The position numbers and the translations under genes are program-made. The notes under the pieces are model-generated. The model ran no database searches. It saw nothing but the letters and a program-made list of their open reading frames with translations, and was not told where the DNA came from. This document shows, piece after piece, positions 1 through 64,000 of a stretch of DNA of 64,000 bases; position 1 is the stretch's first letter, and the number at the start of each line of letters is the position of its first letter. The stretch comes from Pseudomonadota bacterium (GTDB lineage Bacteria > Pseudomonadota > Gammaproteobacteria > Burkholderiales > Rhodocyclaceae). The stretch is taken from contig CAUJIV010000049.1 of NCBI GenBank assembly GCA_963205435.1, forward strand, positions 7,932 through 71,931, given 5' to 3'.

Positions 1-133
1 TTTCCTGGGTGACGAAGTTGCCCTGGCGAACGTCGATGCGGTAGGGCGTGACGAGGCTGCCGACGTCGGGCATCTGCACGCTCGAGCAGGCCGCCAGGGG
101 CAGCAGGACAGGCAGATGGCGCAGGAGTCTCAT
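1..133 (-). CDS. bamE: Outer membrane protein assembly lipoprotein BamE/SmpA (5' part; runs off the window edge)
   Basis: Manual translation from ATG at 133: [44 protein letters not shown]. Has a lipobox LAAC and the YRIDVxQGN motif, and is divergent from fur as is typical. Confidence 0.93.
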
Positions 134-228
134 GCCGTAACACGGACCGGCGAAGCGCGGGCCGGCGATTCTCAAGGATGGCGGGAGACTATATCATATC
201 GGCCATCCTTCCCCGGTTCGCGCTGACG

Positions 229-675
229 ATGGGCAACTCGCACGATCTGAAAAGCATCGGCCTCAAGGCGACCTTTCCGCGCCTGAAGGTCCTCGAGATC
301 TTCCAGAAGGCGCCGCAGGAGACCGGCAGCCGCCACATGACCGCGGAGGACGTCTATCGCGCCCTGATCGCCGAGGGCATGGACATCGGGCTGGCCACCG
401 TCTACCGCGTGCTGACGCAGTTCGAGCAGGCCGGCCTGCTCGAGCGCCACCACTTCGAGTCGGGCAAGGCGGTGTTCGAGCTGAACGAGGGCCGCCACCA
501 CGACCACCTGGTCTGCCTGCAATGCGGCAAGGTGGAGGAGTTCTACGACCCGGAAATCGAGAAGCGCCAGGCCAAGGTGGCGCGCGAGCGCGGCTTCCAG
601 ATCAGCGAGCACGCCCTCTACCTCTACGCCGACTGCATCAAGCCTGACTGCCCGAACCGCAAAGAGGAGTCCTGA
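229..675 (+). CDS. fur: Ferric uptake regulator
   Basis: [33 protein letters not shown] motifs. Start set at internal ATG 229. Confidence 0.97.
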
Positions 676-685
676 GCGCCCCTGC

Positions 686-1249
686 ATGGAGGCCTTCGTC
701 ACCTCGCTGCTGGCCGTCGCCCTGGCCGAGGTCGGCGACAAGACCCAGCTGCTCTCCTTCGTCCTCGCCGCGCGGCTGCGCCGGCCGCTGGCCATCATCC
801 TCGGCATCCTGGCGGCGACGCTGGCCAACCACGCGCTGGCCGGCGCCCTCGGCGCCTGGCTGGCGACGCTCGCCTCGCCGCGGCTGCTGCCCTGGCTGGT
901 CGGCGCCGGCTTCATCGCCTGCGGCCTGTGGCTGCTGCGGCCGGATACCCTGGAGTGCGCGCCTCCAGTGCCGCGCCTGGGCGCCTTCCTCGCCGCCACC
1001 CTCGCCTTCTTCCTCGCCGAGATGGGCGACAAGACGCAGCTGGCCACCGTGGCGCTGGGCGCGCGCTTCGAGCCGTTGGCGGCGGTGGTGCTCGGCACGA
1101 CGCTGGGCATGCTGGCCGCCAACATCCCCGCCGTGCTGGTGGGCGAGGCGCTGGCGCACAGGCTGCCGCTGAAGGCGCTGCGCTACGCCGCCGCCGCGCT
1201 GTTCGTCGCCACCGGATTGGCGTCCCTGCTGTGGCCCGCGGCCGGTTGA
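686..1249 (+). CDS. TMEM165/GDT1 (UPF0016) family cation (Mn/Ca) exporter
   Basis: Two copies of the family signature ExGDKTQ (AEVGDKTQL, AEMGDKTQL); hydrophobic. Confidence 0.92.
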   Translation: MEAFVTSLLAVALAEVGDKTQLLSFVLAARLRRPLAIILGILAATLANHALAGALGAWLATLASPRLLPWLVGAGFIACGLWLLRPDTLECAPPVPRLGAFLAATLAFFLAEMGDKTQLATVALGARFEPLAAVVLGTTLGMLAANIPAVLVGEALAHRLPLKALRYAAAALFVATGLASLLWPAAG

Positions 1250-1274
1250 AGCGGCAGAAGTGGACAAAACAAAA

Positions 1275-1426
1275 GGCTCAATTCGCGTTAAGTGATGATG
1301 GCAGTTGTGTGCGGTCGCTTCTTTGCTACGAAAAGCCGGAGATTCCGTGTCGCTTTTTGGATGACGCGAAAAGTCTGGCACATCAACCTGTTACCTCTGC
1401 TATCACTACCTAAAGCGAATTGAGCC
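1275..1426. mobile_element. Putative 152-bp MITE with 30-bp imperfect terminal inverted repeats
   Basis: Left end GGCTCAATTCGCGTTAAGTGATGATGGCAG vs reverse complement of right end GGCTCAATTCGCTTTAGGTAGTGATAGCAG (25/30; first 12 perfect). Flanks AAACAAAA / AAAAAAAA (7/8). Lower GC than surroundings. Confidence 0.65.
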
Positions 1427-1458
1427 AAAAAAAAGAGGCCCGCGGGCCTCTTTTTTTT
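1427..1458. terminator. Bidirectional intrinsic terminator
   Basis: A8-GAGGCCC-GC-GGGCCTC-T8 between convergent genes. Confidence 0.9.
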
Positions 1459-1474
1459 CATGCGTTGAAGCCAG

Positions 1475-2095
1475 TCAGGCGCGGCTGCGGCGACGGGCGA
1501 CCACTCCCATCAGGCCGAGGCCGGCGAGAAGCATGGCCATCGCGCCCGGCTCGGGAACCGGCGTCACCGGCACGCCGCGCACCCAGGCAGAATCTTGCTT
1601 GTCGAAATCCTTGTTCAGCCCCTGGAGGTGCACGTGCATCGGCACATTGAAGCCGGCGGCCGTGACGCCGGCGCCAAGAATGGTCCAGCTCGAGGACTCC
1701 GTCTCGGTAAAGCGGCCCGGCTTGTTGGCGGTCTCCCACTCAACGGTCCAGTTCAGTCCGAAGAGTCCCGCCTCGGTGTAACCGGTGCTCCAGGAAGAGC
1801 CGCTGATGGCTTCGCCGCCCGTCCAGGCCAGGGTTCCGTTGGGTCCGACGAAGCCCAGCTCGGTGAGGAAGGCGCTTGCGTGCGAGGGAATCCAGGCGAA
1901 GCTGTTCTGCAGGGTGACTGCGACGCCGCCGGCGATGTCGGTGAAGGTCAGGGTGGCGATCGGATGCGCCAGCGGGCCGACATCCTTGTGCTCGATGAAA
2001 TCGAAGGAATAGCTGTCGGCCAGCGCCGGCCGCGCCAGCAGGGTGGCAAACAGCAAGGCGGCAGCGAATTTCAGGGGCTTGTCGATCACGGTCAA
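1475..2095 (-). CDS. PEP-CTERM sorting-domain surface protein
   Basis: Signal peptide ending ALA; C-terminal VPEPGAMAMLLAGLGLMGVVARRRSRA (PEP + TM helix + basic tail). TTG start after a purine-rich GAAGAGAGAG. Confidence 0.92.
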   Translation of the reverse strand: MTVIDKPLKFAAALLFATLLARPALADSYSFDFIEHKDVGPLAHPIATLTFTDIAGGVAVTLQNSFAWIPSHASAFLTELGFVGPNGTLAWTGGEAISGSSWSTGYTEAGLFGLNWTVEWETANKPGRFTETESSSWTILGAGVTAAGFNVPMHVHLQGLNKDFDKQDSAWVRGVPVTPVPEPGAMAMLLAGLGLMGVVARRRSRA

Positions 2096-2251
2096 ACTCT
2101 CTCTTCAAATTTCCAGCCATCCGATTGTCGTCTGTGGCGGTGGCTGTATGCCGATGCGGACAATCCTGCTGTCTGCCCGCGCTCGACTTCCGGATGCGGC
2201 AACAGCTCCAATCTGGTTCGAACGATTTTGCTTTAGGCCTGCAGCATGGGC

Positions 2252-2271
2252 AATAGTCCGAACGGACTATT
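2252..2271. promoter_or_regulatory. Perfect inverted repeat, candidate operator upstream of the PEP-CTERM gene
   Basis: AATAGTCCG-AA-CGGACTATT. Confidence 0.5.
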
Positions 2272-2363
2272 CTGCAGCCACGCTCATCGGGCGGGAACGT
2301 GTTGCCCGGGCAGGCATCGTCCCGCGGCTGCGCCGCAGCCGCGGCAGGGAGATGCGCGCGCGT

Positions 2364-4013
2364 TCAGTAACCGAGCATCTCGGCGGCGTGGCGGCGGGTG
2401 GTGGCGGTGATCCTGACGCCGCCCAGCATGCGGGCGATCTCCTCGATGCGGCCGTCGCGGTCGAGCGGCGCGACGCGGCTGACGACCGCCTCGCCGGCGC
2501 CCTCCTTGCTGACCGACCACTGCCAGTCGGCGCGCGCCGCCACCTGCGGCAGGTGGGTGACGCACAGCACCTGGCGCTGGTGGCCGAGCCGGGCGAGCAG
2601 GCGGCCGACGATCTCGGCGACGCCGCCGCCGATGCCGACGTCGACCTCGTCGAAGACCAGGGTCGGCGCCTTGCCGGCGGCCGAGGCGATCACTTGGATG
2701 GCCAGTCCGATGCGCGACAGTTCGCCGCCCGAGGCGACCTTGGCCAGCGGACCGAGCGGCTGGCCGGCGTGGGCGCTGACGCGGAACTCGATGCTCTCCA
2801 GCCCGCCGGCTCCGCCCTCCGGCAGCTTCTCCAGCGCCACCTCGAAGCGGCCGCCAGGCATCGCCAGCTGCTGCAGGGTTTCACTGACCGACTTGCCCAG
2901 GGCGGCGGCGGCCTTGCGGCGGCCGCGGCTCAAGGCCTCGGCGCTGGCGAGATAGTCCTGCCGCGCCGCGGCCTCGCGCTCCGCCAGCGCGGCGGCGTCC
3001 TGCAGGGCCTCCAGCTCGAGCAGGCGGGCGCCCCAGCCGGCGAGCAGCTCGGGCAGCGCCTCGGCCTGGACGCGGTACTTGCGCGCGCAGTCGTGCACGG
3101 CCTGGATGCGGCGCTCCAGCTCGGCCAGGCGGGCGGGGTCGATGTCGATGCGGTCGCGGTACTGGCGCAGGACATGGGCCGCCTCCTGCAGCTGGATCTG
3201 GGCGCCCTCGACGGTCTCGAGGGCGCCGGCGAGCGAGGGGTCGTACTCGATCAGCTGGCGCAGCCGCGCGCCCATGCGCTCCACTTGCCACATGGCCGCG
3301 CGCTCGCCCTCGGAGAGGCCCTCGAGCATCTCCTCGACGCCAGCCTGCAGCGAGGCGGCGTGGGCGAGCCGGCGGTGCTCCTGCAGGGCGGCCGACCAGC
3401 CCTCGGCGTCGAAGCCGAGGGCGGAGACTTCTTTCACCTGCCAGGCCAGCATCTCGCGCTCGCGGGCCTGGCCGGCGGCATCCTTCTCGGCCTCGCGCCG
3501 CGCCGCGCCGGCGCGCCGCCAGGCGGCGTGGCGCTGCGCCACTTCGGCGGCGAGCGCCTGCTGGCCGGCCAGCGCGTCGAGCAGCTGCCTTTGCGCCTCG
3601 GCGCGCAGCAGGCCGTGATGGGCATGCTGGCCGTGGATGTCGGCGAGGAATTCGGCCGCCTGGCGCAGCTGGGTCAGCGTCGCCGGCGCGCCGTTGATGT
3701 AGCCGCGCGAGCGGCCGCTCGACTCGACGACGCGGCGCAGCAGGCAGGCGTCGCCGTCGAAGTCGTTGTCGCGCAGCCAGGCCGCCAGCGGGCCGCCGGG
3801 GGCGACGTCGAACTCGACGCCGATCTCGGCCTTGTCGCAGCCGGCGCGCACCGCCTCGGGATCGGCGCGCTCGCCGAGAACGAGGGAGAGCGCGTCGACG
3901 AGGATCGACTTGCCGGCGCCGGTCTCGCCGGTGAGAGCGCCGAAGCCGGGGCCAAACTCCAGCTCGAGGCGGTCGACGATGACGTAATCGCGGATGTGCA
4001 GGCGGCGCAGCAT
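2364..4013 (-). CDS. recN: DNA repair protein RecN
   Basis: [10 protein letters not shown] Walker A, ASGGELSR signature, [18 protein letters not shown]; follows nadK. Confidence 0.97.
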
Positions 4014-4023
4014 CGGACCCCGC

Positions 4024-4905
4024 TCAGCGCTGGCGCGGCGTCTCGCTCCAGTGCAGCTTCTCGCGCAGCATGGCGAAGTAGCTGTAGCCGGGCGGGTGGA
4101 GGAAGCGGATCGAGCGCGGCGAGCGGGCGATGGCGACGCGGTCGCCCGGCTCGAGGTCGAACTTCTCCTGGCCGTCGGCGTGCACGCGCGCCTGGTGCGG
4201 CGCATGCAGGTGGATCTCGATGCGGCGGTCGTCGCCGATGGTGATCGGCCGGTTCGACAGGGCGTGCGGGCACAGCGGCACGAGGGCGATGCCCGGCACC
4301 GCCGGATGCAGGATCGGCCCGTTGGCCGACAGGGCGTAGGCGGTGGAGCCGGTCGGCGTGGCGACGATGAGGCCGTCGGAGCGCTGGTTGTAGAGGAATT
4401 CGCCGTCGATGGCGACGGCGAACTCGATCATGCGGCCGAGGTCGCCCTTGTTCACCACCACGTCGTTGAGGGCGCGCGTGCGGAAGACCTCCTGCGCGCC
4501 GCGGCTGACCGCGGCCTCGAGCAGAAAGCGCTGCTCGCTGCTGAAGCGGCCCTCGAGCAACTGGCCGACGCCGGCCAGCATGTCGCCGCGGGCAAGATCG
4601 GTCATGAAGCCGAGGCGGCCCTGGTTGACGCCGACCAGCGGCACGTCGGATTCGGCCAGCCGCCGGGCGGCGGCCAGCATCGAGCCGGCGCCGCCGAGCA
4701 CGATGGCGAGATCGGCGCGCGCGCCGATGCCGGCATAGGCGACGACCGGGAAACCGCCCGCGCCGGCCAGCGCGGCGGTTTCCTCCTCGACCAGCACCTC
4801 GATCCCGCGGCCACGCAGGAAATCCGCCAGGGTCAGCAGCGACTCGGCGACCTCGGGGCTTTTGTACTTGCCGATCAGGGCGATAGTGCGAAAGACTGGA
4901 CTCAT
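4024..4905 (-). CDS. nadK: NAD kinase (GGDG motif reads GGAG here)
   Basis: [32 protein letters not shown] motifs; hrcA-nadK-recN synteny. Confidence 0.95.
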
Positions 4906-4968
4906 GGACGGAATTTAACCACAATTCGCCCCTTGCGATCGCGGCCCATTGCGGCCATCATCGGCATC

Positions 4969-5997
4969 ATGAGGCCCGTGCTCGACCAGCGCTCGCAGAT
5001 CCTGCTGAAGACCCTGATAGAACGCTATGTGGCGGAAGCCCAGCCGGTGGGTTCGCGCGCCCTGTCGAAGCACTCCGGGCTGGAGCTGTCGCCGGCGACG
5101 GTGCGCAACGTCATGTCCGATCTGGAGGAGATGGGCTTCATCGCCAGCCCGCACACCTCGGCCGGTCGGGTGCCGACGGCGCGCGGCTACCGCTTCTTCG
5201 TCGACAGCCTGCTCACCGTGCAGCCCCTGCCCGAGGCGCAGCTGCACGAGCTGGAGGAGCAGCTGCAGCCGGACCAGCCGCAGCGCCTGATCACCGCCGC
5301 CTCGCAGCTGCTGTCGGAGCTGACGCGCTTCGCCGGCGTCGTGCTGGCGCCGCGGCGGGTGACGCCGAAGATCCGCCACATCGAGTTCCTCGGCCTGTCG
5401 GAGAAACGCATCCTGCTGATCCTCGTCACCGCCGAGGGCGACGTGCAGAACCGCATCCTGTTCACCCGGCGCGACTACAGCGCGGCCGAGCTGGTCAGCG
5501 CGGCCAATTACCTGAACCAGAACTTCGCCGGCCTCGATTTCGCCGAGATCCGGCGGCGCGTCCAGGAGGAGCTGCGCCAGCTGCATGCCGACATGAGCGA
5601 GCTGATGAGCGCCGCCATGGAGGCCGGCGGCGAGGCGGTGGCGGACAGCAGCGACCCCTACGTCCTCTCCGGCGAAGGCAACCTGCTGGAAGTGGCGGAC
5701 ATCTCCTCGGACATGAAGCGGCTGCGCGAGCTGTTCGCCCTGTTCGAGCAGCGCACCGGCCTCGCCCAGCTGCTCGACCTGAGCAATCGCGCCGAGGGCG
5801 TGCAGGTGTTCATCGGCGGCGAATCGGGTCTGGCGCCGCTCGACGAATGCAGCGTCATCACCGCCCCCTACGAAGTCGATGGCTGCGTCGTCGGCTCGGT
5901 CGGCGTCATCGGCCCGACACGCATGGCCTACGATCGCGTCATCCCCATCGTCGACATCACGGCCAAGCTGCTCTCGGGCGCCCTCTCCGCGCCATGA
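4969..5997 (+). CDS. hrcA: Heat-inducible transcription repressor HrcA
   Basis: [40 protein letters not shown]. Confidence 0.97.
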
Positions 5998-6998
5998 CAC
6001 CTGGCCTGCCGCCCGCCGGCGGGGGAAAGACGGCCGTCCTGCTGGTCAACCTCGGCTCGCCCGAGGCGCCGACCCGCCAGGCGCTGCGCGCCTATCTCCG
6101 GGAATTCCTGTCGGACAGGCGCGTCGTCGGCCTGCCGCGCCTGCTGTGGTGGCCGCTGCTGCATCTCATCATCCTCAACGTGCGGCCGCGGCGCTCGGCG
6201 GAGAAATACGCCAAGGTCTGGCTGGAGGAAGGCGCGCCGCTGGTGGTGCATACCGAGCGCCAGGCCAAGCTGCTGCGCGGCTACCTCGGCCAGGCCGGGC
6301 TCGGCCATGTCAGCGTCGCCTGGGCGATGCGCTACGGCGCGCCCGCCGTCGCCGGCGTGCTCGATCGGCTGAAGGCGGAAGGCTGCGAGCGCATCCTCGT
6401 CCTGCCGCTGTATCCCCAGTATTCCGCCAGCACCACGGCCAGCGCCCTCGACGCGGTGCGGGCCTGGCAGCGGCGCAATCCGGGCGCGGCGCAGATCGAG
6501 GCGATCGAAGGCTTCCACGACGATGCCGGCTACATCGCCGCCCTGGCGGCCGCCATCCAGGCCCGCTGGATGGCGAACGGCCGTCCCGACAAGCTGGTAA
6601 TGAGCTTCCACGGCCTGCCCCGAGCCAGCATCGCGCAGGGCGATCCCTATCACGATCAATGCCTTGTCAGCGGCCGGCTGCTGGCAGACGCGCTCGGCCT
6701 GGCGGAGAAGGACTACGCCATCACCTTTCAGTCGCGCTTTGGCCCGGCCGAGTGGCTGCAGCCCTATACCCAGGAGACGCTGGAATCCCTGGCGCGTTCA
6801 GGGGTGGCGCGCGTCGACGTCGTCTGCCCCGGCTTCGTCGCCGACTGCCTGGAGACCCTCGAGGAAATCGCCATCGAGGGCAAGGCGGCCTTCCTCGCCG
6901 CCGGCGGCCGCGAATTCCGCTACATCCCCTGCCTCAACGAGCGGCATGAGTGGATCGACGCCCTCGCCGGCCTGGCGCGGCGCCCTCTGGCCGGCTGA
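5994..6998 (+). CDS. hemH: Ferrochelatase
   Basis: [46 protein letters not shown]; ATGA overlap with hrcA stop. Confidence 0.96.
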
Positions 6999-7046
6999 AG
7001 GTCACGGAACATCCGCCAACTGCGTCGAAGCCGGTCCAGCCGGCCG

Positions 7047-7075
7047 CTTGAATTCTCCGCCACCCGCCAGCATCT
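7047..7075 (+). promoter_or_regulatory. Putative sigma32 promoter for trxC
   Basis: CTTGAAT-N14-CAGCATCT resembles CTTGAAA-N13/14-CCCCATNT. Confidence 0.5.
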
Positions 7076-7105
7076 TCAGGACGAAGACCGCCACAGAGCC
7101 GCGCC

Positions 7106-7540
7106 ATGACCCAGCCGCTGATGATCGTCTGCCCGCACTGCGATGCCCTCAACCGCGTCCCGGCGGATCGGCTGGGGGATGCCCCCGCTTGCGGCAAGTG
7201 CCGCGGCAAGCTGTTCGAAGGCAAGCCGCTGGAACTCGGGCCGCGCACCTTCTACAAGCACATCGGCCGCAACGGCATTCCGGTGGTCGTCGATTTCTGG
7301 GCGCCCTGGTGCGGCCCCTGCCGGACGATGGCGCCGGCCTTCGCCGAAGCGGCGCGCCAGCTCGAGCCGCATTACCGCCTGGCCAAGCTGAACACCGAGG
7401 AGGCGCAAAAGATCGCCGCCCATTACTCGATCCGCAGCATCCCGACCCTGATCCTCTTTCGAGGCGGGCGGGAGATCGCGCGCCAGTCCGGCGCCATGGA
7501 CGCCGGCAGCCTGGTGCGCTGGATCAGCGCGCAAGCGTGA
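7106..7540 (+). CDS. trxC: Thioredoxin 2 with N-terminal Zn finger
   Basis: CPHC...CGKC zinc finger plus WCGPC active site. Confidence 0.95.
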   Translation: MTQPLMIVCPHCDALNRVPADRLGDAPACGKCRGKLFEGKPLELGPRTFYKHIGRNGIPVVVDFWAPWCGPCRTMAPAFAEAARQLEPHYRLAKLNTEEAQKIAAHYSIRSIPTLILFRGGREIARQSGAMDAGSLVRWISAQA

Positions 7541-7572
7541 CCGCGATGGCCGTCTTGAAGGCAAGAAAATAC

Positions 7573-7599
7573 TCAAGATTTCCGCCTTCGTGCCGTTAA
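7573..7599 (+). promoter_or_regulatory. Putative sigma28 (FliA) promoter 1
   Basis: TCAA-N15-GCCGTTAA vs consensus TAAA-N15-GCCGATAA. Confidence 0.65.
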
Positions 7600-7712
7600 G
7601 GTTTTTCGAGACGCCCTGACGCACGAACCGCGCCGCGAACATTTACTTTCCGCGAAAGCTCCGTTCCCGGGTCCGCTTCTTTCGTCGCATCAGGAGCGTC
7701 TCACCAACGTCC

Positions 7713-7739
7713 TCAAGATTTCCTCATAAGTGCCGTAAA
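7713..7739 (+). promoter_or_regulatory. Putative sigma28 (FliA) promoter 2
   Basis: TCAA-N15-GCCGTAAA; shares CTCAAGATTTCC...GTGCCGT with promoter 1, 140 bp upstream. Confidence 0.6.
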
Positions 7740-7852
7740 AACCCCCATCAATGAAGTAATGTCCGCAGGTCGTATTGCGAAAGGCGGTTTTTACGAAATG
7801 CGCTTGCCGCCTCCACAACAACAGTCTGCGAGCCGATCGTCTGGGGAGCCGC

Positions 7853-8902
7853 ATGAAAATCGCCAATTCCGCCCTTCGCATGGAGGCAAACCACGCCGAG
7901 ATGTCCCGCCGCGAGGTGAACGAATCCCTGCGCGCCTGGGTCGGCCCGCGGCGTCCCGATTTCGAGGGAAACAGCCGTTCGCCGACTTCACCTTCGACCT
8001 CGGTTCAGGTCTCGGATGCCGCGCTGGCCGCCCATTCGGCCGAAGCTTCCAATAAGACAAGCGACGAAAGCGAAGCCATCCCCGCCAAGCTCCTGCTCAT
8101 CAAGACCATGGTGGAAAGGATGACGGGACTTCGCATTCGCCTCGTCACGGCACAGGACGTTCGAGGCGAAGCGGAGGCGCCGGACGCGCCGGACGCGCCT
8201 GACCCGCAATCGGCACCAGCCCGGCGTGCCACCGGCTGGGGCATCGAATACGACCGTCGCGAATTGCGTGAGGAGGTCGAGCATACGGACTTTGCCGCCG
8301 AAGGGCTGGTGCGCACCGCCGATGGCCGCGAAATCCGCTTCGAAATTGCCATCTCGATGGATCGCGCCTGGCGCGAGGAGAGCAGCGAGTCGCTGCGCGC
8401 GGGCAATGCCCGCCCCAAGGATCCCCTGGTGCTGAATTTCGACGGCCAGGCCGTGCAGCTCTCCGCCACGCGATTCCGCTTCGATCTGGATGGCGACGGC
8501 CGCGCCGAGGACGTTCCCCTGCTCGGCAGCGGCAGCGGCTACCTTGCGCTCGATCTCAACGGCGACGGCCGAATCAATTCGGGCAAGGAACTGTTCGGAC
8601 CGCGCAGCGGCGACGGCTACGCCGAACTGGCGCAATATGACGTCGATGGCAATGGCTGGATCGACGAGAACGATCCGGTGTTCGCGCGCCTGCGCATCTG
8701 GTCGCCTGCCGGCGATGGCGACGGCAAGCTGGAGACCTTGCAGGAGCGCCTGGTCGGCGCGCTCTCCCTGGCTCACCTCGCCACGCCGTTCGCGCTGCGC
8801 AGTGGTGACAATGCCGCCCTCGGCGCCGTCCGCAGCAGCGGTATCTATCTGAGCGAAAACGGGCAGGCCGGCTCGCTGCAGCAGATCGACCTGATGGCCT
8901 GA
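7853..8902 (+). CDS. Conserved hypothetical protein with DxDGDG/DxNGDG Ca-binding (EF-hand/VCBS-like) repeats
   Basis: DPLVLNF, FDLDGDG, LALDLNGDGRINSGKELFG, YDVDGNGWIDENDPVF, ends QQIDL; GGGGAG RBS before ATG 7853. Confidence 0.8.
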   Translation: MKIANSALRMEANHAEMSRREVNESLRAWVGPRRPDFEGNSRSPTSPSTSVQVSDAALAAHSAEASNKTSDESEAIPAKLLLIKTMVERMTGLRIRLVTAQDVRGEAEAPDAPDAPDPQSAPARRATGWGIEYDRRELREEVEHTDFAAEGLVRTADGREIRFEIAISMDRAWREESSESLRAGNARPKDPLVLNFDGQAVQLSATRFRFDLDGDGRAEDVPLLGSGSGYLALDLNGDGRINSGKELFGPRSGDGYAELAQYDVDGNGWIDENDPVFARLRIWSPAGDGDGKLETLQERLVGALSLAHLATPFALRSGDNAALGAVRSSGIYLSENGQAGSLQQIDLMA

Positions 8903-8975
8903 CCAGCCACCACCGGCGGGAAGAGCAGCGTCGGCCCTCGATCCGATCGATGCCGGCTCGAACGGCTTTTTCCGC

Positions 8976-9012
8976 TTGCCGGCAGCCTCCGCTGGCAAAT
9001 TTTTTTCTTTTC
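8976..9012 (+). terminator. Intrinsic terminator
   Basis: TTGCCGGC-N7-GCTGGCAA followed by ATTTTTTTCTTTTC. Confidence 0.6.
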
Positions 9013-9324
9013 TGAAGCTTGCGGCACCACCCGATAGCAGTCGACTGTGGATGCGCCTGATGGCAGGCTTTCCGTGTCTTCTTGCCATGTCGCCCGCTTT
9101 GCGATGCCGGCATGAAAGATATGTCTCCTGCACAAAGCGGCGGCATCATCCCGTTTTGTCCGTCAGCATCGGCTGGAGACACGCTGTCGATATCTTCGCC
9201 AAACTATGGCAACAGGCAATAAGCAACGGTATTTTCGATATTTTATTCGAGAGCGGTTTGCTCTCCGCTCAAAGGCCGAAGCGAAATCTGAAAATAAGCC
9301 GTCTCACAAAGTTACCTCCATCCC

Positions 9325-9352
9325 CTTGAAAAAGAACAAACCGCCACCAATT
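9325..9352 (+). promoter_or_regulatory. sigma32 promoter for grpE
   Basis: CTTGAAA-N13-CACCAATT. Confidence 0.75.
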
Positions 9353-9383
9353 GGAAAGGCGGATTTATAAGGGGAAGCAAAGC

Positions 9384-9947
9384 ATGCAAGATATCCCGCC
9401 CTTGCCTGAAGACATCGAGCGACCGGTCACTGACAAGTCGGCCCGCGAGACAGACACCGGGCATGAAACTCCGACGGACACTCTTCCGGGCCTGGGAGAG
9501 CAGTTGCGCGCGGCCGAACTGAGAGCCGCCGAGCACCACGACGCCTGGCTGCGCGCCAAGGCGGAAACCGAGAACCTGCGGCGCCGCGCCGCGGAGGACG
9601 TCGCCAAGGCGCACAAGTACGCCGCCGAAAAATTCGTCGGCGAGATGCTGCCGGTGAAAGACAGCCTGGAAGCGGCGCTGGCCTCCGAAAACACCGGTTT
9701 CGACAACCTGAGGAGCGGCGTCGAGGTGACCCTGAAGCAGTTGATCGCCGCCTTCGAGAAATCCGGCGTGGCGGAAATCCATCCGCTCGGCGAGAAATTC
9801 GATCCGCACCGGCACCAGGCCATGAGCACCCTCGAGGACCCGGGCGAGCCGAACCGCGTGCTGCAGGTCCTGCAAAAGGGCTATGCCCTCAACGAGCGAA
9901 TCATCCGGCCAGCCCTGGTGATCGTCTCGAAGGCGCCGGGCGCTTGA
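9384..9947 (+). CDS. grpE: Nucleotide exchange factor GrpE
   Basis: [41 protein letters not shown]; upstream of dnaK. Confidence 0.97.
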
Positions 9948-9970
9948 AAAGCCGCCGCAAATCCCCATCT
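9943..9970 (+). promoter_or_regulatory. sigma32 promoter for dnaK
   Basis: CTTGAAA-N13-CCCCATCT, near-perfect consensus. Confidence 0.88.
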
Positions 9971-10006
9971 GGAACATCAGCTTAACCAGACATTCAAGGA
10001 ACCATC

Positions 10007-11932
<1,926 letters not shown>

Positions 11933-12037
11933 CGGCCGCTAGCGCGCAGTCGCAGGGACGCAGGCGGGCCGCGGCGAATCGTCGCGGCCTTCCCGCGTGA
12001 TCCTGCTTTCGCGCGCTTTCCCGGCGAGGTTTCCAGA

Positions 12038-13174
12038 ATGGCAAGCAAGCGCGACTACTACGAGACCCTCGGCGTCAATCGCGACGCCAGCGACGACGAA
12101 ATCAAGAAGGCCTATCGCAAGCTGGCCATGAAGCACCATCCGGACCGCAATCCGGACAATCCCAAGGCCGAGGAGCAGTTCAAGGAAGCGAAGGAGGCCT
12201 ACGAGATCCTCTCCGACGCGCAAAAGCGCGCCGCCTATGACCAGTACGGCCACGCCGGCGTCGATCCGCAGGCCGGCATGGGCGGCTTCGGCGCCGGCGG
12301 CGCCGGCATGGGCGGCTTCGCCGACGCCTTCTCCGACATCTTCGGCGACATTTTCGGCGGCGCCCGCGGCGGCGGCCGCGCCGGCGTCTATCGCGGCGCC
12401 GACCTGCGCTACAACCTGGAAATCTCGCTGGAGGACGCCGCGCGCGGCACGGAGACGCGCATCCGCATCCCGACCATGGAGGAGTGCGAGGCCTGCGGCG
12501 GCAGCGGCGCCAAGAAGGGCACCTCGCCGACGACCTGCCCGACCTGCCACGGCCACGGCCAGGTGCGCATGCAGCAGGGCTTCTTCTCGATCCAGCAGAC
12601 CTGCCCGAAATGCCACGGCAGCGGCCGCTTCGTGGCGGATCCCTGCGCCACCTGCCACGGCGCCGGCCGCGTCAAGCAGCACAAGACCCTGTCGGTGAAG
12701 ATTCCTGCCGGGGTGGACGAAGGCGACCGCATCCGCCTCTCCGGCGAGGGCGAGCACGGCATGGGCGGCGGCCCGCCGGGCGACCTCTACGTGCAGATCC
12801 ACATCAAGCCGCACCCGGTCTTCCAGCGCGAGCACGACGATCTGCACTGCGAGATGCCGGTCAGCTTCACCGTCGCCGCGCTGGGCGGCGAGATCGAGAT
12901 TCCCACCCTCGACGGCATGGCCAAGATCAAGATCCCGGCGGAGACGCAGTCGGGCAAGACCCTGCGCCTGCGCGGCAAGGGCATCAAGGGCGTGCGCAGC
13001 CACGCCCGCGGCGACCTGCTCTGCCATGTCGTCGTCGAGACGCCGGTGCACCTGACCGAACGGCAGAAGGAACTGCTGCGCGAGCTGGAGGCGATCAACA
13101 TCAGGGACGGCTCGAAGCACAATCCGCGAGCGAAGTCCTGGATGGACAAGGTGAAGAACTTCTTTGCCAGCTGA
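12038..13174 (+). CDS. dnaJ: Chaperone DnaJ
   Basis: J-domain HPD, G/F region, four CxxCxGxG repeats. Confidence 0.99.
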
Positions 13175-13261
13175 GGGCGAGGCGGCCGCAGTTCGCTTCG
13201 GGGCTGTTTCGCCTTGTCGCGGCAGGCCGCAGGCTTCAGCCGGAAACCCGGTCGCCGCGGC

Positions 13262-14653
13262 TCAGGCGCGGCGCCACTCGGTGAGCCCGCCCGGCTTGTC
13301 CTCGAGGACGACGCCCTGCCCGAGCAGTTCGGCGCGGATGCGGTCGGCCGCGGCGAAATCCTTCGCCCGCTTGGCCGCGGCGCGCTCGGCGATGCGTTGC
13401 TCGATCTCCTCCGCCGTCGGCAGCCCGGCGCCCTCCGGCAGCGCCTGCAGGAACTCGGCGGCGTCGCGCCCAAGCAGGCCGAGCACGCCGCCCAGCGCGC
13501 GCAGCAGCGCGGCGGGCTGTGGCGCGCCGGTGCGGTTCGCCTCGCCGGCCAGTTCGAAGAGCACGGCGATCGCCTCGGGGGTGTTGAAATCGTCGTCCAT
13601 CGCCGCGCGGAAGCGCGCCGCCGCCGGCGCCTGCCAGTCGATCGGCGCCGCGGCGGCGCGGGGGTCGCTGTCCTTGAGCGCCGTGTACAGGCGCGTCAGG
13701 GCGGCGCGGGCGTCGTCGAGGTGGGCGTCGGAATAGTTGAGCGGGCTGCGGTAGTGGGCGCGCAGGATGAAGAAGCGCACCACCTCGGCGTCGTAGCGCT
13801 CGAGCACCTCGCGAATGGTGAAGAAGTTGCCGAGCGACTTCGACATCTTCTCGTCGTCCACGCGCACGAAGCCGTTGTGCATCCAGTAGTTGACGAAGCG
13901 GCCGCCGTGGGCGCCCTCGCTCTGGGCAATCTCGTTCTCGTGGTGGGGAAACTGCAGGTCCTGGCCGCCGCCGTGGATGTCGAAATGCGGGCCGAGCAGC
14001 TCGGAGCTCATGGCCGAGCACTCGATGTGCCAGCCGGGACGGCCGCTGCCCCAGGGCGAGGCCCAGCGCGCCTCCTCCGGCTCACCCTCCTTGGCGCGCT
14101 TCCACAGCACGAAGTCGAGCGGATCCTGCTTGCCTTCCATGACGTCGACGCGCTCGCCGGCGCGCAGGTCTTCCAGCGACTTGCCCGAGAGGCGGCCGTA
14201 GCCGGCGAACTTGCGCACGCTGTAGCAGACGTCGCGGTTGGCCGCGACATAGGCATAGCCCTTCTTCTCCAGCGCGGCGATCATGCGCTGCATGGCGGAA
14301 ACATGCTCGGTGGCGCGCGGCTCGTGGTCGGGCGGCAGGACGCCGAGCGCCGCGGCATCTTCGTGCATGGCGGCGATGAAGCGCCCGGTCAGGGCGGCCA
14401 GGCTCTCGTTGTTTTCCTGCGCGCGACGGATGATCTTGTCGTCGATGTCGGTGATGTTGCGCACATACACCACGCGGTAGCCGCAGGCGCGCAGCCAGCG
14501 CACCACCATGTCGAACACCACCAGCACGCGGGCATGGCCGAGATGGCAGTAGTCATACACCGTCATGCCGCAGACATAGATGCGGACGAGGCCCGGCTCG
14601 ATCGGCTCGAAGACCTGCTTTTCGCGCGCCAGGGTGTTGTGGATTTTCAGCAT
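13262..14653 (-). CDS. cysS: Cysteine--tRNA ligase
   Basis: [32 protein letters not shown]. Confidence 0.99.
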
Positions 14654-14750
14654 GGGAGGGGCGGCGGAATCACGAATTTTTGTCGAAGCGCCGCGCTTCT
14701 TGTTAGAATGTCAGACTATTCAAATACCTATGGCCGCGAAGTATAGCACA

Positions 14751-15719
14751 ATGGCCCTGTCCCGCCGCCCACCCCTGGCCGCGCGCTGCATCGTTCTCCT
14801 GCTCGCCGTCCTGCTTGCCGCGCCCGCGCTGCACGCCCAGACCGACCTGCTCGGCGAAGCCGGCCGTCTGCTCGGACAAGGCCGGCTCGAGGCTGCCCTG
14901 GACAAGACCGAGCAGGCGCTGAAACTGCGGCCGAAGGACGCCCAGGCGCGCTTCCTGAAAGGCCGCATCCTGACGGAAATGCAGCGCGACGAGGAGGCGA
15001 TCGGCGTCTTCTCCAGGCTGAACGGAGACTATCCGGAACTGCCGGAACCCTACAACAATCTCGCCGTGCTCTACGCACGGCAGGGCCGCTTCGAGCAGGC
15101 GCGCAACGCCCTGGAAATGGCCGTCCGCGCCAACCAGGCCTATGCCACCGCGCACGAGAACCTCGGCGACCTCTACGCGCGCCTGGCCGGCCAGTCCTAT
15201 GGCAGGGCGCTGCAATACGACGCCGGCAACGCCGGCCTCAAGGCCAAGCTGGCCCTGGCCCAGGAACTGGTGCGCGCCACGCCGCATGCTGCCGCCGCCC
15301 GGCCGGCGCCCGCCGTCCGAGAGGATGACGCGGCAGCAGCAGGCCGGCCAGGCGAGACGCCAGCGCCGCAAGCCGCGGCGGACGAGCGCGAGGTCGAGAG
15401 CGCGCTGCGCGACTGGGCGGCGGCCTGGTCGCGCAAGGACGCTGAGGCCTATCTCGCCGCCTACGCCGATGACTTCCGCACGCCGGGCGGCATCCCGCGC
15501 AAGGCCTGGGAGGCGGAGCGGCGGCGCAGCCTGGCCAAGGCCGAGCCGATTGCGATCGACATCGAGGATCTGCGCATGGCCATCGAGGGCGAGCGCGCCA
15601 CGGCGCGCTTCCGCCAGCGCTACCAGTCCGGCAGCCTGAAGACGGCCGCCGGCAAGACCATGGTGCTGGTCAGGCGCGGCGACAAATGGCTGATCCAGCA
15701 GGAAAGAGTGTCCAATTGA
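14751..15719 (+). CDS. Exported TPR protein with C-terminal NTF2-like domain
   Basis: Signal peptide, TPRs ([15 protein letters not shown]), C-terminal WAAAWS...FRQRY...WLIQQE. Start uncertain (14730 or 14751). Confidence 0.85.
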
Positions 15720-15780
15720 GGCGGCGCGGCGGCCGGCCGGCGCCACGCCGCCCCTCCCCTGGCAACGAAGGAAACCGACG

Positions 15781-16350
15781 ATGAAAAAGCTGTTCGCCCT
15801 GGCCGCCGGCCTGATCTGCAGCCTCTCCGTGATGGCCGCCAACCCGCTCGTCGAGATGAAAACGAGTCAGGGGACTCTCGTCATCGAGCTCGACGCCGCC
15901 AGGGCGCCGAAGACCGTCGCCAACTTCCTCCAGTACGCGCGCGACGGCTTCTACGACGGCACCCTGTTCCATCGCGTCATCGACGGCTTCATGATCCAGG
16001 GCGGCGGCTTCGAGCCGGGCATGAAGCAGAAGCCGACGCGCGCGCCGATCGAGAACGAGGCGAAGAACGGGCTGAAGAACGCCGCCGGCACGATCGCCAT
16101 GGCGCGCACCCAGGATCCGCATTCCGCCTCGGCGCAGTTCTTCATCAACCTGGTCGACAACCGCCCCCTCGACTATCCCTCGCGCGACGGCTGGGGCTAC
16201 GCGGTGTTCGGCCGCGTCGTGCGCGGCTTCGAGGTCGCGCAGAAGATCGCCAGGGTGAAGACCGGCAACGCCGGCTTCCACCAGAACGTGCCGCTCGAGC
16301 CGGTCGTCATCGAGTCGGTCCGCGTCATCGAACCCCAACCCGCCAAGTGA
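15781..16350 (+). CDS. ppiA: Periplasmic cyclophilin-type peptidyl-prolyl isomerase
   Basis: Signal peptide plus [24 protein letters not shown]. Confidence 0.92.
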
Positions 16351-16361
16351 CAGGAGAGACC

Positions 16362-16853
16362 ATGGTCAGGCTGCACACCAATTTCGGCACCATCACCCTC
16401 GAACTGGACGCCGACAGGGCGCCGGAGACAGTGAAGAACTTCCTCGCCTACGTCGCATCCGGCCATTACGACAACACGATCTTCCACCGCGTCATCGACG
16501 GCTTCATGATCCAGGGCGGCGGCTTCGAGCCGGACATGAAGCAGAAGCCGACGCAGGCGCCGATCGCCAACGAGGCGGCCAACGGCCTGAAGAACGCGCG
16601 CTACAGCGTCGCCATGGCGCGCACCGCCGACCCGCATTCGGCGACGGCGCAGTTCTTCATCAACGTCAAGGACAACGACTTCCTCGACCACACGGCGCCC
16701 AGCGGCCAGGGCTGGGGCTATTGCGTCTTCGGCAAGGTGGTCGAGGGCACGGAGGTGGTCGACCGCATCAAGGGCGTCAAGACGGCCAGCCGCGGCTTCC
16801 ACCAGGACGTGCCGGTCGAGGACATCATCATCGAGAAGGCCGAGGCCGCCTGA
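16362..16853 (+). CDS. ppiB: Cytoplasmic cyclophilin-type peptidyl-prolyl isomerase
   Basis: Same motifs without a signal peptide; AGGAGAG RBS; upstream of lpxH. Confidence 0.93.
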
Positions 16854-16867
16854 GCCGCCAGACGGCG

Positions 16868-17596
16868 ATGGCGACGCTGTTCGTCTCCGACCTGCACCTC
16901 TGTCCGGAGCGGCCGCACGGCGCGCGCCTGTTCGACGCCTTCCTCGCCGGCCCGGCGCGGAGCGCCGCGGCGCTCTACCTGCTCGGCGACCTGTTCGAAT
17001 ACTGGCTGGGCGACGACGACGCCGGCGACCCCTTCAACGCCGCCATCCTCGCCGCCCTGCGCCGCCTGTCGGACAGCGGCGTCGCCCTGCACTTCATGGC
17101 GGGCAACCGCGACTTCCTTGTGGGCGATGCCTTTGCCCGTGCCGCCGGCCTCAGTCTGGTGGACGACCCGCAGCGCATCGAGCTGAACGGGGTGCCGACG
17201 CTGCTGATGCACGGCGACACGCTGTGCACCGACGATGCGGCCTACCTCGCCTTCCGCGCCGAGGTGCGCGCGCCGGCCTGGCAGCGCGACTTCCTCGCCC
17301 TGCCCCTGGCCGAGCGCAAGGCGCGCATCGCCGCGCTGCGCCTCGACAGCGAGACGGAAAAGGCCATGAAGACGGCGGCCATCATGGACGTCAATGAGGA
17401 TGCCGTGCGCCAGGCGCTCGCCGCCCACGGCTGCCGGCGGCTGATCCACGGCCACACCCACCGGCCGGCGCACCACCTGCTGGAGACGGCGCACGGCACG
17501 GCCGAGCGCTGGGTGCTGCCCGACTGGCACGAGAGCGGAGGTTATCTGCTCTGCGACGCCGCCGGCTGCCGCCTGCTCGACTGGCCGGCGGGCTAA
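16868..17596 (+). CDS. lpxH: UDP-2,3-diacylglucosamine hydrolase
   Basis: SDLHL, GDLFEYWLGDD, GNRDF, HGD, HGHTH metallophosphoesterase motifs. Confidence 0.96.
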   Translation: MATLFVSDLHLCPERPHGARLFDAFLAGPARSAAALYLLGDLFEYWLGDDDAGDPFNAAILAALRRLSDSGVALHFMAGNRDFLVGDAFARAAGLSLVDDPQRIELNGVPTLLMHGDTLCTDDAAYLAFRAEVRAPAWQRDFLALPLAERKARIAALRLDSETEKAMKTAAIMDVNEDAVRQALAAHGCRRLIHGHTHRPAHHLLETAHGTAERWVLPDWHESGGYLLCDAAGCRLLDWPAG

Positions 17597-18768
17597 AGCC
17601 GCGCCAGGCCCCGCTTCAGGTCCTCCTTCAGGTCGGCCACCGCCTCGAGGCCGACGGCCAGGCGCAGCAGATTCTCGCCGATGCCGGCGGCCGCGCGCGC
17701 CGCGGCGCTGATGCGGCCATGGGTGGTGCTGGCCGGATGGGTGAGCGTGGTCTTGGTGTCGCCGAGGTTGGCGGTGATCGAGATCAGGCGCGTCGCGTCG
17801 ACGACCTGCCAGGCCTGCTCACGGCCGCCCTTCACCTCGAAGGACACGATGGCGCCGCCCGCCTTCTGCTGGCGCATCGCCAGCGCGTGCTGCGGATGCG
17901 AAGGTAGCCCGGGATAATGAACGCGCAGCACCTGCGGCTGCGCCTCGAGCCAGCGCGCCAGTTCCAGCGCCGCCGCCGATTGCGCCTGCATGCGGATCGG
18001 CAGCGTCTCCAGCCCCTTGAGGATCACCCAGGCGTTGAAGGGCGAGAGCGAAGGGCCGGCCGTGCGCAGGAAGCGGAACACCTCGTCGACCAGCACCGCG
18101 CGTCCGCACACCGCGCCGCCGAGCACCCGGCCCTGGCCGTCGAGGTACTTGGTGGCGGAATGGATGACCAGGTCGGCGCCCAGGTCCAGCGGCCGTTGCA
18201 GCACCGGCGTGCAGAAACAGTTGTCGACGACCAGCAGGACGCCGCCCTCGCGGGCAACCTGCGCCAGGGCGGCGATGTCGAACACCTCGGTGAGCGGGTT
18301 CGAGGGCGTCTCGATGAACAGCAGCTTCGTCTGCGGCCTGAGCGCGGCGCGGAACGCCGTCGCGTCGACGGAGGCGACGAAGGTCGTGTCGATGCCGAAT
18401 TTCGCCAGGATGCCGCCGAACAGCTGCTGGGTGGCGCCGAAGATGCTTTGCGCGGCGACGATGTGCTCGCCCGCCTTCATCAGCGCCATGACGGTCGCCA
18501 GGATCGCCGCCATGCCGCTGGCGGTGGCAATACAGGCCTCGGCGCCCTCGAGGGCGGCCAGCCGCTCCTGCAGCATGTCGACGGTCGGGTTGGAGAAGCG
18601 GCTGTAGATGAAGCCGCCCTCCTCGCCGGAGAAGCGCGCCGCCGCCTGGGCGGCGCTGTCGAAGACGAAGCTCGAGCTCAGATAGAGCGCCTCGGCGTGC
18701 TCGTTGAACTGGCTGCGCCGGATGCCGGCGCGCACCGCCAGCGTGCCTGTTTCGAATTCATTGTCCAT
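17593..18768 (-). CDS. metZ: O-succinylhomoserine sulfhydrylase
   Basis: YSRFSNPTV, HSATKYLDGQGR, NLGDTK, HPASTTHGR; follows purF. Confidence 0.95.
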   Translation of the reverse strand: MDNEFETGTLAVRAGIRRSQFNEHAEALYLSSSFVFDSAAQAAARFSGEEGGFIYSRFSNPTVDMLQERLAALEGAEACIATASGMAAILATVMALMKAGEHIVAAQSIFGATQQLFGGILAKFGIDTTFVASVDATAFRAALRPQTKLLFIETPSNPLTEVFDIAALAQVAREGGVLLVVDNCFCTPVLQRPLDLGADLVIHSATKYLDGQGRVLGGAVCGRAVLVDEVFRFLRTAGPSLSPFNAWVILKGLETLPIRMQAQSAAALELARWLEAQPQVLRVHYPGLPSHPQHALAMRQQKAGGAIVSFEVKGGREQAWQVVDATRLISITANLGDTKTTLTHPASTTHGRISAAARAAAGIGENLLRLAVGLEAVADLKEDLKRGLARL

Positions 18769-18831
18769 GCCTGTCGATCTCCGCAAGCCGCCTCGCCGGC
18801 GCCAGGGCCGCTTCAGCCCGGTGGCCAAAAC

Positions 18832-18863
18832 AAAAAAACCCGGCGCAGGCGAGCGACCGGGTT
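18832..18863 (-). terminator. Intrinsic terminator in the metZ leader
   Basis: Sense AACCCGG-N14-CCGGGTT followed by TTTTTG. Confidence 0.7.
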
Positions 18864-18865
18864 CT

Positions 18866-18920
18866 CCCTCGCTTTAGCCGCATTTGTTACGCGCCCGCAA
18901 GCTGAACTCAAATCGGCGCA
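18866..18920 (-). ncRNA. SAM-II class riboswitch
   Basis: Sense GCGCCGATTTGAGTTCAGCTTGCGGGCGCGTAACAAATGCGGCTAAAGCGAGG has the GATTT...GCTTGC...AAAT...GCTAAA elements, upstream of a methionine gene. Confidence 0.85.
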
Positions 18921-18951
18921 GTCGAAAAACTACACGCGCGGCCGGCCTCTG

Positions 18952-20472
18952 TCAATCGGAGACGACCAGATTGAGGTCGAGCTGGCCGGCGTCGCCGTCC
19001 TCGCCGGCCTGCTTGACGCCGTTGCGCTCGTTCTCGACGCTGCTCAGATACTCGGCGCTGACGTCGCCGGTGACATAGCGGCCATCGAAGCAGGAAGTCT
19101 CGAACGCAGTGATGGCCGGATTCAGCACATGCACCGCAGCCTTGAGCGCCTCCAGATCCTGGTAGATGAGGACGTCGGCGCCGATTTCGCGGCGGATGGC
19201 CTCCTCGTCGCGCTCGCTGGCGATGAGCTCGCCGCGCGTCGGCATGTCGATGCCGTACACGTTGGGATAGCGCACCGGCGGCGCCGCCGAGGCGAAAGAG
19301 ACCTTGCGCGCGCCGGCGTCGCGCGCCATCTGCACGATCTCCCGGCTGGTGGTGCCGCGCACGATCGAGTCGTCGACCAGCAGCACGTTCTTGCCCCTGA
19401 ACTCCTGGGCGATGGTATTGAGCTTCTGCCGCACCGAGCGCTTGCGCTGCGCCTGGCCGGGCATGATGAAGGTGCGGCCGATGTAGCGGTTCTTGACGAA
19501 GCCCTCGCGGTAGGGCAGGTCGAGGCGCGCCGCCAACTCCATCGCCGAGGGACGGCTGGAATCGGGGATGGGGATGACGGAATCGATGGCCAGGTGCGGC
19601 AGGGTGTGGCGGATCTTCTCCGCCAGGTGGTCGCCCATCTTGACGCGGCTCTCGTAGACCGAGATGCCGTCGATCAGCGAGTCCGGCCGCGCCAGATAGA
19701 CAAACTCGAAGATGCAGGGCGCGCGCATCGTCTGGCCGGCGCACTGCCGGCTGTGGAAATTTCCCTCGATGTCGACCAGCACCGCCTCGCCCGGCGCCAC
19801 GTCGCGCAGGATCTGGAAGCCGAGCGTGTCGAGAGCGACGCTCTCGGAAGCCACCAGGTACTCGTTGCCCTGCGGCGTGGCGTTGCGGCCGACGATCAGC
19901 GGGCGGATGCCGTAGGGATCGCGAAAGGCGAGCAGGCCGTAGCCGGCGATCATCGCCACCACGGCGTAGGCGCCGCGCACACGGCGGTACACCCCCGTCA
20001 TCGCCTTGAAGATGGTGTCGGCGTCGAGCTGGTATTTCGTCGCCGCCGCCTGCAGCTCGTGCGCCAGCACGTTGAGCAGCACTTCGGAATCCGAGTTGGT
20101 GTTGATGTGGCGCAGGTCCTGCAGGAACATCTCTCGCTTGAGCGCCTGGGCGTTGGTCAGGTTGCCGTTGTGCGCCAGCATCAGGCCGAAGGGCGAATTG
20201 ACATAGAAAGGCTGCGACTCGGCGGTGCTGAAGGCCGAGCCGGAAGTCGGATAGCGGCAATGGGCGATGCCCCAGTTGCCCTGCAGGTTGCGCATGTTGC
20301 GTGTGCGGAAGACGTCGCGCACCAGGCCGGGACCCTTGTGCATGTGGAAGACGCCGCCCTCGGCGGTGGCGATGCCGGCCGCGTCCTGGCCGCGGTGCTG
20401 CAGCACCTGCAGGCCGTCATAGAGCAGCTGGTTGACCGGCGTCGGGGCGACGACGCCCAGGAGTCCGCACAT
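18952..20472 (-). CDS. purF: Amidophosphoribosyltransferase
   Basis: N-terminal MCG, LQHRGQDAAG, VDDSIVRGTT. Confidence 0.99.
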   Translation of the reverse strand: MCGLLGVVAPTPVNQLLYDGLQVLQHRGQDAAGIATAEGGVFHMHKGPGLVRDVFRTRNMRNLQGNWGIAHCRYPTSGSAFSTAESQPFYVNSPFGLMLAHNGNLTNAQALKREMFLQDLRHINTNSDSEVLLNVLAHELQAAATKYQLDADTIFKAMTGVYRRVRGAYAVVAMIAGYGLLAFRDPYGIRPLIVGRNATPQGNEYLVASESVALDTLGFQILRDVAPGEAVLVDIEGNFHSRQCAGQTMRAPCIFEFVYLARPDSLIDGISVYESRVKMGDHLAEKIRHTLPHLAIDSVIPIPDSSRPSAMELAARLDLPYREGFVKNRYIGRTFIMPGQAQRKRSVRQKLNTIAQEFRGKNVLLVDDSIVRGTTSREIVQMARDAGARKVSFASAAPPVRYPNVYGIDMPTRGELIASERDEEAIRREIGADVLIYQDLEALKAAVHVLNPAITAFETSCFDGRYVTGDVSAEYLSSVENERNGVKQAGEDGDAGQLDLNLVVSD

Positions 20473-20475
20473 GTC

Positions 20476-20967
20476 TCACCAATAGCGTATGGGCTTCGCC
20501 ACGGCCGGCGGCAGCCAGGATCGCGCTGCCAGCACCGCGGTCTCCAGCGGCGGCGCCAGCCAGGCCTTCTGCCACCAGGCCTGGCGCGGCAGCGCCGTCA
20601 GCCCGCCCGCCAGCACGCACAGCCAAACCAGCAACAGGCCGCGCGCCAGGCCGAACACCGCGCCGAGAAAGCGGTCCAGCGGCCCCAGGCCGATCGCCCG
20701 CAACAGCCTCGCCAGGGCCAGCCGCAGCAGGCTGACGCCGATCAGCACGGCCAAGGCGATCGTTGCGAAAGCCGCTGCGTATTGCCAGGCCGGTTCCTTC
20801 AGCCAGCCGCCGAACAGGGGCGCCGCTTCTCCGGCCAGGCCGCGCCCGGCGAGAAGCGCCGCGACCCAGGCACCAAGCGCGAGCACCTCGCTCGCCATGC
20901 CACGCCAGGTTCCCACCAGGACCGACGCGGCAACCACGGCCAGCGCCGCGTAATCGAAAGCCGTCAC
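20476..20967 (-). CDS. cvpA: Colicin V production protein CvpA
   Basis: Membrane protein with DRFLGAVFGLARG; between dedD and purF. Confidence 0.92.
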   Translation of the reverse strand: MTAFDYAALAVVAASVLVGTWRGMASEVLALGAWVAALLAGRGLAGEAAPLFGGWLKEPAWQYAAAFATIALAVLIGVSLLRLALARLLRAIGLGPLDRFLGAVFGLARGLLLVWLCVLAGGLTALPRQAWWQKAWLAPPLETAVLAARSWLPPAVAKPIRYW

Positions 20968-20973
20968 TACCGC

Positions 20974-21657
20974 TTATTTCTGCGCAACGCTGCCATCCAT
21001 CCCCAGACGCTTGCTGATCCGCTCCCGCGCCGCCTCCGCAGCCGCCTTGCCCGTGAAGGGGCCGGCCCGCACGCGCGTGCGCGCGCCGCCATCGGCCGCC
21101 GCCGGCAGCGTCTCCGTGTAGGAGTCGTAGCCCAGCTGTTTCAGCTTGGCCGTCAGGTTGCGGACATTGGCAGGATCGCGGTAGGCGCCCAGCTGGACCA
21201 CCCATTGCTCCGCTGTCGGGGAAGCGTGGGCTGGCTTCGTCTTCGGCTCGGCTGCCGGCTTGGCCACCGCCTTGGCTTCGGCCGGACGGGTCGCCGCGGG
21301 CTTCTCGGTCGCGGGGGGCGTCTCCCTGGCTCCGTCCTTCGGCTCGGTCCGCGCGGCGGGCGGCTCGGGCGGCACCACCTGTTTTTTCGGCTCTTCCGTC
21401 CTGGTTTCCGGCAGCGCTGCCGCCGGCGGCAGCGGAGTTGGCACGGCACCCGGCTTGACGGGCAGGATGCGGGAGGTGAAGGAGCCGGCATCCTGGGCGG
21501 GAATGCGGATCTGGATTTCCTGTTCCGCCTGCGGCTTCGGCTCCTGATCCATCACCATGGGCAGGACGATGGCCGCCAGCACGGCCAGGGCGGCAGCACC
21601 GACCAGCCGCCGCCGCGCGCGCTTCTTCAGCTCAAGCTGCGGGTCGCTTTCGCCCAT
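20974..21657 (-). CDS. dedD: SPOR-domain cell division protein (DedD-like)
   Basis: ARRRLVGA TM anchor, Pro/Ala linker, WVVQLGAY...RVRAGPF SPOR domain. Confidence 0.88.
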   Translation of the reverse strand: MGESDPQLELKKRARRRLVGAAALAVLAAIVLPMVMDQEPKPQAEQEIQIRIPAQDAGSFTSRILPVKPGAVPTPLPPAAALPETRTEEPKKQVVPPEPPAARTEPKDGARETPPATEKPAATRPAEAKAVAKPAAEPKTKPAHASPTAEQWVVQLGAYRDPANVRNLTAKLKQLGYDSYTETLPAAADGGARTRVRAGPFTGKAAAEAARERISKRLGMDGSVAQK

Positions 21658-22923
21658 CGTTCATTGCCTTCAGCACGTCGGCCACGGTCAGGAAGGAACC
21701 GAAGACGATGATTCTATCATTTTCCTTGGCCTGTCCCGCCGCGCTGCGCCAGGCTTCGGCCGGAGAATCGAAGCGATCGACGGACGCGATGCCAAGGCGG
21801 GCCAGCAGGGCGCCAAGCGCCTCGGAGGTCATGCCACGTGGCCCGGGCAGGCCGGCGACCAGCCAGCGGTCGATTGCGCCACGGGCCCGCTCGACGACGC
21901 CGGCGACGTCCTTGTCGGCGAGCATGCCGAAGACGGCGAAGGTGCGGCCATGGAACGGCATGACGGCAAGGTTCTCGACCATCACGGCGACGGCCTGGGG
22001 ATTGTGGGCGACGTCGAGGATCGTCAGCGGCAGCCCCGGCAACACCTGGAAGCGTCCCGCCAGTTCCACCTCGATCAGCCCGCGGCGGATGTCCTGGGCC
22101 GTCACCGGCAGCCGCTGCGCCATCGCTTCCAGGGCGGCGATCGCCGTGCTGGCATTGGCCAGCTGGGCGGTGCCGCGCAGGGCCGGGTGGGCGATGCCGG
22201 CGCGGCGGCCGCGCCGGCCCCAGTAGGTCCATTGGCCCTGCCCGCCCTCGTAACCGTAGTCGCGGCCGATCAGCTGCAGGTCGGCGCCGACCGCCGTCGC
22301 ATGTTCGATCACGCTGGCCGGCGGCCGCGCATCGCCGACGATGGCCGGCTTGCCGGCGCGGAAGATCCCCGCCTTTTCGCGCCCGATCGACTCGCGCGTC
22401 ACGCCGAGGAACTCCATGTGGTCGAAGTCGATCGAGGTGACGACGGCGCAGTCGGCGTCGAAGGCGTTCACGGCATCCAGCCGGCCGCCGAGGCCGACCT
22501 CGAGGACGAGCGCCTCGACACCGGCGCTGGCGAAGGCCTGCCACGCCGCCAGGGTGGCGAACTCGAAATAGGTGAGAGGAATGTCGCCGCGCGCCGCCTC
22601 GACGCGGGCGAAGGCGCGGCACAGCGCCGCGTCGCTCGCCGGCTCGCCGTCGACGCGCACCCGCTCGTTGAAGGCGAGCAGGTGCGGCGAGGTGTACAGG
22701 CCGGTGCGGTAGCCGGCGCAGCGCAGCATGCGCTCGAGCAGGGCGCAGGTGGAGCCCTTGCCGTTGGTGCCGCCGACGGTGATCACCGGCGCCGCCGGCT
22801 CGGCGCCGAGCGCGCCCTTGACGGCAAGGACACGTTCGAGGCCGAGCGCCACCGGCTGCGCGTGCAGCCGCTCGATGTGGGCGAGCCAGTCGCCGAGCGA
22901 GAGCGTGTCGAGGGAGGCCAGGG

Positions 22924-22927
<4 letters not shown>
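21632..22927 (-). CDS. folC: Dihydrofolate synthase/folylpolyglutamate synthase
   Basis: [33 protein letters not shown]. Start uncertain; a CTG overlapping the accD stop is proposed. Confidence 0.95.
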
Positions 22928-23780
<853 letters not shown>

Positions 23781-23784
<4 letters not shown>

Positions 23785-24601
23785 GGGGCCTCCTTAGCCA
23801 CAGCCGGCTCGTCCAGCGCGGCGCGGATGCCGCGCAGGAACGCCGTGACATTGGCGGCGGCCTGGCCGGGCGGGCTCGCCTCGATCTCCTCGATGACGCG
23901 GCTGCCGATCACCACGCCGTCGGCGACGACGGCGATGCGCCGAGCGCTGGCGGCGTCGCGGATGCCGAAGCCGACGGCGACCGGCAGGCCGGCCCGGGCG
24001 CGGATCGCCGGAACGCGCCGCGCCACCTCGTCGAGATCGAGGTGGCCGGCGCCGGTGACGCCCTTCAGCGACACGTAGTAAATGTAGCCGCTGCCGGCGG
24101 CGGCGACCTGGCCGACGCGCGCCTCGGTCGAAGTCGGCGCCAGCAGGAAGATCTGGTCGACGCCGGCGGCCTTCAGCGCGCCGGTGAAGCCGGCGCATTC
24201 CTCGGGCGGGTAGTCTACCACCAGCACGCCGTCCACCCCCGCCTCGCGCGCCGCAGCGGCGAATGCGCCGGTGCCCATCGCCTCGACCGGATTGGCATAG
24301 CCCATGAGGACGACCGGCGTGCGCGCATCCTCGGCACGGAACTCGCGCACCAGCGTCAGCGTCCGCCGCAGGCTCATGCCCTGGCGCAGCGCCCGCTCGG
24401 AGGCGCGCTGGACGGTCGGCCCGTCGGCCATCGGATCGGAAAAGGGCACGCCCAGCTCGATGATGTCGGCGCCGCCCGCGACCAGCGCGCGCATCAGCGG
24501 CAGCGTCAGCGCCGGCTCGGGGAAGCCGGCGGTCAGGAAGGGAATCAGCGCCTTCCTGTCGCGCGCAGCGAGCTGCCCGAAGGTTTCCCCGAGGCGCGAC
24601 A

Positions 24602-24602
<1 letters not shown>
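23781..24602 (-). CDS. trpA: Tryptophan synthase alpha chain
   Basis: [32 protein letters not shown]. Confidence 0.98.
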
Positions 24603-25778
<1,176 letters not shown>

Positions 25779-25801
<23 letters not shown>

Positions 25802-26414
25802 CTCTTGCTCCGGCTATGAAGGCCGCCATCCTGGCGGCATCCTTGATTCCCTTGGCCGACTCGACGCCGCTGCTGACATCCACCGCCCAGGGCCGCAGGC
25901 GGCCGATCGCATCGGCGACATTGCCAGGATCCAGCCCGCCGGAAAGGATCAATGGCAACGGCAGTTGGCGCGGCACCAGGTTCCAGTCGAAAGGCTTGCC
26001 GCCGCCGCCGTAGCCCTCGCTCCAGGCGTCGAGCAGCAGGCCCTGCGCGCCGGGAAAGGAAGCGGCGTATTCTAGCAAATCGAGGCCCGGCTTCACTCGC
26101 GCCGCCTTGATGTAAGGCGCGTGGAACGAGCGGCAATAGGATTCCTCCTCTTCGCCATGAAACTGCAGCAGCTGGATCGGCAGCGCCTCGAGGGCGCGCC
26201 GCACCGCCAGCTTGCTCTCATTGACGAAGAGGCCGACCAGGGTGATGAAAGGCGGCACGACGCGGGCGATCTGCCAGGCCTGCTCGATGCTGACGCGGCG
26301 CGGGCTTGCTTCGTAGAACACCAGGCCGATGGCGTCGGCGCCCAGCTCGACCGCGGCGCGGGCATCCTCGGGGCGGGTGATGCCGCAGATCTTGATGCGG
26401 GTTCGCTGTTTCAT
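25779..26414 (-). CDS. trpF: Phosphoribosylanthranilate isomerase
   Basis: KICGIT, QFHG, LSGGL, DVSSGVE. Confidence 0.97.
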
Positions 26415-26421
26415 GTCTTTT

Positions 26422-27219
26422 TCATGCCGGGTCGAGCGGATCGAAAGGGGCGACGACGCGGCCGTCCCGCGGCAGCTGCCAGCGCGCCTCGTATTCGACG
26501 GCGGAAAGATACAGCCCGTGCGGCGGGAAGGTCGGCGCAGCGAGGCTGCGGTCGCGACCGGCGATCAGCTCGGCGATCCATTCGGGTGGATGGGCGCCCT
26601 TGCCGACGTAGACCAGCGCGCCGACCATGTTGCGCACCATGTGGTGGAGGAAGGCGTTGGCGCGGAAGTCGAAAAGGACGCAGTCGCCCCTGCGCGTCAC
26701 CTCGGCCCGCTGCAGCAGCCTGACCGGCGTCGCCGCCTCGCACTCGGCCGCGCGAAAGGCGCTGAAATCCCGCTCGCCGAGCAGCTGCGCGGCGCCCGCC
26801 CGCATGGCGTCGACATCGAGCGGCAGGTGGAACCAGCCGACGCGGCCGTCGAGCAGCGCCGGCCGCACGGCATGGTTGTAGAGAACGTAGCGGTAGCTGC
26901 GCGAACGCGCGGAAAAACGCGCATGGAATTCGTCCGCCACCGGGCGCGACCAGCGCACGGCGATGCGTCCGGGCAGGTGCGCATTGACGCCGCGCACCCA
27001 GGCGTTGGTCGGCCGCGCGGCCGGTGCGTCGAAATGCACGACCTGGGCCAGCGCATGGACGCCGGCGTCGGTGCGCCCGGCGCAATGCGCGCGCACGGCG
27101 GCGCCGGCGATCTCGGACAAGGCGCGCTCCAGCGCGTCCTGCACCGTGTTGCCCTGCGGCTGGCTCTGCCAGCCGCAGAAGCCGGAGCCATCGTATTCGA
27201 GGCCCAGTGCGATCCTCAT
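26422..27219 (-). CDS. truA: tRNA pseudouridine(38-40) synthase
   Basis: EYDGSGFCGWQ, AGRTDAGVHA, FLHHMVRN. Confidence 0.97.
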   Translation of the reverse strand: MRIALGLEYDGSGFCGWQSQPQGNTVQDALERALSEIAGAAVRAHCAGRTDAGVHALAQVVHFDAPAARPTNAWVRGVNAHLPGRIAVRWSRPVADEFHARFSARSRSYRYVLYNHAVRPALLDGRVGWFHLPLDVDAMRAGAAQLLGERDFSAFRAAECEAATPVRLLQRAEVTRRGDCVLFDFRANAFLHHMVRNMVGALVYVGKGAHPPEWIAELIAGRDRSLAAPTFPPHGLYLSAVEYEARWQLPRDGRVVAPFDPLDPA

Positions 27220-27824
27220 CGGCAGGCCTCGAAGCAAGTTACCGCGGCCACTGCCAAGCCGGCGAGGACGGCGAGGTCGACGCTGCCCACGGCGGCCGGC
27301 TGCAGGCGCAGGCGCATCGGGCCGGCCTCGGCCTGCTCGCCCTCCAGCCACTCGCGCCAATGGCGCCCCGGCGGCGCCTGCTCGACGTAGTGCAGGACCA
27401 GCAGAAGCCGTACCGCCATGCGGCCACGGTCGAAACCGAACCAGGCGAAAGGCCGCATCAGGCCGTGCAGGCCGGCGACGAGGCCTTCAACGCCGCTCCG
27501 CTGTAGAACGACCGCCAGGCTGGCGATGACGAAAACCAGGCGCAGCAGGTGCTCCAGGCCTTGTCGCAGCCCTTCCGCTGTCGGGCCTAGCCTGCCGAGG
27601 GCCGGGATCAGATAGACGCCCGGCGTGGCGAGGGCGAAGAGCAGCACGAGGGAAAGGATCAGCCAGCGGGTGCGCCTGAGCAGCAGCCCAAGGCGCTGCG
27701 GAGCAAGGATGAGAGCGATCAGGATGACGGCGGCGCAAGCCAGGGCCAGGTGCAAGGACGGCAGAAACTGGACCATCGCCGCCATCACGCCCCAGGCAAC
27801 GAGGCGGACGGTCGGGTGAAGCAT
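27216..27824 (-). CDS. CbiQ/ECF transporter T-component-like membrane protein
   Basis: MLHP start, LLRRTRWL, AVRLLLVL; usual position between fimV and truA. Confidence 0.7.
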   Translation of the reverse strand: MLHPTVRLVAWGVMAAMVQFLPSLHLALACAAVILIALILAPQRLGLLLRRTRWLILSLVLLFALATPGVYLIPALGRLGPTAEGLRQGLEHLLRLVFVIASLAVVLQRSGVEGLVAGLHGLMRPFAWFGFDRGRMAVRLLLVLHYVEQAPPGRHWREWLEGEQAEAGPMRLRLQPAAVGSVDLAVLAGLAVAAVTCFEACR

Positions 27825-27869
27825 GGGAAGAAGCGGAGGGGTTGGGGCGACGCGCCCTCCGCTGGCAGC

Positions 27870-30548
27870 TCAGCCCAGCCGGGCCAGCATGGCCTTTGCC
27901 CTGGCCTGCTGCTCGGCACTGCCTTCCCCGGCGATTTCCTTCAGCAGCTCGCGCGCGCCTTCCTTGTCGCCCATTTCCTCGTAGGCCTGCGCCAGTTCCA
28001 GCTTGGTCGCCACTTCCTCGCCTGCATCCCCGGATCCGCCGTGACCCTGGCCGGTGGCGCCAGTTGCAGCAGCGCCCGGCGCGAAAGTCTCGCCCAGATT
28101 GAAGTCGATGTCGGCCAGCTGGGCGGACAGCTGCTCCGCGCCAGCCTTGGCAGCCGCCGCCGGGGCCGTCTGGCTCAGGTCGAGATCGAGATGCGGCGTC
28201 TCGCTGGCGGCGAGTTCCGGCTCGTCGAGCTTGAAGTCGATGCCCAGATCTGCGGCTGGCGTTGCCGGCTCCTTGGTTTGATTCACGACCATCGTCGCAT
28301 CGGGATCGAAGCTGGTTCGGGCGGCCGAAGAGGTCAGATCGGTATCGAGGTTGAAATCCAGCGTGGCCGGCGCCCCCCCCGGCGCAGCCTTGGCCGGCGC
28401 GGCCGTTTCTCCCAGATCCAGGTCGAAATCGATGACTGGCGCCTCGGCAAACGATTCTGCTGTCGGCGCGACCAAATCCTCCAGGCCGACGGTCGGCGGG
28501 CCGCCCCGCTCCACCGCTTCGGAAATCTGGCTCAGCTCGCCAGGCATGGTCCAGGTGTCGCGCATCTTCTTTTCACCGGCGGGTGCGCCAGCGCCGGCAT
28601 CCGCCGAAACCGCCGCCTTCTCGCCGGCAGCGGCGCCGCCGTAGAGCGGATTGGCCGGATCGAGCTTGAGCCCCATGGCTGCGGCCTTCTCCCAATCCGG
28701 GCCGCTGCCGCCGGTCTGGCTGTACAGGTCGCTTGCCAGGGCCTCGAACTGCTTGTTGCTCTTGCGGCCGGCATAGATCTCCAGCAGCTTGACATGGATC
28801 GCCGTGCGGGCCGGGTCGGACTTCAAGGCGTCGAGCAGGATTTCCTCGGCCTGCGCATCGCGGCCGTAGGCCATATACACATCCGCCTCGGCCACCGGAT
28901 CGACGCCTTCGTCGGTGTCGATGGCACTGATCGATGCCTGGCTGAAATCCGTCGTCACCGAACTGCCCGAGGTGACGACGCGCTGGCCGCTCGTGACGCC
29001 ATAAACGGAGTTCGAAGCCACGTTCGCCGCCGCGGTCGAGGGCATCTCGCTGGCGTCGACGGTCTTAGCGCCCTGCCGGCGACGGTAGGCGAGTAGGCCG
29101 AGCAGCAGGAGCGCGATCGCGCCGCCGCCGAGGATCGCAGGATTGCCGGTCAACTCCTCGAGGAAACCAGGCTCTGGAGCGGGCGCTGGCGCTGGCGGTG
29201 CGCTCGACGGCGCCGCAGCCTGCCCGGGCGCCGGCTTTTCGGTTTCGGCCGGCTGCGCCGCCGCTGCCGGCGGCACTTCGGCCGGCTTGTCCGCCGCAGC
29301 AGGCGCCTCGGCCGGCTTGTCCGTGGAAGGCGATGCCGCTGCGGCAGGCGTCTCGGGCTTGGCCGGCTCGGCGGAGGGCGGCGGCATTGCCGGGGCCGGC
29401 GCCGCCTTGGCCGCGGCCTGCTGCTGCAGCTCGGCCAGACTCTGGTTTTTCAGCTCGACCAGCTTCTGCAGTTCCTGCACATTCTTTTCAAGTTCGGCCT
29501 GGCGCGACTGCGCTTCCTTCAAGGCCTTGTCTTTCGTGACAAGATCTTCCTCGAGCGCGGCGATCCTGCCTTGCGCGCTGCGTTCGCCCTTGCCGGATTC
29601 CGCCTTCGACACGCGCAGCTGGTCCTTGGCCTCGGCTGGCGCCGCCGCCTTCTCCTCGACCTTGGCGGCGATCTTGCCCGTCGCCAGTTGCTGCGCGGCC
29701 TCCTCCTTCGGCGCCTGACTGCTGGCAGCCGCGGCGGCAAGCCTTTGCCGGTAGGCGTTGAAATCGGCGGTTTGAGCGAATACGACCTTGCGCGCTTCCT
29801 TTGCGTCAATGGCGGCGACCGCGTCGCGATCGGGGATGGTGAGGATCTTGCCCGCCTTCAGGCGATTCATGTTGCCGCCGATGAATGCGTCCTGATTGCT
29901 GCGGAAGAGCGCGACCAGCATCTGGTCGAGGCTGACGCCTTCAGGGCGGGTTTCAGCCGCGATCTTGCGCAGATAGTCCCCTTTCTGGACCTGGCGACCC
30001 GAGGAATCGGTTGTCGCGCCTGCCTTCGGCTTCTGCGCTCCGCCTGCAGCGCCGGCAACCGGAGCCGGCGCCGCCTGGGCGATTGCGGCGTCACCGCGCT
30101 CACCGCCCGGCGCTGCCACGGGCTTGCGCGCCAGCACCTCGGGCGCCGGATCGAGCAGGAAGGTGTATTCGCGGACCAGGCGCCCGGCCATCCAGTTCAC
30201 TTCGACCAGCAGGCCGAGGAAGGGCTCGTTTACCGGACGGGTCGTCGTCATGCGGATGACGTGCTTGCCTCCGCTCCGCCGGTCGATGGCGACCTTGACA
30301 TCGGCGAGAACCGGGGCGAACTCGATGCCTTCCTGGCGAAATGTCTCGCTCGATGCGAGCCGGGCCGTCAAGGTAGCCATCTCGTCGCGCGAGGCCGTCA
30401 GTTCGATCTCGGCACGCAGCGGTTGTCCCAGTGCGGAGAGCACGGATATGCGCCCGAGGCCCGCGGCATTTGCGCCTGGCGGTAACGCGGCCAAAGCCGC
30501 CGCCAGCAGGGAGGTCTTCAATGACAGATTCAGAAGGTTTTTATCCAC
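27870..30548 (-). CDS. fimV: FimV/HubP polar landmark protein
   Basis: LGRISVLSALGQPL, LysM-like region with GNMNRL, coiled coil, TM, EADVYMAYGR, C-terminal TKLELAQAY..MGD. Confidence 0.95.
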   Translation of the reverse strand: MDKNLLNLSLKTSLLAAALAALPPGANAAGLGRISVLSALGQPLRAEIELTASRDEMATLTARLASSETFRQEGIEFAPVLADVKVAIDRRSGGKHVIRMTTTRPVNEPFLGLLVEVNWMAGRLVREYTFLLDPAPEVLARKPVAAPGGERGDAAIAQAAPAPVAGAAGGAQKPKAGATTDSSGRQVQKGDYLRKIAAETRPEGVSLDQMLVALFRSNQDAFIGGNMNRLKAGKILTIPDRDAVAAIDAKEARKVVFAQTADFNAYRQRLAAAAASSQAPKEEAAQQLATGKIAAKVEEKAAAPAEAKDQLRVSKAESGKGERSAQGRIAALEEDLVTKDKALKEAQSRQAELEKNVQELQKLVELKNQSLAELQQQAAAKAAPAPAMPPPSAEPAKPETPAAAASPSTDKPAEAPAAADKPAEVPPAAAAQPAETEKPAPGQAAAPSSAPPAPAPAPEPGFLEELTGNPAILGGGAIALLLLGLLAYRRRQGAKTVDASEMPSTAAANVASNSVYGVTSGQRVVTSGSSVTTDFSQASISAIDTDEGVDPVAEADVYMAYGRDAQAEEILLDALKSDPARTAIHVKLLEIYAGRKSNKQFEALASDLYSQTGGSGPDWEKAAAMGLKLDPANPLYGGAAAGEKAAVSADAGAGAPAGEKKMRDTWTMPGELSQISEAVERGGPPTVGLEDLVAPTAESFAEAPVIDFDLDLGETAAPAKAAPGGAPATLDFNLDTDLTSSAARTSFDPDATMVVNQTKEPATPAADLGIDFKLDEPELAASETPHLDLDLSQTAPAAAAKAGAEQLSAQLADIDFNLGETFAPGAAATGATGQGHGGSGDAGEEVATKLELAQAYEEMGDKEGARELLKEIAGEGSAEQQARAKAMLARLG

Positions 30549-30581
30549 CGCGTCACCCTCGCGGAGAGTTTCCGAACAATT

Positions 30582-30610
30582 AACATAACATCATGAGCTT
30601 AGCTATGCAA
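30582..30610 (-). promoter_or_regulatory. Putative sigma70 promoter of fimV
   Basis: Sense TTGCAT-N17-TATGTT in an AT-rich tract. Confidence 0.55.
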
Positions 30611-30745
30611 GCTAATCTTCATTATCGCATTTTGGCCGAATCTGGCGCGGAATCAAGCGTTTTTTGCAGACGGATCAAAGTCCGGGGCCACTGCCCCCCG
30701 AGTCGAACCGCTCGGCCCGAGACCTTCAACCGGTTTTATGCCAGG

Positions 30746-31858
30746 TCAGTTTTCCAGCAATATCCGCAACATGCGCCGCAGGGGCTCGGCCGCCCCCCAC
30801 AGCAGCTGATCGCCGCAGGTGAAGGCGGCCAGGTATTGCGGCCCCATGTTCAGCTTGCGCAATCGCCCGACCGGGACGGACAGGGTGCCGGTGACGGCGG
30901 TCGGCGTCAGTTCGCGCAGGGTGACGTCGCGATGGTTCGGCACCACTTTCACCCAGTCGTTCGATGCGGCGATGATCGCCTCGATCTCGCCGAGCGGAAC
31001 ATCCCTCTTCAGCTTGAGGGTCAGCGCCTGGCTGTGGCAGCGCATGGCGCCGACGCGGACGCAGATGCCGTCGATCGGCACCGGCTTGTCCGCACGACCG
31101 AGGATCTTGTTGCTCTCGGCCTGGCCTTTCCATTCCTCCCGGCTCTGGCCGTTTTCCAGTTCCTTGTCGATCCAGGGGATCAGGCTGCCGGCCAGCGGCA
31201 CGCCGAAGTTCGCCGTCGGAAACCGCTCGTCGCGCAGGATGCCGGCCACCTCGCGGTCGATGTCGAGGATGGCCGAGGCGGGATCGTCGAGCAGTCCCTT
31301 CGCCGCGCGATGCAGCTCGCCCATCTGCGTCAGCAGCTCGCGCATGTTCTTCGCGCCGGCGCCGGAGGCCGCCTGGTAGGTCATGGCGCTCAGCCATTCG
31401 ACCAGGTCATGGCGGAACAGCCCGCCGACCGCCATCAGCATCAGGCTGACGGTGCAGTTGCCGCCAATCCAGTTGCGACCGCCGCGCGCCAGCGCATCCA
31501 TGATGACGTCGCGATTGACCGGATCGAGGATGATCACCGCGTCGTCCTGCATGCGCAGCGCCGAGGCGGCGTCGATCCAGTGGCCGCTCCAGCCGGCACC
31601 GCGCAGCCGGGGGAAGACCTCGGTCGTGTAGTCGCCGCCCTGGCAGGAGACGATGATGTCCATGCCTTTCAGCGCGGCGACGTCGCGCGCGTCCTGCAGC
31701 GGCGGCGTGTCGCGGCCGATGGCCGGCGGCTTGCCGCCGGCCTGGGAGGTGCTGAAGAAGACCGGCTCGATGCCGTCGAAATCCCGCTCCTCCATCATGC
31801 GCTGCATCAGCACCGAGCCGACCATGCCACGCCAGCCCACCAGCCCCACTCGCTTCAT
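30746..31858 (-). CDS. asd: Aspartate-semialdehyde dehydrogenase
   Basis: [29 protein letters not shown]. Confidence 0.98.
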
Positions 31859-31877
31859 GAGAAATTCTCCCGCTTGC

Positions 31878-32951
31878 CTAGTTCGCCGCCCGCAGCGCCG
31901 CGATCACCGCGTCGCCCATTTCCCGAGTGCCGACCTTCTTCATGCCCGCCTCGAAGATGTCGGCGGTGCGCAGTCCCTGCCGCAGCACCTGCTTCACCGC
32001 GCCCTCGACACGGGCCGCGGCCGCCTCCTGGCCGAAGGTGTAGCGCAGCATCATCGCCGTCGAGAGGATGGTCGCCAATGGATTGGCCACGCCCTGGCCG
32101 GCAATGTCCGGCGCCGAGCCATGGATCGGCTCGTAGAGGCCCTTGCCCTTCTCGTCGAGCGAGGCCGAGGGCAGCATGCCGATGGAACCGGTCAGCATCG
32201 AGGCCTCGTCGGAGAGGATGTCGCCGAACATGTTGCCGGTCACCATGACGTCGAACTGCTTCGGGTTGCGCACCAACTGCATGGCGGCATTGTCCACCAG
32301 CATGTGTGACAGCTCGACGTCGGGATGGTTCTTCGCCTCGTCCGTCACCACGTCGCGCCACAGCTGGGTGCATTCCAGCACGTTCATCTTGTCCACCGAG
32401 CACAGCCGGCGCGAGCGCTTGCGCGCCGCCTCGAAGGAAACGCGCGCGATGCGGCGGATCTCGCTCTCCGAGTAGATCATGGTGTTGATGCCGACCCTCT
32501 CGCCGCCGCGGGTCTCGATGCCGCGCGGCTCGCCGAAATAGATGTCGCCGGTCAGTTCGCGCACGATGAGGATGTCCAGCCCCACCACCACCTCGGGCTT
32601 GAGGCTGGAAGCGTTGGCGAGCTCGGGGTAGAGCACCGCCGGCCGCAGGTTGGCGAACAGGCCGAGGTCCTTGCGGATGCCGAGCAGGCCGCGCTCCGGC
32701 CGCTGTTCGCGCGGAAGCGTGTCGTAGCGCGGGCCGCCGACGGCGCCGAGCAGCACGGCGTCGGCGGCGCGCGCCAACCGGCGCGTCTCCTCCGGATAGG
32801 GATCGCCCGCCGCATCGACGGCGCAGCCGCCGAGCAGGGCCGTCTCCATCTCGAGCCGGATGCCGTCGCCGCGCAGCGCCTCGAGCACGCGCACGGCCTC
32901 GCCGACGATTTCCGGGCCGATGCCGTCACCGGGCAGGACGCAGACCTTCAT
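31878..32951 (-). CDS. leuB: 3-isopropylmalate dehydrogenase
   Basis: [30 protein letters not shown]. Confidence 0.98.
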
Positions 32952-33008
32952 TCGATTCCTTTCACTTGCAAAAAGACGCAGCCGGTCTTCGCGGCGGCCG
33001 CGGCGCGC

Positions 33009-33137
33009 CTATTTGGCAGCCTTCTCGACGGCCTTGCCGCCGGCCTGGATGTCCTTGCCCACGCCCTGCACCGTGTTGCAGGCGGCCAGCCCGAGGGCGG
33101 CCAGCAGGGCGAGCAGGAGGAGAGTCCATCGCTTCAT
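33009..33137 (-). CDS. Entericidin A/B family lipoprotein (42 aa)
   Basis: MKRWTLLLLALLAALGLAACNTVQGVGKDIQAGGKAVEKAAK has the CNTxxGxGxD signature. Confidence 0.93.
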   Translation of the reverse strand: MKRWTLLLLALLAALGLAACNTVQGVGKDIQAGGKAVEKAAK

Positions 33138-33376
33138 GATTCCATCCTTGCAGAAACGGATTCGCTGGATCGCGGATCGACGAAAGCACCGAGAAACACG
33201 CGGCGGCAGCGAACCGCCCGGGGAAAATCTGCGCGGCCTTCCCAATGCAATGCCATGAAAAGCACGTGAATTATATCGAATCCCGCCATTCGCCGCCGCA
33301 GCGCGGCACACGCATGCGGATGGCATGTCGAGGCCGGCCTGGCGCTGCGCGCCGACATCGTGGCTGCGCAACAGGC

Positions 33377-34528
33377 TCAGCCTGCCGCGGCAGGCACCGG
33401 CTTGCGCCAGCCCTGCCAGAGCACCAGCAGGCCGGCGAGCGCGAAGGCCGAAGCCAGGGTGAAGGTCGTCTGGGCGCCCCAGGCCTCCCAGGTCCAGCCG
33501 CTGAGCACGCCGCCGAGCATGCCACCGGCGCCGAAGGCAATGCTGCCGTACAGCGCCTGGCCGCGCGACTGGTGGCGGCCGGCGAACCAGCGGTTGACCG
33601 CCGCCACGGCGGCCGCGTGATAGGCGGCGAAGGTCGCCGCGTGCAGCAGTTGCGCGATGACCAGCAGCGTCAGCCATGCAACGCCCCAGCCGATCAGGAG
33701 GAAGCGCGCGACCGCGCAGGCCAGGCTGAACAGCAGCATGCCGCGCAGGGAATAGCGCAGGAGCAGGCGCGGCAGGAGCAGGAACACGGCGATCTCCGCC
33801 AATACGCCCGCCGTCCACAGGAGGCCGACCGTCGCCTTGCCGTAGCCCTGGCCGACGAGGAAGATGGAAAAGAACACGTAGAGCGCGCCATGCGCCGCCG
33901 ACATGAAGAAGCTGGCGGCGAACAGCGCCTTGACCTCGCGCCGGCGCAGGATGCCGGTGATCGGCAGCCGGTCCGACGCGTGCCGCTCCTGCCGCCGGTC
34001 CGGCAGGGCCAGCGCGCTGGCGAGGATGCCGCCGAGCAGCGCCAGCGACACCCACAGCGTCGCCGACAATGGCAGGCGGTCGAGCAGCCAGCCGAGGCCG
34101 AGCACGGCGACGATGAAGCCGACCGAGCCCCACAGGCGGATGGCGCCGTAGCGGCTGGCCCGCGCGCCGAGATGGGAGAAGGTCAGCGCCTCGACCAGCG
34201 GCAGCGCCGCGCTCCAGAAGAAGGACAGCAGCGCCATGCCGAAGAAATGGCCGGCGAAGCCGCTAGCGAAGAAGAAGCAGGAGAAGCCGAGCAGGCTGAA
34301 CAGCGCCGAGGCGCGCACGATCGGCGCCCTGGCGCCGCTGCGGTCGGCGAGCCAGCCCCACAGGGCGGGCGCCGCCACGCGCATGACCTGCATCAGCGAC
34401 ATCAGCACGCCGATGTCCCAGGCGCTGAAGCGGCGCGCTTCGAGGTAGAGCGTGAAGTAGGGAAAGAACGCGCCGATGAAGGCGAAGTAGAAGAAGTAGT
34501 AGGCCGACAGGCGCCAGTAGGGAAGCAT
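33377..34528 (-). CDS. MFS transporter
   Basis: About 12 hydrophobic segments; WGWLADR and YGAIRLWGSVGF motifs. Confidence 0.9.
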   Translation of the reverse strand: MLPYWRLSAYYFFYFAFIGAFFPYFTLYLEARRFSAWDIGVLMSLMQVMRVAAPALWGWLADRSGARAPIVRASALFSLLGFSCFFFASGFAGHFFGMALLSFFWSAALPLVEALTFSHLGARASRYGAIRLWGSVGFIVAVLGLGWLLDRLPLSATLWVSLALLGGILASALALPDRRQERHASDRLPITGILRRREVKALFAASFFMSAAHGALYVFFSIFLVGQGYGKATVGLLWTAGVLAEIAVFLLLPRLLLRYSLRGMLLFSLACAVARFLLIGWGVAWLTLLVIAQLLHAATFAAYHAAAVAAVNRWFAGRHQSRGQALYGSIAFGAGGMLGGVLSGWTWEAWGAQTTFTLASAFALAGLLVLWQGWRKPVPAAAG

Positions 34529-34582
34529 GCGGGGGAATGCCGGCCGGGCGCGCCGCTTGCGGTCCCGCGCCGGGCCGCGGAA

Positions 34583-35737
34583 TCAGGCCTCGTCGGGCTC
34601 GGGATCGTCCACCGCGCGGCCGGGCGCGTCCGGCGACGGCGGCGCCTGCGCGGCAATCGCCGGCGTCGGGCAGCGCACGTCGCCGCATTGGGCGCGGTGG
34701 CGCAGCGCATGGTCGATCAGCACCAGGGCTAGCATGGCCTCGGCCACCGGCGTGGCGCGGATCGCCACGCAGGGATCGTGGCGGCCGTGGGTGCTCAGCG
34801 TGACCGGCCGCCCCTGGAGGTCGATCGAGCGGCGCGGCAGGCGGATGCTGGAGGTCGGCTTGACGGCGATGCGCACGACGATGTCCTGGCCGCTGGCGAT
34901 GCCGCCGAGGGTGCCGCCGGCGTTGTTGGAGAGGAAGCCGGCCGGCGTCAGTTCGTCCGAATGCTCCGTGCCTTTCTGCGTGACGGCGGCGAAGCCGGCG
35001 CCGATCTCGACGCCCTTCACGGCGTTGATGCCCATCATGGCGTAGGCGATGTCAGCATCGAGGCGGTCATACACCGGCTCGCCCCAGCCGGCCGGGACGT
35101 TCTGCGCCACCACGGTGACCAGCCCGCCGGCCGAGTCGCCCGACTTGCGCAGCGCGTCCATGTAGCGCTCGAGCCCGGCGACGCTGTCCGGATCGGCGAC
35201 GAAGAAGGGGTTGTCGTAGACGCCGTCCCAGGACTTGAAGGCGATGGCGTGCGGGCCGAGCTGCGACAGGCAGGCGCGAATGACGATGCCGTGGTGCTGG
35301 CGCAGCCATTTGCGCGCGACGGCGCCGGCGGCCACCCGCACCGCCGTCTCGCGCGCCGAGGCGCGGCCGCCGCCGCGGTAGTCGCGGATGCCGTACTTCT
35401 GCCAGTAGGTGTAGTCGGCGTGGCCCGGGCGGAAGGTCTCGGCGATGTTGCCGTAGTCGCGGCTGCGCTGGTCGACGTTGCGGATCAGCAGCGCGATCGG
35501 CGTGCCGGTGGTGCGTCCCTCGAAGACGCCGGAGAGGATCTCGACGGCGTCGGGCTCGCGCCGCTGCGTGACATGGCGCGAGGTGCCGGGCTTGCGCCGG
35601 TCGAGCTCGGCCTGGATGTCGGCCTCGGCCAACTCCAGCCCGGGCGGGCAGCCGTCGACGACGCAGCCGATGGCCGGGCCGTGCGACTCGCCGAAGGAGG
35701 TGACGCAGAACAGCTTGCCGAGGGTGTTGCCGGACAT
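34583..35737 (-). CDS. aroC: Chorismate synthase
   Basis: [28 protein letters not shown]. Confidence 0.98.
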
Positions 35738-35803
35738 GGGAAGGGCTGGTGACGTTTTCGCCGCAAGTCTATCATGGCGGCGTCACGACATTTTCCGCCC
35801 GCC

Positions 35804-35953
35804 ATGGACAAGAAGCCGCCGCGACGCAAGTCCGCCAAGGCATCGCCGGCGCGCGCGCCAACGCCGCCAGCCTCGATCGAAGCCGCCGCGCGCTGGCGGC
35901 GCAGCCAGCGCTACGTCTGGGACAAGGGCGGCGCCCGGGGCGGGCGCCGCTAG
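35804..35953 (+). CDS. Candidate small basic protein (49 aa)
   Basis: MDKKPPRRKSAKASPARAPTPPASIEAAARWRRSQRYVWDKGGARGGRR; fills the aroC-fadD gap with host-like codons. Confidence 0.35.
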   Translation: MDKKPPRRKSAKASPARAPTPPASIEAAARWRRSQRYVWDKGGARGGRR

Positions 35954-35971
35954 GCTGAACGACGGCGAGCG

Positions 35972-37645
35972 TCAGCCCTGCTTCGCCAGCGCCTCGTCGC
36001 GCAGCGCCCGGCGCAGGATCTTGCCGACGTTGGTCTTCGGCAATTCGTCGCGGAACTCGACCAGACGCGGCACCTTGTAGCCGGTGAGGTTCTCCTTGCA
36101 ATGGGCGATCAGCGCCTCGGCGGTCAGGGCCGGATCCTTGCGCACGACGAACAGCTTGACCGCTTCGCCCGACTTCGGGTCGGGCACGCCGACCGCCGCC
36201 ACTTCGAGCACGCCCGGATGGGTGGCGACCACTTCCTCGATCTCGTTCGGATAGACGTTGAAGCCGGAAACGAGGATCATGTCCTTCTTGCGGTCGACGA
36301 TGCGCACGAAGCCCTGGGCATCCATGATGGCGACGTCGCCGGTGCGCAGGAAGCCGTCGGACATGATCACCTTGGCCGTTTCGTCCGGCCGGATGTAGTA
36401 GCCGCGCATCACCTGCGGGCCGCGCACGCACAGCTCGCCCGCCTCGCCCAGCGGCAGGTCGTTGCCGGCGTCGTCGCGAATGGCGACCTCGGTCGAGGAA
36501 ACCGGCAGGCCGATGGCGCCGTTGTATTCCGTCAGGTCGAGCGGGTTGATGGTCGCCGCCGGCGAGGTCTCGGTCAGGCCGTAGGCCTCGATCAGCGGGA
36601 TCCCCGTCACCTCCTTCCATTTCAGCGCCACCGGCTTTTGCACCGCCATGCCGCCGCCGAGAGCGATCTTCAGCCGGCTGAAGTCGAGCCGGGCGAAATC
36701 CGGATCGTTGAGCAGGGCGTTGAACAGCGTGTTCACCCCGGTGATGGCGTCGAAGGGGTGTTTGGCCAGTTCCTTGACGAAGCCCGGGATGTCGCGCGGA
36801 TTGGTGATCAGCAGATTGCTCCAGCCGATCTTGAGGAAGGTCAGGCAGTTCGCCGTCAGCGCGAAGATGTGGTAGAGCGGCAGGGCCGTGACGACGGTGC
36901 CGGTCTCCGGCATGAAAGGCTTGAGCCAGGCATGCGCCTGCTGCAGGTTGGCGATGATGTTGCGATGCGTCAGCATGGCGCCCTTGGCCACGCCCGTGGT
37001 GCCGCCGGTGTATTGCAGGAAGGCGATGTCCTCGTGGCCGACCTTGACCTCGCGGAAATCCTGCCGCGCGCCGCGCGCCAGGGCGTCGTTGAAGCGCACC
37101 GCGCCTGGCAGGCGCCAGGCCGGCACCATCTTCTTGACATGGCGGACGACGAAATTGACGATGGCGCCCTTGGGAAAGCCGAGCATGTCGCCGAGGCCGG
37201 TGACGATGACATGCTTGACCGGCGTCTCGGTCAGGCACTCCTGCAGCACGCTGGCGAAATTCTCGACGATGACGATCGCCTCGGCGCCGGAGTCCTTCAG
37301 CTGGTGGGCCAGCTCGCGCACCGTGTACAGCGGGTTGCAGTTCACCACCGTGTAGCCGCCGCGCAGGATGCCGAAGATGCTCACCGGATCCTGCAGCAGG
37401 TTGGGCATCATGACGGCGACGCGCGCGCCCTTCTGCAGGCCGAGCGACTGCAGGTAGGCGGCGAAGTCGCGCGTCAGCCCGTCCAGCTCGCCATAGGTGA
37501 GCGACTTGCCCATGTTGGTGTAGGCGACGCGGTCGCGGAACTTGCGCACGCTGCGCTCGAACAGCTGCCCGATCGACTCGAACTCATTGACGTCGATCTC
37601 CGCCGGCACGCCGGTCGGATAGCTCTTCAGCCAGATTTTCTCCAT
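35972..37645 (-). CDS. fadD: Long-chain fatty acid--CoA ligase
   Basis: [44 protein letters not shown]. Confidence 0.95.
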
Positions 37646-37731
37646 CGCATCCTCTTCAGGCAGGCGCCGTCGCGCCGAATTGTTGGATTGGGTCTTCCGC
37701 CGCCGGCCCGTGCGCGAGCGGGCGACGAGAG

Positions 37732-38181
37732 TCAGCCGCCATTGGCCTCGGCCGGCAGATCGTGGATGTACGCCTTCAGCATGCGGTTCTCGAAGCTCTG
37801 CTCGTCGAGCACCGCCCGCGCCACGTCGTGGAAGGAGATGACGCCCAGCAGCAGGCTGCGGTCCATCACCGGCAGGTAGCGCATGTGGTGGGTGACCATG
37901 ATGCGGCGCAGATCCTCCACTTCGATATCGGGGGCGGAAACGACGGGATCGCGCACCATGATGCCGGAGACCTGCTGTTCACCCCAGGCCGCGCCGCCCC
38001 GCTTGACCGCCTTGAGCACTTCGCGGAAAGTCAGCATGCCGACCATATGGCCGGCGTCGAAGACGACGAGCGAGCCGACGTCGTGCTCGGTCATGGTCGT
38101 CACCGCGTCGGCCAGCGTCTGGTTGGGCGCGATGGTGAACAACGCCTGGCCCTTGATCTCGAGAATTTTCCTGACCTGCAT
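37732..38181 (-). CDS. CBS-domain protein
   Basis: Tandem CBS pair (VGSLVV...GMLT; YLPV...GVISFHD). Confidence 0.9.
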
Positions 38182-38226
38182 GCCGTCCCTCCCCCGTTTT
38201 TATTGATGTGCGACCGCAGCTTCATC

Positions 38227-41200
38227 TTAGTCCATTGCGCTGCCCGGGGAAAGACCGGCGGGCGGGACCTCGAGGAAGCCGCCGTCGGCGAAAATCAGGG
38301 CGCAGCGCACCGGCCGTCCCGGGTAGAGACGGCCGACCGCGGATCGGTAGGCCTCCAGTTGCGCGCCATAGGCGTCGAGCAGGACTTCGTCCGGCCGGCC
38401 GCTCTTGTAATCCAGCACCCAGAAGCCGTCCGCCAGTTCGACCAGGCGGTCGATGCGCCCGACGGTGCCGTCGGCCAGCACGAACTCGGCCTCGTTGAGG
38501 GCGCACACATGGGCGGCCGGATCGAAGAAGTCGCGCAGCCGCGGCGCCTCGAGGATGGCGCGGGCCGCGGCGCGCAGGGCCGGCCATTCTGCCGGCGCGA
38601 TGCCCGGCGGCGCCCGCCCGGCTTCACCCCCGGCACTGAGCCAGTCGAGGGCGGCATGCAGTCGCTTGCCGTACGACATGCCGGGGCTGGCGCCCTCCAG
38701 CCGATGCCCGACTGGTGGGCAATCCGGCGCAGGCGCGACAGCCGCTGCAGCCGCCGGCCCCTTTGCCGGCGCAGGCGCGGCGAGCAGCGCCTCGCCATGG
38801 ACGCTGCCGCCGCCCAGGCCCTCGAGTGCGGCCGCCAGGCGCTGCCAGAAGCTGGCCTTGGCGCTGTTGCGCTCCGTCGCGATGCCACTGGCGAAGAAGT
38901 ACTGGCGCGCGCGCGTCATCGCCACATAGAGCAGATTGAGCTCCTCGCGCGCCGCCTGCTCCGCCTCGGCCTCGATCCATTGCGCGCGGCGCGCACCCAG
39001 CTCGGCCTTGCGCCCGAGCACGGAGAAATGCACCGGTCCCGGCGATTGCGGCGGCCAGTTCACCAGCAGGGACCATGCCTCAGCGGGCTCGTGCGTGGCG
39101 TGGGCGTCGACCAGCCAGACGATCGGCGCCTCGAGGCCCTTGGCGCCATGTATGGTGAGCAGCCGCACGCGGTCGCCGCCCGACTCCGCCTGGATCGTTC
39201 CTTCGTCGGGCGCGTCCTCGCCGCCCGCCGAATCGAGCCGCGCCAGTTCGTCGAGGAAACGCGGCAGGCTCGGATAGCGGCCGGCATCGAGGCGAAGAGC
39301 CAGCGCCAGGAAGGCCTCGAGATTGGCCGCCACGCCCGGCCAGAGCGCCGCCGGCACGGCGCTGCGGTAGCGCGCCAGCAGTTCGCCTTCGTAGTAGATG
39401 CGGTCGAGCAGGTCATGCACCGGCAGTCTCGCCGCGGCCGCGTGCCAGCCGGCGAGCAGCCGCGCGGCGCGCGCGAGCGTTTCCGGGCCGCCGGCGCAGG
39501 CCTCCAGGCGCTGCCACCAGCCGGATTCGGGCCGCCGCGCCAGCAGCAGGAGGTCGTCGTCGCTGGCGCCGAGGACGGGCGTGCGCAAGGCATGGGCCAG
39601 CGCCAGGTCGTCGCCGGTCGCCACCAGGCAACGCAGCAGCGCGGCGAGGTCGGCCGCTTCCAGCGTGCGCAGCAGGCCGCCGCGCCCGGCGCTGTCGCAG
39701 GGGATGCCCGCGCGGCGCAGCGCCCGCTCGATTTCGCCGAGGGCGGCGCGGCGGCGGGCCAGCACCATGATGTCGCCATGGCGGGCGGGCCGCGGCTTGC
39801 CGTCCATCTCGTCTTCCACGCTCCAGCGGCCGACGATTTCGGCGATGCGGCAAGCCAGTTGCGCCGCTTCGTCGCGGCGGCGGCCGTCCTCGATCGGCGT
39901 CTGCGCGATGGCGAGCGGATCGCGCAGACCCTGCGCGGCCGCCGCCGCGGGCTCCTTGCCGCACAGCGGCAACAGTTCGACGCGGCCGGCCCGGCCGGGC
40001 GCCAGGCTGCGATGCCGCCGGAAGTGGGGCAGCAGCCGCTCGCCGTCGAAGACGCGGTTGATCACCTCGACCAGGACCGGCGCGTTGCGCCGTGTCTCGT
40101 CCTGGGCCAGCCGCTGCGCGTCGAAGCGCTCGCCCAGGAAAGCAGCGGCGCAGTCGAAGACGCGCGGCTCGGCGCGGCGAAAACGGTAGATCGACTGCTT
40201 CGGGTCGCCGACCAGGAAGATCCGCGGCCGGGCGGCATCCTCGACGCCATAGGCGGCCAGCCAGTCGAGCAGGATGCGCCACTGCAGCGGGTTGGTGTCC
40301 TGAAACTCGTCGAGCAGGATATGGCGGTAGCGCGCGTCGAGGCGCGCCTGCAGGAAGGCCGCGCCGGCCTCGTCGGCGAGCATGCGCGCCACCTGCAGCT
40401 CGAGGTCGGCGAAGTCCATCAGCCGGCGCTCTTGCTTGTGCCGTTCCAGCATCTCCAGCCAGGCCGCGCCGGCGATGAACGCATGCCGGTTAAGTTCATG
40501 CGCCTGTTCCTCGCGCAGGGCGTCGCGCGTATCCAGCACCCGCTGGCAGAGACGGCCGTGCAGCTCGACCAGGCGGGCGGCCCGCACGCTGCCGAAGCGC
40601 TTGTCGAGAGCCTTGGCCGGCTTCCTCTGGCGCGGCTCGCCCTCCCCGGTCAGCAGTGCGGCGGAGATGGCGGCGAAGCGCGCCTCCTCGCCCGCGTCGG
40701 TGAACGCCTTGGCCAGCGTGGCGGCCAGCTGCCGGTCGCCCTCCAGATCGCTGCTCTGAAGGATGGCTTCGTATTCGTGGAGCTTGCGCATGAACAGCTC
40801 GTCGCCCAGCAGCGTGGCCAGGGCGGCGGGCGCCTCGCCGACGCCGAGGCAGTCGCGCAGCCGCTGCAGGGCGCGCGCCGGCGCCTTGCCACCCTCGCCG
40901 GCAAAGGCCTGCCATTCGGCGCGACGCCTGGCCAGGCCGAACATCAGCTCGCGCGCGCCCTCCAGGCCGCAATTCTGCAGCAGCCAGAGCAGGGAGGCCG
41001 TTGCCGCGTCGTTGCGCCGGCCGCGGGCGTCGGCGAAAAGCTGCCAGACCTCCCCCATCAGGCCGGCGTCCGACTCGTGCAGAACGAAACCGGCCAGGCC
41101 GCTCGTCAGCGGCGCCCCCTGCACGAGGCGGGCATACCAGCCATGGAAGGTGCTGACGGTCAGCGGCGGGGCCGCCGTCAGCACGCACTCGTAGAGTCGG

Positions 41201-41505
41201 CGCGCCCGCGCCACCGCGTCGCCGATCTCCTGCGCCGGCACGCCGCGCTCGAGCAGGAAGTCACGCGCCTCGTCTTCGCTGCCGGTTGCCAGCTCGCGCA
41301 GCCAGCGGGCGAGCCTCTCCTCGATTTCCCGAGCGGCCTTTCGGGTAAACGTGATCGCCAGGACCTGCCCGGGCGCGACACCGTCGAGCAGCAGGCGCAG
41401 GATGCGCGAGACGAGCAGCCAGGTCTTGCCGCTGCCGGCGCAGGCCTCGACCACGACGGATTGGCGCGGATCGAGGGCCTCGCGGATGATTTCCGGCGCG
41501 CTCAC
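38227..41505 (-). CDS. addA: AddA-like UvrD helicase with C-terminal PD-(D/E)XK nuclease
   Basis: ACAGSGKT, LDEFQDT, VGDPKQSIYRFR, TIHGAKGLE, YVAMTRA, GRIDRL..LDYK; GTG start overlaps the upstream stop. Confidence 0.9.
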   Translation of the reverse strand: MSAPEIIREALDPRQSVVVEACAGSGKTWLLVSRILRLLLDGVAPGQVLAITFTRKAAREIEERLARWLRELATGSEDEARDFLLERGVPAQEIGDAVARARRLYECVLTAAPPLTVSTFHGWYARLVQGAPLTSGLAGFVLHESDAGLMGEVWQLFADARGRRNDAATASLLWLLQNCGLEGARELMFGLARRRAEWQAFAGEGGKAPARALQRLRDCLGVGEAPAALATLLGDELFMRKLHEYEAILQSSDLEGDRQLAATLAKAFTDAGEEARFAAISAALLTGEGEPRQRKPAKALDKRFGSVRAARLVELHGRLCQRVLDTRDALREEQAHELNRHAFIAGAAWLEMLERHKQERRLMDFADLELQVARMLADEAGAAFLQARLDARYRHILLDEFQDTNPLQWRILLDWLAAYGVEDAARPRIFLVGDPKQSIYRFRRAEPRVFDCAAAFLGERFDAQRLAQDETRRNAPVLVEVINRVFDGERLLPHFRRHRSLAPGRAGRVELLPLCGKEPAAAAAQGLRDPLAIAQTPIEDGRRRDEAAQLACRIAEIVGRWSVEDEMDGKPRPARHGDIMVLARRRAALGEIERALRRAGIPCDSAGRGGLLRTLEAADLAALLRCLVATGDDLALAHALRTPVLGASDDDLLLLARRPESGWWQRLEACAGGPETLARAARLLAGWHAAAARLPVHDLLDRIYYEGELLARYRSAVPAALWPGVAANLEAFLALALRLDAGRYPSLPRFLDELARLDSAGGEDAPDEGTIQAESGGDRVRLLTIHGAKGLEAPIVWLVDAHATHEPAEAWSLLVNWPPQSPGPVHFSVLGRKAELGARRAQWIEAEAEQAAREELNLLYVAMTRARQYFFASGIATERNSAKASFWQRLAAALEGLGGGSVHGEALLAAPAPAKGPAAAAAVAPAPDCPPVGHRLEGASPGMSYGKRLHAALDWLSAGGEAGRAPPGIAPAEWPALRAAARAILEAPRLRDFFDPAAHVCALNEAEFVLADGTVGRIDRLVELADGFWVLDYKSGRPDEVLLDAYGAQLEAYRSAVGRLYPGRPVRCALIFADGGFLEVPPAGLSPGSAMD

Positions 41506-44246
41506 GCGCCGTCCTCCGCCGCAGGCGCCAGGCTGGCGTCCGCGGCGTGGTAGTCCTTGCGGCAGAGGCCGCGCATTTCGCAGACAGCACAAACGGCATC
41601 GATGCCGTGCGCGGGCAGCGCGGCGCCGCGACGCAGCGCGCCGATGACGGCTGCCAGCCGGGCGCCCTGCGCCTGCGCCATGGCCTGCGCCCCGGCGAGG
41701 GGCACCTCGACGGGCTTGTCGCCGTCGAGTCCGACATAGGCCGCCTCGGCGACATTGCCGCCCTGCAGCAGCACATAGCTCGACAGCTGCGCGTCCTCGC
41801 CGGGATCGCGCAGCCGCTTCTTCAGCTTCTGCGCGTCCTGCGTCTTGAAATCAAGCACCGCCTCCGACCCGCCATCGCGCCGGTCGAGCCGGTCGATGCG
41901 GCCGTGGAGCGCCAGCTCGGCGCCGTCGTCAAGCGCCAGGCGGACCTCGCGCTCCAGCTCGCTGCCGGCGTAGCGCCAGCCGGCCGCTTCGCGCCCCTTC
42001 TGCCAGGCGATGTAGCCGGCCGCGCGCTGGAGCCAGCGCGCCAGCCAGGCATGGCCGAGAAAGTTCCGCGCGATCTCAGGGGCAAAGACCTCGCGGCTGA
42101 TCGATTCAAGCTTGGTCGCCAGCACGTCTTCGGCCAGTCCCGTGACGCGGGGATGGACGGCATGGAAGCGCTGCAGGATGCGATGGACGAACTCGCCGTA
42201 GTCGCGCTTCTCGAGCGCCTCTCGCACTTCTTGCGCTTCCGACAGGCCGAGCATGCGGCGGGCGAAGAACTGATAAGGGCAGGCGAGCAGGCTGGCATGG
42301 GCGCTGGCCGATACGCGCAGCGGCACGAGCTGCGGCGCCCGCGGCCGCGGCATGGCGGTGCCCCGGCCCGAAGCCGCGTCGCCGATGGCCGGCGCCGGTG
42401 GCGCATCCTGCAGATCCTTGCCCCAGGCGCGGGCATGGAAGGCGCGGAGCAGATCGAGCTCGGGACTGAGCAGGTTCTGCTCGTCGTCGCGCCGCAGCTG
42501 CCAGGTGGCCGTCACCTCGCCGCAGGAGGCGACCAGTCCGGCGAGGTCGTCGCGCAGGCGCGCCCGCGCCTCGGCCGGCAGCGACAGGCCGAGCTCCTCG
42601 CGCACCGCCGGGTGATCGAAGACGCCGCGCGAGCGCTGCGGCGCCAGGTTGTCGCGGTCGGCGCCGATGACGACGGCCGCATCGAAGCGGCGCAGCCGGG
42701 TGGCCGCCAGATGCGTCATGACGACCGGGCTGTCGATGCCGCGATCGACGAAGGCGGCGCCCTCCAGCTCGCGGTTCAGCCACTCGCGCCACTCGCCGAA
42801 GCCCAGCCGCGCCGGCACCGCGGCCAGTTCCTCTCGCCGCGTGCGCAGCAGTTCGAGCAGGGTGGCGCCTGCGGCGTCCGCCGCCAGGCTCGCCAGGGCG
42901 CCCAGCTCGGCCAGCGCCTGCTCGAGGCCGTCCAGCCAGCCGGCGAGCGAAGCCTCGTCGCGAGGCATTTTCCGCCGTGCGCCGGCCATGCGGCCCAGCA
43001 GGAGGAGCGCCTTCTCGTGGCCCGGAACACGCGCCAGCGTCGTCCTGCAGCGCTCGATGCCATGGATGAGGTTGTGGCGCGCCAGCCCGCCTTCCAGCTG
43101 CAGCAGCCCGGCCTGGCGGTCCGGTTCGGGCAGGTCATCGAACACGAACGGCGACTTGGCGAGGTCGAGCAGATCGCGATGGTAGCCGTCGGCGACATGC
43201 ACCTCGAGCCAGGCGTCGACCAGGGCCGCCGCCCGCGTCGTGGACAGCTTCCAGCCGGTCTCGTCCCGCACCAGGACGCCGTCGCGCTCAAGCAGGGCGC
43301 GGGCGCGTCGGGCGGCCGCGCGGTCGGCCGCCACCAGGGCGATGTCGCGGCGGCCTCCGGCAAGCCAGCGCTTCACTTCCGCCGCGACGGCGGCGGCTTC
43401 CGCTTCCAGGCTTTCGGCACCCAGCAGGCGCAGGCGGCCTGACAGCGGACTCTCCGGCCAGGCGCGTGCGGCCGCGGCCGCGCGCGCATCGAGCGGCGCA
43501 TCGTCTGCCGCCCCGGGCGGCCAGGCCAGGTTCAGCGCCTGCAGGAGCGGATCCTCCGCCGCCGCGCGCTCGGGCTGGAAGAGCAGCGCGTTCTGGCGGG
43601 CGGACCAGGCCTGGCAGAAAGCCCGCTCGACAGGACGCGGAGCGCCGTCGCAGAGCACGAAAAGCGGGCCGGCGGCCCGCGTCGCCAGTTCGGCCAGCAT
43701 CAGCGCCATGGCCACCTGCCGACTCGGCGGTCCCGTCGCCTCCGCCCGCCACAGCCGATGCACCAGTTCCGCTTCGAAGCGCAGCGGCTGCGAGCCGCGC
43801 GCGGCATAGGCCCGTTCGAGGCGGTCGACGAACTCGGCCTCGTCCCGCGGCAGGCTGCTGGCGCGCTCGTTGAGCTCGTCGAACAGGGCCAGCAGCTCGG
43901 CGCCGATCTCCCACAGTGCGCTGCCGGCGAACCAGCCCTGCCCGCGCAGCAGCCGGTAGAGCAGCAGCTGGCGCCGGCTGTCGGGCACGCCGCGCTCCTG
44001 CCCGGCGCTCGCCAGTTGCTCCAGGGTAGCGATGCGCGGCAGCAGGATCGCCCGGCCGGCGGTCGCCGCCAGGGCCTGGCGCAAGGCCGGCGCGAGCAGA
44101 GGGCTGGGCAGGACGATCAGCGCGCCGGAAAGGTCGGGCAGGTGGCCCGACAGCTCGGCGACGATGCGCCGGGCGCAACGCGCGAGCCCGTCCGGACCGA
44201 GCGGAACGGGGTGGAGCGCGGCATCATTGTGGGCGGCCTCGGGCAT
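41502..44246 (-). CDS. addB: AddB-like PD-(D/E)XK nuclease partner
   Basis: CPYQFFA, GRIDRLD..LDFK, CxxC(5x)C Fe-S cysteines; coupled to addA. Confidence 0.85.
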   Translation of the reverse strand: MPEAAHNDAALHPVPLGPDGLARCARRIVAELSGHLPDLSGALIVLPSPLLAPALRQALAATAGRAILLPRIATLEQLASAGQERGVPDSRRQLLLYRLLRGQGWFAGSALWEIGAELLALFDELNERASSLPRDEAEFVDRLERAYAARGSQPLRFEAELVHRLWRAEATGPPSRQVAMALMLAELATRAAGPLFVLCDGAPRPVERAFCQAWSARQNALLFQPERAAAEDPLLQALNLAWPPGAADDAPLDARAAAAARAWPESPLSGRLRLLGAESLEAEAAAVAAEVKRWLAGGRRDIALVAADRAAARRARALLERDGVLVRDETGWKLSTTRAAALVDAWLEVHVADGYHRDLLDLAKSPFVFDDLPEPDRQAGLLQLEGGLARHNLIHGIERCRTTLARVPGHEKALLLLGRMAGARRKMPRDEASLAGWLDGLEQALAELGALASLAADAAGATLLELLRTRREELAAVPARLGFGEWREWLNRELEGAAFVDRGIDSPVVMTHLAATRLRRFDAAVVIGADRDNLAPQRSRGVFDHPAVREELGLSLPAEARARLRDDLAGLVASCGEVTATWQLRRDDEQNLLSPELDLLRAFHARAWGKDLQDAPPAPAIGDAASGRGTAMPRPRAPQLVPLRVSASAHASLLACPYQFFARRMLGLSEAQEVREALEKRDYGEFVHRILQRFHAVHPRVTGLAEDVLATKLESISREVFAPEIARNFLGHAWLARWLQRAAGYIAWQKGREAAGWRYAGSELEREVRLALDDGAELALHGRIDRLDRRDGGSEAVLDFKTQDAQKLKKRLRDPGEDAQLSSYVLLQGGNVAEAAYVGLDGDKPVEVPLAGAQAMAQAQGARLAAVIGALRRGAALPAHGIDAVCAVCEMRGLCRKDYHAADASLAPAAEDGA

Positions 44247-44563
44247 GGCCGGCGTGGCGATGTTTTTCCGGATGGCAGAAACGGCAGGGCGCTTCGCGCC
44301 AGGTTCGAACGGCAGCGGAGGGGATGTTAGCACGGCTGCTTACGCCCCCTCGCCGATGCGCAGCAATCGCCGGCCGGGCAGGGGCCGGCGCCCGCGGCGC
44401 CTGCCGGAAACGCGCTTCCCTTGGCGCGACTTTTTCGCTACGATGCTCGCAGGTTGTCGGGCACCCGGCAGGTCACGCCCCGGCACCCGCCCTGCAGCAC
44501 CCAGAACCAGACTGTTCCTCCGGCGTCGTTTCGGCCGGCCACCCGACAGATTGAGAGGTCATC

Positions 44564-44890
44564 ATGAGCGAGCACATTCACTATGTCACCGATGCCAATT
44601 TCGAGGCGGAAGTGCTGCAGTCGGCAACCCCCGTTCTGGTGGACTACTGGGCCGAGTGGTGCGGCCCGTGCAAGATGATCGCCCCGATTCTCGACGACGT
44701 CTCCAAGGAGTACGCCGGCAAGATCAAGGTGGCCAAGCTCAACATCGACGACAACCAGGAGACACCGGCCAAGTTCGGCATCCGCGGCATCCCGACCCTG
44801 ATGCTGTTCAAGAACGGCAATGTCGAGGCGACCAAGGTCGGCGCCCTGTCGAAATCCCAGCTGACCGCCTTTATTGACAGCAATCTGTGA
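44564..44890 (+). CDS. trxA: Thioredoxin 1
   Basis: [11 protein letters not shown]; upstream of rho. Confidence 0.98.
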
Positions 44891-45054
44891 AAGCCTTAGA
44901 GTTCACGTAATCTCCCCGCGCCGCGGCAGGACGAGCGGTATCCCGGCGGCGCGGATTCGGTCGCAAGCTCCCAGAAAAGTTCCAAAACCGGAAAATCTCC
45001 TCCGAACTCTCGCAGTTCACCCTTCCGTATCACCACCTCATCCCTGATTCCCTT

Positions 45055-46314
<1,260 letters not shown>

Positions 46315-46402
46315 GCGCGCATTGCAAAAACACCGGATTTCGAAGATAATTTGCGGTTTCCAGGGGCCGCCACATCCGCGGCCCCGTTTCAGCGAGGACA
46401 GC

Positions 46403-46621
46403 ATGAAAGCCGACATCCATCCCGAGTACGCCGAGATCGAGGTGACCTGCAGCTGCGGCAACCAGTTCAAGACGCGCTCGACCAGCGGCAAGCCGCTGCA
46501 CATCGAGGTCTGCTCGGCCTGCCATCCCTTCTACACCGGCAAGCAAAAGATCGTCGACACCGCCGGCCGCGTCGAGCGCTTCCGCCAGAAATACGGGACG
46601 CGCAAGCAGGCTTCGGCCTGA
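46403..46621 (+). CDS. rpmE: 50S ribosomal protein L31 (Zn-binding type A)
   Basis: [23 protein letters not shown]. Confidence 0.98.
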
Positions 46622-46638
46622 GCGCGCGGGCGCAACGG

Positions 46639-46669
46639 AAAAAGGCAGCTTCGGCTGCCTTTTTGTTTT
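46639..46669 (+). terminator. Intrinsic terminator after rpmE
   Basis: AAAAAGGCAGC-TTCG-GCTGCCTTTTTGTTTT. Confidence 0.9.
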
Positions 46670-46731
46670 GACCAGGAGGGTCTTCGGTACAATCCCCCTG
46701 CCGGCACTTCAGACACCGACTTCCGCGAAAC

Positions 46732-48357
46732 ATGCCCTCGCCGCGCCTGCCCATCGCCTTCCCGCCGCGCGGCATCGCCCTGACCGCCCTCTGCGCGCTT
46801 TACCTGCTGGCCGGTCTCGTCGGCCACGATCCCTGGAAAAACGAGGACGCCACGCACTTCGGCGTCGCCTTCTCGATGATCGAGGGCGGCGGCTGGCTGG
46901 TGCCGCGCCTGGCCGGGGAAGCCTGGCTCGACTCGCCGACTCTTTACTACTGGGTCGCCGCGCTGCTCGGCAAGGCCTTCGCCGCCTTCCTGCCCGTGCA
47001 CGACGGCGCCCGCCTGGCCTCCGGCCTGTTCGTCGGCCTCATGCTGGCCTGCCTCGCCGGCACGGCGCGGCTGCTCGCCGGCCGCGAGGCGGCGCGGGGC
47101 GCCGCGCTGGTCGGCATCGGCGTGCTCGGCCTGCTGGTGCATGCGCATGAGAGCCAGCCGGCCACCGCCCTGCTGGCCGCCACGGCGGCGCTCTACCTTG
47201 GCCTCGCCCTGTCGACGCGGCATGCCGCGCGCGGCGGGGCGCTGGCCGGCATCGCCCTCGCCGGCGGCTTCCTCGCCGCCGGCCTGCAGGCGCTGCTGGC
47301 GCTGGCGCCGCTGCTCCTGCTGCTGCCATTCCTCGGCCCGCAGCCGCGCGCCGGCCGGGCAGGGCGCGCGCTGCTGGCGGCGCTGCTGGTCGCTACGCCC
47401 CTGATCCTCGCCTGGCCGATGGCGCTGCAGCGGCATGACCCAGCCCTCTTCGCGCGATGGTGGAGCCTGGAACTGGCCGGCCTGCAGCCGCAGGACGGCT
47501 GGCTGCAGGCGCTGTGGGCCTGGCTCAAGCTGCTCGGCTGGTTCGCCTGGCCGGCCCTGCCGCTGGCGCTGTGGACCCTGTGGAAGGAGCGGCGGCGGCT
47601 GGCCGCGGCGCACATCCTGCTGCCGCTCGCTTCCTTCCTCGCTCTCCTGCTGGCGCAGACCGCCTTCTACGGCCCGCGCAGCCTGAATGCGCTGCCGCTG
47701 CTGCCGCCGCTGATCCTGCTCGCTGCGCCGGCAACCCTGTCGCTGCGCCGCGGCGCCGCCAATGCCTTCGACTGGTTCGGCATGATGACCTTCAGCCTGC
47801 TCGCCGGGCTGATCTGGCTCGGCTGGCTGGCCATGGTCGCCGGCACGCCGGCGCAGATCGCCAAGAACTTTTCCCGCCTCGAGCCGGGCTTCGTCGCCCG
47901 CTTCTCGATGCCAGCCTTCGCCGCCGCGCTGGCGCTGACACTGGCCTGGCTCTGGCTGATCTTCGCCAGCCCGCGCGCGCCGCAGCGCGGCGCCGCGCAC
48001 TGGGCCGCCGGCGTCGTGCTGTGCTGGGGCCTGCTCGTCGCGCTATGGACGCCGTGGATCGATCACGGCCGCAGCTACCGGCCGGTGTTCGCCGGCCTCA
48101 AGGCCGCCCTGCCGGCGGTGCAGACCTGCATCAGCGGCCAGGGCCTGAGCAGCCCCCAGCGCGCCTCTCTCCATTACTTCGCCGGCATCGTGCTGCAGCC
48201 GGAAGGCAGCCGCGCGTCCGCCGCCTGCCGGCTTTACCTGGTTCAAGGAACGGCGCGCAACCCGCGCTTGCCGCCGGGCAAGGGCTGGCGCAAGATATGG
48301 GAAGACCATCGGCCAAGCGACCGCAACGAACGCTTCCAGCTCTACTTCAGGCCATGA
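46732..48357 (+). CDS. ArnT/PMT-family (GT-C) membrane glycosyltransferase
   Basis: GHDPWK.ED, P.LYYW; many TM helices. Confidence 0.8.
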   Translation: MPSPRLPIAFPPRGIALTALCALYLLAGLVGHDPWKNEDATHFGVAFSMIEGGGWLVPRLAGEAWLDSPTLYYWVAALLGKAFAAFLPVHDGARLASGLFVGLMLACLAGTARLLAGREAARGAALVGIGVLGLLVHAHESQPATALLAATAALYLGLALSTRHAARGGALAGIALAGGFLAAGLQALLALAPLLLLLPFLGPQPRAGRAGRALLAALLVATPLILAWPMALQRHDPALFARWWSLELAGLQPQDGWLQALWAWLKLLGWFAWPALPLALWTLWKERRRLAAAHILLPLASFLALLLAQTAFYGPRSLNALPLLPPLILLAAPATLSLRRGAANAFDWFGMMTFSLLAGLIWLGWLAMVAGTPAQIAKNFSRLEPGFVARFSMPAFAAALALTLAWLWLIFASPRAPQRGAAHWAAGVVLCWGLLVALWTPWIDHGRSYRPVFAGLKAALPAVQTCISGQGLSSPQRASLHYFAGIVLQPEGSRASAACRLYLVQGTARNPRLPPGKGWRKIWEDHRPSDRNERFQLYFRP

Positions 48358-49967
48358 CACCGCTGACGCAAACACCCCAATGGCAGGCGCTGGCCGCCCA
48401 CCGGGACGGCATGGCGCCGCGCCACCTCAACGAGTTGTTCGCCGCCGATCCGCGGCGCTTCGAGCGCCTGTCCCTGCGCTGCGGCGAGCTGCTGTGCGAC
48501 TTCTCCAAGCAGCGGCTGGACGCCGAGACGCTCGACCTCCTGCTGCGTCTGGCCGAGGCGCGCGACCTCGCCGGCTTCCTGCGGCGCATGCGCGGCGGCG
48601 AAGCGATCAACACCACCGAGCGGCGCGCCGCGCTGCACGTCGCCCTGCGCGCCGACGAACCCTGCTTCGTCGACGGCCGTGACGTGCTGCCGGAAGTGCA
48701 GGCGACGCGGCAACGCATGCGCGAGTTCTCCGGGGCGATCCGTTCCGGCGCCTGGCGCGGCAGCGGCGGCGCGCCGGTGAACGCCGTCGTCAATCTCGGC
48801 ATCGGCGGCTCCGACCTCGGCCCGCGCATGGCCGTGCACGCGCTCGGCGAGCCCGCCGATGGGCGGCTGGCGGTGCGCTTCGTCGCCAACATCGACCCGG
48901 CCGAGTTCGCCGCAGCAGTGGCCGGCCTCGAGCCGGCGCGCACACTGTTCATCGTCTCCTCGAAGACCTTCACCACCCAGGAGACCCTGAGCAACGCCCA
49001 GGCCGCCCGCGCCTGGCTCGGCGCCGCCGATACGGCGCGCCATTTTCTCGCCGCCAGCAACAACGTCGCCGCGGCGCAGGCCTTCGGCATCCCGGCGCAG
49101 AACTGCCTCGCCCTGCCGGAGTGGGTGGGCGGCCGCTACTCGATGTGGTCGGCCATCGGCCTGCCGATCGCCTGCGCCATCGGCATGGACGCCTTCGAGG
49201 AACTGCTCGCCGGCGCGCGCGAGATGGATGCTCACTTTTTCTCCGCGCCCTTCGCCGAGAACCTGCCGGTGCTGATGGCGCTGGTCGGCCTGTGGAACAT
49301 CGATTTCCTCGGCGCCGGGACCCTCGCCGTGCTGCCCTACGCCCACCGCCTCGGCCTGCTGCCGGCCTACCTGCAGCAGCTGGAGATGGAGAGCAACGGC
49401 AAGCATGTCACGCTCGACGGCGAGGCGGTCGGCTGCGCCACCGCGCCGATCCTCTGGGGCATGGCCGGCTCGGTCGGCCAGCACGCCTTCCACCAGCTCT
49501 TCTACCAGGGCACGCGGCTGACGCCGATCGACTTTATCGTTCCGGTCGGCGAGCCCGGCGCGGCGCAGGAGGCGCTGGTCGCCAACGCGCTGGCGCAGGG
49601 TGCGGCGCTGATGAAGGGCCGCACGGCCGAGGAAGCGCGGCGGCAGCTGCTCGCCGCCGGCAAGGACGCCGCCGAAGCCGCGCGCCTGGCGCCGCACCTG
49701 GCCTGCGCCGGCAATCAGCCGAGCACCACCCTGCTGCTGCCGCGCCTCGCGCCGCGCAGCCTCGGCCGCCTGATCGCCCTCTACGAGCACAAGGTGGCGG
49801 TGCAGGGCTGCCTGTGGGGGGTGAACAGCTTCGACCAGTGGGGCGTCGAGCTGGGCAAGCAGATGGCGCGCGAGATATTGCCGCAGATGATCTCCGGATC
49901 GGGCGATTTCGACGCTTCCACCGCCGGCCTGCTCGCCGCGATTCGCGCCCTGCGCGCGCCGCGGTGA
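48354..49967 (+). CDS. pgi: Glucose-6-phosphate isomerase
   Basis: GIGGSDLGP, SSKTFTTQET, VGGRYS, QQLEMESNGK, FDQWGVELGK. Confidence 0.97.
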   Translation: MTPLTQTPQWQALAAHRDGMAPRHLNELFAADPRRFERLSLRCGELLCDFSKQRLDAETLDLLLRLAEARDLAGFLRRMRGGEAINTTERRAALHVALRADEPCFVDGRDVLPEVQATRQRMREFSGAIRSGAWRGSGGAPVNAVVNLGIGGSDLGPRMAVHALGEPADGRLAVRFVANIDPAEFAAAVAGLEPARTLFIVSSKTFTTQETLSNAQAARAWLGAADTARHFLAASNNVAAAQAFGIPAQNCLALPEWVGGRYSMWSAIGLPIACAIGMDAFEELLAGAREMDAHFFSAPFAENLPVLMALVGLWNIDFLGAGTLAVLPYAHRLGLLPAYLQQLEMESNGKHVTLDGEAVGCATAPILWGMAGSVGQHAFHQLFYQGTRLTPIDFIVPVGEPGAAQEALVANALAQGAALMKGRTAEEARRQLLAAGKDAAEAARLAPHLACAGNQPSTTLLLPRLAPRSLGRLIALYEHKVAVQGCLWGVNSFDQWGVELGKQMAREILPQMISGSGDFDASTAGLLAAIRALRAPR

Positions 49968-50040
49968 AGCGCGAGCCGCGCGCCCTGCCGGCAAAGGCCT
50001 TTCGCAGCGACAGCCTGATCGGGAACGACTCCTAGGGACC

Positions 50041-50586
50041 CTAGAGCCGGATCAGCTTCTCGCGGTAGTAGCGCATCTCCTCGATCGACTCGCGCACGTC
50101 GGCCAGCGCGGTGTGCGCGCCCTGCTTGACGACGCCCTTGTGCACCTCCGGGTTCCAGCGCCGCGCCAGCTCCTTCAGCGTGCTGACGTCGAGATTGCGG
50201 TAATGGAAATAGGCTTCCAGCTCCGGCATCCAGCGCGCCATGAAGCGGCGGTCCTGGCAGATCGAGTTGCCGCACATCGGCGAGGTGCGCGCGGCGACGT
50301 GCTCGCGCATGAAGGCCAGCAGGGTCCGCGTCGCCGCCGCCTCGTCGGTGGTCGAGGCGCGCACGCGGTCGATCAGCCCCGACTTGCCGTGGGTGCCCTT
50401 GTTCCAGCTGTCCATGGCGTCGAGCACGCCGTCGGGCTGGTGCACCACGACGACCGGCGACTCGGCGATGACGTTGAGCGCGCTGTCGGTGGCCACCATG
50501 GCGACCTCGATGATGCGGTCGCGATCGGGATCGAGGCCGGTCATTTCCATGTCCAGCCAGATCAGGTTGTCGGGATCCTGTGCCAT
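50041..50586 (-). CDS. orn: Oligoribonuclease
   Basis: [28 protein letters not shown]. Confidence 0.98.
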
Positions 50587-50627
50587 AATTTTCGCATTTT
50601 CCGAAAGCCGGCATTCTGTCACAGATC

Positions 50628-51890
50628 ATGCCCGACACCGCGATGGCGAACGCCTTCGCCGCCCTGTTCCTCGCCGCGCTCGGCCTCAGCACCGGGCTGC
50701 GCCTGTGGCTGGTGCGGCGCCAGCTGCGCCACGTCGCCGCGCATCGCGAAGCCGTGCCCGCGGCCTTCAGCGCCAGCATCACGCCGGCGGCTCACCGCCG
50801 CGCCGCCGACTACACCGCGGCCAAGCTGCGGCTGGCGATGGTGGAAGTGATGGTCGGCGGCCTGCTCGTCCTGGCGCTGACCTTCGGCGGCCTGCTGCAG
50901 GCGATGCACGATGCCTGGGCCGGCCTTGGCCTCGGCGGCCTGCCGCTCGGCATCGCCTTTCTCGCCGGACTGGCCGTGCTGCACGCGCTGCTCGACCTGC
51001 CCATTTCGCTCTACGCCACCTTCGTCACCGAGGCGCGCTTCGGCTTCAACAAGACGACGCCCGGCCTTTTCGCCCTCGACCTCGCCAAGGGCGCGCTGCT
51101 CGCCGCGCTGATCGGCCTGCCGCTGCTGGCGGCCGTGCTCTGGCTGATGCAGCGCATGGGGACGCTGTGGTGGCTCCACGTCTGGCTGTTCTGGCTGGCC
51201 TTCAACCTGCTGATGCTGCTGGCCTATCCCACCCTGATCGCGCCGCTGTTCAACAAGTTCTCGCCGCTGGCGGACACGGCGCTGCGCGATCGCATCGAGG
51301 CGCTGCTGGCGCGCTGCGGCTTTCGCGCCAGCGGCCTCTTCGTCATGGACGGCTCGAAGCGCTCGTCGCACGGCAACGCCTACTTCACCGGCTTCGGCCG
51401 CTCGCGGCGCATCGTCTTCTTCGACACCCTGCTTGAGGCGCTGGCCCCCGCCGAGATCGAGGCGGTGCTGGCCCACGAGCTCGGCCACTACCGGCTGCGC
51501 CATGTCTGGAAGCGCATCGGCCTGCTGGCCCTCGCCAGCCTGGCGCTGCTCTGGCTGCTCGGCCGCCTGATCGACGCGCCCTGGTTCTACGCCGGCCTCG
51601 GCATGCACAGCCAGGGCACGGCGTCGGCGCTGGCGCTGTTCTTCATCGCCCTGCCGGCCTTCCTCTTCCCGCTCTCGCCGCTGGCGAGCGCCCTGTCGCG
51701 GCGCCACGAATACGAGGCCGACGCCTATGCCGCGGAGCAAACGCGGGCGGCCGACCTCTGCGCCGCGCTGGTCAAGCTGTACCGCGACAACGCCGCGACC
51801 CTGACCCCCGATCCCCTCTACTCCGTCTTCCACGATTCCCATCCGCCGGCGGCGGCGAGAATCGCCCGCCTGCAAGGAGTCACGCCATGA
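50628..51890 (+). CDS. M48 family (Ste24-like) membrane metallopeptidase
   Basis: DGSKRSSHGNAYFTG, HELGH, EYEAD, SHPP. Confidence 0.93.
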   Translation: MPDTAMANAFAALFLAALGLSTGLRLWLVRRQLRHVAAHREAVPAAFSASITPAAHRRAADYTAAKLRLAMVEVMVGGLLVLALTFGGLLQAMHDAWAGLGLGGLPLGIAFLAGLAVLHALLDLPISLYATFVTEARFGFNKTTPGLFALDLAKGALLAALIGLPLLAAVLWLMQRMGTLWWLHVWLFWLAFNLLMLLAYPTLIAPLFNKFSPLADTALRDRIEALLARCGFRASGLFVMDGSKRSSHGNAYFTGFGRSRRIVFFDTLLEALAPAEIEAVLAHELGHYRLRHVWKRIGLLALASLALLWLLGRLIDAPWFYAGLGMHSQGTASALALFFIALPAFLFPLSPLASALSRRHEYEADAYAAEQTRAADLCAALVKLYRDNAATLTPDPLYSVFHDSHPPAAARIARLQGVTP

Positions 51891-52192
51891 AATCCATTCT
51901 TGCCGCATTGCTCGCCCTGGCTTCGCTGTCCGCCTCCGCCGCCCCGTTCGCCAGGGGCGACGCGGCCGCCGGTAAGAAGCTGCACGACGAGAAATGCGTC
52001 GCCTGCCACCAGCGCCTGGTCGGCGGCGACGGCAGCGACCTGTACACGCGCATCGACCGCAAGATCGAGACGCCGCAGGCGCTGCGGCAGCGCGTCGCCG
52101 CCTGCAGCGCGCAGGTCGACGCCGGCTGGTTCCCCGAAGAAGAAGAGCATGCCGCCGCCTATCTCAACAGCCGGTTCTACAAGTTCAAGTAG
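51887..52192 (+). CDS. Small monoheme cytochrome c
   Basis: Signal peptide plus CVACH. Confidence 0.88.
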   Translation: MKSILAALLALASLSASAAPFARGDAAAGKKLHDEKCVACHQRLVGGDGSDLYTRIDRKIETPQALRQRVAACSAQVDAGWFPEEEEHAAAYLNSRFYKFK

Positions 52193-52219
52193 CGCGGCCG
52201 CGGCGCCGCGGTCCTGAAC

Positions 52220-53080
52220 GTGCAGGGCGTCGTCGTCGCCGACTTCGGCCGCCATTACGAGGTCGCGCTGGCCGATGGCAGCATCCTGCCCAGCCAGCCG
52301 CGCGGCCGTCGCAGCCAGATCGCCTGCGGCGACCGCGTCGCGCTGGCCCTGGCGGCGAGCGGCCAGGGCGTCATCGAGCGCGTCAAGCCGCGCCGCAGCC
52401 TGCTCTACCGCAGCGACGGCCGGCGGCAGAAGCTGATCGCCGCCAACGCCACCCAGGCCGTCATCGTCGTCGCCGCCGAGCCGTCCTTCAGCGACGAGCT
52501 CGTCTCGCGCTGCCTCGTCGCCGCGGAGCAGCAGGGCATGCGGGCGCTGATCGTGCTGAACAAGATCGACCTGGAGGACAAGCTCGAGGCGGCGCGCGCG
52601 CGGCTGGCGCCCTTTGGCGATCTCGGCTACGCGGTGGTCGAGCTGTGCGCGCTGGAAGGCGCCGCCGCGCTGCGGCCGGCGCTGGCCGGGCAGTGCAGCG
52701 TGCTGGTCGGCCAGAGCGGCATGGGCAAGTCCTCGCTCATCAACGCCCTGCTGCCGGCGGCCGGCGCGGCGGTGCGCGAGATCTCGACGCGGCTCGATTC
52801 GGGCAAGCACACCACCACGCACACGCGGCGCTACCGACTCGACGGCGAGACGAGCCTGATCGACAGCCCCGGCCTGCAGTCCTTCGGCCTCGCCCACCTG
52901 TCTCGCGCCGAGATCGAGCAGGCCTTCCGCGAATTCCAGCCCCATCTGGGCGGCTGCCGCTTCCGCGACTGCCGCCACGATCGCGAGCCGGATTGCGCCG
53001 TGCGCGATGCCGTCGCCGCCGGCAGCATCGCGGCGCGCCGCCTCGAGCATTTCCACGCCCTTTGCGCCACCGTGAAATAG
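52220..53080 (+). CDS. rsgA: Ribosome small subunit-dependent GTPase
   Basis: NKID, GQSGMGKSS, GKHTT, DSPG, CxFxDCxH..EPxC. Confidence 0.96.
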   Translation: MQGVVVADFGRHYEVALADGSILPSQPRGRRSQIACGDRVALALAASGQGVIERVKPRRSLLYRSDGRRQKLIAANATQAVIVVAAEPSFSDELVSRCLVAAEQQGMRALIVLNKIDLEDKLEAARARLAPFGDLGYAVVELCALEGAAALRPALAGQCSVLVGQSGMGKSSLINALLPAAGAAVREISTRLDSGKHTTTHTRRYRLDGETSLIDSPGLQSFGLAHLSRAEIEQAFREFQPHLGGCRFRDCRHDREPDCAVRDAVAAGSIAARRLEHFHALCATVK

Positions 53081-53127
53081 AGGGCAGGCGCAGCGGCGCG
53101 GCGGCGAAACCGCTACACTTGTCCGGC

Positions 53128-53742
53128 ATGGACAGCCTGCTCTACGGCACCGGCCTCGCCGCCGTCGCGGTGAACGCCCTGACCGGCGTGCTCGACGCCG
53201 GTCGCAAGCGGATGGACCTCGTCGGCGTGACGATGGTCGGCTGCGCCACCGCGCTGGGCGGCGGCACGGTGCGCGACCTGCTGCTCGGCCGGCCGGTGTT
53301 CTGGATCAGCGACCAGGCCTACCTCGTCGTCGCCCTGGCGACGACGCTGGTCGTCTTCTTCGCCGTGCGCGGGTTGCGCCTGCCGCCGCGCCTCTTCCTC
53401 GTCCCCGACGCCGTCGGCCTGGCGCTGTTCACCGCCATCGGCACCCAGGTGGCGCTGGACTGGCAGGCGCCCTGGCTCGTCGCCAGCCTGCTTGGCGTCA
53501 TCACCGGCGTCGTCGGCGGCGTGCTGCGCGACATGCTGTGCAACGAGGTGCCGCTGATCTTCGTGCGCGGCGAGCTGTACGCCTCGGCCGCCTGGCTCGG
53601 CGCCCTGGTGCTGGTCGGCCTGCAGGCGCTCGGCGCCTCCGCCGTCGCCGCCGCCTGGAGCGGCATGGCGGCAACCCTGGCCGCGCGCCTGCTCGCCATG
53701 GCCTACCGCATCACCCTGCCCACCTACACGGAGCGAAAATGA
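53128..53742 (+). CDS. TRIC (UPF0126) family membrane protein
   Basis: MDLVG..ALGGGTVRD and GGVLRD repeats. Confidence 0.9.
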   Translation: MDSLLYGTGLAAVAVNALTGVLDAGRKRMDLVGVTMVGCATALGGGTVRDLLLGRPVFWISDQAYLVVALATTLVVFFAVRGLRLPPRLFLVPDAVGLALFTAIGTQVALDWQAPWLVASLLGVITGVVGGVLRDMLCNEVPLIFVRGELYASAAWLGALVLVGLQALGASAVAAAWSGMAATLAARLLAMAYRITLPTYTERK

Positions 53743-54972
53743 TCGAAACGCGGCAGCCCGATCCGGCTGAAACGCCCGTCGCCATCGGCGCTTGCCGCGC
53801 CGTCACCATCACCGCCGTCACGGAAACCGGCTGGTGGGACACGCCGCGCATGATGGCCGACATCAAGGCTGGCGGCGGCGCTGCGGCCTGCCAGTGGCGC
53901 ATGCGCTTCGATCCGGACAACGCCGCCGGCAGCTGCTCGCTGATCGAGGTCGAGGGCCTCGACGGCGTCACCCGGCGTATCCTGCTCGACGCCGGCTGGA
54001 ACGCGGACTACATGGCGGAGCGCTTTCGCTCCACCGGCGTCGCCCGCCTGCTCGCCGAGGGAGGCATCGACTTCCTGTTGCTCAGCCACGAGCATCTAGA
54101 CCACTTCTGGGGCATCGAGGCGGTGCTACGCCTGGCGCCGGCGATCCCCATTCTGGTTCCCGGCACCCTGCGCGAGGAGGGACAGGGCCTGTTCACAATT
54201 AATCTATCGGTGCGAACGAGTCCTTGCCGGTGCAGGGCAAGGCGCGGCGGCGCAGGCAGTGGTGATTCCACGACAAGCCGCCGCAACGCAGCCATGCGCC
54301 GGCAAAGGCCCGTTCCCTTCGGGTTGCGGCCAAAAGCGCCGGCTGCGGCGTTGCGCTCCTCGTCAAGGGAGCAACCCTTGACTTCGTCGCGCGCCTGGCC
54401 GTCGACGCTTTTGGCCACAACGCATCCGACAGATTAATTGCGAACAGGCCCTAGCCTGGCTTCGCGGCGGCAGCTTTCCCGAGGCCGGCATCGCCAACCG
54501 CGTGCCGCACCGCGGCTCGCTCGTGCGCATGCTCCCCGGCGGCGTGCATCGCCTGATGCCTGGCCTCGCCTCGGTCACCTTCGACCTGCCGATCCTGCTC
54601 GACATCCGCGGCGAGCAGTCGCTCTACGCCAACGTCGCCGGCGAGGGCATGGTCTGCATCACCGGCTGCTGCCACCAAGGCGTGCTGAACCTGGTCGATT
54701 ACGCGAAGGATCATCTCGAATGCGGCAGCCAGGTCTACGGCCTCTACGGCGGCCTGCACCTCGCGCCCTTCGCCGGGATGAGCGAGGAACAGGCGCAGAC
54801 GGTGCGCGCGCTCGGCCGCTACGGCTTTCGCCGCATCGCCGCCAACCACTGCACCGGAGCCGAGGCGATCGCGCTGATGCGCTGCCTCGGCTATCCGGTC
54901 GTCGGCGGCCGCGGCCGCGACGGCTCGGACGGCACGGCCCATCTCGGCAACGGCGACAGCGTGCGCTTCTGA
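53739..54972 (+). pseudogene. Metallo-beta-lactamase-fold hydrolase (COG1237-like) interrupted by an inverted-repeat element
   Basis: 5' half has ILLDAG and SHEHLDH; 3' half, in another frame, has EQSL, ITGCCHQG, GGLHL, NHCTG. The halves rejoin as ...LREEG-LAWLRGGSFPE... once the insert is removed. Confidence 0.88.
54184..54452. mobile_element. About 269-bp MITE-like element with 27-bp terminal inverted repeats
   Basis: AGGGCCTGTTCACAATTAATCTATCGG vs reverse complement of right end AGGGCCTGTTCGCAATTAATCTGTCGG (25/27); no transposase; CTAG at the right junction. Confidence 0.88.
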
Positions 54973-55005
54973 AAAAAAAACGCCCGCTTGGGCGGGCGTC
55001 TTCTC
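54973..55005. terminator. Intrinsic terminator between convergent genes
   Basis: A-tract-ACGCCCGC-TTGG-GCGGGCGT-CTTCT. Confidence 0.8.
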
Positions 55006-55025
55006 CTGGCGCCGGGCGGCTTCGC

Positions 55026-56213
55026 CTAGATGCGCTCCCAGATGGTGGTGATGCCCTGGCCGCCGCCGATGCACATCGTCGCCAGGCCGTAGCGGCCCTG
55101 GCTGCGGGCGAGTTCGTGCAGCAGCTTGGTGATGATGACCGCCCCGGTGGCGCCGACCGGATGGCCAAGCGCGATGGCGCCGCCGTTGACGTTGGTGCGC
55201 GCCGGGTCGAGGCCGAGAACCTTGGCGACGGTGAGCGACTGCGACGCGAAGGCCTCGTTCGACTCGATCAGGTCGATCTGGTCGAGGCTCAGTCCGGCCT
55301 TCTGCAGCGCCACCCGGGTCGACGGGATCGGTCCCTCGCCCATGACATCGTTGGGCACGCCGGCGACGGCGTAGGCCACCAGGCGGGCGATCGGCTTGTG
55401 GCCGCCGGCGGCCGCCTTCGCCGCGTCGGCCAGCACGAGGAAGGAGGCGGCGTCGTTGATGCCGGAGGCATTGCCGGCGGTCACCGTGCCGTCCTTCTTG
55501 AAGGCCGGCTTCATCTTGGCCAGCGTCTCCAGGGTGGTGCCGGCGCGCGGATGCTCGTCGGTGTCGAACACCACGTCGCCTTTCTTCGTCTTCAGGGTGA
55601 CCGGCGCGATCTGCGACTTGAAGCGGCCCTCGGCGATGGCCTTCGCCGCGCGCGCCTGCGACTCGACGGCGAAGGCGTCCTGCGCCTCGCGCGTGATGCC
55701 GTGCTTCTCGGCGAGGTTCTCGGCGGTGATGCCCATGTGGCCGACGCCGAAGGGATCGGTCAGCGCGGCGACCATGGCGTCGATCGCCTTGGTGTCGCCC
55801 ATGCGCGCGCCGTTGCGCAGCGCCGGCAGCAGGTAGGCGCCGCGCGACATCACCTCGACGCCGCCGCCGATGGCGAAATCGGCGTCGCCGAGCAGGATGG
55901 CCTGGGCCGAGCTGACGACGGCCTGTTGCGCCGATCCGCACAGGCGGTTGACGGCGAAGGCCACCGAGCTCATCGGCATGCCGCCCTGGATGCTTGCCAC
56001 GCGGGCGACATAGGGATAGCGCGACTCGGTCGGGATGCAGTTGCCGACCGCGGCGAAGCTCACCTGATTCGGATCGACGCCGGCGCGCGCGATCGCCTCC
56101 TTGACGATCAGCCCGCCCAGTTCCGCCGGCTCCATGCCGGAGAGCGAGCCGCCGAAGCCGCCCACCGCGCTCCTGACGGCGCTCAGTACCACCACTTCCT
56201 TCTTGTCAGCCAT
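55026..56213 (-). CDS. bktB: Beta-ketothiolase (BktB-like)
   Basis: VNRLCGS, NASGINDAA, NEAFA, GHPVGATG, MCIGGGQG. Confidence 0.88.
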   Translation of the reverse strand: MADKKEVVVLSAVRSAVGGFGGSLSGMEPAELGGLIVKEAIARAGVDPNQVSFAAVGNCIPTESRYPYVARVASIQGGMPMSSVAFAVNRLCGSAQQAVVSSAQAILLGDADFAIGGGVEVMSRGAYLLPALRNGARMGDTKAIDAMVAALTDPFGVGHMGITAENLAEKHGITREAQDAFAVESQARAAKAIAEGRFKSQIAPVTLKTKKGDVVFDTDEHPRAGTTLETLAKMKPAFKKDGTVTAGNASGINDAASFLVLADAAKAAAGGHKPIARLVAYAVAGVPNDVMGEGPIPSTRVALQKAGLSLDQIDLIESNEAFASQSLTVAKVLGLDPARTNVNGGAIALGHPVGATGAVIITKLLHELARSQGRYGLATMCIGGGQGITTIWERI

Positions 56214-56233
56214 TCTCGACTCCTCTGATCAGT

Positions 56234-57157
56234 TCAACCCGCCCAGCTGGCGATGCCGAGCAGCGCCAGCAACAGCAAACAGAGCACCAATGTCCGCCAG
56301 ACCAGTCCGATCCCGCTCTGCATGAAATCGGCGTCGGCCTCCTCGCCCAGCCCCAGCTCGGGTCTTTCCGTGACCTCGCCCGATTCGACGACCGGCATGC
56401 CCAGGCGCACCCCGAGGGCGCCGGCACCACTGGCCAAGAGTATACCCGTTGCCTCGTCGGGCCAGCGGCTCGCCTGCGTGCGCCAGCAATAGACCGCATC
56501 CTCGAAATCACCGACGACGGCGAACAGGCTCGCCGTGACGCGCACCGGCAGCCAGTCGATCACGGCGAAAGCCCTTGTGGCGAACTGGCCGAAGGCGCCG
56601 AATTCGGCATCATTGCGCCCGCTCCAGTGCCGGGCGAGAAAGGCAGCGAGCCGGTACAGCAAAGCGCCGGACGGTCCGGGCAGCAGGACGAACCAGATCA
56701 TCACGCCAAAAACGTGCCGGTGGGAGGCGACCAGCGCCTCTTCCATCGCCAGCCGGGCGATCTCGCCGGCATTCAGGCCGTCGGCGGATCGACCGCGCCA
56801 TTCCGCCAGCAGCGCGCGCGCCCGCGCCGTCTCGCCCATGCGCAGCGCCAGGTGAATGTCGGTGTAGTAATGGCTGAACTGTCGAAAGCCCAGGGTCAGG
56901 TAGAGGACCGCCACGTTCCAGAAGAAGCCGAGCAGCGGGCTCGTCGCCATCAGCCAGAGCGAGAGCGCCGCGCAGGCGAGGCTCGCCGGCAGCACCGCCA
57001 GCAGCCAGGCGATCAGGCCATGGCCGGCCTGGCCGCCGTTGAAATGCCGCTCGAAGAACGCCGCGTAGCGTGCCAGGGGAGCAGCCATCGCGCGCGATTC
57101 CGGCAGCGGGCGCATCTGCTCGAGCAGCAGGACGATGACAAGGGACAGGACGGTCAT
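56234..57157 (-). CDS. CobD/CbiB family membrane protein
   Basis: VLYLTLGFRQFSH, GALLYRL, DWLPVR, GAGALGVRLG. Confidence 0.82.
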   Translation of the reverse strand: MTVLSLVIVLLLEQMRPLPESRAMAAPLARYAAFFERHFNGGQAGHGLIAWLLAVLPASLACAALSLWLMATSPLLGFFWNVAVLYLTLGFRQFSHYYTDIHLALRMGETARARALLAEWRGRSADGLNAGEIARLAMEEALVASHRHVFGVMIWFVLLPGPSGALLYRLAAFLARHWSGRNDAEFGAFGQFATRAFAVIDWLPVRVTASLFAVVGDFEDAVYCWRTQASRWPDEATGILLASGAGALGVRLGMPVVESGEVTERPELGLGEEADADFMQSGIGLVWRTLVLCLLLLALLGIASWAG

Positions 57158-57202
57158 GAACCGGACGCGGGAGAACGACGCGGAAGACTGCCGATTATCG
57201 CA

Positions 57203-57820
57203 TTACTTGCCCAGCAGCAGCCGATACAGGCTGACCAGCATGCCGGCCGTCGCGCCCCAGATGAAATGGCCCTGATAGGGCATCGCGTAATACTGGCGCA
57301 CGATGCCGCCGACCTCGATGCTGTGGCGCTGGTGGTTGGCCGGATCGAGCAGGAAAGACAGCGGCGTCTCGAAGATCTCGGCAACCTCGAAGCTGTCCGG
57401 CGCCAGCTCGAAGGGCGGATGCACCAGGCCGACCACCGGCGTGACGCTGAAGCCGGTGCCGGTGCGGTATTCGGGCAGCAGTCCGAGCACCTCGACCCGC
57501 TCGGAGGCCAGGCCGATCTCCTCCGTCGTCTCGCGCAAGGCGGTGAACACCGGCGAGGGATCGCTGACTTCGCGCCGGCCGCCGGGAAAGCTCACCTGGC
57601 CGGCGTGATCGTGCAGATGAGCGGTGCGCTGGGTAAACAGCACCGTCAATTCCTCGGGCCGCACGACGACCGGCAGCAGCACCGCGGCCGGCGTCAGTCC
57701 GGCCGGCACGGCCTCTTCCTCCACGGGATCGAGGCGGCGCGGCCCGGCCAGGCGCTGGCGCAGCCAGTCGGCCGTCGCCGCGGCGGCATCCGGTCGGTGA
57801 GAGGGCGGTCGCGGCTTCAT
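57203..57820 (-). CDS. Nudix CoA pyrophosphatase
   Basis: HAGQVSFPGG, ALRETTEEIGL, IWGATAG. Confidence 0.92.
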   Translation of the reverse strand: MKPRPPSHRPDAAAATADWLRQRLAGPRRLDPVEEEAVPAGLTPAAVLLPVVVRPEELTVLFTQRTAHLHDHAGQVSFPGGRREVSDPSPVFTALRETTEEIGLASERVEVLGLLPEYRTGTGFSVTPVVGLVHPPFELAPDSFEVAEIFETPLSFLLDPANHQRHSIEVGGIVRQYYAMPYQGHFIWGATAGMLVSLYRLLLGK

Positions 57821-57823
57821 GCC

Positions 57824-58498
57824 TCAGTAGCGCTTGCGCAGCGTCAGGATCTCGCCGTCGCGCTGCATCTCCATGCGGTTGAGAAAGCTCATGCCGAGCA
57901 GCGCCATCGGCAGGTCTTGCGAGTGCACGACGCCGGCGACCCCGTTGAGCGTGATGTCGCCGACGCGCACCGCGTCGAGCGTGACCGCCCAGGCCTGGGC
58001 GACGCCGTTGGCCGTCTGCACCATCGTCGGCCGCGCCTTGGCGAGGTCGATGTTGGCGCGGCGCGCGTCGGCGGCACCGAGGGCGACGACGCTGGCGCCG
58101 GTGTCGACCATGAAGCGCACCGTCGCGCCGTTCACCGTGCCGGTGGTGAAGAAATGTCCGCGGCCGTCCGCGGTCAGGCTGGCCGTCTGCGCGCCGCCGC
58201 CTCCGCCGCCGCCGTGGACGTGCTGGCCGACGACCAGCCGCTGGCGTCGGCCGTCGGCCTCGATCATGGCGCCGGCCGCATCGACGGCGAGCAGCCTGAC
58301 GCCGGAGACGCGCGCGCCGACGGCGAGCGTGCGCGGCGCGCCGCCGTCGATGACCAGCACGGCCTTGCCCGGAAAGAGGCCGACCAGGCCGACCTGGACG
58401 GCCTGCGCCGGCGAGGCGGCCACGGCGCAGGCCGCGGCGGCGAGGCAGAAACCCGCCGCTCGTGCCGACCATCGCTTCCTGCTGAAAAACCGCCTCAT
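57824..58498 (-). CDS. Retropepsin-like clan AA aspartic protease
   Basis: FMVDTGAS, TANG, LLGMSFL. Start uncertain. Confidence 0.9.
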   Translation of the reverse strand: MRRFFSRKRWSARAAGFCLAAAACAVAASPAQAVQVGLVGLFPGKAVLVIDGGAPRTLAVGARVSGVRLLAVDAAGAMIEADGRRQRLVVGQHVHGGGGGGGAQTASLTADGRGHFFTTGTVNGATVRFMVDTGASVVALGAADARRANIDLAKARPTMVQTANGVAQAWAVTLDAVRVGDITLNGVAGVVHSQDLPMALLGMSFLNRMEMQRDGEILTLRKRY

Positions 58499-58601
58499 CG
58501 CGCCGCGCCCCGCTGCTTCGACTGAACATTCTGCCACAGCCTGCGCCCAACCTTGGCGCAGGCTGTGGCCGGCGGGGGGCGGGACGCCGTGGCGGCGCCG
58601 G

Positions 58602-59087
58602 TCAGTCGCGAAAGTTGCTGAATTGCAGCGGCACGTCGGTGACGGCGGCGCGCACCCGGGCGATGACTTCCTGCAGCACGTCCTTCTTGGCCCCGGAGAC
58701 GCGCACCGTGTCGCCCTGGATGCTGGCCTGCGCCTTGAGCTTGCTGTCCTTGACGATGCGCACGATCTTCTTCGCCAGCTCGCCGCCGACGCCTTCCCTC
58801 ACCGCAACGGCCTGCTTGACCTTGTTGCCGCTCACCTTGTCGATCCCGCCACGCTCGAGATAGCGCACATCGACGTTGCGCCTGGCCAGTTTCGCCACCA
58901 GCACGTCGAAGACCTGGCCGAGCTTGAACTCGTCGTCGGCGAAGAGCGTCAGCATCCCCTCGCCCTGCTCGACGCGCGCATCGGAGTCCTTGAAGTCGAA
59001 GCGGTTGGCGATCTCCTTGTTGGCCTGCTCGACGGCATTGCGCAGCTCGACCCGGTTCACCTCGCTGACGATGTCGAAGGACGGCAT
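58602..59087 (-). CDS. yajQ: YajQ family nucleotide/c-di-GMP-binding protein
   Basis: MPSFDIVSE...RFDFK...QFSNFRD. Confidence 0.96.
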
Positions 59088-59095
59088 GATTGCGC

Positions 59096-59317
59096 TCAGA
59101 TGCCCCAGAACTTCTTGATCACCGCCTTGGCGGCGAAGCCGACCATGCCGAAGGCCAGCACGAGGAAGAGGACGATCGTTCCGGTCTTGCCGGCCTTCGA
59201 CTTCCAGGCCAGCTCGCCGATGATGAACAGCATGTAGAGGATGAATGCCGTCAGGCCGAAAGTCAGGCCGAACTCGGCGATCTCCGCCTCGCTGTAGCCG
59301 AAGATCGTGCCCGTCAT
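59096..59317 (-). CDS. DUF2788 family small membrane protein
   Basis: [22 protein letters not shown]. Confidence 0.85.
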
Positions 59318-59330
59318 GGCCGCGGCCTCC

Positions 59331-60574
<1,244 letters not shown>

Positions 60575-60578
<4 letters not shown>

Positions 60579-60682
60579 GATTTCACACTTGTCAGCTTGT
60601 CAGGTTCAGGAGGCGGCAGGCCCGAGGAGTGGATGATCCAGTCCTCATACGGCAAAGCCAATCCAGAAGTCTCGAGAATCAT
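60575..60682 (-). CDS. Candidate 35-aa ORF coupled at both ends
   Basis: [35 protein letters not shown]. Its ATG overlaps the stop of the duplicated argF end; its TGA overlaps the argG ATG. Confidence 0.4.
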
Positions 60683-60743
60683 TGGCCCACACGGCCCAAC
60701 AACAGAAATTCCATCAGCGCCTTCTGCGCATGGAGCCGATTTT
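60679..60743 (-). repeat. Synonymously diverged direct repeat of the argF 3' end (copy of 60825-60889)
   Basis: 60/65 nt identical; both copies encode [20 protein letters not shown]-stop. Confidence 0.97.
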
Positions 60744-60828
60744 GTCTTTGGCCGGCGCTGCGCGCCTTGACCTTCGCTGCGCGAAGGTCAGCCTTCGACG
60801 AAATCGGCTCGGAAAGTCCGAGGGTCAT
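60679..60828 (-). CDS. Candidate 49-aa ORF: palindromic spacer fused in frame to the duplicated ArgF C-terminus
   Basis: [49 protein letters not shown]; ATG overlaps the argF TGA. Confidence 0.4.
   Translation of the reverse strand: MTLGLSEPISSKADLRAAKVKARSAGQRQNRLHAQKALMEFLLLGRVGQ
60733..60810. repeat. Branched palindrome between the two argF 3'-end copies
   Basis: Outer stem GAGCCGATTTTGTC / GACGAAATCGGCTC (13/14); inner hairpins GGCGC-TGC-GCGCC and TGACCTTCGC-TGC-GCGAAGGTCA. Confidence 0.9.
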
Positions 60829-61748
60829 TGGCCCACCCGCCCCAGCAACAGAAATTCCATCAGCGCCTTCTGCGCGTGAAGCCGATTTTCCGCCTCGTCC
60901 CAGACCACGCTGTGCGGCCCGTCGATCACCTCGGCGGCCACTTCCTCGCCGCGATGGGCCGGCAGGCAGTGCATGAACAGCGCGTCGGGCCGGGCCTGGC
61001 GCATCATCTCGGCATCCACCTGCCAGGCCTCGAAATCGCGCCGGCGCGCCTCGTTTTCCGCCTCGAAGCCCATCGAGGTCCACACGTCGGTGGTGACCAG
61101 GTCGGCGCCGGCAACCGCCTCCATGGGGTCGGCGAATTCCTCGTAATGGTCGGTGCCGTAGAGACCGGCCCGCTCGGGCTCGACCTCGTAGCCGGGCGGC
61201 GTGGACACATGCACGTTGAAGCCGAACACCTCGGCGGCCTGCAGCCAGGTGTTGCAGACATTGTTCGAGTCGCCGATCCAGGCCACCGTGCGGCCGGCGA
61301 TCGGGCCGCGGTGCTCGATGAAGGTGTAGATGTCGGCGAGGATCTGGCAGGGGTGGTACTCGTTGGTCAGGCCGTTGATCACCGGCACCCGCGAATGTCG
61401 GGCGAAACGCTCGACGATCTCCTGCTCGAAGGTGCGCATCATGACGAGGTCGCACATGCGCGAGATGACCTGCGCGGCGTCCTCGACCGGCTCGCCGCGG
61501 CCGAGTTGCGAATCGCGCGTGCTGAGGAAGATCGCCGTGCCGCCGAGCTGGTGCATGCCAGCCTCGAAGGAGAGCCGGGTGCGCGTGCTCTGCTTCTCGA
61601 AGATCATCACCAGCGTGCGGTCGTGCAGCGGATGGTAGGCTTCATAGCGCTTGAAGCGCTCCTTGATCCAGCGCGTGCGCTCGAAGACGTGCTCCAGCTC
61701 CTCGCGGGAGAAGTCCTTCAGCTGCAGGAAATGCCTTGGCGCGGCCAT
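60825..61748 (-). CDS. argF: Ornithine carbamoyltransferase
   Basis: FEKQSTRTRLSFE, HPCQ, WTSMG, FMHCLP, AENRLH. Confidence 0.99.
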   Translation of the reverse strand: MAAPRHFLQLKDFSREELEHVFERTRWIKERFKRYEAYHPLHDRTLVMIFEKQSTRTRLSFEAGMHQLGGTAIFLSTRDSQLGRGEPVEDAAQVISRMCDLVMMRTFEQEIVERFARHSRVPVINGLTNEYHPCQILADIYTFIEHRGPIAGRTVAWIGDSNNVCNTWLQAAEVFGFNVHVSTPPGYEVEPERAGLYGTDHYEEFADPMEAVAGADLVTTDVWTSMGFEAENEARRRDFEAWQVDAEMMRQARPDALFMHCLPAHRGEEVAAEVIDGPHSVVWDEAENRLHAQKALMEFLLLGRVGQ

Positions 61749-61760
61749 GGCGCGTCGGCC

Positions 61761-62930
61761 TCAGGCGAGGAACTCGCGTATCAGCGGAGCGAGAAGGGCG
61801 ACCAGCTCGCGCGCGTCCTCGTCGCTGAAGATCAGCGGCGGCAGCAGGCGCACCACCTTCTCCGCCGTGACGTTGATGAGCAGCCCGCGCTCGAGGGCCC
61901 GCGCCACCAGCTCGCCGCAGGGCCGCTCCAGCTCGATGCCGATCATCAGGCCGTCGCCGCGGATGGCGACGACGCCGTCCAGGCCCGCCAGCGCCGCGGC
62001 GAAATCGGCGCGAATCCGCTCGCCGAGCAGGACGGCGCGCGCCAGCAGGCCGTCCTCCTCGATCACTGCCAGGGTCGTCAGCGCCGCCGCGCAGGCGAGC
62101 GGATTGCCGCCGAAGGTCGAGCCGTGGTTGCCCGGCTTGAAGACACCGGCGGCGGCGCCGGCCGCCAGGCAGGCGCCGATCGGCACGCCCGAGCCGAGGC
62201 CCTTGGCGAGGGTCATCACGTCCGGCCTGACACCGGCATGCTGGCAGGCGAACCAGCGGCCGGTGCGACCGATGCCGCACTGCACCTCGTCGAACATCAG
62301 CAGCCAGCCGCGCTCGTCGCAAAGCCGGCGCAGGCCGCGTAAATACTCCGCATCGGCGACATGGATGCCGCCCTCGCCCTGCACCGGTTCGAGCAGCAGC
62401 GCGACGACGCTGCGGTTGTTGGCCGCCACGCTCTCCACCGCGGTCAGGTCGTTGAAGGGCACGCGCACGAAGCCGCCGACCAGCGGCTCGAAGCCGGCCT
62501 GCACCTTGCGGTTGCCGGTGGCCGACAGCGTCGCCAGGGTGCGCCCATGGAAGGCCTTTTCCATGACGACGATGGCCGGCGCGTCGACGCCTTTCTGGTG
62601 GCCGTACAGTCGCGCCAGCTTGATGGCGGCCTCGTTCGCCTCGCAGCCGGAATTGCAAAGGAACGCTTCCTCCATGCCGGACAGCTCGGCAAGGCGATCG
62701 GCCAGCCGCTCCTGCTCGGGAATGCGGTAGAGATTGGCGGCGTGCAGGATGCGCCCCGCCTGCTCGGCGATGGCCTTGACCAGGCGCGGGTGGCCGTGGC
62801 CCAGGGTCGACACCGCGATGCCCGCCAGCGCGTCGAGGTAGCCGCGGCCAGCCTCGTCGAAGGCGCGGGCACCCTGGCCGTGCGTGAAGGCCACGGGCAG
62901 CCGGTTGTACGTGTTCATCAGATGCGGCAT
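61761..62930 (-). CDS. argD: Acetylornithine aminotransferase
   Basis: NSGCEANE, FHGRT, EPVQGEGG, DEVQCGIGRTG, AKGL, HGSTFGGNP. Confidence 0.95.
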   Translation of the reverse strand: MPHLMNTYNRLPVAFTHGQGARAFDEAGRGYLDALAGIAVSTLGHGHPRLVKAIAEQAGRILHAANLYRIPEQERLADRLAELSGMEEAFLCNSGCEANEAAIKLARLYGHQKGVDAPAIVVMEKAFHGRTLATLSATGNRKVQAGFEPLVGGFVRVPFNDLTAVESVAANNRSVVALLLEPVQGEGGIHVADAEYLRGLRRLCDERGWLLMFDEVQCGIGRTGRWFACQHAGVRPDVMTLAKGLGSGVPIGACLAAGAAAGVFKPGNHGSTFGGNPLACAAALTTLAVIEEDGLLARAVLLGERIRADFAAALAGLDGVVAIRGDGLMIGIELERPCGELVARALERGLLINVTAEKVVRLLPPLIFSDEDARELVALLAPLIREFLA

Positions 62931-63180
62931 GGTCGGGACACCCGGCTCATCGGTTGCAAACGACTGTAAAAAGCGAAAGGCGGCTTGCGCCGCCTTGCTT
63001 GCACGCAAATCTTAAGGGAAAACCTCCGACGTGTATAGCTCGGTGCCATGGGTGCCGGTAGGAGAAAGCCGCTTTCGCTTTCGTCGCAACCGCCCGCGGG
63101 ATGCGGGAGTTTGCTGCAGAGAAACGCCCCGGATTGAGCGCAAGGTCGCGACAACTGCCCGCACCGCTTCGAAAAAGATT

Positions 63181-63384
63181 TCAGCGAAGGGCAGGGCCGG
63201 CCAGGATCTCCCGGCCGTCTGCCGCCCGCGCCGCTGGTTGGCGCGCTTCGCGCGAGAGGATTTCGCAGTCTCGATAGATCTGGCGCAATTTGCGTTCCGC
63301 CTCTTCCGCGTCACGCCCTGGTATCAACAGCTTGTCCACAACCGGACCGGCTCGTGTCCTGATGCGAAAAGCGAATTTATGCAT
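63181..63384 (-). CDS. Small hypothetical protein
   Basis: MHKFAFRIRTRAGPVVDKLLIPGRDAEEAERKLRQIYRDCEIL...; compact, protein-like, co-oriented with rpsT and argD. Confidence 0.6.
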   Translation of the reverse strand: MHKFAFRIRTRAGPVVDKLLIPGRDAEEAERKLRQIYRDCEILSREARQPAARAADGREILAGPALR

Positions 63385-63581
63385 GCCGCGTGACTGCATG
63401 GCAGTCCCTTGCCGATCAACAGGTTCGAGCCAGTATATGCGGCAAGTTCGAAGAATTCAAGCCAGTCCCTTCTGCCATCGCAATTTTCACTTTTGGCCAA
63501 TTTCGAGGCGGAATCCACATTTCATGCACAGCAGCCGGGTCAGGCGGCGCATCCTGAACGATTGCCGTTATCGGAAGGTGG

Positions 63582-63617
63582 AAAAGCAAATGGCGACCGC
63601 AAGCGGTCGCCATTTGC
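63582..63617 (-). terminator. Intrinsic terminator after rpsT
   Basis: Perfect 15-bp stem GCAAATGGCGACCGC-AA-GCGGTCGCCATTTGC with a U-tract on the minus strand. Confidence 0.85.
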
Positions 63618-63634
63618 CGGAAGAACGCGGGGCT

Positions 63635-63895
63635 CTAGAGTGCCTTGATGGCGGCGGACAGGCGACTCTTGAAGCGCGCCGCCTTGTTCTTGTGAATGAC
63701 TTTCTTGTCGGCGATGGTGTCGATGGTGCTCATCGATTCGCCGAACACCTTCTGCGCGGCGGTCTTGTCGCCCGTGGCAATCGCCTTGCGCACCTTCTTG
63801 ATGGCGGTGCGCAGTTCGGAGCGCTGGCTGAAATTGCGTGCGCGGTGCTTGAGCGCCTGGCGGGCACGCTTGCGCGCTTGGGCGGAATTGGCCAT
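63635..63895 (-). CDS. rpsT: 30S ribosomal protein S20
   Basis: [13 protein letters not shown]...[12 protein letters not shown]. Confidence 0.99.
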
Positions 63896-64000
63896 GTGAA
63901 CGAGATGAATGCCTGGAAAGCCGTGGATTTTATGCGTTTTCCCGACGGAATGCAAGCAAGACGGCGCATCGGCAAAGCCGATACCATTGCCGCATGAACC

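Follow-up and report, generated by a model that had tools for sequence, protein, structure and literature searches.

WHO homing elements of Torulaspora and Lachancea yeasts are found at FBA1, and each integration replaces the 3′ end of this housekeeping gene; the downstream gene fragment provides the homology for recombination (Coughlan et al. 2020, PMC7282813). In E. coli, icd extends into the element e14 or phage 21, and the opposite side of the element has icdC, a pseudogene copy of the C-terminal part (Hill et al. 1989, as cited in PMC13626634). The two copies, icd and icdC, differ mostly synonymously, and exchange between the two copies gives a working chimera. MIRUs are short, sense-oriented repeats, often in tandem, at the junctions of operon genes. 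Their internal ORF is coupled to the neighbor by a −4 nt overlap, and expression is little disturbed (PMC12548453). These three systems are the closest analogues of the locus described here.

We analyzed a stretch of 64,000 nt from a Rhodocyclaceae genome (contig CAUJIV010000049.1 of assembly GCA_963205435.1), which is called the window and to which all coordinates refer. Judged from sequence comparisons, a direct repeat at the argF-argG junction is probably (at a rough probability of 0.72) the footprint of a small, non-coding, structured element family of Betaproteobacteria that replaces gene tails, with at least two rounds of replacement at argF.

Anatomy of the argF-argG junction

The argF gene (60825-61748, minus strand) is an ORF of 307 aa for ornithine carbamoyltransferase (NCBIfam NF001986, 469.9 bits). 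The downstream operon gene argG (59331-60578, minus strand) is an ORF for argininosuccinate synthase (NCBIfam NF001770, 631 bits), and an acetylornithine transaminase gene was also named from NCBIfam (469 bits). A repeat search in a 3-kb region gave a 71-nt direct repeat at 60819-60889 and 60673-60743, with 90% identity and a spacing of 146 nt. Besides this pair, the region holds no repeat longer than 30 nt at about 70% identity. Copy A (60819-60889, minus strand) contains tail 1, the working end of argF with its last 21 codons (60825-60889), plus 6 nt after the stop codon. Copy B (60673-60743, minus strand) contains tail 2, a displaced but intact ArgF tail (coding-like part 60679-60743) that is out of frame with argF.

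The coding part of the repeat (60825-60889 and 60679-60743) matches at 60 of 65 positions, and both tails encode the same 20 residues at the end of ArgF. The mismatches are located at 60837/60691, 60840/60694, 60845/60699, 60876/60730, and 60879/60733. They correspond to CTT/CTC, CAC/CAT, CTG/TTG, GGG/GGC, and CGG/CGT and were scored as third-codon, synonymous differences in five of five cases. This outcome has a probability of 0.001-0.003 under drift of both copies and of 0.01-0.026 under drift of one copy alone. GC3 is 0.92 in the argF body, where the lowest value in any 21-codon window is at least 0.81; for tails 1 and 2, the values are 0.71 and 0.70. The first-pass annotation had described 65-bp repeats 146 bp apart, five silent mismatches, and an odd codon usage of both tails, all of which we could reproduce. 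Its statement that the repeats end exactly at the stop codon was incorrect, as the match extends 6 nt past the stop.

Between the two tails lies element E (81 nt, 60744-60824, minus strand), which is matched by the covariance model R1 at 60730-60820 (86.9 bits, E-value 5e-23). By structure and covariation, it is divided into a post-stop spacer, the left arm X′ (60797-60810), and the hairpins H1 (60769-60789) and H2 (60754-60766), all on the minus strand, and its 3′ end continues into the right arm X. X′ repeats, in inverted orientation, the beginning of the duplicated tail segment (14 nt, 93%, inverted repeat I10) and pairs with 60733-60746.

The only ORFs in the insert between argF and argG are two relay frames, and the 81-nt insert has no gene. 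Mini-ORF 1 (49 aa, 60679-60828, minus strand) has an ATG that overlaps the argF stop (ATGA); the frame runs through E and continues into tail 2 in the ArgF frame. Mini-ORF 2 (35 aa, 60575-60682, minus strand) has ATGA at both ends, where its ATG overlaps the stop of mini-ORF 1 and its stop overlaps the ATG of argG. Three ATGA overlaps thus link the frames: one each at the stop codons of argF and ORF 1, and one at the start codon of argG. A decayed relic of a native, genus-type argF tail, together with the native short spacer before argG, occupies 60590-60640 (minus strand; relic stop at 60606-60608). No intrinsic terminator and no promoter were found in the spacer.

Foreign tails and the E family

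In relatives of the same genus, the argF-argG spacer is about 20 nt long, and the argF tail ends in HTQKALMEYLLLGRVNP before the stop. For the window argF, identity to the genus amounts to 0.873 (body) and 0.688 (tail); for the relatives among themselves, the values are 0.870 and 0.874. Copy A is of a foreign type, with low GC3 and an identity of 0.69 to the genus tails versus 0.87 for the body. In one genome of another genus of the same family, the native tail ends in EFLLLGKVGQ and is 83% identical to both window tails. Both window tails are foreign in type, in line with their deviating GC3. The relic aligns locally with the tails of the relatives L013 and L015 with a score of 32, compared to 16.7 ± 2.9 for shuffles (maximum 30 in 500). 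Tail 1, tail 2, and the genus-type relic are consistent with repeated tail replacement by incoming units of tail plus E and speak for the repeated rounds that had been suggested earlier. Strong conservation of the first half of the tail prevents an exact placement of the foreign segment's left end at X. A remnant of an older E behind tail 2 was not significant (p = 0.17).

The first-pass annotation had also suggested a comparison of argF-argG intervals across relatives. It gave empty sites with the short spacer in the genus, and argF followed by E and a second tail in at least 10 genomes of other families. The best argF plus E loci elsewhere are 71-76% identical, and a donor with a near-identical unit was not found among them. 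In locus L209, the two argF tails are identical over about 53 nt and then differ over the last five codons, which points to exchange within the tail.

Across Betaproteobacteria, E is found repeatedly after tRNA-Leu(CAA) and after the stop codons of the same conserved genes, among them argF, metK, dnaB, a glmS-like gene, pstB, motA, ftsW, ivd, and dps. At least 119 E loci are present in public genomes, almost all of them in Betaproteobacteria among the matches listed, and their distribution is patchy over more than 20 unrelated genes and one tRNA. Within the genus, 26 of 27 genomes carry 1-28 copies (range 0-28 per genome). In the E structure, 93.8% of the cells are paired, and the covariation score is 0.266 versus 0.104 in shuffles (0 of 500 reach 0.266) and at most 0.057 with slid partners. 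E has the conserved motif GGCTAAC...GTTA, and its AAC/GTT pair closes a hairpin of 19-25 nt. Of 67 loci, 62 have E in sense orientation downstream of a long ORF (opposite-strand control: 32 of 67), and a gene-tail duplication flanks it in 37 of 72 loci (control: 6). In 60 of 85 loci, X′ is complementary to the start of the upstream tail, with at least 10 of 12 positions matching. The outer arms X′ and X vary from locus to locus and copy the local gene; the duplications measure between about 10 and over 100 nt. No Rfam family matches E, the sole match being at chance level (20.5 bits, gathering score 35.1), and literature searches with the core sequence and by words gave nothing relevant. The plasmid and phage collections PLSDB and INPHARED hold no E copy, and a plasmid or phage vector was rejected on this basis. 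E represents an apparently undescribed family of small, protein-less, hairpin-forming DNA repeats that is widespread in Betaproteobacteria.

Further E loci are present in the genome that contains the window. At a dps-like gene, 3.1 units of 129 nt form a plain tandem array. Between ftsW and murG, two E units are found, and the native tail overlaps the murG start; this site is empty in about 12 genomes of the genus and has E units in G000 and G023. The mraY locus belongs to a second subfamily, and its tail pair shows 5 synonymous differences and 1 non-synonymous difference. At tRNA-Leu(CAA), the 3′ halves are duplicated, starting at the anticodon loop. ARAGORN and Rfam found no tRNA on the contig of this locus (C69) because the contig begins inside the array, and the gene was identified as tRNA-Leu(CAA) via relatives. 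The occurrence of the 81-nt core behind dps, ftsW, mraY, and tRNA-Leu, with their own tails duplicated, agrees with the first proposal of a small incoming unit that brings a tail. The scan for other recurring tails that had been envisaged with it was done genome-wide and recovered dps and mraY besides argF, although it was noisy owing to other tandem repeats and spurious GC-rich ORFs.

Across the E family, 36 tail pairs contain 133 synonymous and 38 non-synonymous codon differences (p < 1e-13 versus an expectation of 50%, a pooled value that overstates the case because tail pairs of orthologous loci are not independent). This mainly synonymous divergence supports the earlier idea that both tails evolved as working ArgF ends. 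Working tails tended to be AT3-richer than displaced tails (54 versus 35). As this is only a trend (two-sided binomial p of about 0.06), a systematic enrichment in working tails was not adopted.

Probable gene-end replacement and its alternatives

A unit consists of three parts: the last 10-100 nt of the host gene including the stop codon; X′, in which the first 8-16 nt of this tail segment recur in inverted orientation; and a conserved core of about 60 nt with two hairpins on a common stem. In the proposed replacement, it would join a resident gene at a site of the type GAAAAY, between GA and AAAY, which in argF is located 21 codons before the stop. The incoming tail would then complete the reading frame, and the resident tail would be shifted downstream and decay. 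For argF, at least two such events would leave tail 1 in use, followed by E, the displaced but intact tail 2, and the decayed native relic before argG. We infer the way in which the unit enters the gene: units likely pass between orthologous genes of different lineages by recombination, with tail and body as homology. This would be a WHO-like or Campbell-like gene-end replacement via host recombination, without an element-encoded enzyme. Arrays may expand through unequal exchange between copies. Fold-back or template-switch copying may generate X′ during the first colonization of a new gene, and the ATGA-coupled mini-ORFs likely maintain the translational link of argG to argF.

Judging by gene content, E is linked to no enzyme: its occurrence follows neither that of Y1 transposase nor that of reverse transcriptase or integron integrase. 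Y1 (PF01797) occurs in 14 of 28 genomes of the genus. It is absent from G002 (complete, 11 E copies) and was not found in G024 (83% complete, 26 E copies), and no Y1 gene in the genus genomes is flanked by a pair of E copies. With neither co-occurrence nor flanking pairs, a RAYT/Y1 transposase was rejected as the mobilizer. RVT_1 is absent from this genome and present in 8 of 28 genomes of the genus; since three 99-100% complete genomes with 8-28 E copies lack it, target-primed copying by a resident reverse transcriptase was rejected as well. An integron integrase is encoded in 17 of 28 genus genomes, including this one (contig C74, 457 bits). G001 (14 E copies, assembly 83% complete) has no match to the integrase model, and G022 (15 E copies, assembly 81% complete) has a part-match below the cut-off of the model. 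E does not occur in cassette arrays, and complete genomes have no copy of it close to intI. With the E model, the genuine attC sites of a relative reach only 12-15 bits. The link of E to the integron integrase appears weak.

The first-pass annotation had seen no recombinase in the 64 kb, and indeed the six PF00589 matches of the genome are all on contigs other than that of the window. Unlike an integrase-borne element, the 81-nt insert has no recombinase gene. Homing endonucleases of the WHO type cut sensitive alleles. The argF unit, with its relay frames of 49 and 35 aa, encodes none.

A further reading, which we regard as unlikely, is that E acts as a protein-less, structure-guided gene-end cassette. 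The folded strand would present X′ as a guide to a matching GAAAAY-type site, and a host enzyme would do the joining. In the predicted fold, a long, imperfect stem contains a conserved C/A mismatch and an internal loop and is capped by an AAC/GTT hairpin. Candidate joiners are the integron integrase (17 of 28 genus genomes), Xer, and replication-restart template switching. If true, E would represent a new class of programmable mobile DNA and offer a natural route by which attC-like sites are attached to ordinary gene 3′ ends, which bears on the origin of integron cassettes.

Gene-end replacement by incoming units has to be weighed against a local origin, in which E is a REP-like hairpin and replication slippage duplicates the neighboring tail in place. 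Synonymy would then be kept because the displaced tail is read in an ATGA-coupled mini-ORF or is conserved as RNA structure. Perfectly identical tandem units (L098, L064, L161, L083), the plain 3.1-copy array at dps, and the reading of tail 2 in the ArgF frame by ORF 1 are in line with this. The core also has an open frame in phase with the displaced tail in nine gene families, as inspected by eye, but such a phase bias can stem from codon usage, GAA-AAY being the common phase of GAAAAY in GC-rich genes. In the window, both tails depart from the genus type alike, and a third, genus-type relic adjoins argG; local duplication of a native tail cannot yield this pattern. At other loci, displaced copies have frameshifts or are truncated (the middle copy at ftsW, L098). 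As tRNA halves are duplicated as well, translation cannot explain the kept copies. On balance, we consider a local origin improbable.

E and the second tail could also form an RNA module under selection as a cis-regulator of the arg operon, vertically inherited and immobile, such as a 3′-end or processing structure or a translational-coupling device. Most species of the genus lack E at argF, and its patchy occurrence at more than 20 unrelated genes and a tRNA, with 0-28 copies per genome inside one genus and no such family in Rfam, makes this quite unlikely, even though covarying stems, the strict sense orientation, an open relay frame with three ATGA overlaps, and a spacer without terminator or promoter would suit such a module.

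It is very unlikely that the 146 nt are the scar of an integrase-bearing island or prophage that was attached at the argF 3′ end and deleted down to 81 nt. Direct repeats containing a gene 3′ end and a synonymously diverged copy are a hallmark of such elements (PMC13626634). However, a conserved 81-nt core, not random leftovers, is found between the duplicated tails of many genes, the contig has no integrase, and the plasmid and phage collections have no E copies.

An assembly chimera of two strains' argF alleles has a negligible probability: the source is a metagenome-assembled draft of 134 contigs and 85% completeness, but Logan contigs from four runs of four different studies span all or nearly all of 60480-60948 without a break (0, 0, 0, and 4 differences), and complete genomes of relatives show a like layout at other genes. 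Single Logan contigs join argG, relic, tail 2, E, tail 1, and argF. Hence, the repeat is not an assembly artifact, which settles the point for which read mapping had been suggested. In one Logan run, a joint omitting 482 nt was observed, which derived from a diverged organism.

If gene-end replacement by E is true, it would account for the mosaic, compositionally odd last codons of argF, metK, dnaB, ftsW, and mraY, and for short pseudo-tails, tandem repeats where operon genes meet, and a part of the breaks seen in draft assemblies. It would then be relevant to annotation, as mini-ORFs and false extensions arise at E sites, and to the phylogenetics of gene 3′ ends. E loci would also offer strain markers of the MIRU-VNTR type.

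Comparison with known systems

MITE: In this class, the terminal inverted repeats are fixed, and the target duplication is short and constant in length. It was rejected, as X′ and X vary per locus and the duplications vary in length between about 10 and over 100 nt.

Diversity-generating retroelements: Their template and variable repeats (TR/VR) differ adenine-specifically, and a reverse transcriptase is nearby. The differences between the argF tails (T/C, C/T, C/T, G/C, G/T) are not adenine-specific, and the genome has no RVT_1. Hence, this candidate was rejected.

REP/REPIN/BIME: E resembles these repeats in being small, structured, GC-rich, and mostly placed just behind genes. RAYT-linked REP/REPIN are arranged as inverted doublets and number tens to hundreds per genome. 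E, in contrast, is not tracked by Y1, reaches 0-28 copies per genome and not hundreds, and forms direct tandem units with long target duplications.

Integron attC sites: These sites occur in cassette arrays beside intI, are 57-141 nt long, and have R″/R′ and L″/L′ boxes. E is likewise a folded imperfect hairpin with GGCTAAC...GTTA, and the genuine attC sites of a relative share the GGCTAAC and GCGCAGCGCC motifs and match the E model weakly. However, the E hairpin is 19-25 nt versus 57-141 nt for attC, the unit boundaries are not between G and TT, E is absent from cassette arrays, and the integrase does not track it (G001, G022).

MIRU: MIRUs are a sequence family of mycobacteria, which we take to be unrelated to E in sequence. 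The three ATGA overlaps at argF-argG and the sense bias of E (62 of 67) are reminiscent of them. We know of no description of MIRUs that duplicate or replace the tail of the upstream gene or carry an inverted copy of the target. E also differs in being almost wholly confined to Betaproteobacteria among the matches listed.

e14 and tRNA-targeting islands: As at icd, the 71-nt repeat holds a gene 3′ end, with tail 1 completing argF and tail 2 displaced. As with the islands, E is found at a tRNA gene with a duplicated 3′ half. These elements have an integrase, a single site, and a length of 10-100 kb, whereas E has no integrase and the duplicated sequence differs per locus.

WHO elements: The stacked old ends at argF (tail 1, tail 2, relic) and the genus identity of 0.873 for the body versus 0.688 for the tail resemble the WHO pattern. 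WHO elements are kilobases long, carry a homing-endonuclease gene, and act in diploid meiosis, whereas E is about 80 nt, codes for nothing, is bacterial, and occupies many genes rather than one. If gene-end replacement holds, E would be a miniature, enzyme-less bacterial counterpart of WHO in yeast and of e14 at icd in E. coli.

The doubled end of argF and its origin

The first-pass annotation had read a doubled 3' end of argF (60825-61748, minus strand) as a candidate gene-tail-replacing insertion, and this interpretation is supported in substance. argF and its neighbors argD (61761-63008) and argG (59331-60578), all on the minus strand, carry their NCBIfam names. The doubled tail itself was confirmed: a repeat search reported a single strong family, a 71-nt direct repeat (60673-60743 and 60819-60889; 90% identity, spacing 146 nt). 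The coding parts of the two copies are identical at 60 of 65 positions, and all five mismatches are third-position and synonymous, leaving the peptide the same. Although it had been said to end right at the stop codon, the repeat continues for another 6 nt. The tails also differ from the argF body in composition, as claimed (GC3 of 0.71 and 0.70 vs 0.92), and no 21-codon window of the body has a GC3 as low. A chimera of strains, for which a read check had been proposed, is ruled out as the source: four sequencing runs, each from a different study, yield single contigs that span ~60480-60948 with 0-4 differences, and hence the duplication is real DNA.

In relatives of the same genus, argF and argG are ~20 nt apart without the window's insert, the comparison the first-pass annotation had called for, and argF ends in ...HTQKALMEYLLLGRVNP/S*. 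The window's argF is 87.3% identical to these relatives in the body and only 68.8% in the tail; among the relatives themselves, body (87.0%) and tail (87.4%) are equally conserved. A genome of another genus of the same family has the native tail ...EFLLLGKVGQ*, which shares 83% identity with each of the window tails. Immediately upstream of argG, decayed sequence (60590-60640) is colinear with the genus-type tail end, stop codon, and short spacer (alignment score 32 vs 16.7 ± 2.9 in shuffles; 0 of 500 shuffles reach 32). By these alignments, both window tails are foreign, with a native relic remaining before argG. In the simplest history, foreign tail units would have arrived twice in succession ahead of the native tail, the newest adjoining the gene. 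The repeated rounds of replacement suspected earlier would correspond to tail 1 (the end in use), tail 2 (the displaced copy), and the decayed relic.

Both tails had been proposed to be shaped as working gene ends, and the pooled counts agree. In a curated set of 36 distinct tail pairs, 133 of the codon differences are synonymous and 38 non-synonymous; the pool includes non-independent orthologous loci, so that its p-value is overstated, but the genes taken singly agree in direction. Drift of a displaced copy after local duplication would give a synonymous share of at most about 40-48%. As the observed share lies above this, most of the divergence arose while both copies were working ends in different lineages.

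Anatomy and fold of the element

The tails are separated by an 81-nt spacer, E (60744-60824). Read on the gene's strand, it comprises a short post-stop spacer as its first part, the 14-nt arm X' (60797-60810), a perfect 8-bp hairpin H1 (60769-60789), a hairpin H2 (60754-60766), and a 3' end that continues into the second tail. X' matches the beginning of the duplicated segment (60733-60746) in reverse complement. Neither a terminator nor a promoter was found in E, and no Rfam family matches it.

A covariance model of E was built from 72 copies. The fold consists, in order, of the outer stem X'/X, an inner three-pair stem, a four-pair stem, H1, and H2, with 93.8% of cells paired. It is supported by covariation: the score is 0.266, whereas shuffles give 0.104, with none of 500 attaining the observed value, and slid partners give at most 0.057. 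At 60 of 85 loci, X' shows complementarity, over no fewer than 10 of 12 positions, to a site located 6-76 nt upstream, which mostly begins with AAA or CAA. At 62 of 67 loci, E follows a long ORF in sense orientation, compared with 32 of 67 for the opposite-strand control, and the sequence right after E repeats that right before it in 37 of 72 loci (6 in the control). Hence, from the X' match and the flanking repeats, the unit is the tail from X to the stop codon, plus X', plus the core.

Recurrence behind other genes

In the window's own genome (G000), the E core stands behind several further genes, each with its own end duplicated, and the covariance model found additional single copies. On contig C35, a 129-nt unit made of the last 13 codons of a ferritin-like (Dps-type) gene plus E is repeated 3.1 times in tandem. 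At ftsW-murG (C17:4024-4222), the model detects two E units; ftsW has three tails here, of which the middle is shortened and the native one still overlaps the murG start. In about a dozen species of the genus, this junction is empty; E units occupy it in G000 and one other genome. A second E subfamily is represented by two units at mraY (C17 near 7320), in the same layout, and the functional and displaced mraY tails show five synonymous differences and one non-synonymous difference. At tRNA-Leu(CAA) (C69:1-610, L167), the 3' half of the gene (anticodon loop through CCA) is duplicated, and the halves are interleaved with three E units. Compensatory T-arm changes, a counterpart of synonymous change, are seen in the last, displaced half. 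C69 begins inside this array, so the assembly probably broke there. E with a duplicated half also follows this tRNA in relatives G003, G002, and G015; the site is empty in G013.

A gene whose product ends ...WRKPVPAAAG* has a degenerate E-like copy (33316-33409, minus strand; covariance model R1, 28.7 bits, E-value 5.6e-5) at its 3' end, and the stop codon of this gene falls within the GGCTGA motif of the element. The tail-repeat scan of G000 also returned a CRISPR-like array (C88 near 10400-10800; 36-nt repeat starting GTCTCAATCCC). Tandem or dispersed families unrelated to E overlap ORF ends on C27 (near 18000-18274, unit ~70 nt) and, as a CTTTGCG-rich repeat, on C79 (near 5100-5336) and C90 (near 15000-15198).

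The exact 21-nt core pattern occurs at no fewer than 119 loci in public genomes, nearly all Betaproteobacteria; recurrent genes among the matches listed are metK, dnaB, glmS-like, pstB, motA, ivd, liuC, cysH, ftsW, ftsZ, gapA, dps, and argF. Of 27 other genomes in the genus of the window, 26 contain E, at 1-28 copies each. At least 10 genomes of other families show argF, E, and a second tail. In one, the tails agree completely over ~53 nt and diverge in the last five codons, a pattern expected of exchange within the tail.

Three further arrangements were observed. An argF array of another family (L029; G027:C31, 1782-2347) contains three or more 137-nt tail+E units, a lower bound as a run of N breaks it, and its displaced tails show non-synonymous changes too. 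In two public Burkholderiales loci (L080, 2258-2600, and L104), E lies within the 5' end of accC right behind accB; the gene head (ATG plus ~12 codons) is duplicated instead of the tail, and the downstream copy is the working start. An Ideonella MAG (L083, 190-560) has a glmS-like gene ending PRNLAKSVTVE* with two identical tail+E units and a third tail encoding the same peptide, whose codon switches (CGC>AGA, TCG>AGC) are deep synonymous divergence.

Possible mechanism and relation to known families

The anatomy of the unit, its recurrence, sites both with and without it, the foreign tails, the stacking of older tails, and an exchange within a tail are observed. Beyond these, we infer that units pass between orthologous genes by recombination, with the conserved gene end as homology, and that arrays would grow by unequal exchange. 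First colonization of a new gene would have to make both a direct copy of the tail and an inverted copy of its start; our best guess is fold-back or template-switch synthesis at the hairpin. The proposed outcome would equal that of WHO homing at FBA1 (PMC7282813) or of e14 at icd (PMC13626634).

No dedicated enzyme could be linked to E when Y1 transposase (14 of 28 genus genomes), reverse transcriptase (8 of 28, absent from G000), and integron integrase (17 of 28, including G000) were compared. There is no recombinase on the window's contig; the first-pass annotation had seen none in the 64 kb. G000 encodes a full-length integron integrase elsewhere (C74:4340-5281, L227; TIGR02249, 457 bits). 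E was not found in integron cassette arrays, and two incomplete draft genomes in which no full-length integrase was found still have 14-15 copies. The attC sites of a typical cassette array in a relative (G003:C1:1793986-1805500, L226) share the GGCTAAC and GCGCAGCGCC motifs with E and score 12-15 bits with its model. The plasmid (PLSDB) and phage (INPHARED) collections contained no copies.

A literature search found no description of E in print, and the argF feature is apparently one instance of a small, undescribed element. E acts like a gene-end-replacing element, yet the features that define several known families separate it from them. Integrase-borne elements are defined by a recombinase and WHO elements by an endonuclease, and E has neither. 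It differs from REP/RAYT in having no RAYT link, low copy number, and direct tandems, from MITEs in having neither fixed ends nor a target duplication of fixed size, and from DGRs in that its tail differences are not adenine-specific. With MIRU, it has junction-relay behavior in common, and tail replacement is an extra property of E; to our knowledge, the two are unrelated in sequence. A 49-aa frame running through E and tail 2 starts at an ATG that overlaps the argF stop codon, and the same stop-ATG overlap links this frame to a 35-aa frame and the latter to argG. These overlapping predicted frames would represent the same -4 nt coupling as in MIRUs (PMC12548453).

What the first reader, a model, noticed from the sequence alone, without database searches (positions are those of the whole stretch)
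60733..60822. Spacer folds into a branched hairpin whose outer arm pairs with the duplication junction
Seen: 60797-60810 (GACGAAATCGGCTC) is 13/14 complementary to 60733-60746. That stretch spans the exact start of the duplicated argF tail (11 nt inside, 3 nt outside) and includes the CTC codon specific to the downstream copy. The stem encloses two hairpins with the same loop: GGCGC-TGC-GCGCC (60754-60766) and TGACCTTCGC-TGC-GCGAAGGTCA (60768-60790). On the minus strand these read c-GCA-g. A further hairpin CTCGGA-AAG-TCCGAG (60808-60822) abuts the argF stop. Established: c(GNA)g triloops are unusually stable ssDNA hairpins, and folded ssDNA sites are used by integron attC and by HUH/REP systems. 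Inference: this could be a structure-defined recombination site whose arm encodes target specificity by base-pairing with the gene sequence, acted on in trans.
Basis: partly seen in the sequence, partly recalled or inferred. Interest (0 to 1): 0.78.

Follow-up and report, generated by a model that had tools for sequence, protein, structure and literature searches.

The report
Hairpin cassette that duplicates gene ends
The folded spacer behind argF is one copy of a widespread, barely described family of small hairpin DNA elements in Betaproteobacteria; each copy comes with a spare copy of a gene's end and an arm complementary to the local junction, which suggests an unknown way of inserting DNA into genes without breaking them.

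Summary
In detail: every arm, hairpin and coordinate is as described, and the fold beats all 200 shuffles. The spacer is not unique. It matches a 64-position structure model with 19 hits in this genome and hits in 66 of 151 genomes sampled from the order (43 of 97 genera). The core is conserved and supported by compensatory changes. All 87 of its GCGNAGC mini-hairpin motifs lie on one strand.

The outer arm is not fixed; it is complementary to the DNA just past the element (8 bp or more in 15 of 57 non-redundant copies, against 1.5% of mismatched pairs). In about half the copies the DNA after the element directly repeats upstream DNA, starting at the junction (G|AAAA). Repeated targets are argF, metK, hypD, ccmE, acs-like, nuoD, an MFS gene and tRNA anticodon loops.

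One metagenome contig lacks exactly one 146-nt unit. Same-genus relatives lack the whole insert.

My reading is a protein-less cassette moved in trans. I could not tell whether the arm guides insertion or is copied from the target, and no enzyme was identified; RAYT is not required.

This scan met the same family before on other DNA (e1-2568864, e1-4315084). The nearest published element is BRE (2011).

The parts
60825..61748 (-). argF (ornithine carbamoyltransferase), intact; its last 21 codons lie in repeat copy T1
   Evidence: ORF list; Pfam OTCace_N and OTCace, E 1e-51 to 1e-53
60819..60889 (-). T1: the functional copy of the argF tail. In gene sense it starts at AAAA and ends just past the stop codon
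   Evidence: Direct repeat D1, 71 nt, 90%. A gapped alignment extends it to about 76 nt. All 5 coding differences from T2 are synonymous (read)
60808..60822 (.). Small 6-bp hairpin spanning the end of T1 and the start of the insert
   Evidence: Sequence; appears in the minus-strand fold
60797..60810 (-). Outer arm a': reverse complement of the first 11 nt of T2 plus 3 nt of the element's end
   Evidence: Inverted repeat I1, 13 of 14. The family-wide arm-to-junction test is significant
60740..60803 (-). Element core. It comprises a left motif (60791-60800), a long hairpin (60768-60790), a short hairpin (60754-60766) and a right motif (60744-60753), bracketed by TTT and AAAA
   Evidence: Covariance model R1: 76.4 bits, E 6e-28, full length. 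This copy has the compensated GTC/GAC variant of the closing helix
60733..60746 (-). Junction partner of the arm: the last 3 nt of the element plus the first 11 nt of T2
60673..60743 (-). T2: displaced, non-functional copy of the argF tail with its own stop codon
   Evidence: Direct repeat D1. In one freshwater metagenome contig, T2 and T1 are fused with exactly 146 nt missing
60579..60672 (-). Extra spacer absent from same-genus relatives; possibly a decayed older unit with a remnant of the native argF tail
   Evidence: Relatives have argF and argG only about 20 nt apart. No model hit here. The remnant reading is my inference from a shared 10-mer
59331..60578 (-). argG (argininosuccinate synthase), downstream neighbour
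   Evidence: Pfam Arginosuc_synth and Arginosuc_syn_C

Best explanation
The spacer is one copy of a family of protein-less insertion cassettes about 64 nt long. The cassettes are common in Betaproteobacteria (the order Burkholderiales as the genome library defines it). Read on the argF sense strand, the core is a left motif, a long hairpin, a short hairpin and a right motif. The two motifs pair to close a branched fold, and the hairpins are capped by GCGNAGC mini-hairpins on that strand only. The cassette sits at a G|AAAA site near one end of a gene. On one side it is joined to a complete spare copy of that gene end, which keeps the gene intact. On the other side it is joined to the displaced old end. 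The outer arm is a short reverse-complement copy of the first 8-17 nt of the DNA beyond the element, so the core always sits at the tip of a long stem made with local sequence. Shown: family membership, the conserved fold, arm-to-junction matching, the junction-anchored duplication, unit gain or loss in nature, and absence from close relatives. Inferred: the cassette is or was moved in trans as folded single-stranded DNA by an unidentified nicking or joining enzyme. Also inferred: the arm and the duplication are written during insertion, through strand-displacement synthesis from the nick and then a switch of the new strand onto the displaced flap next to the folded core. Units then amplify or collapse by recombination between the repeated gene ends.
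For: Family: the identical long hairpin occurs with another gene's tail, as three 129-nt units, on contig 35. There are 19 model hits in this genome and hits in 66 of 151 genomes of the order, with up to 35 or more per genome. Fold: 84.7% of cells are paired against 73.1% when shuffled, and 68 double-change cells against 26.9, reached by 0 of 500 shuffles; slid controls reach 20-44%. The closing helix is GGC/GCC in 58 cores, GGT/GCC in 11 and GTC/GAC in 5. Strand asymmetry: 87 GCGNAGC motifs against 0. The stability of these mini-hairpins is reviewed in PMC13037366. Arm: a helix of 8 bp or more in 15 of 57 copies against 1.5% of mismatched pairs, and 10 bp or more in 9 of 57 against 0.3%; permutation p <= 2e-4. 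Duplication: 28 of 57 copies exceed the control 99th percentile, and 22 of these start within 3 nt of the junction. Targets, named by Pfam: argF, metK, hypD, ccmE, an AMP-binding acs-like gene, nuoD and an MFS gene. The duplicated part is a 3' end when the gene is co-oriented with the element and a 5' end when it is opposed. Polymorphism: one contig skips exactly 146 nt, while three other studies keep the unit. Three same-genus genomes have no insert at argF or at the contig-35 gene.
Against: No enzyme was identified. The genome has no RT. RAYT (Y1_Tnp) is absent from 18 of 66 element-bearing genomes, including a complete genome with 35 or more copies. No insertion event was caught in the act. 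The 146-nt variant is equally well a deletion by ordinary recombination. Arm quality does not fall with T1/T2 divergence (rho 0.08, p 0.70), which does not fit a pure insertion scar that decays. Some perfect arrays have poor arms (L230, L239). The spare end often differs from the displaced end and from the native downstream DNA, so the end may be carried in rather than copied on the spot. The same genes recur across genera, which vertical descent plus local amplification could partly explain. An earlier check in this scan of a like claim on other DNA reported that part of it fell.
Confidence: 0.5

Rival explanations
1. Guide model. The arm is carried by the element and selects the target by base-pairing with the gene, as guide segments do in IS200/IS605 ends or IS110 bridge RNAs.
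For: Arms match their junctions far above chance. Arms stay good even where the two gene-end copies have diverged to 75-88% identity (L162, L163, L200), as if pairing were maintained. The same gene positions are hit in distant genera.
Against: One lineage-specific core has unrelated arms at two loci of this genome, so arms must be rewritten at each new site, and the model does not explain how. In tRNA copies the arm is simply the native anticodon stem. The model does not explain the junction-anchored duplication. At hypD in L244 the arm matches the upstream copy, not the adjacent one.
Confidence: 0.15
2. No transposition. The units are variable-number tandem repeats created and spread by replication slippage, template switching at very stable hairpins, and homologous recombination with imported alleles. 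Cores are homogenised by gene conversion.
For: Arrays with periods of 75-224 nt are common. A 146-nt unit is lost or gained with the crossover inside the repeat. T1 and T2 of argF differ only synonymously, like two alleles brought together by recombination. BRE, the nearest published repeat, was described as a VNTR (PMC3110155).
Against: This does not explain how one conserved 64-nt core reached dozens of unrelated genes in 43 genera, always at G|AAAA and always with a locally matched arm. Same-genus relatives have no seed copy at the two loci checked.
Confidence: 0.2
3. A functional RNA element between argF and argG, such as a terminator, attenuator or mRNA stabiliser, with the gene-tail copy incidental.
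For: The RNA fold is strong (-49.9 kcal/mol, z -4.59). REP-like stem-loops are known to stabilise upstream mRNA (general knowledge).
Against: There is no U-run after the stems. No Rfam family matches. The element lies antisense to the gene at nuoD and MFS 5' ends, so a fixed RNA role is unlikely. It is absent from the same operon in relatives.
Confidence: 0.07
4. Remnant attL/attR of a large integrase-borne island that once sat in the argF tail and was later deleted.
For: Gene-end duplication is the hallmark of islands that integrate into gene 3' ends (general knowledge).
Against: Only 75 nt lie between the repeats. The same core recurs at many genes and genomes with no integrase next to it. 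The six tyrosine recombinase genes of this genome lie on other contigs.
Confidence: 0.03

Closest known systems
BRE, the Beta-proteobacterial repeat element (Hot et al. 2011, PMC3110155)
   Same: A small (about 90 bp), GC-rich, hairpin-rich repeat of Betaproteobacteria. It forms tandem arrays of variable number, some copies overlap gene ends, and it is flanked by T and A runs. Its function and mobility are unknown.
   Different: The Bordetella BRE sequences in that paper's supplement do not show this family's left and right motifs or its long hairpin. The paper reports neither a gene-end duplication nor a locally matched arm. I could not run the model on Bordetella DNA, so the relationship is unresolved.
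REP / BIME elements with RAYT transposases
   Same: Short extragenic palindromes, many copies, arrays, presumed action on folded single strands in trans.
   Different: This family has no GTAG head. Its arms are locus-specific rather than fixed. It brings a long duplication and is not tied to RAYT. This genome has separate classical GTAG REPs beside its only RAYT on contig 64.
Integron attC sites and cassette arrays
   Same: Sites defined by structure and strand rather than by sequence, arrays of content-plus-site units, and an arm of each site that pairs across the unit boundary.
   Different: The outer boxes are not the attC R boxes. The look-alike inside the long hairpin covaries freely. The content of each unit is a copy of the neighbouring gene's end. 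No integron platform was seen.
Integrative islands and phages that insert into gene or tRNA 3' ends and carry a replacement end
   Same: The same logic: the gene stays intact because the insert brings or creates a spare end, and the old end is left behind as a direct repeat. tRNA anticodon loops are also targets.
   Different: The insert is 64-75 nt with no integrase. Either end of a gene can be replaced. An inverted arm is added.
IS200/IS605 family and its gene-less derivatives (PATEs)
   Same: Hairpin-defined ends, single-strand chemistry, insertion next to a short target word, and short internal guide segments that pair with the cleavage site.
   Different: Those elements make no target duplication and show strong lagging-strand bias. 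Here the duplication is 12-140 nt and orientation shows no clear replication bias (14 of 23 in one complete genome).
E. coli tRNA-linked repeats and mycobacterial MIRUs
   Same: Tandem intergenic units that repeat the end of the preceding gene or tRNA; their origin is unexplained (named by earlier notes of this scan; otherwise my own knowledge).
   Different: No shared sequence. Not examined here.

Membership tests
This repeat family (model R1) | Full-length match to the 64-position, 21-pair covariance model | tested here: met
   76.4 bits, E 6e-28, positions 1-64. The copy was in the seed, but 18 other hits in this genome and hits in 65 other genomes of the order show that the family is real.
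This repeat family (model R1) | Arm complementary to the DNA beyond the right motif, and a direct repeat starting at the junction | tested here: met
   13 of 14 arm and 71-nt repeat; family statistics.
REP / RAYT (REPtron) | Conserved GTAG-type head on a fixed 20-40 nt palindrome | tested here: not met
   The alignment of 29 copies has no such head, and arms vary by locus.
REP / RAYT (REPtron) | Co-occurrence with a RAYT (Y1_Tnp) gene | tested here: not met
   Of the 66 element-bearing genomes, 48 have Y1_Tnp and 18 do not. Of the other 85 genomes, 51 have it. A complete genome with 35 or more copies has none.
Integron attC | R'' (RYYYAAC) and R' (GTTRRRY) boxes at the outer ends, at the crossover point | tested here: not met
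   The outer ends are the TTT-left motif and the right motif-AAA. The only look-alike lies inside the long hairpin, and its second position covaries.
Integron attC | Adjacent intI gene and attI site | not tested
   The tyrosine recombinase hits lie on other contigs. They were not classified.
IS200/IS605-derived element | Insertion without target duplication | tested here: not met
   A junction-anchored duplication is seen in 28 of 57 copies.
IS200/IS605-derived element | Strong orientation bias relative to replication | tested here: inconclusive
   With dnaA at position about 0.5 kb, 14 of 23 listed copies in one complete genome have the folding strand on the lagging-strand template. The terminus was assumed to lie opposite the origin.
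MITE | Terminal inverted repeats of the element itself and a short target duplication of fixed length | tested here: not met
   The arms are target-derived and the duplication ranges from 12 to 140 nt. Some copies do ride inside a true TIR MITE.
BRE (Hot et al. 2011) | Sequence similarity to the published Bordetella repeats | tested here: inconclusive
   By eye the supplement sequences share only GC hairpins, a GGCC-plus-A-run end and T/A-run flanks. No model search on Bordetella DNA was possible.
Any Rfam RNA family | Match at or near the gathering score | tested here: not met
   The best overlapping hit scores 20.5 bits against a cut-off of 35.1, to an unrelated leader. No hit on seven other loci.

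The most novel reading that the evidence does not exclude
These cassettes represent an undescribed mode of DNA insertion. A folded single-stranded element of about 64 nt is joined at G|AAAA inside a gene. Repair synthesis then regenerates the gene's end and writes a target-complementary arm, so an essential gene survives being hit. The enzyme is a still unrecognised trans-acting nickase or recombinase of Betaproteobacteria.
Probability: 0.3. Interest if true: 0.9.

Novelty: new variant of a known kind. Interest (0 to 1): 0.72.

Why it matters
If this reading is right, a very common repeat found in nearly half of the sampled genomes of a large bacterial order is a mobile element. It would combine three features not described together: no gene of its own, a single-strand-specific fold built from ultra-stable GCGNAGC mini-hairpins, and insertion into housekeeping genes and tRNAs that preserves them by duplicating the gene end. 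That would explain many odd duplicated gene ends and split tRNA copies in these genomes, and would add a cause of operon-spacer expansion and of small upstream or downstream ORFs. It would also point to an unidentified enzyme that recognises DNA shape. The locally matched arm makes the guide-or-scar question directly testable. Even if the units only amplify locally, they are useful strain markers, and they break assemblies: several contigs of this MAG end in them.

Tried and rejected
1. An exact search for the long hairpin in 200 genomes of the family found it only in this genome, so that hairpin variant is lineage-specific. A motif-based search was needed to find relatives.

2. My one scan of genome contigs used too loose a pattern. 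Most of its 120 hits were chance, and about 10 were real.

3. Rfam found nothing relevant.

4. Enzyme hunt:
- This genome has one RAYT and one IS110 gene together on contig 64, beside classical GTAG REPs. It has six tyrosine recombinases elsewhere and no RT.
- Y1_Tnp was present in 4 of 5 other carrier genomes.
- Y1_Tnp is only weakly associated with the element across the order (my odds ratio is about 1.8, not corrected for relatedness) and is absent from several copy-rich genomes.
- ORF listings around the tRNA arrays were too noisy in this high-GC DNA to use.

5. Test that arms decay with age: no correlation between arm score and T1/T2 identity. I therefore dropped that argument for a templated scar.

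6. Replication-strand bias: none clear.

7. DGR reading: the differences between the two argF tails are not adenine-specific and no RT is present, so I rejected it.

8. Tandem-inversion-duplication model: it needs the palindrome at the upstream boundary as well, and none is there, so I rejected it.

9. Equal N in the left and right GNA triplets as a target duplication: the N letters do not match within copies, so I rejected it.

10. No protein homology search, structure prediction or complex prediction was needed.

Full report
**1. The observation**

- The repeat finder gives arms 60733-60746 and 60797-60810 (14 nt, 93% complementary), a perfect 10-bp hairpin at 60768-60790, and a 71-nt direct repeat (60673-60743 versus 60819-60889, 90%).
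- The repeat is the tail of a minus-strand gene that Pfam names as ornithine carbamoyltransferase. The next gene downstream is argininosuccinate synthase.
- The stretch folds into the branched structure on either strand, as DNA or as RNA, with z-scores of -4.2 to -4.6. None of 200 shuffles folds as well.
- Contigs from three independent metagenome studies carry the same arrangement.

**2. It is not unique**

The window comes from a 2.55-Mb, 134-contig, 68% GC MAG. Its tmRNA tag ANDERFALAA marks it, from my own knowledge of such tags, as a betaproteobacterium.
- The same long hairpin recurs on contig 35 in three tandem 129-nt units. Each unit holds the tail of a different gene plus an arm complementary to that gene's junction.
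- Read on the argF sense strand, all copies share one layout: arm, TTT, a left motif near CGGCGNAGGC, a long hairpin, a short hairpin, a right motif near GGCCGNAGCC, AAA(A), then local DNA.
- An alignment of 29 copies from six genomes supports four helices. 84.7% of cells are paired against 73.1% after shuffling. There are 68 double-change cells against 26.9, reached by 0 of 500 shuffles. Slid controls reach 20-44%.
- The helix that closes the core is GGC/GCC in 58 distinct cores, GGT/GCC in 11 and GTC/GAC in 5. The window's copy has the compensated GTC/GAC form.
- A covariance model built from the alignment finds 19 copies in this genome and hits in 66 of 151 genomes drawn from the order, covering 43 of 97 genera. 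Some genomes have 35 or more copies, often in tandem arrays.
- Rfam has no such family.

**3. One strand matters**

In 75 distinct cores the mini-hairpin motif GCGNAGC occurs 87 times on the sense strand of the element and never on the other strand. G-T wobbles in the closing helix also fit that strand only. These mini-hairpins are known to be exceptionally stable as DNA (PMC13037366).

The element lies sense to the gene when it follows a 3' end (argF, metK, hypD, ccmE, an acs-like gene). It lies antisense when it precedes a 5' end (nuoD, an MFS gene). Orientation follows the geometry of the gene end, not the direction of transcription. I take this as evidence for a DNA-level rather than an RNA-level role.

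**4.

I tested 57 non-redundant copies from about 15 genomes.
- The arm forms a helix of 8 bp or more with the DNA just beyond the element in 15 copies, against 1.5% of arm-flank pairs taken from different copies. It reaches 10 bp or more in 9 copies against 0.3%. The permutation p is at most 2e-4 (smaller set).
- The best arms are 12 to 17 bp (L200, L234).
- So the arm is not a fixed part of the repeat, and the ordinary-REP refuter fails.

**5. The duplication**

In 28 of 57 copies the DNA after the element directly repeats DNA upstream of it, above the 99th percentile of controls. In 22 of these the repeat starts within 3 nt of the junction, and weaker repeats also start there.
- The upstream copy begins at a G|AAAA site inside the gene and is continuous with the gene body, so the gene stays whole. 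The downstream copy is the displaced end.
- The repeat is 12 to about 140 nt long and ends in the arm.
- It can hold a gene's last codons or its first codons with a new ribosome-binding site. At nuoD the old start survives as a decoy next to nuoC.
- At hypD the reading frame runs into the element and stops at the TAA of its conserved TAAC.
- In tRNA-Ser(UGA), tRNA-Leu(CAA) and tRNA-Phe(GAA) pseudo-copies, a variant with an extra 5' hairpin sits in the anticodon loop before the A-run. There the native anticodon stem serves as the arm, and an intact tRNA lies beside the array.

**6. History of the argF locus**

- Three genomes of the same genus have argF and argG about 20 nt apart, with no element. 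Here the spacer is 246 nt. The contig-35 gene is likewise followed only by a terminator in those relatives.
- The two argF tails differ at five coding positions, all synonymous. At the three positions where the relatives are informative, the functional copy keeps the ancestral state. They therefore look like two functional alleles brought together rather than a copy decaying freely.
- A freshwater metagenome contig joins 60699 to 60846, skipping exactly 146 nt, which is one unit. This could be the ancestral empty site or a deletion by recombination between the tails. Its hybrid make-up fits a deletion at least as well.

**7. Mechanism**

Shown: a conserved strand-specific fold, a G|AAAA junction, a locally matched arm, a junction-anchored duplication, unit gain or loss, and patchy presence.

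Inferred, and the reading I commit to at about even odds: a gene-less cassette moved in trans as folded single-stranded DNA. One workable scheme has five steps.
- The target is nicked at G|AAAA.
- The element's 3' end is joined to the 5' A-run.
- The free 3' end is extended with strand displacement, which makes the spare gene end.
- The new strand switches onto the displaced flap and copies its first nucleotides, which makes the arm.
- The new strand is ligated to the element's 5' end, which the closing helix holds beside the junction.

Units then multiply or collapse by recombination between the repeated ends.

Weak points:
- No enzyme is known.
- Arm quality does not track the divergence of the two ends (rho 0.08).
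- The spare end is sometimes unlike the local downstream DNA, so ends may travel with the cassette.
- An "empty" form, a simple hairpin in which the left and right motifs are fused, exists and is not explained.

**8. Enzymes looked for**

- This genome has one RAYT and one IS110 gene, side by side on contig 64 among classical GTAG REPs of a different family. It has six tyrosine recombinases on other contigs and no RT, at 85% completeness.
- Across the order, 18 of 66 carrier genomes lack Y1_Tnp, among them a complete genome with 35 or more copies.
- In one complete genome, orientation relative to replication shows no clear bias.

**9. What is known**

- The nearest published element I found is BRE, an approximately 90-bp repeat of Bordetella and other Betaproteobacteria, described as a possible mobile element and a VNTR (PMC3110155). 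Its published sequences do not show this family's motifs, and neither the arm nor the gene-end duplication was reported. The relationship stays open.
- Earlier notes of this scan describe the same kind of cassette in another genome's argF-argG spacer and at murG. They record that part of a similar mobility claim failed a later check. I did not rely on them as evidence.
- Some copies ride passively inside a true inverted-repeat MITE.

**10. Verdict**

The guide interpretation is unproven, and the element is a distinctive and largely undescribed variant of small bacterial repeats.

Noticed in passing
G000 contig 64, about 1-360, 2169-3439, 5460-5760, 12250-12600 (outside the window): The genome's only RAYT (Y1_Tnp) gene lies next to an IS110-family transposase gene. 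Both are surrounded by arrays of classical GTAG-headed REP hairpins, a repeat family distinct from the one studied here.
   Followed up: partly
G000 contig 128:5900-6530; contig 69:100-620; contig 65:8480-8682; contig 112:1-140; contig 124:27026-27193: Arrays of broken tRNA-Ser(UGA), tRNA-Leu(CAA) and tRNA-Phe(GAA) copies. Each is split in the anticodon loop by a variant of the element and sits next to an intact tRNA. Several contigs end inside these arrays, so the arrays break the assembly.
   Followed up: partly
L220-L225 (complete genome G020), L203/L206/L209 (G261): A 230-300-nt MITE with terminal inverted repeats and TTAG-like flanks carries one or two copies of the element inside it. This inflates copy numbers in some genomes.
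   Followed up: partly
L203, L209 (around position 430), L169:1625-1640, L244 (after the second tail copy): An "empty" form of the element: the left and right motifs are fused into a short hairpin with a GNA loop and the two inner hairpins are missing. It could be an excision footprint or a precursor.
   Followed up: no
L234:502-963 (hypD) and L169 (nuoD): The element can supply the stop codon of the gene it follows, through the TAA in its conserved TAAC. At nuoD the inserted unit supplies a new ribosome-binding site and a GTG start.
   Followed up: partly
G000 contigs 11, 68, 125, 131, 81:35739-35930, 86:250-340: Another abundant repeat built on a CCCCTTCC...GGAAGGGG hairpin plus a GCGNAGC-type hairpin. 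By eye it looks closer to the published BRE sequences than the studied family does.
   Followed up: no
G000 contigs 56, 52 and 88: Regularly spaced short repeats (periods about 72-73 and 69 nt) that may be CRISPR arrays.
   Followed up: no
window 60579-60672: The 94 nt between the displaced argF tail and argG are absent from relatives. They contain a 10-mer shared with the relatives' argF tail, so this may be an older, decayed unit.
   Followed up: partly
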